This document shows positions 1 to 40,986 of a stretch of DNA of 40,986 nt, piece by piece. A program made the translations under genes and the position numbers. The DNA is from Thelocarpon superellum (Eukaryota), in the NCBI GenBank assembly GCA_026025795.1, contig JAPEUG010000122.1:1-40986 (forward strand), in the 5' to 3' direction. Positions within the stretch are counted from its first letter, which is position 1, and each line of letters opens with the position of its first letter. The notes below the pieces were generated by a model. It searched no databases. It saw only the letters and a program-made list of their open reading frames with translations, and was not told the DNA's origin.

Positions 1-918
1 GAGGGCGTGGGTGCCCGGGTACGGCGTTCAATCGGCACGCCGAAGCTGCGCAACTTCTCCCCCTTTCTCATGCTTGACCATTTCACCGTGTTCCCGGGCG
101 CTGGATTTCCGGATCATCCTCATCGCGGTCAGGAAACGATCACCTACCTCTTGGAGGGGTCGTTTGACCATGAGGACTTTGCCGGCAACAAGGGGACCAT
201 CCAGACGGGTGACCTGCAATTCATGACAGCCGGCCGAGGCATCATGCATGCCGAGATGCCGCACCAAAACGAAGATGGCAGCGCCAATGTCGGCATGCAA
301 CTCTGGGTCGATCTTCCCGAGAAGCTCAAGACGGTCGAGCCTCGTTATCGCGATTTGCGCGCGGCAGAGATCCCATCGGTCGACGTCGACGATGACAAGG
401 TCCACGTCAAGGTCATCTCGGGCCAATCACATGGCGTCGACAGCGTCCGCGACCTGGCATATACGCCTGTTTGGTTGCTCGACATCAACATCAAGCCGGG
501 TGGAAAGGTGCAGCAAACGCTGCCGGAAGGATGGAACGCATTCGCGTACACGCTCTCCGGCACCACCACCTTTGGTAGGGGCAAAGATGCCACGAGCATC
601 GGACAATACCACAACGTGGTCTTCCAACAAGACGGCGACTCTGTGACGGCAGAGGTCAGCGCCGATGCCAATGAAGACGGTCATTTCCGTGAGTTCCCCC
701 CGACCCACCGCCGTCCAGGTTAAACGCTCACTGACAATTTTGCTGCAGTCTTGATCGCCGGGCTACCCCTCGACCAGAAGGTGGTGCAGTACGGTCCATT
801 TGTGCTCAACAGCCAGGACCAAGTCTACCAAGCGATGCTGGATTACCAGAGTCATTCAAATGGATTTGAGCGGGCCAAGGGATGGAGGAGCGAAATCGGA
901 AAATCCATGGTTCATTGA
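1..918 (+). CDS. Pirin (bicupin, quercetinase-like), 5'-truncated; exons <1-688, 749-918
   Basis: EGVGARVRRSIG, FLMLDHF, GFPDHPHRGQETITY, QFMTAGRGIMHAEMP. The intron GTGAGT..CTGAC..CAG (689-748) restores the C-terminal LIAGLPLDQKVVQYGPFV; TGA at 916-918. Confidence 0.95.
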
Positions 919-1154
919 TATGGCTGACTAGGTAGTCAAGTTGTTTGGCTCTTCAGCCGCTCAAGTGAATTGTTGAAGTTCGTGTACAATGACAGGACGG
1001 AGTACGGGACAGATATCAGAATGGACCGGAATGGAAAACTGGGTCGAAAAGACTTGTACGCGTGGACATCTCAATCGCCTTGTTCGCTGCTCTGTAAAAA
1101 CGCCTGCGTGGTCGCTATCACCGCGATGCTAAAACGCCAGGACCAGGAAGAGTA

Positions 1155-2831
1155 TTACAGCTCCTCGTGGTAGGCTTCTTCGCTTCCTTCTCCTTCTCCG
1201 CCATCGGTGTCTTCTCCTTCATTCCCATCCGGGGCTCCGCCGGCAGCAGAAGTGCCATGGTCCTCGGGATCGGCATCCACGATGCCACGGACCTTGATCT
1301 CGCCACCAAAGACATGCTCGACTTCCAGCCGCCACCCCTTCTCGCCCGCGCGCTCCTCCAGCTGCTTGCGCCAGTCGTCGACGGCGGCGGGGTCGAGGTT
1401 CAAGCGGCGCAGCTGCTCGTTGTTCAGCCGCTCCACCTTGCCGCCTTTGGCCCTGCCGATGGACATGGCCACGATGTCCACCCCGCCGTCGCCGCCCACG
1501 GCCGCGCCGCCTTCAATGCGTCGTCCGGCTTTGCCCACGCGTTTCTTGGCGCCGACTTCGATTCCGCCGAGTGTGGCGCGTGCTTCGGGTGCGGGCGCTG
1601 CGGGGTCGGGCGCGGTGTCGGGAGGGAGGGGATCGTGGTCGGACTTCGGACTGGGCTCGGATGGGTCGGACGTGCTGCCTTGTAGTAGCCTGCGCTCTGC
1701 TTCGGCCGCTTTGCGCGCTTTCCAGTCCTCGACCTCTGACGCGGAGATGACTTCGCGGCATGCCACCGTGTTGGCGCGGTTTTCGCGAGGCGGGAGAAAG
1801 GCTACGTCGTCGCAGAGCCGTGGCGTGTACACTACCATCAGGTAGGAACACGTCGTGATCTCTTTGATCCATCCAACTCGGTCTTGGGTTTGCGGGTTGC
1901 AGTGGTACTGCGCGCGGTCAGCTAGAGCAGGGCGGGTGATGGTGGCGGAGGTGCCGACTTACCTGCACTTCGACGCTTCGGTCCTTGCCTGTCAAGTCGC
2001 ACACGGTCCCTGCGCCGAGCTTTTGCACCAGATATCGCGTCTCGCCTTTCTCTTGTAGCTCGGTCGACTCCAGCCCCACCCGGCCGCGCGACAGCTCTCC
2101 CCGCATCTCCGCTTCCTCTTCCTCTTCCTCGTCCTCCGACTTGGCCTGGCCGAGGATGTAGGAGGGTGTGGTTGGATCTTCGGTGGGCGGGTAGAATGGA
2201 ATGCCCTTCTGCGGCGGAAGTTGGTGGAATTGCTTCACCTTTCCGTTGTAGCAGAACTGGTAGGACCACCAGCCGGAGATGTAGTAGAGGCACTGTCCTT
2301 CCAACTCTTGCAGCAACTCCCATCCCCGACTCGTCGCCCGTTCCAATTCCTTCTCCTCCTCGGCCCGTGCCGCTGCTTCGGCGGACTCGTTGCGGGCGGC
2401 TTCCTGGACCAGGGGGATAGCGCACAGGTATCTCCGACCGTCCAGCCACATCGGCTCATACGTCTGCGCCAGATCATCGAACCCGTGGTGCTCCGCATCC
2501 GGCGCATGTTCGTCCCGCACCGTGCCCGGTCGATGTGACAGCTCCCCTGCATGTTGCACGGCTTCCGTGGTCTCGCGGGATGCGGCCGAAGTGGTTCTCG
2601 AATGTGCCGCGGATCGTGACGCGGCGTACGCTATTTGAGAATCGGCATCGTGGTCGGAGATGAAGGCGTCGGAGAAGACGATGTCGTACTATCGACCGTT
2701 AGGGGAGAGTACGTCATCGGGAGGCCATCACTCACCTGAGGAAAGGCCAAAAGATCGTCGTGTACACTGAAGACATGCTGGCTTCCAAGGACGGCGGTGA
2801 TTAGAACGGAAAGAACCAAGTAGCGCTCCAT
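1155..2831 (-). CDS. YOS9: OS-9/Yos9 ERAD lectin (MRH/PRKCSH domain); exons 2831-2736, 2688-1963, 1907-1155
   Basis: Signal peptide, FSVHDDLLAFPQY, CLYYISGWWSYQFCY..QFH, GTVCDLTGKDRSVEVQ|YHC, IKEITTCSYLMVVYTPRLC; C-terminal HEEL ER-retrieval-like signal; both introns canonical. Confidence 0.93.
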
Positions 2832-3240
2832 GATGCCATCGATCGAGGGGAACGCTCAGAGAACAGTCCAGCACAATGGTGATGCTGGTAGTGCCGCAGA
2901 GGCCGACGAGTGAGACGGGCCTCTACCCTCTGCTGACCGGTAGCAACATATCTGGCTAGTCGACGAACGATGACAATGCGACTTGGGATCGCGGCCCGGC
3001 CAGATGGAGTATGGCGCAATGTGTCATCCTGCGTGGGAGGACTGAGTACCACTCGGCGGACAACGACGAAAAGTACGGGGACCCACAAAAGCTATCTTAG
3101 TAAGAGCTTCACCCCACGTAAAATGACATACTCGTCCCTCCGGCAGCAGTACGAAGTACATGCCGCTCTACGGAGGTGAGACTCAACTTGGGCTTGAACG
3201 GAGCCTGTCCCTCACCACACTTTCTTGGTCTCGCCCAAGA

Positions 3241-4521
3241 ATGGCCTCACCACAGGTCGTGGCTGAACTCGCAAGACTGGAGCCATCGTCAGTCTCCGCC
3301 TCCGACAAAGCCAATGGTTACGCCAATCTCCTCAAGATCTTGTTGCAAGATCCGTCTCCCGACCACCTCACAGCCAATCTGCGTGCACTCCTGGACTCCA
3401 TCCTTGGAGAGACGGTGGGCATAGTTGCTGCAAGGCCTTTGCTGTCAACCTTCGTCGAGTCACTCAAGGCCATCCATAATTCGGAGCTTCAGATCGACGT
3501 CGGCCAACATGCACTGGACCTCCTCCAGCCGCGAGTGGTGTCGTTTGAGGAGCAAGACGCCAGCATCCGAGACATCATGGCAGAAGCGTACGAAGCCACG
3601 GACGAACACACGGCGGCGGCCAAGGTGCTGCAAGGCATCCAGCTGGACTCCTCACAGCGGATGATCTCGGACGACGAGAAGGTGCGAGTGTGGATCCGAA
3701 TCGTGCGCAACTACCTCGAGGACGACGATAGCATCAACGCGGAGATCTACCTGATGAAAGCCAAGAACCTGGTCTACAAGTGTGAGGACCAAGAGTTGAA
3801 TTTGATGTTCCAGCTCTCGCAGGCGAGGATCCTCGACGCACGACGACGCTTCCTCGAGGCATGCCAGGCCTACCACACCCTGAGCTTCTCGCCCGTCGTG
3901 GTGGAAGAAGAGCGAGCACGTGCCCTCTCATCTGCCATCATCTGCGCCGTGCTTGCCCCCGCCGGCCCGCAACGGTCTCGCACCCTGGCCCGTCTCTACA
4001 AGGACGAGAGAGGTGCGCAGCTGCCCGAGTTTGGCATCCTGGAGAAGATGTTCTTGGACCGGCTCCTCTCGCCGGACGAAGTGGAGAAATTTGCGGCCGG
4101 CCTTTCGGAGCACCACCTCGCGCGCACCAGCGACGGTTCGACGGTGCTCCGCAAGGCGGTGGTGGAGCACAATCTGCTGGGGGCGTCGCGTCTGTACAAC
4201 GACATTGGGATGTGGGAGCTGGGAGTGCTGCTGGATCTGCCCGGCGCAATGGCAGAAGAATACGCCGCGGGCATGATCGAGCAGGGCCGACTAGCGGGGC
4301 ACATTGACCAGATCCAGCAAGTCGTGTATTTTGACGGCGGAGAGGGCTCCGGCGAACGGTCTAGTGCGGGACAGACGGACGGCGTGGGTCATTCGGCTGG
4401 CGCCCGTCACCTGCGCCTGTGGGACGCCAACGTGCAGGGTCTCGCCGAGGAGGTGGAGCGCGTCACGTCGCTGTTGCAGACGGGGTATCCGGACTTTGTC
4501 GCCTCGCATTTGGTCCATTAG
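3241..4521 (+). CDS. CSN4: COP9 signalosome subunit 4 (PCI domain), intronless
   Basis: PRVVSFEEQ, RIVRNYLEDDD, AVLAPAGPQRSRTLARLYKDER, ILEKMFLDRLL, KAVVEHNLLGASRLYNDI. ATG 3241 preferred over 3160. Confidence 0.95.
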   Translation: MASPQVVAELARLEPSSVSASDKANGYANLLKILLQDPSPDHLTANLRALLDSILGETVGIVAARPLLSTFVESLKAIHNSELQIDVGQHALDLLQPRVVSFEEQDASIRDIMAEAYEATDEHTAAAKVLQGIQLDSSQRMISDDEKVRVWIRIVRNYLEDDDSINAEIYLMKAKNLVYKCEDQELNLMFQLSQARILDARRRFLEACQAYHTLSFSPVVVEEERARALSSAIICAVLAPAGPQRSRTLARLYKDERGAQLPEFGILEKMFLDRLLSPDEVEKFAAGLSEHHLARTSDGSTVLRKAVVEHNLLGASRLYNDIGMWELGVLLDLPGAMAEEYAAGMIEQGRLAGHIDQIQQVVYFDGGEGSGERSSAGQTDGVGHSAGARHLRLWDANVQGLAEEVERVTSLLQTGYPDFVASHLVH

Positions 4522-4644
4522 ATTCCACGCTGGAGGCGTTGTGGTGTATTCTTCACGTTGACTCGTGAGTCGTAGATGAGGAGGCATATGTATTCCTGTG
4601 CTATGTACACGAAAGACTCCAGGCCACCTCAAACTCCGTTCCAT

Positions 4645-4676
4645 CCGTCCGTCCGTCCGTCCGTCCGTCCGTCCGT
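4645..4676. repeat. (CCGT)8 microsatellite between the convergent CSN4 and NSA2 3' ends
   Basis: Read directly from the sequence. Confidence 0.95.
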
Positions 4677-4726
4677 CATTTCCCAACCTTGATGATGACG
4701 CGCCGAGACTGCGATGAGCATGATAT

Positions 4727-5865
4727 TTAAACCAGTAAAACACTAAGAGCGAAGATCATCAGCAGCTGAAGAAGACGGGGTCTCGGGCTCGGGCCCGGTG
4801 TTGGATGCAGGAGAGAGGGAGAGAGAAAGAGAGAGAAAGGAAGACGTACGCATTGACACAGCCATCGTTCTCGCACGAATTCGTAATCTGCGCCCACCGA
4901 CCCCAGACAACCTTCCCCCCGGCCGTGACGAGGCCGAGCTCACTGACGTTGACTTCGATGATGGTGCCTTTCGTGAGCACACCCAGCTGCGTGTACATGG
5001 GATTCTGCGGGTTTTTCTTCACGGACAGAATCGGCAGTTGCACCGTCACGCCCAGCTCGGGGTGCGTGACATTGGCTTTCTTGTACCGCAGGCCCATGGG
5101 TCGGATGAATCGTTCGTATTTCACTGGTCGCCGGGTGAAGTCGTTCCCGACTGCCGAGGGAGACGAAGTGGTTAGTTCGTGGAGATGCATCAGGATGGAG
5201 TGAGGGAGGGACACACCAAACGTCGGCTTCGTAATCATCCGTTTCCAAGACTTCTTCGCCGTCTTCTTGCCCGTCTTGATCACCTTGAACATCTCTTCTT
5301 CCGCAATCCCCCGTACTTTCGGCAGGGGCACGCTGAACTTGGCCGCCTTCTCAGCGCGCTTGTTCTTAATGGCGCTCGAGAGGGCCTTGGCGTTGGTAGG
5401 TTGTGATCGATCGAGGAGGTATTGCGGCAGCGGCGTAGACGAGGGTTCGTTGGGCGTGGCGGACTTGACGTTTCGTTCTTCGTGTGCCTTGATTTGCTTC
5501 TTCATCTGGATCTTCTCCGCGTGCCGCTTCTTCTGGTACAGCTTCGCACGTAATCCGTGTAGTTTCTGCGCATCTTGTGACGCTTTGTGTCCTTCTCGTG
5601 CGATTCGTTTTCGTGTTCGTTCCTCGTGGTCGAGTCTAGCGAGAACAGATAGATGTTAGGAGAGTCTGGGGCTGATGGCTGGAGGCGTGGAGCTTACCTC
5701 TTCCCGTGCTGTTTCTGCCATCGCTCGATATATCTGTCTTAGTTAGTATGGACGTACGATGTACCGTGTAGATGGTGGGCGCTAGACATACTCGTTTTGA
5801 GGCTGTGTGAAGAGAAGAGGTTAGCGTTTGTGCATCCACTCGAGAGACAGCATTGCACGTACCAT
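4727..5865 (-). CDS. NSA2: Ribosome biogenesis protein Nsa2; exons 5865-5863, 5802-5792, 5733-5698, 5635-5217, 5150-4850, 4742-4727
   Basis: Spliced product [23 protein letters not shown]...[35 protein letters not shown]...[27 protein letters not shown]; all five introns GT-AG and phase-consistent. Confidence 0.96.
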
Positions 5866-6040
5866 GATGACGAAATCCTCGCACTTGAACGATCCCGAGA
5901 GTGGATCTCAAGCCGAGTGGAGGCGATCGAATGTATTTCCACCTTCACGAAAACTATAGCCGTGGGAGTTGAGTGCGACTCAATGGGCGAGGCGGAACTC
6001 TTGGCACGCTAAATCTTTTCAGTCGGCCCGTTGGACGAGG

Positions 6041-6080
6041 AGCAGCAGCAGAGGCAGCAGCAACAGCAGCAACAGCAGCA
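6041..6080. repeat. Imperfect CAG/CAA trinucleotide tract in the NSA2/bL21m divergent intergenic region
   Basis: agcagcagcagaggcagcagcaacagcagcaacagcagca. Confidence 0.85.
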
Positions 6081-6210
6081 AGTTGACATCGAGAACCGAA
6101 CGGCAGAGTTCTCGCAACCATGCGATCCATCAAGGCCTGATCCCAATCCGAGGATTCTACTGGGGAACGACTCAAAAACCGAGTAGAAGGACAAGACGAG
6201 GTGCGTCACG

Positions 6211-6927
6211 ATGCTCGCTCAACCGCTCCAACGCGTGACGGCGATACGAAGCCTCGTCGGATCGACGCTGCGTCGGCCGCACCAGCACCATCTCCCTCCA
6301 ACCTTCCTCCTCCCCAATCGAGCTCGTTCTTTCAATTCGACACCTCCAATTATAGAGACGACTCCTCTAGGCCCAACTTCGGTCGAGACACCATTCAGCT
6401 CCGCTCCGCCATCTCCTACCCCAACACCGTCATCGTCGGATCTACCCTCTACTGTCACATCTCCTCCGACAGCGACAGCACAAGCACAAGCACAGGCACA
6501 AGCACAAGCACCATCTCCGACTACCCCCCACGAATCTATCCACACGCTACTTCCCCTCCTCCAAGGCCAGAGCGCCCACTACATCACCTTGCACATTCAT
6601 GCCCGCCCGTACCTCGTCACGACGGGCGACATCATCCGGCTGCCCTTCCACATGCGTGACGTAGTCGTCGGCGACGTGCTGCGTCTAACTCGCGCCTCGG
6701 TGCTAGGGAGTCGCGATTATACGCTCAAAGGCGCGCCGTACGTCGATGAGCGGCTGTTCGAGTGCCGGGCCCGCGTCGTGGGGGTCGAGTCGGAGCCACT
6801 TAGGGTGATTGAGAAGACGAAGCGGAGACAGCGGAGGGTGAAGCGGATCAAGTCCAAGATGCGCTTTACCGTCTTGCGAGTTGCCGAGGTCAAGGTGAGG
6901 GGGGTGGAGGGGTTGCAGTCGTCTTGA
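6211..6927 (+). CDS. MRPL49: Mitochondrial ribosomal protein bL21m (Mrpl49-like)
   Basis: Arg-rich presequence; YITLHIHARPYLVTTGD, VLGSRDYTLKG, KTKRRQRRVKRIKSKMRFTVLR; a GCACAA repeat encodes an AQ tract. Confidence 0.88.
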   Translation: MLAQPLQRVTAIRSLVGSTLRRPHQHHLPPTFLLPNRARSFNSTPPIIETTPLGPTSVETPFSSAPPSPTPTPSSSDLPSTVTSPPTATAQAQAQAQAQAPSPTTPHESIHTLLPLLQGQSAHYITLHIHARPYLVTTGDIIRLPFHMRDVVVGDVLRLTRASVLGSRDYTLKGAPYVDERLFECRARVVGVESEPLRVIEKTKRRQRRVKRIKSKMRFTVLRVAEVKVRGVEGLQSS

Positions 6928-7137
6928 ATTCCCCCAGAGGGTGTACGGTCCTCGGGAAGGTGTATATTCTATAGGGAACACCGTCATGCATTCATGATTA
7001 CCTAGCAAACGCTGCCACCCGCCATGGCCCCGCCCCGCCCAGCCTAGCCAGGCAGACGCCGAGGATTGAGAGCCATGCAGATGCACATGCTTCACGCAGG
7101 GTATTTGCAAAGCCATCTGGTCGCCGTCACCGCCTGC

Positions 7138-9624
7138 TCACCCTCCATCCCGCTCTTGATTCAGGTGCTTGATCCTCGAATAAAACATGGCCGGCCACCT
7201 CGCCAGCTCCTCATCCGACGGTAGTCCATCCTGCTGACAATGCTTGACGACATTCTGGAGGATACGACCCAGCAGGTCCTGACTGATGTCCACCACGCCC
7301 TCCTTCTCCCTGCTCACGTCGGGGTAGAGAAAGGGGTCGGTATGGGCGAGGAGAGAGCCGATGGTTGGTCGCAGCGTCGGGTCCCGGTTCAAGCAGGCCT
7401 TCATGGTGCGCAGGAGCGCCGAGGGAACAGGCACGTCGCCTACGCCGACTCCCGGGTACTCGATCGCGTGCTTGGCGTTGGTGATGGCCACCACGCGCTG
7501 GAGCTGGTTGGTGATCTTGGCGAACGGGGGCCGGCCGTAGACCATCTGGTAGAGGATGCAACCCAGGCTCCACACGTCGCTCGGCTTGCCCAGGCGCATC
7601 ATCTTGCCCATCGTCGCGGGCAGGCCGCTCTTGGCGTTGTAGTCCTCGATGGCCTCCGGCGCCATGTAGTTCGGCGTGCCCACCGTCTGCTCCCGGTGCA
7701 CGTTGACCGTGTCGTCCTGGATGGCGTTGGCGATGCCAAAGTCAATAAGCTTTAATCGCCCTTTGACCAGCAGGAAGTTGGCCGGTTTGAGATCCGAGTG
7801 GACGATGTCGAACTGATGCACCGCCTGCACGCACTCCAGCATCTCCTTCCAGTAGAAGCGCGTGAAGTTGATGTCGAACCGGACGTCGTCCGCCCGAAGC
7901 TTCAGGATCCGATCGAGGTCCGATTCGCCCATCTCCATCAACTGTCGGTCCATCAGTCACTGCCCCACGTCGCAAGGCGTCCCGAGGAAGACCGGCTGGA
8001 GACATACCACGCTGAGCGTCTGCTTCTCGTCATTCACCTCAAAGTCGTATAGCGTCACCACCCGCCCGACGTTCTCCAGCCGTTTCAAGAGATCGATCTC
8101 GCCCTTGTATCCCCTGATGGTCGCCTCATCGCAATCCTCGAGCGCCACTTTCTTCAGCGCAAAGAGTCGAAAGTTCTCCGCCATCACCCGATACACTCGT
8201 GAGCTCCCGCCACGCCCGATACAGTCGAGGCGAGTGAAGACCTTGTTGTTGATGGTCATGCGGCTGAACTTCTTCCGCGACCCCGACGTCGTCTCCGCCC
8301 CCGCCGTCGCCGTCGCCGTCTCCAGCATGGACATCTTAGGCGGCGGCGGCGGTGGCGCAGGCCTCTGGGCCGTATTTTGACTCCGGGGCGCCAGGGCCTG
8401 CCGTGGAGGTGAGACGGTCGTCGGTGTCTTCCCGAGCAACTTTGACTCTAGCCCAGTACCCTCCAACCGCGACAGAATCGACAAGGCCGACGCCGGCTTG
8501 CTCCGTTTAAAGGTGGGCGGCGGCTCGTTCTCCTGGTCGTGCTGTGACGGCAAGGTCGGGTGGGGAATGGGGGCAGCCGCGTCGTTGGACCGCTGCTCCT
8601 CCACTGGCGAGTCCGGTGAGGTGCGCGCGAGTCGCACGTTCGACGTCGGCGCTAGCTTTGGGCTTCGTGAGGCCGACGACACGGCGGCCTTTGGGCTCTG
8701 TGCTTCCTCGCTCTGTCGCTGCCGGCCGCGGCGGGCGGGACCGCTCAGAAAGGCCCCCGAGACCTTGCCCACGCGTTTGAACCGCATGGACCCCTGGACC
8801 CCTGTCTCCTCGACATGTCGTGTTCGGGCGACGGTCGACACGGCGTAGCGCGGCGCGCTGCTGTCCCCGCGAGTCCCGCTGTGTGACCGGCTCGCGGTGG
8901 AAGGTAGACCGGCGCCGAGGGGTCCCTCTCGTACGCCTGGGACATCTTCGAATCCTGACTTTTCCAACGGTGCGTGTGATGCGGCCGGCGAGTTGGCCGC
9001 GCTGCGCACCACAACCATTCTGGGTCGCGGCGCTGGTGTGATCAACTCCCGTGGGCTGGGGGACACGGCGGTGGTTGGCCTCGCGCCGGACCCCGGGGTG
9101 CCCGGATTCGACTGCGTCCGTCGATGAATGGATGCGCTCGAGGGTCCGCCACTCAGACGGACGATCCGCGGTGGGGTGTGGGTCGGAGAGGTAAACTTGG
9201 GTTGGTGTGGGGTCTGGACCTCCGAGGCGGACAATGCTCGTCGTATCGTTGCCGCCTCTACTGATCCTCCACTCAGTCGGATCACTCGGGGATGAATGGC
9301 GTCGTCACGCCGTGCGGCAGGGGACTCGATCCGGGCGTGCGGTCGCCATGGCGCCTGGTATTTGCTCCCGTCGGGGGTCGAGAGGCCTCGCGCTCTGGCG
9401 TGTGGCGGCGACGATGGCTCGACCAACGAGAGTTCATCGTTGAGCAGGGCGTTGGTCAGGGCGGAAAATTTCATGGGCGCCAAGTTGAGGGAAATGTCAT
9501 CGTCCGAGCTGTCGGCGGCTGGCATGGTCCGGGTCGTGTCGGTGGTGGGGTGGGGTCGCGCCATTGTGCCCATCGGCCTCATCGTGGACAAGGGCGACCC
9601 GCGTTTTAGAGGCGGACGAGACAT
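7138..9624 (-). CDS. MPS1: Mps1/TTK spindle-checkpoint kinase; exons ~9624-8008, 7941-7138 (start uncertain)
   Basis: IGRGGSSRVYRV, GYKGEIDLLKRL, IVHSDLKPANFLLVKGRLKLIDFGIANAI, GTPNYMAPE, SDVWSLGCILYQMVYG; intron 7942-8007. First in-frame ATG is 9624; the frame stays open to 9813. Confidence 0.93.
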
Positions 9625-10156
9625 GTCGTCAATGCCCTGGGCCAGGGTGGTGAAGGTGGTGATGCATCGCGGAGGTGGACGACAAAGGTACCACGGTTGT
9701 GGTGGATCGGGTAGACTTGGACGGCGCGTGTGTTCGAATGCGAGCCTCCGTGCTCGTTGCCCTTTCGGGTAATGTGTCGATGTTCGAACCTCGTCGACGC
9801 GTCGGCCAGCCAACCATCACAACCCACGCGATTGTACGAAGTACTAACATAGACAAGTCCGCGCACCGCCAGACCGAGAGCGTATTGCAAGTAGTATTTC
9901 CTGACCACCACTTAGTCTCCTTCACAGCTTGTCTTGTTCAGAATCACCTTTGATATTCTACAGACGACGATCTGGAGTGTTTTGATGAGTAGAGCTCGGT
10001 GTGGTGGCCAGACTTCAGTCGTTGAGGCTCTGCTCGGTTCACTCGTCGAGCCAGAAACTACTGCGACCACCCTAAAGCGTAACGCTCGGAGCGAAGGTCA
10101 ATGGTCAACACGCTCCTCTTGCTCTTTTGACCATCCTTCTCACGCCTCTATCCTTC

Positions 10157-10195
10157 ATCTCAGTCTCGTCTGATCTCAGTCTCGTCTCATCTCAG
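10157..10195. repeat. 16-bp tandem repeat ATCTCAGTCTCGTCTN, about 2.4 copies
   Basis: atctcagtctcgtct-g-atctcagtctcgtct-c-atctcag. Confidence 0.8.
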
Positions 10196-10331
10196 ACCCT
10201 GTTCATGACCCGAGCTTCGTTTGGGGTACGCCAGGAAGTGGGCGTGAAGGCTGCCCGGTCTATCTACCTAGACGGAGTACCGCTCCGTACTAGTTGTAGC
10301 TACACGTTCATACAAATGCATTACATCTCAA

Positions 10332-11643
10332 TTACGTGTTGCTTGCTCCAAGGTCGTCAGGGTTGGCAATGACGATAGCCACCACAACGCAGATGTCGTC
10401 GACCTTTCCACCGCGGTAATCATCGCTGGGATACAGCCGTTGCACCTCTTTGGCAAAGGGTCCGTCCACCCGTCGATTGAGACTGGCCATTTTGGCCTCG
10501 CCCGCAATCGTCGACGCCAGCAGACTCTGCAGCGTGGGATGCTCGCTCGGCCCGTCACGTAGCTGCTGCGTCATGCGGCTCAAGTCCTCGCTGGCCAGGG
10601 TGCCTTGCTCCGATACCCTCCAGCCGTGGGTGGTCTGCATGCAACGACTGACCATCTTGAGCAGCTGCTGCGGGCTGATATTGTCCCACACGCCGTCCGT
10701 GGCGAACACGAGCACATCCCCGTGCCGCGTGTCGTGACGGCTGACGCTGGCGTCCTTGGGCAGGTCTTGCCATGGCCGGCCTCCAAAGACCATGGACTGG
10801 GCGAGAACGTGGGGTGGGATGAGGGAGAGCTGGTAGGGCGTGTTGAACGCGTGCGTCTGCGGGGCTGACATATGCCGGACCGCGTTCAGCCGGAGCTGTG
10901 CAAACCCTGAATCGCCCAGACTGCCCGGCACACCACGTCAGCGGGAATCATCGTAAACCCGGAGGACGGTAGTCGTACTTGGCCACTTCAACGACACCAT
11001 CGGGGTGAGCGACCCCGACGCATGCTGTGCTCCCGCCCGCACGGATGCTCGGGTCTTTGACGACACCGACGTAGCCCGTCTGGAGCAATGCTTGCGCGCG
11101 TAAGGGCCTGTTGTCGTCGTACTGCGATGCCGTCGTGGCCATGTGATGACAGATGCCATGGGAGAAGTCGGACGGGTCCACCCCAGAGTCCGCCCAGCCG
11201 CCCACGCCATCAGCCTAGGTCTGGTCAGGATGAGGCGGAAAGTACGGCGAGCACCCCGGTCAAAAACGTACAATGCCAAACGCTACGCCTCCGGTAGTCC
11301 CCACGTTCGCCATGAAAAAGGCATCCTCGCCACTATTGAGGCGCTTGGACGGGGGCGTGCCCCGACGATGGTTGGTCACTGGAGGCGAAGTAGAGTCGGC
11401 AGCCGATGCATCATGATCAATGAAATCAGCGTCGGGGTTGAATGGGCGGTTCTTGGCTGAGCACGCGGCAGCAAGACGAAAGAAGGTGGAGGGGACATGG
11501 GACCGGCGGGAATGACCTCGTGGGACCAGAAACGGGACGGACAATGGTGTACAAGATGGAGATCGAGATGGGAAGTAGCGGGCGGTATGCAGGGTCAGTC
11601 GTGATTGCTGCGCCAGGCAGGCCACTGCAGATCTGATGACCAT
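10332..11643 (-). CDS. PTC7: PTC7/Azr1-type PP2C phosphatase, probably mitochondrial; exons 11643-11272, 11214-10979, 10920-10332
   Basis: SGEDAFF, FGI|ADGVGGW, AGGSTAC, VAN|LGDSG, QTHAFNTPYQLS, VFATDGVWDN, GGKVDDICVVV; presequence-like N-terminus. Confidence 0.92.
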
Positions 11644-11995
11644 CACCCCGCCGTCACCAATCAGTCCTGCCGTGCCTCGGACGGCGGTGGGCAGATCCGC
11701 TCTTCACGCTCTCCAACAATTCATCGCAGGGGTAGGGCTACGCTCCACTTCCCGCTGATTACCCACTATTATGGATGACCACGACGCAGACATTGTCGTC
11801 AACCGATGGCGGATAACATTCGACGTCTGATGGTTGAGATTTGGATCACGGTCGACCTTCCCTTATGTAAGCCAAACATTTGTCTGAATATCAGATTGGC
11901 GCGCAACATAGCCACCAGGACGATTCTGCCCCGCCAGGCCGGCAGCTTCCACCCCCCCCCAAATTGGACGTCCCTCCGATCCGTAGTCGCCCACC

Positions 11996-13767
11996 ATGAT
12001 GCACCCAGCGCGACAGGCGTACGTGGAGGAGGATGAGCCCGAGGTAAGCTTCATTCGCAATGTGCAACTCTTTGGTCCCTGCGACAGTGTTCACCAGTCC
12101 CTCAGAGGCTCGCGGCTCCTTCTGGCCAGACTGTCGTCCAGGGCCCAGCACGAAGAGAAGGCTGATGGTGAGGATGATGGATCGTAGGACTCGGACATGG
12201 GGATCGATCTAGCCAATATCCGTAAGTATCCCGTCACCGGCGTCATGTCTCCCGCTCACCGTGACTAGCCTTGGACCGCGATCATGAATTACCCTCGCTG
12301 TCGTCTGGCGTCGCGCCTGAGAAGGCGTCGGCCATCTTGTCGCAATTCTCACGGAAACGACGAGCCGCGGCCATCGCCGTCCCCACGGACGATGGCCGGG
12401 TTCGCGCACGGCTACGAGAGATGGGCGAGCCCATGACGCTCTTCGGCGAAGGACCGGGCGACCGACGAGACCGTCTGCGCGAGCTTCTCACCACCGAAGC
12501 GGAGCAAGAAGCGGGCCTTGATGGCGATGGTGACGGCGACGTGGTGATGCACGTCGACGCAGGCGAGGAGCAAGAGCACGGCGAGCAAGAAGAGGAGTTC
12601 TACACCGAAGGCATCCACGAACTGCTCGAGGCGCGCCGCGAGATTGCACGCTACTCCCTCCCTCGAGCCCGCGCGCGGCTGGCCGTCCAGAAGACGGAAT
12701 CAACAATTCCCTTACGGACGCACATCAAACACCGAAAGGCGATCAAGGACCGGTTACAGGGCTTTGAGCTATTCGGCACGCAAATTGCCGGGGAACGACC
12801 GGTCAGCGTGGCCCGGTTCTCGCCGAATGGGGGATACATCGCGGCGGGAAACTGGTCAGGAGGCATCAAGCTGCTAGACGTGCCGAACCTAGACCCGAAG
12901 AAAGTGCTCCGTGGGCACACGGACCGAGTGGGCGGCATCACTTGGTATCCTGACGCGACGCTCCCGACCTCCTCCGTCTCGCCGAGTTCCGTGAACTTGG
13001 CCTCCAGTGGCGGCGAAGGAAACGTGCACCTGTGGTCGTTGGAGAAGGAGACGCCGCTCTCGACCCTCTCGGGACACACGGGACGCGTGTGTCGTGTCGA
13101 GTTCCATCCCTCCGGCCGCTATCTGGCATCGGCCTCATACGATACCACCTGGCGGCTGTGGGATGTGCAGACGACCACCGAGCTACTGCTACAGGAAGGA
13201 CATTCGCGCGAAGTGTACGCGCTCAGCTTCAACCCGGATGGCTCGTTGTTGGCGAGCGCGGGACTGGACAGCATCGGTCGGATCTGGGACCTGCGCACCG
13301 GTCGGACGGTGATGATCTTGGACGGGCATATCCGCGAGATCTACGCGCTGGACTGGAGCCCCGACGGCCATCGGGTCCTATCTGGCTCGGGTGACGGTTG
13401 GATCAAGTGCTGGGACGTACGCATGGTGCGGGGAGTCGGTGGCGTGGGTGCCCACCGAGGCGTGGTGTCGGACCTCCGATGGTTCAAGGGGACCGACGCT
13501 CCATCAGCGGGACACGCGCTCCAACGAGACGAAAAGGGCGAGCTCATCCCGTGCACGTCGGGCACCTTTGTCGTGTCGAGTGGCTTCGACAAGAACGTCA
13601 AGATCTTCTCGGCGGATGATTGGGCGTTGGGTAAGACCCTAAGTGGTCATTCGGGCAACGTGCTGAGCGTCGACGTGACGAGCGATGCCAAGTGGATTGC
13701 CAGTAGCGGTCACGATCGTACGGTCAAGTTGTGGGGTCGAGAGGATAGCTTACCTGTAGATACGTGA
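11996..13767 (+). CDS. PRP4: U4/U6 snRNP protein Prp4 (PRP4 motif plus WD40 repeats); exons 11996-12043, 12188-12221, 12269-13767
   Basis: [47 protein letters not shown]; multiple GH..WD repeats ([17 protein letters not shown]). Confidence 0.93.
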
Positions 13768-14124
13768 AATGGCCGTTTGCCTATTCACAATCTCGCTCGA
13801 AGTGTGTGGAGCGCTCAGTCGAAGATACTCAGCCTGGTTGGAACTGGTTGGCGATTCGTTCCTCGCGGGGCTGCTGGGCTCAGTGGAACCGGGTGCAAAT
13901 CCACCGGGCGAGCTGCACACCCCTGTAGGCCCGTGGCGCCCGCCCCCCCCCTCCAGCAAGCATCGGCTACGGGCGCCACGAAGATCGACTCGCACCGGAG
14001 GATGACCGAGACTCTCAACTTCGGGACAGGTAATTGACATCATAGCCTCCTAAGACTTTTCGAAGTCTTTCTAAATTATCCTCACGGTCCACCACTACGA
14101 GGACCTCCACCACTGTATCTCGCC

Positions 14125-14889
14125 ATGCGTCGCTCGCTCACCACAGCCCGCGCAAGGCTTCCCGTAGCTTCTCAAAAGAAACAACCTTGCCAACTGTGTT
14201 TAACCCCTACGCGCACCCGTCCCGCACTACCCCAGTGTTTCGGTCCCAAATCCCGCAGACCTTTACAACGAGCATATAAGTCCACAAGTACCACCACTGC
14301 CGCCTCCTCCTCTTCCTCCTCTGCACCAACGAGGTCCACTCCTCCCTCGCAGCCAACGCACTACACGCTCTTCCCGCTGACACTCCCCATGGGCCCGCCC
14401 CCGCGCGGCTCCTTCGCTATCGACGCACGCGCACTCCGTCGAGAATTCCTCGCCTTGCAGTCCCAAGCCCACCCCGACCGGCACGCGACGGGGGTCAAGC
14501 ATCGAGCTGAGGCCGCCTCGGCCCGGATCAATGAGGCGTATAAAACGCTACTGGACCCTTTAGCTCGCGCGCTGTACCTCCTGGAGCTCCGGGGCGTGCT
14601 CGTGCAAGGCGGCGACGAACGTGTGTCGGAGGAGGACCAGGACTTGCTGATGGAGGTGCTCGAGCTGCGGGAGCAGGCGGAGAGTGCGCGTGACGAGGAG
14701 GAGGTGGAGGTGCTGAAGCAGGAGAATGAGCAGCGGGTAGATGAGAGTGTTGAGGTGCTGGAGCGCGCGTTCATGGATGATGATCTCCAGCGCGCCAGGA
14801 GCGAGACCGTGCGGTTGAGGTATTGGATCAACGTGAAGAATAGCCTCGATGCTTGGGAGAGGGGGCAGCCGGTGGTGCTCCAGCATTGA
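14125..14889 (+). CDS. JAC1: Fe-S cluster co-chaperone HscB/Jac1 (J-domain)
   Basis: Presequence; LRREFLALQSQAHPD, SARINEAYKTLLDPLARALYLL, LLMEVLELRE, VRLRYW. Confidence 0.93.
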   Translation: MRRSLTTARARLPVASQKKQPCQLCLTPTRTRPALPQCFGPKSRRPLQRAYKSTSTTTAASSSSSSAPTRSTPPSQPTHYTLFPLTLPMGPPPRGSFAIDARALRREFLALQSQAHPDRHATGVKHRAEAASARINEAYKTLLDPLARALYLLELRGVLVQGGDERVSEEDQDLLMEVLELREQAESARDEEEVEVLKQENEQRVDESVEVLERAFMDDDLQRARSETVRLRYWINVKNSLDAWERGQPVVLQH

Positions 14890-15229
14890 TCGCTTCATAT
14901 CTTCCTCTACTTGCTTTTTGTAACATCTCTCATTTCGTACCTGCATCGGACGGCGGTATGCGACGTTGGCTTACCCGCTCACTGTCAGAGTTCCAACTTC
15001 ATCAGTCCCCGCAGTCAGGAGGTGCAGTGGAGAACGGACGGACGGGTGTTCGCTAGTTCACTCCTCTACGATACGAGACGCGCCAACTGCTAGAAGTAGC
15101 AGTCACGATGGAAAGCGCTATGTATTTTATTTACGCATCTGAAGTGTCGCCAGACCCTCGAAAAATGCCGCCGTTGTCTCGCGGCTGATCCCGTCACCGG
15201 GTTTACTCCAATGTCACCTTCGTCCTTCA

Positions 15230-16544
15230 TTACCTTGCCGTCGACTCAGAACTCATCGCCCGCAGCCGATCCAGGATCTCTTGGCGTCCTCCCTTGATGG
15301 CCCAGCTCAGTCCCGACCCCAGCCCGGAGCCGCGGAAATTGGCCTTGTGCAGAGATGGCGAGGTCGAGACGAGTCTCGTGACAAGATCACTGGTCAGCCA
15401 CAGTCCCTTCTTGATTCGCAGACATTCCAGCCGTGGCAGCCGGACCATCGCCTCCACCAAATCCGTCACCTTCACCGACCGGATTTCCGTCGCCCGCCAC
15501 GTCCAGGACTTGGGCACGTCCGACACGAAGATCAGCGACGTGAACGCCGTGGGTCGATGGGCCGAGGACGTTATGGCATAGTCGGCCGTCAGCGTCAGGT
15601 AGGACAGATCGAGCTTCCGAATCCCCGGGCAGGCCTCAAGCACATGCAGGACCGCCCCAATGGGCAAATCCCGCGAGAAGCTCCACTGCCGCAGAAAGGA
15701 ATGCGGCAGCGGATGGGTCGAGCTGCCCTGGCTCAGCCAGGACTCGATCGTGCGGCCACGCCGCTGATGAACGCTGGGGCTAGATGATGCAGTTCCGGTA
15801 CCAAGCGACCGCCGGAGGGATGCCAGGGGGTCCGCGCGATATTTCCACTCGCGCCAACCAGCCAGCGGGGTATCGGCATGGCCATGTTTGCCGAACATGC
15901 TCAAGTCAAGGCAGCGGACCAAATTCGCACGGTCGCCCGAGTGCGAGATGACGCTAACGAATTGAGCAAAGCGGTATGTCGACGCAAACGTCGGTTGTGC
16001 ATAGAGCGCGATCATCGCCGACGACACCAGAAGCGAGTGAGTCCGGTGGACCGAGCACAGGTCCGGCTGGCTCAGATATGAGCAGACGTGGTCCAGGATC
16101 TCCGGAGGTAGCGTGATCAGACTTGCCGTCGGCGTGTATTTGCGTTTGCGCGAGAAGGCCGAGGATGCCGTGGAATTAATGGAAGCCCGGGACGATGACA
16201 GCCGGTAGGTGCGACTAGTCCGCGGCTTTCGTGTCACGTTGGGCTCCGCCGGAGTCAAGGGCAATGATGAGGGAGCCAGCGACGTCATCGGTCGAGGTCC
16301 ATTGGGGCCCTTCCCCGCGTCACCATCTTCATTTTCCTCGCCGGAACCGTGCCTTTGACCGGCACGTTTCGCCAATGCTTTGCTCCCACGGTCGATGGAA
16401 AGGAGCGCCGAGAGTGACCGATTCGCCTTCTTTCGTGGTCGCTCTAGCAATGGGACGGGTGTAGCAGAGAGGAAATGTTGCGAGTTAAACGCCAAGCCGT
16501 TTGATCGTTGAGACAGATTCAACGACGGCGTCTCATATCGGCCC
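15230..16544 (-). CDS. F-box / LRR-like protein; main exon shown, 5' exons uncertain (candidates 16583-16616 and upstream of 16661)
   Basis: F-box LITLPPEILDHVCSYLSQPDL; PTFASTYRFAQFV, LAGWREWKYR, RDLPIGAVLHVLEACPGIRKLDLS; CTGAC..CAG acceptor at 16545. Confidence 0.75.
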
Positions 16545-17483
16545 CTGCGTAGAGCCCAAGTCAGTGTTCGCATCTCTCATACGGTGCCTTCGAAGCCGCG
16601 GGTTGGCCAAGAGAATCTTACATAATGGATGATGCGCATCAGCCAAGGCAACAAAGGATACGGATCTCGAGATCAAAGAGAAGATAGGAAACCGGAGCGA
16701 GGCACGAGTGGTTTGAGAGAAGAGGGGGCAGGAAAGGAGACGATATCATGGGCATGATGCTCCTCGACCATCCATGGTGGGCAGGAATGGAGAAACGAGC
16801 GAGCGTGCGACCCCTCATCAACATCGGGCACAACGGATTCGTGTTGGCTGGTCAAGCACTGGACATCACGTCGTTCGCCGAGAGAAAAGAAAGGCCTCTT
16901 CAAGGGACAGATGGTCCGAAATGTCGCGACATGTAATACACGCCCAAGAGCTTGGACGGTGTCTGTGCCGACGCCGTGTCATCTGAAGATCGACCCATGC
17001 GATCATCTGGTCAGTGGTCGTGTTAGTGTGCAGCTGAGCTTGGCATCTGGACCGGCCCAGCGTCTTGGTGATCGGGACATGGTGGGGCGGGGTGCACGGC
17101 TCGCGTGACACCCGGCGTGCTGGCAGGACGAGATCGCGCTTGTACGGGAGACTAGAGGGCTCGATGCTGGCTACGGGGACGGAGACGCCGATTTGATGCT
17201 GATGGTGGTCCGCTTACCTGAGCAACTGCGGACGCCACGCTGTATCAGGATTGGTGCTGTTGCCAGTCACTGATGGGGCTCCAGATAACATGTCGTACTC
17301 ATCTAAGAGGACTCACGCCAAGGGCGAGGGCCAAACGTGACGAAACGTGAGAGACAAAGGCGGAAAAGATAACAGCCCGGGCTACACCCAGAGACTGCCG
17401 ACTTGACAATAAGCGATCAACCGTGTGGCAAAGTTGACTTGCTTCATGTCGCTCCCCAGTGTCTATCTCTCCAGATTTCTGCC

Positions 17484-18880
17484 ATGGCAAGCCTCGGCGG
17501 ATCGGCCATTCCATCCGTGAGCGTGGAGCAGGACGCAGACATGTCATCAGGAGGTGATGTCCACATCAAGCCCGATCCCGACTCGGTGGACGCCTCTCCG
17601 CTGCCACTGTCCGAGGATGACATCTACGAAGACGCCGGTGACCTGGACTTTTCGCATTTTGACAAGGCCGTCTACCTGATGCGCGTGCCCAAGTATCTCT
17701 GGGAGAACTGGTCCAAGCTCGGCGATGACGAGCAGATCAAGGTCGGCCAGGTGAGGGTAGAACGACTGGGCCACGATGCCAACGGGCAAGAGATCAACAA
17801 GGTAGCGCCACAAGCCACGAGCCTCAACCGGCCCTCGGTCATGTCGGCTGACCGCGATCTTCTCTAATAGTTTACGATGCTGCTCGCACCATCTGCCGAG
17901 ACGAAGCGAGGCTTGCCTCGGGAGTACGACATGAAGCTCACCAACGCCGACTCGACCAACACCTACATCTTCACAGAAAAGGACTTACCTGGCTACCGCT
18001 CCAGGGGACAGGGTAGTCTGAAGAACAGCACCTATGGCGGCGTCAGCAAAGGACCGACCAACCAGAGCGCGGCGGGGAAGGATCGGCCCCCGGGGGCTGG
18101 CCGGTGGGAAAGGGCGCCGCGAGGCCAACCGCGCTACAAAAGGGCGATTCCGAGTATGCTCACCCACCACCATGGCCACGTCGTGCGCTGACCCTTCATC
18201 GATCTAGAACACACGGCGCTAGCCGGCTTAGTCAAGCACGAGATGAGCTGTGTGCCCCTCGACTTGGAGCAAGAGAGGCGCTACGTGGATGGGAAAGCCA
18301 AAGCAAGCTCGAAGCCGCGCGAGACCGTCTTCCTCGAGGGTGTCGGCCCGGTCGCGGGGAATCTGCTCGACCCAGGCACGCTTGGGTCAGGAAGCAACTT
18401 CCGCAGCTTCATCGTACGTGGCCCCCACGTGGATCGAGGACGAGCGTCTCCGGGGCACCTGACTGACGCCCAGCACAGAAGACGAATCGTGGGCCGCAGC
18501 GTGGCAAGCCGCAAGAGACGAAGAATGCGCGGATTCCGCAAAACGAGTTGTTCGATCTTATCTACGAGTGCTTCTCGCGCTACAACTACTGGCCCTTCAA
18601 GACGCTCAAGCGAGAGTTGAACCAGCCAGATCAATATCTCAAAGAGACGCTAGAGGTGGTGGCCGACCTTGTCAAGTCGGGTCGCTTCGCCATGACCTGG
18701 ACTCTCAAGCCGGCCAATCGCGTGGCGCAGTATGCGGACATCAAGGACGAGGTCGCGCCGGAAGCGGCTGACGCCCTCGAAGGTGCCTCGGATGTTGGCG
18801 AGGCTGGTGGAGACGCTGGGGCGGGTGACGACGACGACGACGACGATGACATGAAGATGGAGGATGTGATGCCCACGTGA
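17484..18880 (+). CDS. TFG2: TFIIF beta subunit (Rap30); exons 17484-17801, 17871-18153, 18208-18413, 18479-18880
   Basis: DIYEDAGDLDF, YLMRVPKYLWENW, PREYDM, NTYIFTEKDL, IPKHTALAG, ARIPQNELFDLIYECF..YW..LNQPDQYLKETL winged helix. Confidence 0.93.
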
Positions 18881-19585
18881 CGGGCCGTCTCACATTCATC
18901 GCATCACATGTGCATTTCTGGCGTTCGGAATTGGGATGGAGGCTGATGAGGCTCTGGGCGTTACCAGGAGATCTGTTCCTTTGCGTCGTGGCGGTTGGCC
19001 ATTGCCATCTAGAGGAATTTCCATGAATTCAATCCGTCCACCCTACATACTAAAGCAAACATACCCTTCACGTAAAGTGCTGTGGAGGCTCCATACGGGA
19101 GCTCGAGGCTTCTAAGTAAGCCGTCACACGTGACCCACAATAGCTGTATATTAGAACGACGGATAGCTTCCGTAGAATAAACCACCCATCTCCAGTTGAA
19201 TAACCGGGGTGCGTCAGTGCCATCAATCGTCGTAGGCTTGTGAAAGGGGAGGTAGGGGTTTTTGGTAAGAAGAGACGGTAAGTCGGGGCAAGAACCTTCG
19301 CTGGTCTTGGAGTCAGAGCGAATCCGCCGGTGCTTACGGGTAACAAAACATTACGGGAACAGAATGCGGCAAATGGTATAGAGGTGTCGCTTGTCGCTGC
19401 TACTACAGGGCGCGAAACGTCGGCCAGTCGTGGGCGCTAACTTCCAAGTGAGCGACAGAAACGACTCTCGTTGGCCCAGGCTGGGATTCCTTTATTAGCA
19501 CGGTGCTGCTCCATCTTCCCCTCCGACATCCAACCAACTATCCTTTCCTATCAGCCTACTGTGAGCCTGCTCTCACGCCTCCACC

Positions 19586-21354
19586 ATGTCGGAAGACGAC
19601 GACTTGAAGCGGAAGATCGCCCAACTATCTGGTTTGGACTCCCCCAAGATAACAAGCCATACGTGCACCGCCTGACCGCGGTGGCGACAGGCCAGATTAA
19701 TCGCCGCGAGCAGGAGGGTTCGACCACGGTGAACCGCCGTGGCGCCTACACTGCAATCTCGCCATCCAAAGCTCATCTGGAGCCCGGTAAGCCGGGCATC
19801 GAAGGCTTCTGGGCCAACGCTGACTCGGTCGGACAGCCCATGTTCCCCGGCCCGCTTACCAGACCTCCTCCCGCGGTGCACCGTCCGGCCGAGGGCGCGG
19901 GGGCAGAGGAAGGGCGACCTTTGCCTCTCACAAAAATCGAACCTTGGTGTTGAATAACGTCGTGAACCACAGCGGTCCTGACGCAACGGCACCAGACTCC
20001 AATGAAGCGACCGTGGCCAACGGCAGCCTGCCGCGCGACGCATCGTCGAGCTCGGTCGGTTGGGTGGCCAAACACGACCGTCACAAACAGTTGATCAATC
20101 CAGCCGTCTACGAGCGCGAGGTCAAAGCGCGAGCGCGTGACATGGAAGCCTCAAGACGCCTTAAAGCACAGCGGCGAGATGAACGGGAGAAGGCGAAGCT
20201 AGCCAGGCACTTACAGCGACTCTCCGCCTACGCATATCCGTCCAGCCATCCCGCCAGCCAGATACCGCCCACACCCGCGCAATATGAGATCACGATCCAA
20301 GGCATCCGTTTCCGAGTCACCAGTGGTGGCAGCCGACTGCTCAAGATGACGAGTACACAAGCCAGCCACGACCCTCCGCCCCGGACCGGAGCTAATGGCA
20401 TGCCGACAGATGAGTCGAATGCGTCACGACCAACCCCCAAGAGAGCCAATGTAGGCGGCGTAACCTTCATCAGAAGCAAGAACGGCAACCTCTACCGATC
20501 GGGTGTGGTCAAGGCGCAGAGGTGAGCGTTGTCACCAACGGACCACGACCGAGGTGGATCCGGATGAGATGTTGATGCACTAATCATGACTAGGAGGGGC
20601 GCCATCAAGAAGATCAATGAACCGTGCCCGCGATTCACCACCACCGGTACCACCCTTTCCCTCCGACTCGGAGCTGACCGAGGCCACCGCGCGCGACGCA
20701 GCCTCGCCGCCCGGATGGCCGCGGCCGGACCGCTGGGACCTGCTGACGGTAGATGTGTGTCTAGGATCATGTCCAAAGGGGCCCTTGTGCCCCTATCTCC
20801 ATGACCCCAACAAGGTAGCCATCTGCAAGGAGTTTCTGCAAACCGGAGCCTGCCCGGCTGGGGAATCGTGCGACCTCTCCCACGATCCCACGCCGGAACG
20901 CGTACCAGCATGCCTGCACTTCATCAAGGGGAACTGCTCTAATGCCCAGTGCCGCTATGCTCATGTCCGGGTCAACCCCGGCGCACCCGTGTGCCGGCGA
21001 TTTGCCACGCTGGGATTCTGCGAGTCCGGTGCTCAGTGCACCGACCGCCATGTGCACGAATGTCCGGACTATGCCAACACAGGGACGTGCCACAACAAGA
21101 AATGTAGGTTACCGCACATTGACCGGGCCGGTCAGATCCGGAAGAGTCAGGTCAAGGCCGCCTCGGCCGCGGCCCAAGACGGCGACGAGGCTGCCGCCAA
21201 AGATGACGGCAGCGATCTGTCAAGCGATGAAGAAGACGCACAAATGGACAGTGACGACGTCGACTCAGATGGTCTCACCGACGATTTCCTGGAGGCCCAT
21301 CCAGGGCCCGGTGACCCAGACGTTGCTGCCCAACAAGATTTTATTCATTTCTGA
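19586..21354 (+). CDS. Multi-CCCH zinc-finger protein, ZC3H3/Red5-like; exons 19586-19631, 19691-19786, 19837-20352, 20410-20521, 20594-20646, 20765-21354
   Basis: MSEDDDLKRKIAQLSGQINR, HKNRTLVLN, WVAKHDRHKQLIN, GGVTFIRSKNGNL, then five tandem CCCH fingers and an acidic tail ending QQDFIHF. Confidence 0.85.
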
Positions 21355-21842
21355 CCTGATCCTTGGTGCTACTGGCATCCTCCTCCTCTGCGCCTGCTTC
21401 ATACCATCCGCGTTCGCTTGCTGAGCCGTCAGTTCTTGACGTCAGCAAGCGCGTCTCTTCTGCTTGGACGAGAGATATGGCGCCGTTTCCCCCTGCGGGA
21501 CACATCAGCAGACGGCGTGAGTCATGATGCGGAAGGATCTGGGTGATCTGAGCCCAGCTTGTTCGGCATGGCGTCTGGGGCGAGGTATTCACGAAGAAGA
21601 AAGCAACGGAGGCGTTGGTGGCCCGAGAGCGGCCTGTATGGTGTAGCGCCCAATCAGTTTCTACTGGTCCTGGCTCGCCCTGTAATTTTATTCCCTTCTC
21701 TGTCGCGTTGGGTTGTAATCGAGGAGTGTGATGGTGAATCAGGCACAGAAATCAGACCGCCCTTGTCCAGTCTGACCGTGGTGCGACCTCGACCAGTCGT
21801 TGCAGCCCGAGACAGGGTCGTTGGTGAGTAGGACCGTAGCGT

Positions 21843-21872
21843 GTACGAAGTATGTTACTTCGTACTTCGTAC
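21843..21872. promoter_or_regulatory. Palindromic cluster of GTACGAAGTA motifs
   Basis: gtacgaagta-tgt-tacttcgtac plus an overlapping third copy; function is inferred only. Confidence 0.4.
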
Positions 21873-24800
21873 CATAGGCGCTCGTACACATGAATCAGCC
21901 GGTCAAACAGGCGATTGAACGAAGAACCAACCATCCGCGAGTCCGCCCATCCGCCCATCCGTCCGTTCGCTAATCAAGCCTCCTCGGCCACCAACTTGGC
22001 CCAGCCTCCACCGCCCATACCAGCTCAACCCAATCTCAGCTCCTCGCTCCCCCGTTCCCCAGCCCAACTCTGTCAAGCCACGCCCGGTTCGCCTCACTAG
22101 CGGTTGGGCATCATCTCATCCCTCATCCACCATCCACCGTCCACCATTCACCATCCCTTGTTTCTCGCTCTCCATCCAACCCTCGTATTCCAACTATCGC
22201 CGTAGACCCCGATGGTCTTTCTCTTGCGCTACAGGAATGTCGACCGACGTCGCCCTGCGTGTCGCGCTACAGAGCCGTACCTCCCTCTGTCTTACACGGC
22301 AGAATCCTATCGCCCTTGCGCTATACGCCACCGCCATGCATCTCGCTTCACAGTAGCTACGCCGCACAGGCGTAACGCGGAAGCGTTAGGTATCGTAAGT
22401 GCTACCTTGACAGGATTGGACCTCGTCGATTCTGCGCGCATGGTCCATCGCGGTCTTACATCGATCTTGGGTACCGCAACGAGAATACGACGACTCGTAG
22501 TAGGGTACCGCCCTGTTTGCGCTCCGGCACTTACACATAGGGTCGTTCATTGTCTTCATGAGGCCTACCCTGCCATAGATCAGGTTTTATATTGTCCCAC
22601 AACACTGGTGGCATCATCCCATCGCCCTCGAGCTCCCCCACTTTGGTGCCAGATCGACACTCTCAGCCGCAGATATCTATATCGGTAAACAGGACGAGAC
22701 CTTGATTCTGTAGTGACCGACCGAGTACGAGCTCCGGCCGTGATAGGAGGTGCCGGGACCCACTTTAGGATGAGGCTGGTGCCGCGTTCCAACCAACCAA
22801 GGTCGATGCAAACCGTATGTCTGCGTCATTCACGATCGCATCCACATTTCTGTATCAAGTAATGGCATGTACCCAAATGCAGTTGTGGGGTGTAAAGGCC
22901 ATTTCTCCCTGAGATGCACCTCGGCGATGGGCGTCTTCGGATAGACCACTGGCTGACATGGAGGAGAGCCATTCCGCCTCATCGGTGCGCCGTGACGGGG
23001 CTTTTTCTCTTACCCTATCTTCTTCCGGTGGTGGTGGTGGAGGTGGCGGGGGGTGCCCTTGTCTCCCCCAGCTTCTTGGGCATCATCTATTCTTGCACTC
23101 GCGTCCGTCGCACCTTGGAAACTAGCGTTGCGCCACGGCCACGCCGATGCACGCACGGGTCACGCTGCAGAGCTGCAGGTTGCGTGCGAGGAGCGCACCA
23201 AGGAACGCGAGTGGGACTGGTCTCGCTCGGCTAGGCCTACGCGTACGGTGAGGAGAGTTGGTGTGCACCAGCCGGCTGGGTTGGGTACGCTGGCGCCGGG
23301 GGAGGGGCGTACCGGCGTCGTGTGGTACGCTTTACGTCCTGCCCACCAGGTAGCGGGGACACCTACATCGCGGTGCCAGTACACCTGTGGTCGGAACGAC
23401 TGGGGAATCCATGGGTCAAAGACCAGGCGAATCCGATGTACAAGTACCATACCCACTCAGGCGGATGAGTACCATGGTGTCGGCCGGCATGGTCACGATC
23501 GCGAAGAGATCCCATGGGACTAATTTGACTCATCTGACGCACGGGCTTCTCCGCTTTCCGGTCACGAACGTCGTCCGGCAGATACTGAACCCGGCACAGT
23601 CACGCAAACGTTGGAGGACTGGTCTGGGTGGCGGTGGTGATGGTGATGGTCAAACTTAGCGCGCGACCCTGATTCTCCCTCATCCATGTTCATGATGAGG
23701 ACATGATCATGAGTGACGCTCGCGTCCCTGGAACCCGAGTGGGGCGGTCTCAGACCCAGTGGCCTAGTGGAGGGGGTGGAAAGCCTGGCAGTGACCAAAT
23801 GGAGGCCTGCGTGACTCCCATCTGGGGTGCTGACGGGTCGGTGGCCATGGTGGGGGGACGACGACACGCCTAAAGAGGAATGGTTGGACGCGCCAGCGCT
23901 GACCCATCGCTCCCCACATGGATCGGCAAGTGGTGAAGGGGCAGGCGCCCTAGTAAGCTTAGGCGGGTGATGCGGGTGATGCTACGCAGACGCTGGAGAC
24001 GAGCATGAGGAACACACGGGACACTCCGATCGATGCGATCGATGCGACCGATGGCTCATCCGGGCCTCCTTAGCTGCCATGACTCTCTCCGCACCAAGTC
24101 CTATCACTTCCATCGCCCTGGATCGTGCCTCACACAGCGGCCACCGGCGAGCCGTCCACGGCCACGGCCGCGGCCGCGGCCTTCTCCGAGGACGACAAAG
24201 GCCCGACGATACGGGGCAGTGTGCGCGGGCAGCCATGCACAATCCAATTGTCGGTGGTGATGTCGCACGCGCGCCCCCGCCACCGCCCCGGCGCCCCGAC
24301 CCCCGAACCGACGCTCGCACCAGTCAACGCAGTCACTCGTCCGTGGTCCACGCACCCTTCCACGGGGGCAAGTTTGCGTGCGGCAAGGGCTGGTGACGGT
24401 GGTCCTACCACGTACACAAGGGTGGGGGAGGACTTGCGCTGCTTGGCCTGCTGGGGTCGGTTGGGCCTGCTGGAGGCCCGGCGGCGTCCGGTGCGCGTTC
24501 GGTGTCCGTAGCCGGGGTGGTGAGGATGGGGGAAACGGGGGTGGACATGGGTGGTCTGGATGGCGCGTCGTAAGGCCCGGGAGGGCGCAGATGACAAGGT
24601 CAGCTTGCCCAATCGCCCGCACCCGAGCCTGCCCGGGCAGGGTCATCGCCTCACAACGATTGGATTGCGGTGACGGGTGTGCTGCTGCATTGACACCCAA
24701 AACTCCACCCATCAGGCGTCCGCGCCTAGCGCACCCCCCACTAGACCGGCGCCCTTGCCCGTCCAGAACCCGTAGGGCCCGTCCCTCATCCGCCGCCGGG

Positions 24801-25300
24801 GCTACTGGGCGCCGGACCTCGTTACTGGGCTGCTGGGCGACTGGACTGCGACGCGCGCCGCACGCACTGGACCGCGGGGCTGCTTGCTCGGCTGCCATTC
24901 GCCCAACGGCCGGTACTGGGTACGATGACGGGGGGCAGGCAATACTCGGTGAGCCACGGACCGGAGCCTAGGGGGCCCCGCGGAGGGACGACTCCTGCGA
25001 GGTACTCATACCTCTCCCTGCGCAGCGCCCGTCCACACCGACGGTCCGCCGTCCCGAGTGAGTTAAGCCTACTTAAGTCCCCCCCCACTAGCCCTCCACT
25101 CTATCGCTCTATCGCTCACCGCATTAAAGCAGCCTACCTCACCGTCTTGCGGCGAGGACATCACCGCCGTGCACCGGCGTCTGCTCGTTGTCTCGTCCAC
25201 AATTCTTTTATTTCTGCTCCTCCCTTGCCTGCTCGCCCACGGTCCCAGAGCGGTGTCCTTGCGCCTTCATCTTTCTCTCCCGAGCGGTCAACGTCCGGCG

Positions 25301-25341
25301 CGCCCTCCACGCCCTCCACGCCCTCCACGCACTCCACGCCC
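25301..25341. repeat. 9-bp tandem repeat CGCCCTCCA, about 4.5 copies, in the bZIP 5' leader
   Basis: Read directly; one copy has a mismatch. Confidence 0.85.
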
Positions 25342-25371
25342 CATCACGAGTTACCCCACCACGCCCGCGCC

Positions 25372-27260
25372 ATGGCGTCCTACCCCCAATACCTCCGACC
25401 TGCGTCGCTCTCGCTGGATACGAGCACCCACAAAGCGTTTGACGGAGAAGACGCCAGCGTCTTGGATGAGGGTATCTTGGAAAGCTCGATCGACTCGACC
25501 GAGCTCTTTCGCGACTTTGCGGATCCCGACACCGTCTCGTCGGCCTCCTCGCATACGTTCTACAAGAACAACGCCTTCGCACACAACTACCCCGTCAGCT
25601 CGTGGACGTCGGGCTCATGCACACCCACCACCGTGTACGATGGCTTCACAGCCGAGTCGTTCGATGGGGATGCCTCGGCCGCGTACACGTCGGGCACCCC
25701 CACCACCGCCAGCTCGGGGGGCTTCGACATGAATGCGCCGAATGGCGTCAGCACGACCGCCGCGGCCATCGCCTTCCCCGTGCCGGCCTCATCCGGCCTG
25801 CCGTTGTCCTCTCCTACCACCCTCGCCGACGCGGCCGCCATCCCCAAGCGCAACCGGCCCAGCAGCCCACTGCGACCGCAATCTCCCCTGGCACGACGTG
25901 GGGATGGGATCCGCAAGAAGAACGCTCGCTTCGATATTCCCGCCGAGCGCAACCTACACAACATCGACCACTTCATCGCCCAGTCCTCGGACGACCAGGA
26001 GATCAAGGAGCTGAAGCAGCAGAAGCGACTGCTGCGAAACCGACAGGCGGCGTAAGTCATGATAACGTCGCGCGAGGATTGAGAACTGACCCAGCCACAG
26101 GCTCGACTCGCGTCAACGCAAGAAGCAGCATACCGAACGGCTTGAGGAGGAGAAGAAGACGTACACGACAATCATCTCCGATCTCGAAGAGCGCGTGGCC
26201 GAGCTGCAGATCCGTGAGGCCGAGCATCTTCGCGTCGAGGACGAATGGAAGGCGACGCGGCAGCACTACGATCACTTCATCGACGTGCTCCGACTGGAGA
26301 AGGAAGAGATGGTCCGGAGCCACACGCTCGAGACGGGCGATCTCCGCAAGAAGAACGCCTTCCTCACCGAGCATGTGCAGAAGATGGAGAGCACGGCCAT
26401 GTCCGCCGTGCCCAGCTCCTCGGGCTTCTCTGCCGACTACTCCGACCTCGACAGCATCGCCATGGAGGGCAACTCCTGGGACCAGTTTGGCTTCATCCAC
26501 GACTTCTCCATGGAGCCCGAGGCGAGGCCCGAGAATGCCCTCATCTTCCCCGGGCGCAAGGTCGACAAGGCTGCGCACGAGAGCGACAAGCCTGCGGCGT
26601 CCGGCCTCCTGCTCATCGTACGTACCTCTTCTCTGCCCTTCGGCCCGCCGGTACTGATGATTCTAGCTCCTCCTCTGTGGCGCCTTTGTCGCTTCCAAGA
26701 GCTCCGCTACGTCGACGCCAAATCTCCCGCGCATGCCCGACGAGATCATCGCCGCCTCGGCCACCGTGCTCGACACCCTCTTCAAAGATGCCGGGGTCCC
26801 GTCGGCCGACGCACGCTTCCCCACCACGACCATGACGCAGGCCATGGCGCCGGGCCCCTCGGGCGCGTCGTGGCCTCTGGCGAAGGACGAGCTTCAAGCT
26901 GGGGGCATGATTGGCCTCTCGGGATCCTCGCTCGATGTACTCAACCACCGACTGGTACAACCGACCAAGGAGCAAGAGCAAGAGCAGCTCTTCTCTCTCT
27001 CGGCTCAGCAGTACAACGACGTCACCTCGCAGGACTTCCTTCGCGACCCCGAACATCCCGTCCTGTCTGAAGGTCGCCGCAACCTCGGCGCCAGTCTCGC
27101 GGCGATGCGCCAGGATCACAAGGGCTCGGCCGCGGAAGTCTACACTCGCTCGCTCCTGTGGGACAAGGTGCCGGCGGAAGTGGTCCGAGACTTTGCCCAA
27201 TTCGTGGCGGACAGTAACGCCGCGTCCCACCGTGCGGCTGATCTTCCCGAATCGGCTTGA
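25372..27260 (+). CDS. bZIP transcription factor with a predicted TM helix (596 aa); exons 25372-26051, 26101-26617, 26667-27260
   Basis: RRGDGIRKKNARFDIPAERNL; basic region KQQKRLLRNRQAA|LDSRQRKK followed by a zipper; hydrophobic AASGLLLI|LLLCGAFVAS; both introns canonical and phase-consistent. Confidence 0.92.
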
Positions 27261-28605
27261 TGAATTCCTCCTCGACCTTTGCTCCTCTTACGACGACCTC
27301 GACGAACCCGACGAGCCTTGATGAAACTGACACCTCTCTTTTCCTCCTTGCATCTCCTTGCATCTCAGCGTGTCTTCCTCTCCTCACGAACGCGATCTAC
27401 GACCAGATTGTGCCTCGACGGCAACGAGACCTCACGGCAACCAACTGAACGAACCATGATGACGAACCTAACGACCCATGACCTCAAGTAACGGACGATC
27501 TAAATGACTTGCAACGGATTTGAAGTGATGTGATGACTTGTCCAGCGTTGATTTTAGCAAGCGATGTGATTAGCGCTGAGCGATTTCCCTCTTCTCCTGA
27601 TTCCTTTTCCAGACTTTTCCCTCTTCTCTTCTCTTTCTTTTTCTCTACCCTTTCGTTGTACTCGGCACATGTGCCGCCTGTCCATGAAATAGCACGTTCG
27701 GGCCGGCACACTGAGAAGCGAGGGTGGTCTTGAATTGCCGTCCTTACGTGACCATGCGCGGGGATCGGTTTTCACGACGGATCAGCCAGTAACGCACGTT
27801 CCTGGGTTGGCTACGATCGATTACTACCATTGGGAGGATGTGGCATCCGGTTGCTTCTGATCTGTCTATTCGTCGGGGGACTGCCGGGAGATGGGCGACG
27901 TGACGAAGAGGAACGAGCGCGCGAGCGCAGCGGTCGATGCAGGGAGGGACGAGTTTATTTTATTTCCCGGTTCTCTTTCTGTTTGCCTCTTTTTCACTCT
28001 CCTCTTCTCTCCTCTTCTCTCCTCTTCTCTCTTCTTTTTGCATCTTTTTCTTTCCACTTATGACTGCGAGGAAGATGACAAAGACGATGGCGATGGTGAT
28101 CGAGATTGATCAGACGAATAGGGACGGTGATTGTCATGGGACTGATAAGGATGGGGAAAGGAAAGGATAGGGATCGGGGTGGGGGTGGGGATGGGTGCGG
28201 CAGGAACGCCGAGTGGAAATGGTTAGCGCAAGCAGAACGGAATGGACCAAATAGTAACCAATGACTACGATGTTAAACACAATCTCTTACAGTACCTTAG
28301 GCCTGCCCGTGCGCAGTGCTTTCTCTGCCTTGCTGGCTACTCGTATACCCTTGAAATTGTCGGCGTCATCGCGACTTGAATCTGAGTTGGGTGGCTTGCT
28401 ATGACAGTATCCAACCCTTTCCCATCCCGTCCCATCCTATCCTAACCAGTCCTCCACCATCCCAAGCCGCCATATCCCATCCAATACTTATCCTACCCTG
28501 CACACTTAAACTCCTCCATACAGACGAAGCGACCCAACGCCGCCGTGTCTTATGTCCACTCCTCGGCAGGTGCTAGTCAGGTTCCGGGTCATCGGACAAA
28601 CAAGG

Positions 28606-30147
28606 TCATTTCGGATTGTATTTGTCCTTCCAGATCCTGCGTACGTCACGAGCGTTAGCGCCGCCGTCGTGCCATCATACCATCACTTGTCTCCTCACTC
28701 TGAGAGAACGGAAGCGTGGGTCGTAGATGCAATGATGCCCGATCCAGAACTAGACAGGGGTAGACACGAGCTGAAGACGGGTTGAAGGCGGTGTGATGTA
28801 TGCGGGAGAGGAAGAGAGGAATGGACACATCATAGCCTATCAAGTACCCCCAAACAGGGATACATGAAACACGCTTGCTTCCCTCTCTCTCGCTCTCCGC
28901 CACTCACGCAAGAAGGGTGAGCAAAGAGCATACGAAATCTTCTGCACGTACCATGAATTGCCCATAGTCTTGCTTCCCATCTTTTCCGCTTGCCGGTAAT
29001 ACTTGGCCGATGCAAACTGGGCCGATCATCAGTCTCGGGCAACATCTCATCGTCGCTGGACAGGGTAAACCTACCTTGTCCTTGGGAGTTCCGAAGCCTT
29101 CCAGATAACACCACGCAACCTCATTGCAGGCATCCGTGTCGCCCAGATTCGCCGCCGTCTCGTAGTACTGCTTGGCGGCCACAGCATCCTTGGGAACGCC
29201 CCATCCGTTGCGAAAGCAATTCGCGAGCTCGAAGATGGCGAGGACCAGCTCTCCCTTGGCAGCTCCTCCTTTCTTCATCCCCGCGTTGAGAGCTAGCTGT
29301 TCGATCTCGGCCGTGTGTGCCGCTGCTGTGGAGAGAAACTTCACGGCTAGGGTGGGGTTTGCTGCGATGCCCCATCCATGGCTGATGCCGTCAGTGACTT
29401 CCGCTTGCTTGGTTGGGATACAACCTACCGCAACGCCAATCCATACAGGACCTGACTCAACGCATTGTTGGCACCATGTGGATCTGCCAGGCGGCCAAAC
29501 ATGGCCGTCGAACGAGCCAGGTCTCCCTGCTCATGTAGACGGATCGCCTCGTGGATGTTCTCGTCGCCGGCCGGATCCGAGATCGAGATACTTGCGCTCC
29601 GACTCCGTCTCAGGTCTTGACTGCGGCTATCCAAGCTAAGTCTCGCCACGCCGAGGGAGCCCTCGCCGCTGTTGGACGCGCCCGAGAAGCTCTCCGCGTT
29701 GACCTTGGCCAGCAACGTAGCCCGCTGCTCCCATTGCGCCTGGCGATCATCCAGCTCTGCAGCGCCATCAAGATCCACGATATCCGGAAGGTCTTGAGGC
29801 ACGTGGACCGAGTGGACACTCGAGGCGGCTGAGCCTCGTCGTAAGTGAAGTCGATCGGATAGACGCTTCTCGCTCTTGTTGCTGCTCCTCGTACTACCTG
29901 CGGACACGTGGGAGGAGGCGTCGGAAATCGTGCGGAATCGTGAGCGCCGTTTGTGCTCGGTGGGCGATTCGCGCCTGGGCCATTCGTCCTGGGGGAAGCT
30001 CGGCGGAGAGATGAGCTCCTGTGTGGTGGAATCCGTGCGCAAGAAGGTGATATCGCTGGGTCGGATTTGTGGCGGATACGGTGAGACGATCCGATGGCTC
30101 TCTTCCGCTTCCTTCTCCTTCTTCTTTAAGAGATCTCGGAGAGGCAT
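28606..30147 (-). CDS. Sel1-like repeat protein, Dsf2/Nif1-like; exons 30147-29429, 29381-29075, 29016-28952, 28636-28606
   Basis: AIRLHEQGDL, LSQVLYGLALR|HGWG, AIFELANCFRNGWG, YYETAANLGDTDA..EVAWCYLEGFG, AKYYRQAE..GNSW|IWKDKY. Confidence 0.88.
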
Positions 30148-30545
30148 GATGGAGACTGGTGATGCCGTGGTGGAGACGGCGTGGCTCGTCCCGCATCAAT
30201 GAGGCACGAAGTATAACAATGGAGAAGCTCTCTCTTCATGTGCATATGGCATAGGTGAATCTCACTTTATTCTAAGGAAAGCTCGAAACCGTCTTTCCTC
30301 TAGTTGATGAGCCTGACAGGTCGTCTGGCGAAACATGGGAGGCCGTGGAGCCACGTGCAAGGCCCAGTGCCAGTGCAGTTGCAAATGCTTAGACGCCTAG
30401 ACGCCTAGACGCTTACGACGTTTCGAGGCTTAGAGGTGGTTATGGTTGGCTTGGCCTAGGATTTGGGCGGTACCTGAGGCGGAGAGGAGGCGGAGCTCAG
30501 CTGATGTTTCATCGTTGATCCAGTTAGGTGGGCCACCAACGCTGG

Positions 30546-30578
30546 TACTTCGTACCTTGGTACGAAGTAACATACTTC
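30546..30578. promoter_or_regulatory. Second GTACGAAGTA palindrome, in a divergent promoter region
   Basis: tacttcgtacc-tt-ggtacgaagta; 30560-30578 is the exact reverse complement of 21847-21865. Confidence 0.4.
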
Positions 30579-31449
30579 TCACCCTTTCTTGTCTAGACAT
30601 CGGTCAGGTGCCAGCCATTCTCAAGTACTTCCCCGGCACAACCAAAGGCGGGATCATCTAGTCGTAGCTCCATCGAGACAATACATCCCAGGTGAGGTGA
30701 ACCAAGGGTGCAATATCTTCAGTGGAACGCAGAATATCCACGTGACTTTCCCATGACCTAGGGTAGTCGGAGCGTCCCCGCCAGTAAAGTTAACCTGAGC
30801 TGCAGCGATCAACCGCAGCAGTCCTGTGATCTTGATACCACAGAGACCCTATGCGAATCAGATCAACCTTCGACCCTATTCAGCCTGTAGGCTGCATCGT
30901 GATGCATGGCAGGGGTCTTTGCAGATACCCGTCGCCTTCTCAATAGCGATCGGATTATGAATATGGCTTTTGTGAATGCGGGCTCACGAGTGCAGGAGAA
31001 TCAGCGTCCTTGGACAGATGGCGAAACAGCACCATCTCATGCATCCGCACAACCTAATCTACGATCCCCGCTACGATCAGAATCCCGGCTGACCGGCGTG
31101 TCGGAAGAGGAAGTCTCACCTTATCAGGCAGGCCACGCCTTCTGGATCCGTCGTTCGTCGACGGGGCGGCGGATGTTGCACGGACGAGACACGTTGTCAA
31201 TGCATCGCGATAAGCATCCCCTGTTTGAAACGTGCCTGTCAGCCTTATGCTGGTATAAGTCATTATGCAAGCATAGGTTCCCTATATCCGGCAATAAAGC
31301 AATCAGTGTTTCCACCGCTGGGCTATTCAGGATTTCTATATGTCATACAAGATGTCCCGTTTGGCAGGTGTCCCCCATGACCATTCCCTTCCTCAGATTG
31401 TTGCACGGAACTGCGTCGAACTTCTTACCCGCGCCGCTGGCTGAGTCCA

Positions 31450-32745
31450 ATGCGCCTCTCCTTTCTCGTCCTTCTCTGTTCCTCCGTGTTCGCCTCTCAT
31501 GACTTCTCAGCGAACGCGTTAGCCGTTGGCAGGCGAGAGGTGGAGGCAGAACGTGCTCTATGGCCGCGGCAGGGCTTCGAATCGATAGGATTCATCAACA
31601 CCAAGAGCGGTATCAACGGCACCATTCAGCCACCAACAATCAACCAGGCCTCCACCGGCAGTGAATCCAACACCACGGATCCGGCCGACAACAATGATCC
31701 AGGAGCGAGCCAAGCGGACAGAGGCGTCATCTCGGCGCCCCTCGTGGATTTTGTCCTTCTCATGGGAGACGTCGACGAAACAACAGACGATGAGAACACT
31801 CCGGATGATGCTGCCAGGTACCAGCTCTGGTACTCGAACAAGCAGATTCAATCAGCCGACGGCATCACGCTGTACAGCGCACCTATCGACGCCATGAAGC
31901 TCCAACAGAGTCTACAGACGATGCAAGCATTTGCACAAGGCCAGCCGGCAATGACATCGAACCACTTCCAAGTCGACGGGGGCAATCTGACCATGCTGCT
32001 GGCATCTGCCTCCACCAACGCCAGCACAAGCCAGAACTTCACGTGGACCAACGTGGCGCAGCTTGCCGGCGTCTTCCTGCAAGACCTCCAGCAGAACAGC
32101 ACCGCCATCAACTCTACCTACGTTGGCGTCGTCAAGGATGCCCAGACACAACCACTCATCAATATGGCCATTCTCCCGCTCTTCATCGAGAACGACACTC
32201 CCTCCCCTTTTGCCCCTCCCAATCCTAATCCCGCCACCCCCGCGGCCAACACAAACCTAACCGACTCCCCCACCCTCACAGGGCCCAGTCGCACCCTCCA
32301 AGGCGTCCCGGGCAGCCAAGTACGCACGGAGCGAATCCCACGCACAGCACTGCAACTAGCATGGGCGCCGGTCGCGCTGACCGCGACCAAGGAGGCGCTC
32401 AACGCCGTGGCGCGCACGGCGGCCGACACGCTGACGAGCGGGGCCGCGCTACTGGTGGACGGGTACGTGAACAAGGCGTATTTCACGGCGCCGGGGGCGG
32501 GAGTCGCGCTGCATCTCGACGTCGTGGGCGCCGATGCCAACCTCAAGCTCGACATGACGCCCGTCGTCAAGGCCATCCAGCACGTCACGTGGTCCATTGC
32601 TCGCTCGGGCCCCGTGCGCGCCGGACGAGTTCAGGCTTTCCAGGGCATGATCTATCAAGGATCCACGGCCCTCGTAAACTTCTACTTTAGCCAGGGGCAG
32701 CAGGCTCTTGTCAGTAGCGTTCAGTATCATCGTGATGAGCTTTAG
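31450..32745 (+). CDS. Uncharacterised secretory-pathway protein with C-terminal RDEL (431 aa)
   Basis: Hydrophobic signal peptide MRLSFLVLLCSSVFA; several N-x-S/T sequons; Pro/Thr linker; ends HRDEL*; no family recognised. Confidence 0.8.
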   Translation: MRLSFLVLLCSSVFASHDFSANALAVGRREVEAERALWPRQGFESIGFINTKSGINGTIQPPTINQASTGSESNTTDPADNNDPGASQADRGVISAPLVDFVLLMGDVDETTDDENTPDDAARYQLWYSNKQIQSADGITLYSAPIDAMKLQQSLQTMQAFAQGQPAMTSNHFQVDGGNLTMLLASASTNASTSQNFTWTNVAQLAGVFLQDLQQNSTAINSTYVGVVKDAQTQPLINMAILPLFIENDTPSPFAPPNPNPATPAANTNLTDSPTLTGPSRTLQGVPGSQVRTERIPRTALQLAWAPVALTATKEALNAVARTAADTLTSGAALLVDGYVNKAYFTAPGAGVALHLDVVGADANLKLDMTPVVKAIQHVTWSIARSGPVRAGRVQAFQGMIYQGSTALVNFYFSQGQQALVSSVQYHRDEL

Positions 32746-32889
32746 TCAGTTTAGCATAGAATAGCATAGCACGGTGGAGCGTAGCAAGGTTTTGAGTTGA
32801 TTCCGATTCCAGCATTCCCTTTTCGTGGACCATTCTGGCGTATACCGTCGTCAGAGATGTGAATAGAGGTGGGAGTGTTTGTGGAGGTA

Positions 32890-32892
<3 letters not shown>

Positions 32893-32920
<28 letters not shown>
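32893..32920. repeat. (GT)14 microsatellite
   Basis: Read directly from the sequence. Confidence 0.95.
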
Positions 32921-32923
<3 letters not shown>

Positions 32924-32960
32924 AGCGAGTGAGAGAGACAAGAGGGAGAAAAGAAACCGT

Positions 32961-34361
32961 CTAAGTATTCTCCACGGTGGAACTCCCAGTCTCGGTGCCA
33001 GGGAAATAGAACGCCGCGACCGCCACGACCATATAGACAATGACGCACAAGCTGCCCTCGAGATAATTACTCTTCTGGTCGCGTAGGAAGTTACCGACGA
33101 CGACAATGGACAGGATGAGAATGACAATCTCGAACAGCTCAAAGTTGAGATTCATGCCCTTTTGCAGGCCCCATCCCACGATCACCACCAGTGGCGCGTT
33201 CAGCAGCGAGGTCTGGATCGTGGCACCCAGCACGTGCGACAGCGCGAAGTTCATCTGGTCGTCCCACGCCTCGTCGATGGCCGTCAGGTGCTCGGCGGCC
33301 TTTTCGACCAGCGGGACCAGGATCAGGCCCATGAAGGGCTCCGTGATGCCCCGCTCTTGCACGATGAAGTCGATTTGCTCCACCAGCGAAATGGCAACGA
33401 GCGTGACCAGCGTCATGGACACCCCGAGCGCGAGCAGACTCTCCGTCAGCGTGAGCTTGGCCTTGACCTCCTCCTCGCGGCGGTCATCGTCTTTCTTCTC
33501 GTCGCCCTGCAGAAGCGCGTCGTAGATGCCGTGGTGTGATTGCGTTTGGAACCAGATGTAGATCACGTACGCGACAATCAGGAGGATCGAGGATACTCGG
33601 CTGATGTGCAGGATGTTGTCTATCACCTCCTCCTCCGTGAGGAGAGTGGTGCCGGTGACGGCATGAGAATAGGCCGATGGGACGAAGAGACCAAGCCCGC
33701 TATCACGGTCAGCGGAGAATATCCGGGAAGCTTGGGGCGCTTACGCCGTCAGCAACAAGCCACTTCCCACCTCGCTGACCGTTTCGCTGAACTCTTGCTC
33801 CTCCCGCCTTAGACCGCCGGCGAAGAAGCACAAGCCGAGGCACAGAAGCAGCGTGGCCAGGATCGAGCCCAGCACGGCCGACCGGATGACCCCGAATTGA
33901 TCGCGGGTCAGCAAGACGATGAAGAGGATCAGCTCGACGACCGAGCCCAACGTGGTCTCGGTCAGAACGCCAATGACCTTGGGCAGCTTCCGCGCGAGCT
34001 CTTGCCCGGCAAAGCCGATGGTGTTGGCACAGGGCACCATGGCAATGTAGTTGAGGATGAAGATGATGAGATGGAGATCCGATCGCGCGTACCGCACGGC
34101 CAAGGCCGCGGGCACCACAGGCCACAGGACGTTGCAGAGGCACGACGCAGTGCTCGCAGATCTCCACAGGATGGGGAAGAAATGCCGAGGGTCAATGCCA
34201 TTTCTGCCACTCTCGCCCGCTCGGGCAATCCGCCGAGTCAATGGATTGCGGTGATCCGTCGGATAGGCGGGAGAATGGTGGACCCCTTCCTGGGGGCCGC
34301 TGGCGCCACCAGCATTATCCTCTGGGTCTGGCGCCGCCGGCGTCTGTCGGAGGGAGGTCAT
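32961..34361 (-). CDS. CAX/VCX1-family cation/H+ exchanger, divergent; exons 34361-33745, 33699-32961
   Basis: Multiple TM segments; LTETTLGSVVELIL, LGSILATLLLCLG, GLILVPLVEKAAEH, ATIQTSLL, DQKSNYLEG; intron 33700-33744. Confidence 0.92.
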
Positions 34362-34959
34362 GATGAACTATGACCGTGTCCGTTGTCAGAAGGGCGAAAG
34401 AGTCATCTCTGGATTTTGGTCTCTAGGATGCTGGCAACATGAACATAAATGTGGGATCGAGGCTCGAAGAGGGTGCGGACAGAGACCAGGCGAAGGCCAG
34501 GGAGTGACTGCCAAGGGCACAGAACTGGTCAAGGCCCCAACTCCACCTCCGTCCGTCGTGACTCCAGCCTTTTTGGAGATCCCGGCAAGCCAAAGGCCAA
34601 GCATTTACGAAACGAGGTGTCGTCTTGGCGGGCTGGGCCTACCAATCACGGCCGGCGATCAAGGACATTACCAAGAATCGACGAAGCTGATGAGAGCAGC
34701 TGCGGAGCCAGAATATGAGGGACGGAGGTATATCTGGCCATGGTGGAATCTACGTCAGGGGCCTAAGCCACCGGTACAAGGATGGAATGCGACTTCATTG
34801 ATCTTGTGACGTTGGAGGTTGACGTCTTATCGATCAGGCACGTGATACACGCAAACTCCGGGCCCATGTCTCCTGATACCCGTCATCCCAAAGAGGCGTC
34901 GTCTGCCGAAGCCTGCTGCAAGTCCCGTGCGCATCATGTCCGTCCCATCCATTCCTTGC

Positions 34960-36756
34960 TCAGCTGAAGTCCCACAGCTTGGCCAGTAATCGGTCTTCTA
35001 CCACCGAGTCATCCGCTTGCTTAGTGAAGAACTTCTTGGGTATCTCAAATTCCACCACGGGAGCCTTTTTAACGTCTTTGGATAATTCCGCCTCGAGCAT
35101 CTAGATAGCATCAGCATCGCAGCCGTCCGGCGTTTGAACACTCAGGACACCAACACTTCCGTACGTATGATCCAGGAAGTCCTCGAGGTTGTAGGAATGC
35201 TTGGTAAATTGCTCGCCGATGATCTTGGCCAGCGTCGCCACGTTTGGATGATAATGTGACTGGAGCATCTGAACCTCCCACAGGCTGCTGTCGATCGCCC
35301 CGGTACGCATGGGGTCCTGCTGCGCCATATCGAATGGGTCCTCGAACCGTTTGGTCCGCAGCTCCTCGTTCGCCTTGGTCCCCCGCACTTCTCGATGGAC
35401 CATGAAGGTGCAGGACGGATGTTTCTTTAGGAGATTGTAGACCCATGGAATGACCACCACGACACCTGCAGGAGGCGCAAAAAGGCTCAGTCGTGACATT
35501 CGCTTAATGAAGCTGGCCACGAGGGCTCCCGGGAGATGAGTGGATCCCAGGAAGGTGTCGAGAAGACGGAAAAAGCGCGAACGGTGACGAGAGCGGAGGA
35601 GGTCTTCGTCGAGCAACGAGTAGAGTTTTGGGTAGAAGGATGGATAGTCGAGATTCTTCTCCTGGATGAGGTAGAAGAGGCCGGACAAGGCCAACAGGGA
35701 TGTTGATCCCCCCATGTCGTACGAGTCGGTCAAAAAGTCCATCAGAAGCTCCACCTTGGCGAACCAGGGAGCGATCTGTTGCGACATGAGCCCGAGGACG
35801 ATCGTGCGCTGATCCTCGGAGAGCCCTATCCGTAGTAAGGATAGCCAAGCTTCCTGGGCTTGCCGTTTGTGGGCCGACAAAGACAACAGCGGGTCTTTGC
35901 TTTTGTGAGGCCGTCCAAGGTAGAACGCCCCGAGCTCATCGGCTGTCGATGGAACTGTCTCAATGGATGAGAGCAGAGCCAATATATTAGATGACACCAG
36001 CTCGGGGGAGGCCGAAGATTCGTCGGATATTCTCAACTTCCTGGAGATCGTGTCAGCTTAAAGTCTTCCGAGATGTTGGCTGTCCTACGCAATTGTTGAA
36101 AAGGTGACGAATCTGACATCGTCAAATTTGGCCAGATACTGCTCCACAAAATCATGCCGTATCTTGTCGCCATCCGTGCTTTCGATCACGGTTCGAATGA
36201 TTCGGGACAAATGTGACGGTGAGTTCCTAGGGAATCCGCCAGCTTGAGAATACTTGGTCTCGCTCTTGAGCATTTTCATGAGCAGGGTTAACGCGGGACG
36301 CTGTCCAAGCGTCGTCAGCATTTTGGTGTCCGGTTGATCACTATCTCGACATACCTGATGTGCAAATTCGCTGCTGTTTAGCCATTGGAACAATCCCTCG
36401 ACATAGTCATGGTGCCGCTCCCACAGCCATTTAAGCACGACGGCTTCCTTGTCTGACGTCGTTTTGGACTTGGACATGGTACCCGCCGCCATCAGGCGGC
36501 TGAAGACTCGGCAGAGTGAGACCGCCGCATTCACTGTGATATCACAGCTGTGGAAGGGCTCGTTGAAAAGGGCGATGAGTGGGACAATGTCGTTGTAATT
36601 TCGTCGAGATTCAAGTATGCCCACTTCTAGGCGGAGAATGCGTGCTTTGGAGGTTTCTGCATCTTCGGCGAGTGGTGCGACCACAGATGATTTGGCCTGT
36701 GAAGACGCACGCTCCCCACGCTTCCGCTTCCTGGAAGCTGTGACCACGCCCGGCAT
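34960..36756 (-). CDS. NOC4: Nucleolar complex protein Noc4 (CBF/Mak21 domain); exons 36756-36355, 36300-36089, 36040-35155, 35100-34960
   Basis: ESRRNYNDI, LLMDFLTDSY, SLLALSGLF, NLDYPSFYPKLYSLL, FLGSTHLP..VASFIKR, SSLWE..LQSHYHPNV, LEDFLDHTYGS|ML. Confidence 0.94.
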
Positions 36757-37020
36757 GGTGTGATAAGGAGTGAGAACGTGGAGACTGTATCTGCAACCGT
36801 GCAGGGTGGGGAGCTCTTTTGGATTGACTTGACTTTCTTTCGGTGTCGGCATGTTCCGTGTTTCGCCGCAAGGATGAGCGTGATGACAAGTACGCGGACG
36901 GAGCCGGCGCTCCTGCAAGTGCTGGCTGCTGGCGGCTGTGGTGGTTGCCGAGCAGATCGAGGTCCGTCCGAATCTCTTGCTCATCGTCACGGCCTACCAT
37001 TGTTGTCCACTCATCTCGCA

Positions 37021-37924
37021 ATGGCATCCCGATTGGCTCGAAACGCCCTTGGTAAGCATTCCAGTATCCTCAGAGCGGTAGGACGCATGACTTGATCGGC
37101 CTCTAACTCACCCAGGCGTCGCTCGTGCGCGACCAGCACTTCCGATTCGAACCCGTCCGGTCATCTCATCGACCGTCCCCAACACACGCGCGGCATCCAA
37201 CGTGCCGGTCGAGGACCCCAAGAAAAAGGCGCAGTCGATCCTCGACTCGTTACCTGGCAACTCGTTGATCTCCAAAACGGCCATCCTTTCCGCCGGCGCC
37301 GGGCTCTCGATTGCTGCCATCAGTAACGAGATCTACGTGGTCAACGAGGAATCCATCGTGGCCTTCTCCCTGCTCAGCATCTTTTGGGCCGTCGCGACGT
37401 ATGGAGGACCGATGTATAAGGAGTGGGCCGAGGGCCAGATCGCAAAGCAAAAGGGGATTCTGAACGCAGCGCGTGAGGAGCACACCGAGGCCGTCAAGCA
37501 ACGCATTGGCAGCGTCAAGGAGCTGGGCGGCGTCATCGACATCACTAAGCAGCTGTTTGAAGTGTCCAAGGTAACTGTACCGCTTACCATCGCGTCTGTT
37601 CCATACTCATTCTGCGGCAGGAAACGGCTCAATTGGAAGCCAAGGCCTTTAATCTCGAGCAGAAGACGGCGCTCGCAGTCGAAGCCAAGTCGGTACTGGA
37701 ATCGTGGGTCCGTTACGAGGGCCAGGTCAAGCAGCGACAACAGCAAGAGCTAGCGGAGAGCATTATCGGCAAGATTCAGAAGGAACTGGAGAATCCTAAG
37801 GTTCTGCAGCAGATCCTCCAGCAGAGCGTGGCCGATGTAGAGAGTAAGCGTGCCCATCGACCCGCCTTGTTCCATCAAGCTGACACTTCCTTTCGCAGAG
37901 ATTGTGGCGTCTAAGGCCCAATAA
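37021..37924 (+). CDS. ATP4: Mitochondrial ATP synthase subunit 4 (b); exons 37021-37051, 37116-37570, 37621-37843, 37899-37924
   Basis: DPKKKAQSILDSLPGNSLISKT, ISNEIYVVNEE, LFEVSK|ETAQLEA, KSVLESWVRYE. Confidence 0.96.
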
Positions 37925-38082
37925 AGACCTAAATGTAACCTCCACTCTTCCATAGAACTCTCATGTGCAACAGTCAATCACACATTTACGTTCAGTCCTC
38001 ATCGTACTAGACTTCCGTGACCGATGAATTGGATGATATGGACGACTCTGGGTACAGATACGAGGCAAGATGAAAGCAGCGG

Positions 38083-39582
38083 TCATGAGTTCTTGGCTTT
38101 GGTTTGGACATCGTCCTCGAATCGTTCCAGTAGTCCGACATGCCATTCCTGAAATCGCCTTGCAGAACTCGGTATTGACCGATTACTGTCGACAAGAGCG
38201 TCTCGAAGGATATTGAGCATGGAAGGAGAGACCTCAATGTCATCGATATGACTGCTAGATAGATTTGAGAGGTTGGGCGTATGGTGAGGCTGGTAGAAGA
38301 CCTTCATCGCTCGTTTCGGACCAGCGTTGTCCATCGAGGAAGCATAGCGTGTGTCTACGTTGAAGATCCAAACCTGTCCAGATAAGCCTTCTCTGGTGGT
38401 CTTACAGTCGTCATGTTGGATCCGCTCACCAGAATGGCCGAGCCGCTTTCGTCGGTACCCTTATGGATGAAGTATTTCTTGACCGCCTGTTGTTCAACCA
38501 AGGCCAGCATCTGCGCTGAGAAAAAGGGTACGGCGGAGGATGGATGCTGAGTCCCGCCTTCTGACACAACCGAGATGCTCCATTTCTGAAGTCGGTGTCC
38601 TTGGCTTTGTTCGTCGACGTTGCCGATGTTGGCCTTGCACTGCTCACAGAGCAACTCCCCGGAAGCCTCTACACTTGAATGCTTTCTCTGTAGGTGCGGT
38701 AAGCATGTACTCTCCAAGCGACAATCTTAAAGCAGTGGCTCATGGTAGGGGAATGACGTCTGACGTGACGATATCGACGGACCCGTCTGACTCCGTGAGG
38801 AGAGAGGGTAAGTTCGAGAGGTCACGCATAGCTTATAGAGATCAATCTGGGGTAGTTGTATCGGCGACCATGTCACGTATGAGATTGCTCCCGAAACAAG
38901 CCTCCTTCTTTCTACCCAGCCAAGGGGGGAATGGAGATGGGAAGACGGGATGATGGGAGCGAAGGGAGATGTCACGTACCACAAGCCCTGGGCAGTCCTG
39001 CTCAGAGAAGAGGAGATATGTGAGATTCACTAGACCCAGTCCTCTCTGAGCCCTCAACGTGTTAGAATGGCCATATCCTTTTGCTGCCGCGGCAGGATCT
39101 CCATGATTGGAGCGAAGGAGCGGATCTTTGGGCTTATGGCAGTGCCACATATCCATCATCTCGGCCCAATCATCGCTTGGTAGATCTTTCCAGGTATGGA
39201 TCGTCCTGGACGCTACCAAGATGTGGCTACAGTTGGAGCATCTGATCTCCGTTGTCGCTTCAAGCGACGTTGCCGGCCAAGGAACCGGGTTGTCTCTTTC
39301 CAACGCATTTGCATGGAACTTGGAAACATCTCCCACGAAGCGAAAGGTGTGCTCTGTACTGAGTGAAAGAGGGATGCTTAGATCTGCAGGTTCCACGACA
39401 CACGTAGGGAGGTCTAGCTTGGAGACGCGACCCTCATGGTGGAAAAGGAACCGCTGCCCATCTCCGCTGAGCTGTGCTTTGATGTCTGATGAAGGACGAT
39501 TGGGTAGAGACACATGGACGTTTAGTTGACGGGTGTTGCGTAGCAATTCTGCATAGAGGATGACGCCACCATTCTCAACCAT
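38083..39582 (-). CDS. HECT-like E2-binding protein, UBE3D/Ipa1 family; exons 39582-38980, 38687-38430, 38373-38083
   Basis: LYAELL, two CxxC motifs, WKDLPSDDWAEMMDMWHCHKP, L|VWIFN, AMKVFY, SNRSIP..RRFQEWHVGLLERF. Confidence 0.85.
38703..38919 (-). ncRNA. Intronic box H/ACA snoRNA, snR81-like, predicted guide for U2 snRNA Psi42
   Basis: Hairpin with GGGTAG/CTACCC lower stem; pocket strands AAAGAA (38911-38906) and GATAC (38862-38858) complement U2 GUAUC-UG-UUCUUU; H-box-like AGATTG 14 nt after the pocket; terminal ACA at 38708-38706; lies in a 292-nt intron. Confidence 0.75.
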
Positions 39583-39798
39583 CTCCGATGAGATCCGGGA
39601 CTCTCGTGTTGGTTCGGAGTCAGGAATGGGCGACTCGATGGGTGATGGCCGACGCTCCGAGTTTGAGTTTACTAGGGCGGGGGGGAGCCCGGGGATACGC
39701 CATCGTTCCCCGCCACGCCGCCTCAAGATCAGCAGCATTGGAATCAACCGTCTTAAGCACCTTTACCGTCAAGGACTTGTGCCACAGACAACCGGACC

Positions 39799-40986
39799 AT
39801 GTTTCAGTTACCGTCGCTGAATATCTGGTCGACGAGCCGAAAAACAAACGTGGCAGGTCAACGCATCTCAATCCCCTCGGTGGAAATTCACGACGTCGAG
39901 ACTTCACCCGACCGACGGACTCGGAGCTTGAAGCATCTCATCCGCGCAAATCATGTGAATCACTCGATTTTGTATCATGATCAGCGATACCATAACCATG
40001 TACCACATGTAAGGGAAAGAGTGCGACCAAATCCACGTGTACTGACCTGTTGTAGCTTCTTGGATCAGCCTACTTGCTCGGGGCCTCGGCCGACCATCTG
40101 AACCACGTCTACGACGAGGAATCCAAAGGGCTAGAGCCGTGGAGGAATTCACCGGGCGAAGTATCAAAACATGACTGGAGGGACTATTTGGGAGGGAGAT
40201 CGTACGTCTATCATATCAATATTTTGGCCCAGCATCCTAAATCCAACTCCAGGTACCAACGAGCATTCATCGACTTCTTCGAGGACGAATTGGTTGCCTT
40301 TGGATATGAGTGGAAGAATCTCGTGGCCGAATATCTCTTCAAAGGACAAGAGCCCCTGATTAGTTGCCTGGTTGCGGGACGTATGTCAACACATCCCCAT
40401 TCCCATCTTCTACCCCCACTGATCGTGTCCTCCCAGTCGGCCATCCCCTCATCCACCTAGCCTACGCCTTCGAGCTCTCCAACAGCACCATAGCAATTGA
40501 AGGGCTCGCCATGACAACAACGATGTACAACGGTCTGCACAAATACCTCGACGACCCATCCTACACGCAGCCATCCGCGCACCCGACCACCTCCCTTATC
40601 CAAATTCTCGAGCGCGTGCGCACCGACGACCGGCTCTCCCCAAGCCAGATCGCCAATTCCGACACCACGGACGATATCGACAATCTCGTGCTCGACCACG
40701 AAGCCGTGATCCTTGAACACTGGAACAGCTGGACCATCTCCGACGCACGCGCCCAATTCAAGGACTCGCAGCGCACCGCGGCTCTCCTCCTAGTAGGCAC
40801 GCAGCCTTTGCCCACGTCGACACGAGAATACAGCTTCTTCCTCGTGCACCTCCTCACCACCTCGCACGCCGTCCGCATTCTCCTCCCGCTCATCCCGCAC
40901 GAATTCCACGTCCCGCTGCTGCGCCAGTGGTGGCTCCTGGCGCTCTCGACCTACATCTCGCAGCACAGACCAGCCATCGACGAAAA
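39799..40986 (+). CDS. DUF4243 / questin-oxidase-like (MGS207-like) protein, 3'-truncated; exons 39799-40008, 40056-40201, 40253-40380, 40437->40986
   Basis: LKHLIRANHVNHSILYH..YHNHVPH|LLGSAYLLGA, YQRAFIDFFEDE, LGHPLIHLAYAFE, FFLVHLLTTSHAVR. Confidence 0.85.

What the first reader, a model, noticed from the sequence alone, without database searches (positions are those of the whole stretch)
38703..38919. snR81-like H/ACA guide for U2 Psi42 hidden in an oversized intron of the IPA1/UBE3D-like gene
Seen: intron 1 (38688-38979) is 292 nt, against 45-70 nt for most introns here. On the minus strand it reads GGGTAG-AAAGAA-GGAGGC...GTCGCC-GATAC-AA-CTACCC-C-AGATTG, which gives a lower stem, an internal pocket and an upper stem. 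A second arm ends GGAGAG-T-ACA-TGC just before the branch region and CAG. Known: fungal U2 has GUAGUAUCUGUUCUUU. GATAC and AAAGAA pair either side of an unpaired UG, which is yeast Psi42, and the 14-nt pocket-to-H-box spacing is canonical. S. cerevisiae snR81 (recalled) has the same AAAGAAG...GTCGC-GATAC signature but is not intronic. Inference: an intron-hosted snR81 homologue with a non-canonical H box (AGAUUG rather than ANANNA). I could not assign a target to the 3' hairpin.
Basis: partly seen in the sequence, partly recalled or inferred. Interest (0 to 1): 0.75.

Follow-up and report, generated by a model that had tools for sequence, protein, structure and literature searches.

The report
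Conserved intronic U2 pseudouridylation guide RNA
The oversized intron of this fungal UBE3D/IPA1-like gene carries a real, previously uncatalogued H/ACA guide RNA, kept in the same intron across many filamentous fungi, whose first hairpin is built to convert one uridine of the spliceosomal U2 RNA branch-site region into pseudouridine.

Summary
On the minus strand, intron 1 (38688-38979) of a HECT_2/UBE3D-like gene holds a ~215-nt H/ACA-type RNA (38703-38917). Its 5' hairpin has a 6-bp lower stem. The pocket strands AAAGAA and GAUAC pair with U2 on both sides of an unpaired UG (yeast U42-G43). The H-like box lies 14 nt downstream.

Of 80 metagenome contigs encoding relatives of the host protein (34-43% identity), 75 carry the same hairpin at the same intron position. 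The other 5 contigs end before that position. The guide strands are nearly invariant, and both stems change by compensatory substitutions.

An ACA box and, in most lineages, a canonical ACA-proximal hairpin are also conserved. No Rfam family matches. A 2018 fungal snoRNA survey traced snR81 only within Saccharomyces.

Homology to snR81 is not shown; the RNA works like snR81's 5' hairpin. The family's 3' pocket predicts a target reading AUC-UN-UGAAA. This may be U2 stem-loop IIa, at the position equivalent to vertebrate Psi60, but that is unverified. The window's own 3' hairpin is divergent. No expression data could be obtained.

The parts
38703..38917 (-). Predicted mature H/ACA RNA (~215 nt), from the first G of the 5' lower stem to 3 nt past the ACA box
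   Evidence: Sequence. The 5' part is matched by model R1 at 38841-38919, 69.6 bits. The ends are inferred from H/ACA rules and were not mapped.
38912..38917 (-). 5' hairpin, lower stem 5' strand GGGTAG. It pairs with CTACCC at 38850-38855.
   Evidence: In this helix 5 of 6 pairs show compensatory changes and 88.9% of cells are paired.
38906..38911 (-). Pocket 5' strand AAAGAA, complementary to U2 U44-U49 (yeast numbering)
   Evidence: Yeast U2 nt 31-78 are quoted in PMC4712673. Across 53 rows the strand reads CAAGAA in 28, AAAGAA in 16, TAAGAA in 4 and GAAGAA in 2; the other 3 rows are shifted by the alignment.
38863..38905 (-). Upper stem and apical part of the 5' hairpin (GGAGGC...GGTCGCC)
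   Evidence: In the base helix 5 of 7 pairs show compensatory changes.
38856..38862 (-). Pocket 3' strand GATACAA. GAUAC is complementary to U2 G37-C41.
   Evidence: GATAC is invariant in alignment A2. GATACAA is found in 46 of 53 rows.
38850..38855 (-). 5' hairpin, lower stem 3' strand CTACCC
38842..38848 (-). H-like box AGATTGA. It is non-canonical at position 6 and follows the family pattern AnAnnnA.
   Evidence: In the aligned register 29 of 53 rows are canonical ANANNA and 49 of 53 fit ANANNNA.
38763..38827 (-). Internal hairpin (hp2). It holds the conserved blocks uACCCuC (ACCC at 38806-38809) and GAyGGGU (GGGT at 38781-38784), which pair with each other.
   Evidence: ACCC/GGGU in most lineages changes to AUCC/GGAU in others. 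Its role is unknown.
38709..38762 (-). Divergent 3'-terminal region of the window's RNA. It includes GATTG (38722-38726) and GCTTGGAGAG (38710-38719), which can pair with CTCTATAAGC (38831-38840).
   Evidence: The family 3'-hairpin model R2 does not match it (no hit at E<=10). GAU lies 18 nt from ACA, against 13-16 nt in relatives.
38706..38708 (-). ACA box
   Evidence: An ACA stands at the aligned position in 52 of 55 rows.
38688..38979 (-). Host intron 1 (GTACGT...CTTAC...CAG), 292 nt
   Evidence: In 41 of 80 loci an exon-2 homologue lies downstream of the element.
38980..39582 (-). Host exon 1 (HECT_2 profile positions 1-193)
38430..38687 (-). Host exon 2 (HECT_2 profile positions 199-281)
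38083..38373 (-). Host exon 3 with the stop codon (HECT_2 profile positions 285-369). Intron 2 is 38374-38429.

Best explanation
The intron encodes a box H/ACA guide RNA. It is released from the spliced intron of the UBE3D/IPA1-like host gene and assembled with the Cbf5/Nhp2/Nop10/Gar1 proteins. [quoted passage not shown] Shown: the anatomy, its conservation with compensatory changes in the same intron across many Pezizomycotina lineages, and the complementarity to U2.

Inferred: that a stable RNA accumulates, that it forms an H/ACA RNP, and that the modification takes place. The RNA does the job of snR81's 5' hairpin. It is best treated as a separate, uncatalogued family with an extra internal hairpin and an AnAnnnA hinge box.
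For: Relatives. One search returned 439 pattern matches and 236 confirmed relatives of the host protein, and kept the best 80 loci.

Motif conservation. An exact AAGAA...GATAC motif lies 32-202 nt after the exon-1 match in 72 of 80 loci.

Model search. A covariance model of the 5' hairpin (R1) finds exactly one hit per source. That is 76 hits at E<=1 in 81 sources (378,644 nt, both strands), all on the host strand, covering the window and 75 loci.
- The 5 loci without a hit end 2-96 nt after exon 1.
- L059/L064 (ATAGAA) and L069 (GATAT, which keeps a G.U pair) were not in the training set and score 76.5 and 47 bits.

Covariation. On 54 distinct sequences 84.9% of cells are paired, against at most 45.6% in slid registers. 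There are 86 double-change cells against 34.9 +/- 4.8 in shuffles (0 of 500 reach the observed value). 10 of 13 pairs show compensatory change.

Pocket strands. GATAC is invariant, and no gap separates it from the hinge box.

Pairing strength. The 11 bp formed with yeast U2 (sequence in PMC4712673) exceed the 8-bp minimum, and the pairs flanking the target are kept (PMC6049503).

Other H/ACA features. ACA stands at the aligned position in 52 of 55 rows. An ACA-proximal hairpin has 8 of 8 predicted pairs with compensatory change. GAT lies 13-16 nt before ACA in 38 of 45 sequences.

Location. The element lies between exon 1 and an exon-2 homologue in 41 loci.
Against: - No expression evidence of any kind was obtained.
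- No U2 sequence from this species or from any Pezizomycotina could be retrieved, so the target sequence is taken from yeast and from other eukaryotes.
- The hinge box of the window is not ANANNA.
- The window's own 3' hairpin does not match the family model, and its GAU lies 18 nt from ACA.
- Some 80-100 nt with an extra hairpin separate the H box from the terminal hairpin, which is unusual for H/ACA RNAs.
- The single-sequence fold is only modestly better than shuffles (z -1.83; z -1.01 for the whole region).
- The bare motif is not significant in the window.
- The conserved AA after GAUAC leaves an A.A mismatch with U2 A36.
- Many loci are near-duplicates: 59 distinct element sequences among 72.
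Confidence: 0.85

Rival explanations
1. It is a genuine H/ACA RNA, but the 5' pocket is aimed at another RNA (rRNA or another snRNA) that happens to read like GUAUC-UN-UUCUU. The fit to U2 would then be coincidental or secondary.
For: No rRNA or U2 of these fungi could be examined. H/ACA pockets can serve more than one substrate (PMC6049503 discussion). In 46 of 53 rows GATACAA leaves a mismatch opposite U2 A36.
Against: The two strands are near-invariant across lineages whose host proteins share only 34-43% identity. That points to an invariant target, and the U2 branch-site region is one: the same sequence occurs in yeast and in 88 U2-like stretches of other eukaryotes. The pairing is 10-11 bp and flanks a UG dinucleotide that is a known, guide-dependent pseudouridylation site.
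Confidence: 0.07
2. It is a conserved structured intronic element that acts in cis on the host gene, not a trans-acting guide. For example, it could bind U2 snRNA as a decoy or tune splicing of the UBE3D/IPA1-like pre-mRNA.
For: It is always found in the same intron of the same gene. It is complementary to the very part of U2 that reads branch sites. In the window its 3' end abuts the branch-point-like CTTAC. No evidence was obtained that a stable RNA exists.
Against: A cis role does not need H/ACA hallmarks, yet these are conserved:
- a bipartite pocket with the target dinucleotide left unpaired;
- a fixed 14-nt distance to an AnA...A hinge box;
- an ACA box (52 of 55 rows);
- a second pocket-bearing hairpin 13-16 nt from ACA.
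Confidence: 0.05
3. It is a chance resemblance in an ordinary long intron.
For: The bare motif occurs 4 times in the window against 0.9 expected. The fold z-scores are weak. There is no Rfam match.
Against: There is one hit per orthologous intron in 75 of 75 informative loci and none elsewhere in 378,644 nt. Both stems show compensatory substitutions.
Confidence: 0.01

Closest known systems
S. cerevisiae snR81 (box H/ACA; 5' pocket guides U2 Psi42, 3' pocket guides 25S Psi1051)
   Same: The 5' hairpin pairs with the same U2 residues on both sides of U42-G43. [quoted passage not shown]
   Different: - Pairing is 10-11 bp here, against 7+7 bp in yeast.
- Sequence and structure similarity are undetectable with Rfam models.
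- The family's 3' pocket reads UUUCA/GAU, with G next to the upper stem, so it does not fit a target preceded by U as in 25S U1050-U1051.
- An extra internal hairpin is present, and the hinge box is AnAnnnA.
- The gene is intronic.
- snR81 was traced only within the genus Saccharomyces by Canzler et al. 2018 (PMC5824354, passages).
Vertebrate SCARNA4/ACA26, and the 5' domain of non-eutherian SCARNA15
   Same: These are H/ACA guides for the same U2 position (vertebrate Psi41). Human and Xenopus SCARNA4 restore Psi42 in snr81-delta yeast (PMC5733568, passages). They are also intron-encoded guides devoted to U2.
   Different: Whether the fungal RNA has a Cajal-body signal was not tested.
S. pombe pugU2-43/44 (SPNCRNA.1709)
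   Same: It is the only other experimentally shown fungal H/ACA guide for U2 outside budding yeast (PMC5473140, passages).
   Different: It targets the two neighbouring uridines (43/44) with a 3'-terminal pocket and lies downstream of RPC10, not in an intron.
Neurospora crassa Nc ACA9
   Same: It is a 201-nt box H/ACA RNA that is intron-encoded, cloned and seen on northern blots, and listed as an orphan. That paper predicted no snRNA pseudouridylation sites (PMC2780460, Table 2 and text). Size, class and intronic location fit an orthologue of this RNA.
   Different: Identity is untested. Its sequence is only in a PDF supplement or in GenBank (EU780925-EU780999), which could not be read here. 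The host gene is not named in the text seen.

Membership tests
Box H/ACA guide RNA | Hairpin with an internal pocket whose two strands pair with the target on both sides of an unpaired U-N | tested here: met
   The 5' hairpin folds this way. It forms 5+6 bp with yeast U2 around U42-G43, and both stems are supported by covariation.
Box H/ACA guide RNA | Target uridine 14-16 nt upstream of the H or ACA box | tested here: met
   For the 5' pocket the distance is 14 nt in the window, and no gaps occur between GATAC and the box in A2. For the 3' pocket of the family, GAT lies 13-16 nt from ACA in 38 of 45 sequences. In the window's own 3' hairpin it is 18 nt, so the feature is not met there.
Box H/ACA guide RNA | H box ANANNA in the hinge | tested here: inconclusive
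   The window reads AGAUUG(A). In the aligned register 29 of 53 relatives are canonical and 49 of 53 fit ANANNNA with an invariant seventh A. A conserved hinge box exists, but it departs from the consensus.
Box H/ACA guide RNA | ACA box 3 nt from the 3' end, preceded by a second hairpin | tested here: inconclusive
   ACA is conserved in 52 of 55 rows, and a terminal hairpin with compensatory pairs is present in most lineages. The 3' end was not mapped. In the window the terminal hairpin is divergent: no R2 hit.
Box H/ACA guide RNA | Stable RNA bound by Cbf5, Nhp2, Nop10 and Gar1 | not testable with these tools
   No usable RNA data could be obtained.
snR81 family | Similarity in sequence and structure to snR81 (Rfam covariance model) | tested here: not met
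   No Rfam 15 family matched at the gathering score in the window, no H/ACA family at E<=10 in 38600-39050, and none at E<=1 in 11 related loci. I did not verify which accession Rfam 15 uses for snR81.
snR81 family | 5' pocket complementary to U2 around U42 | tested here: met
snR81 family | 3' pocket complementary to 25S rRNA around U1051 (9+3 bp, with A164 opposite U1050) | tested here: not met
   The family's 3' strand begins with G-A-U (G in at least 90% of rows, A invariant), which needs ...AUC before the target, not ...U. No fungal 25S sequence was available to test this directly.
scaRNA (Cajal-body H/ACA) | CAB box in apical loops, Cajal-body localisation | not tested
   This was not examined. 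It is only inferred that a U2-specific guide would act where U2 is modified.

The most novel reading that the evidence does not exclude
This is a U2-dedicated, three-hairpin H/ACA RNA, scaRNA-like, fixed in the UBE3D/IPA1 intron since early in Pezizomycotina evolution. In this reading the conserved 3' pocket (RUUUCA / GAUUAR) also targets U2. The site would be the uridine in stem-loop IIa equivalent to vertebrate Psi60, for which the 2021 review lists no guide. The window's lineage would since have remodelled or lost this second pocket. The same RNA would be the long-orphan Nc ACA9 of Neurospora.
Probability: 0.35. Interest if true: 0.7.

Novelty: new member of a known kind. Interest (0 to 1): 0.6.

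Why it matters
[quoted passage not shown] Outside budding yeast, fission yeast and animals, their guides are largely unknown.

Two sources show the gap. The Neurospora survey predicted no snRNA pseudouridylation guides (PMC2780460). The pan-fungal survey found snR81 only in Saccharomyces (PMC5824354).

This element supplies a concrete, testable guide for the Psi42-equivalent position in a large group of filamentous fungi. It explains why one intron of the host gene is kept about five times longer than its neighbour. It also fills an annotation gap, since no Rfam model matches.

It offers two further points of interest for H/ACA biology: a conserved AnAnnnA hinge box and an extra hairpin between the H box and the ACA hairpin.

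Tried and rejected
- **Rfam.** No match at the gathering score, nor at permissive E-values.
- **Genomes.** The window's own genome is not held, and the metagenome contigs behind my loci cannot be searched as genomes. No U2 or rRNA of this fungus or its relatives could therefore be fetched.
- **Sequencing runs.** No RNA holder is listed.
- **Laid contigs.** Contigs of two moss-metagenome runs and one leaf-litter run are 98-99% identical short pieces.
  - The only differences lie outside 38752-38919: an inserted G after 38923, a change at 38933, and three exon changes.
  - These are too few to weigh.
  - One related-study run gave nothing.
- **U2 pattern scans.**
  - A fungal-type 22-mer found nothing in genome contigs.
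  - A 17-mer in viral contigs gave 3 stretches that are not U2 by Rfam.
  - A universal 20-mer in genome contigs gave 88 U2-like stretches on contigs filed under prokaryote MAGs, none of the fungal type.
  - No U2 lies in the 80 loci or in the window.
- **Paper searches.** Full-text searches for U2 stem-loop IIa strings found only yeast U2 or unrelated primers.
- **Supplements.** The snR81 and substrate oligonucleotides (PMC8096250), the Nc ACA9 sequence (PMC2780460) and the H/ACA tables of PMC5824354 were therefore not seen and may bear on homology and novelty.
- **Earlier scan notes.** They hold nothing on this genome or on fungal U2.
- **Structure of the 3' domain.** A stem closing the whole 3' domain was considered as the general lower stem. 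It was rejected for most lineages in favour of a local ACA-proximal hairpin, for example a 10-bp perfect lower stem in L045. It remains the best fold for the window, L004, L040 and L063.
- **Other targets.** rRNA sites recalled from memory were considered as alternative targets of the 3' pocket, but they could not be tested and are not argued here.

Full report
**What is in the window.** Read on the minus strand, the stretch between the 5' splice site GTACGT (38979) and CAG (38688) is a 292-nt intron of a gene whose three exons match Pfam HECT_2 collinearly. Exon 1 (39582-38980) covers profile positions 1-193, exon 2 (38687-38430) covers 199-281, and exon 3 (38373-38083) covers 285-369. The closest named proteins are UBE3D-type 'E2-binding' proteins of Pezizomycotina, at no more than 43% identity. 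Intron 2 is 56 nt.
- GGGTAG (38917-38912)
- AAAGAA (38911-38906)
- a 43-nt upper stem and loop
- GATACAA (38862-38856)
- CTACCC (38855-38850)
- C, then AGATTGA (38848-38842)
- further on, GGAGAG-T-ACA-TGC, with ACA at 38708-38706, 18 nt before the 3' splice site.

Folded alone, the first hairpin adopts the H/ACA shape: a 6-bp lower stem, a 6/7-nt pocket and an upper stem (-21.3 kcal/mol, z -1.83).

**Is it more than chance?** Not from the window alone. The bare motif AAGAA-N25-55-GATAC occurs 4 times in the window against 0.9 expected. The fold z-scores are weak. Rfam gives nothing. The decisive evidence is comparative.

**Comparative evidence.** I aligned the exon-1 protein with its homologues (A1) and scanned JGI metagenome contigs for the host gene, not for the RNA. 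The scan returned 439 pattern matches and 236 confirmed relatives, and kept the best 80 (34-43% identity to the window's protein).
- In 72 of 80 loci an exact AAGAA...GATAC motif lies 32-202 nt after the end of the exon-1 match. These give 59 distinct element sequences.
- A covariance model of the hairpin plus hinge box (R1, built from 54 distinct sequences) finds 76 hits at E<=1 in the 81 sources (378,644 nt, both strands). There is exactly one hit per source, always on the host strand: the window at 38841-38919 (69.6 bits) and 75 loci.
- The 5 loci without a hit end 2-96 nt after exon 1.
- Three loci outside the training set are found. L059 and L064 have one change in the 5' strand (ATAGAA). 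L069 has GATAT, which keeps a G.U pair with U2 G37. Hits to training sequences are expected by construction. What carries weight is the absence of any second hit and the recovery of the non-training loci.
- In 41 of 80 loci a homologue of exon 2 lies downstream of the element, so it sits in the orthologous intron.
- By best tblastn hit to named proteins, the loci group with Boeremia (57-84%), Xylaria (about 50%), Geoglossum (about 50%) and Friedmanniomyces/Vermiconidia (53-64%). These are only rough labels, but they suggest several classes of Pezizomycotina.

[quoted passage not shown] There are 86 cells with changes on both sides, against 34.9 +/- 4.8 in shuffles (0 of 500 reach the observed value). 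10 of 13 pairs show compensatory change, for example GGGTAG/CTACCC, GGGCAT/ATGCCC, GGGCGC/GCGCCC and GGATGG/CCATCC. The pocket strands, by contrast, do not vary. GATAC is invariant. The 5' strand reads CAAGAA in 28 rows and AAAGAA in 16 of 53. Invariant loops between co-varying stems are the signature of a guide RNA.

**The target.** Yeast U2 nucleotides 31-78 are printed in PMC4712673 (Methods). GAUAC pairs with G37-C41 and AAAGAA with U44-U49, leaving U42-G43 unpaired. That gives 11 bp in the window and 10 in most relatives. Yeast snR81 uses 7+7 bp on the same residues. The minimum for activity is 8 bp including the pairs next to the target, and the 5'-most unpaired uridine is the one modified (PMC6049503, passages). 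The same U2 segment is identical in 88 U2-like stretches of other eukaryotes that turned up on contigs filed under prokaryote MAGs. This fits the invariance of the guide. I could not obtain a U2 from any Pezizomycotina, so the target sequence in these fungi is inferred.

**Hinge and tail.** The window's AGAUUG is indeed not ANANNA. In the aligned register 29 of 53 relatives are canonical, and 49 of 53 fit ANANNNA with a near-invariant seventh A. The 4 exceptions look like one-column alignment shifts. An ACA stands at the aligned position in 52 of 55 rows, mostly as ACAT. From the lower stem to ACA+3 the RNA measures 172-247 nt, median 223, and 215 nt in the window.

**The 3' domain.** It is longer than usual, at 130-165 nt.
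- It contains an internal hairpin (hp2) whose conserved blocks uACCCuC and GAyGGGU pair with each other. ACCC/GGGU switches to AUCC/GGAU in some lineages. The window has it at 38763-38827.
- In most lineages a canonical terminal hairpin (hp3) follows, with its lower stem next to ACA. Examples are GCCAGATCTT/AAGATCTGGC in L045 and GCCCGGCAA/TTGCTGGGC in L051.
- RNAalifold on 32 of the 45 non-redundant 3' ends extracted predicts 8 pairs, all with compensatory changes. I chose those 32 because a local hairpin was visible.
- Model R2, built from them, hits 42 of 55 sources at E<0.01, including 9 that were not used to build it.
- The pocket strands are conserved: UUUCA next to the upper stem on the 5' side, usually preceded by a purine, and GAU on the 3' side. 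GAUUA[AG] occurs in 14 of 45 sequences. GAT starts 13-16 nt before ACA in 38 of 45 sequences.
- The predicted target is therefore 5'-(UUA)AUC-[U N]-UGAAA(U)-3'.

**Where that target might be.**
- In yeast snR81 the 3' pocket's first residue, A164, pairs with U1050 next to the 25S target. A pocket starting with G does not fit that site, so this is not the snR81 3' guide.
- Seven of the 88 U2-like stretches read TAATCTCTG in stem-loop IIa. Counting from the Psi41-equivalent uridine (equivalence in PMC7960923), the unpaired U would be U60.
- The same review table lists human U2 Psi60 with no guide reported.
- Yeast U2 closes stem IIa with CUGAAAU.
- A fungal U2 combining that stem with that loop would match the pocket over 10-12 bp.
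- This is a lead, not a result. I rate it at about 0.35-0.4.

**The window's own 3' end is atypical.** R2 does not match it (no hit at E<=10). It keeps GATTG, but 18 nt from ACA. It lacks UUUCA at the expected place. Its best fold closes the whole domain with CTCTATAAGC/GCTTGGAGAG. This resembles L004, L040 and L063. The second pocket may be remodelled or lost in this lineage.

**Comparison with what is known.**
- Function: like the 5' hairpin of snR81 and like vertebrate SCARNA4/ACA26, which restores Psi42 in snr81-delta yeast (PMC5733568, passages).
- Membership in the snR81 family is not shown: there is no model match, the second guide differs, there is an extra hairpin, and the gene is intronic.
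- Canzler et al. 2018 report snR81 (HACA_26) as found only in Saccharomyces (PMC5824354, passages).
- Liu et al. 2009 predicted no snRNA pseudouridylation sites in N. crassa. They did list Nc ACA9, a 201-nt, intron-encoded, northern-verified orphan (PMC2780460, Table 2 and text). It may be this RNA's orthologue, but its sequence is in a PDF supplement that I could not read.
- Four library searches found no description of a U2 Psi42-type guide in filamentous fungi. The library lacks most subscription journals.

**Verdict.** This is a real, conserved H/ACA-type guide RNA hosted in the UBE3D/IPA1-like intron, and most likely the Pezizomycotina guide for the U2 Psi42-equivalent position (confidence 0.85). 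It is a new member of a known kind. Still open are expression, RNP assembly, the modification itself, the true U2 sequence of these fungi, the target of the 3' pocket, and any evolutionary link to snR81.

Noticed in passing
L084-L163 (genome contigs): Eighty-eight U2-snRNA-like stretches lie on contigs filed under prokaryote MAGs. They include tandem arrays with a period of about 1.38 kb on contigs labelled Hormoscilla, and about 2.08 kb on contigs labelled Anaerolineae. These look like eukaryotic host or contaminant DNA binned into bacterial genomes.
   Followed up: partly
window 38763-38827 (-); the same region in L001-L080: An internal hairpin lies between the H box and the terminal hairpin. 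Its two strands (uACCCuC and GAyGGGU) are conserved in sequence beyond what pairing alone requires. It has no box at guide distance, and its role is unknown.
   Followed up: partly
window 38998-39050 (-): A weak Rfam mir-7094 match (17.7 bits, E 0.54, far below the gathering score of 90) lies in host exon 1, which forms a hairpin just upstream of the 5' splice site. It is probably chance.
   Followed up: no
window about 40074-40984 (+); P0020: The Uncinocarpus reesii homologue P0020 is annotated as one 703-aa protein carrying PF14027 plus HECT_2. It gives long tblastn matches (up to 404 aa) in many loci. This suggests that the neighbouring gene is syntenic with the host gene across these fungi, or is mis-fused in that annotation.
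   Followed up: no
L059:3140-3400 and L064: In this lineage both pockets have drifted. The 5' strand of hairpin 1 reads ATAGAA. The terminal hairpin keeps GAU 14 nt from ACA, but its 5' strand lacks UUUCA.
   Followed up: partly
window 38699-38708 (-); L061, L028, L026: The ACA box is followed within 3-10 nt by the branch-point-like motif: CTTAC in the window, CTGAC or CTGAT in relatives. The predicted 3' end of the RNA therefore abuts the branch site.
   Followed up: no
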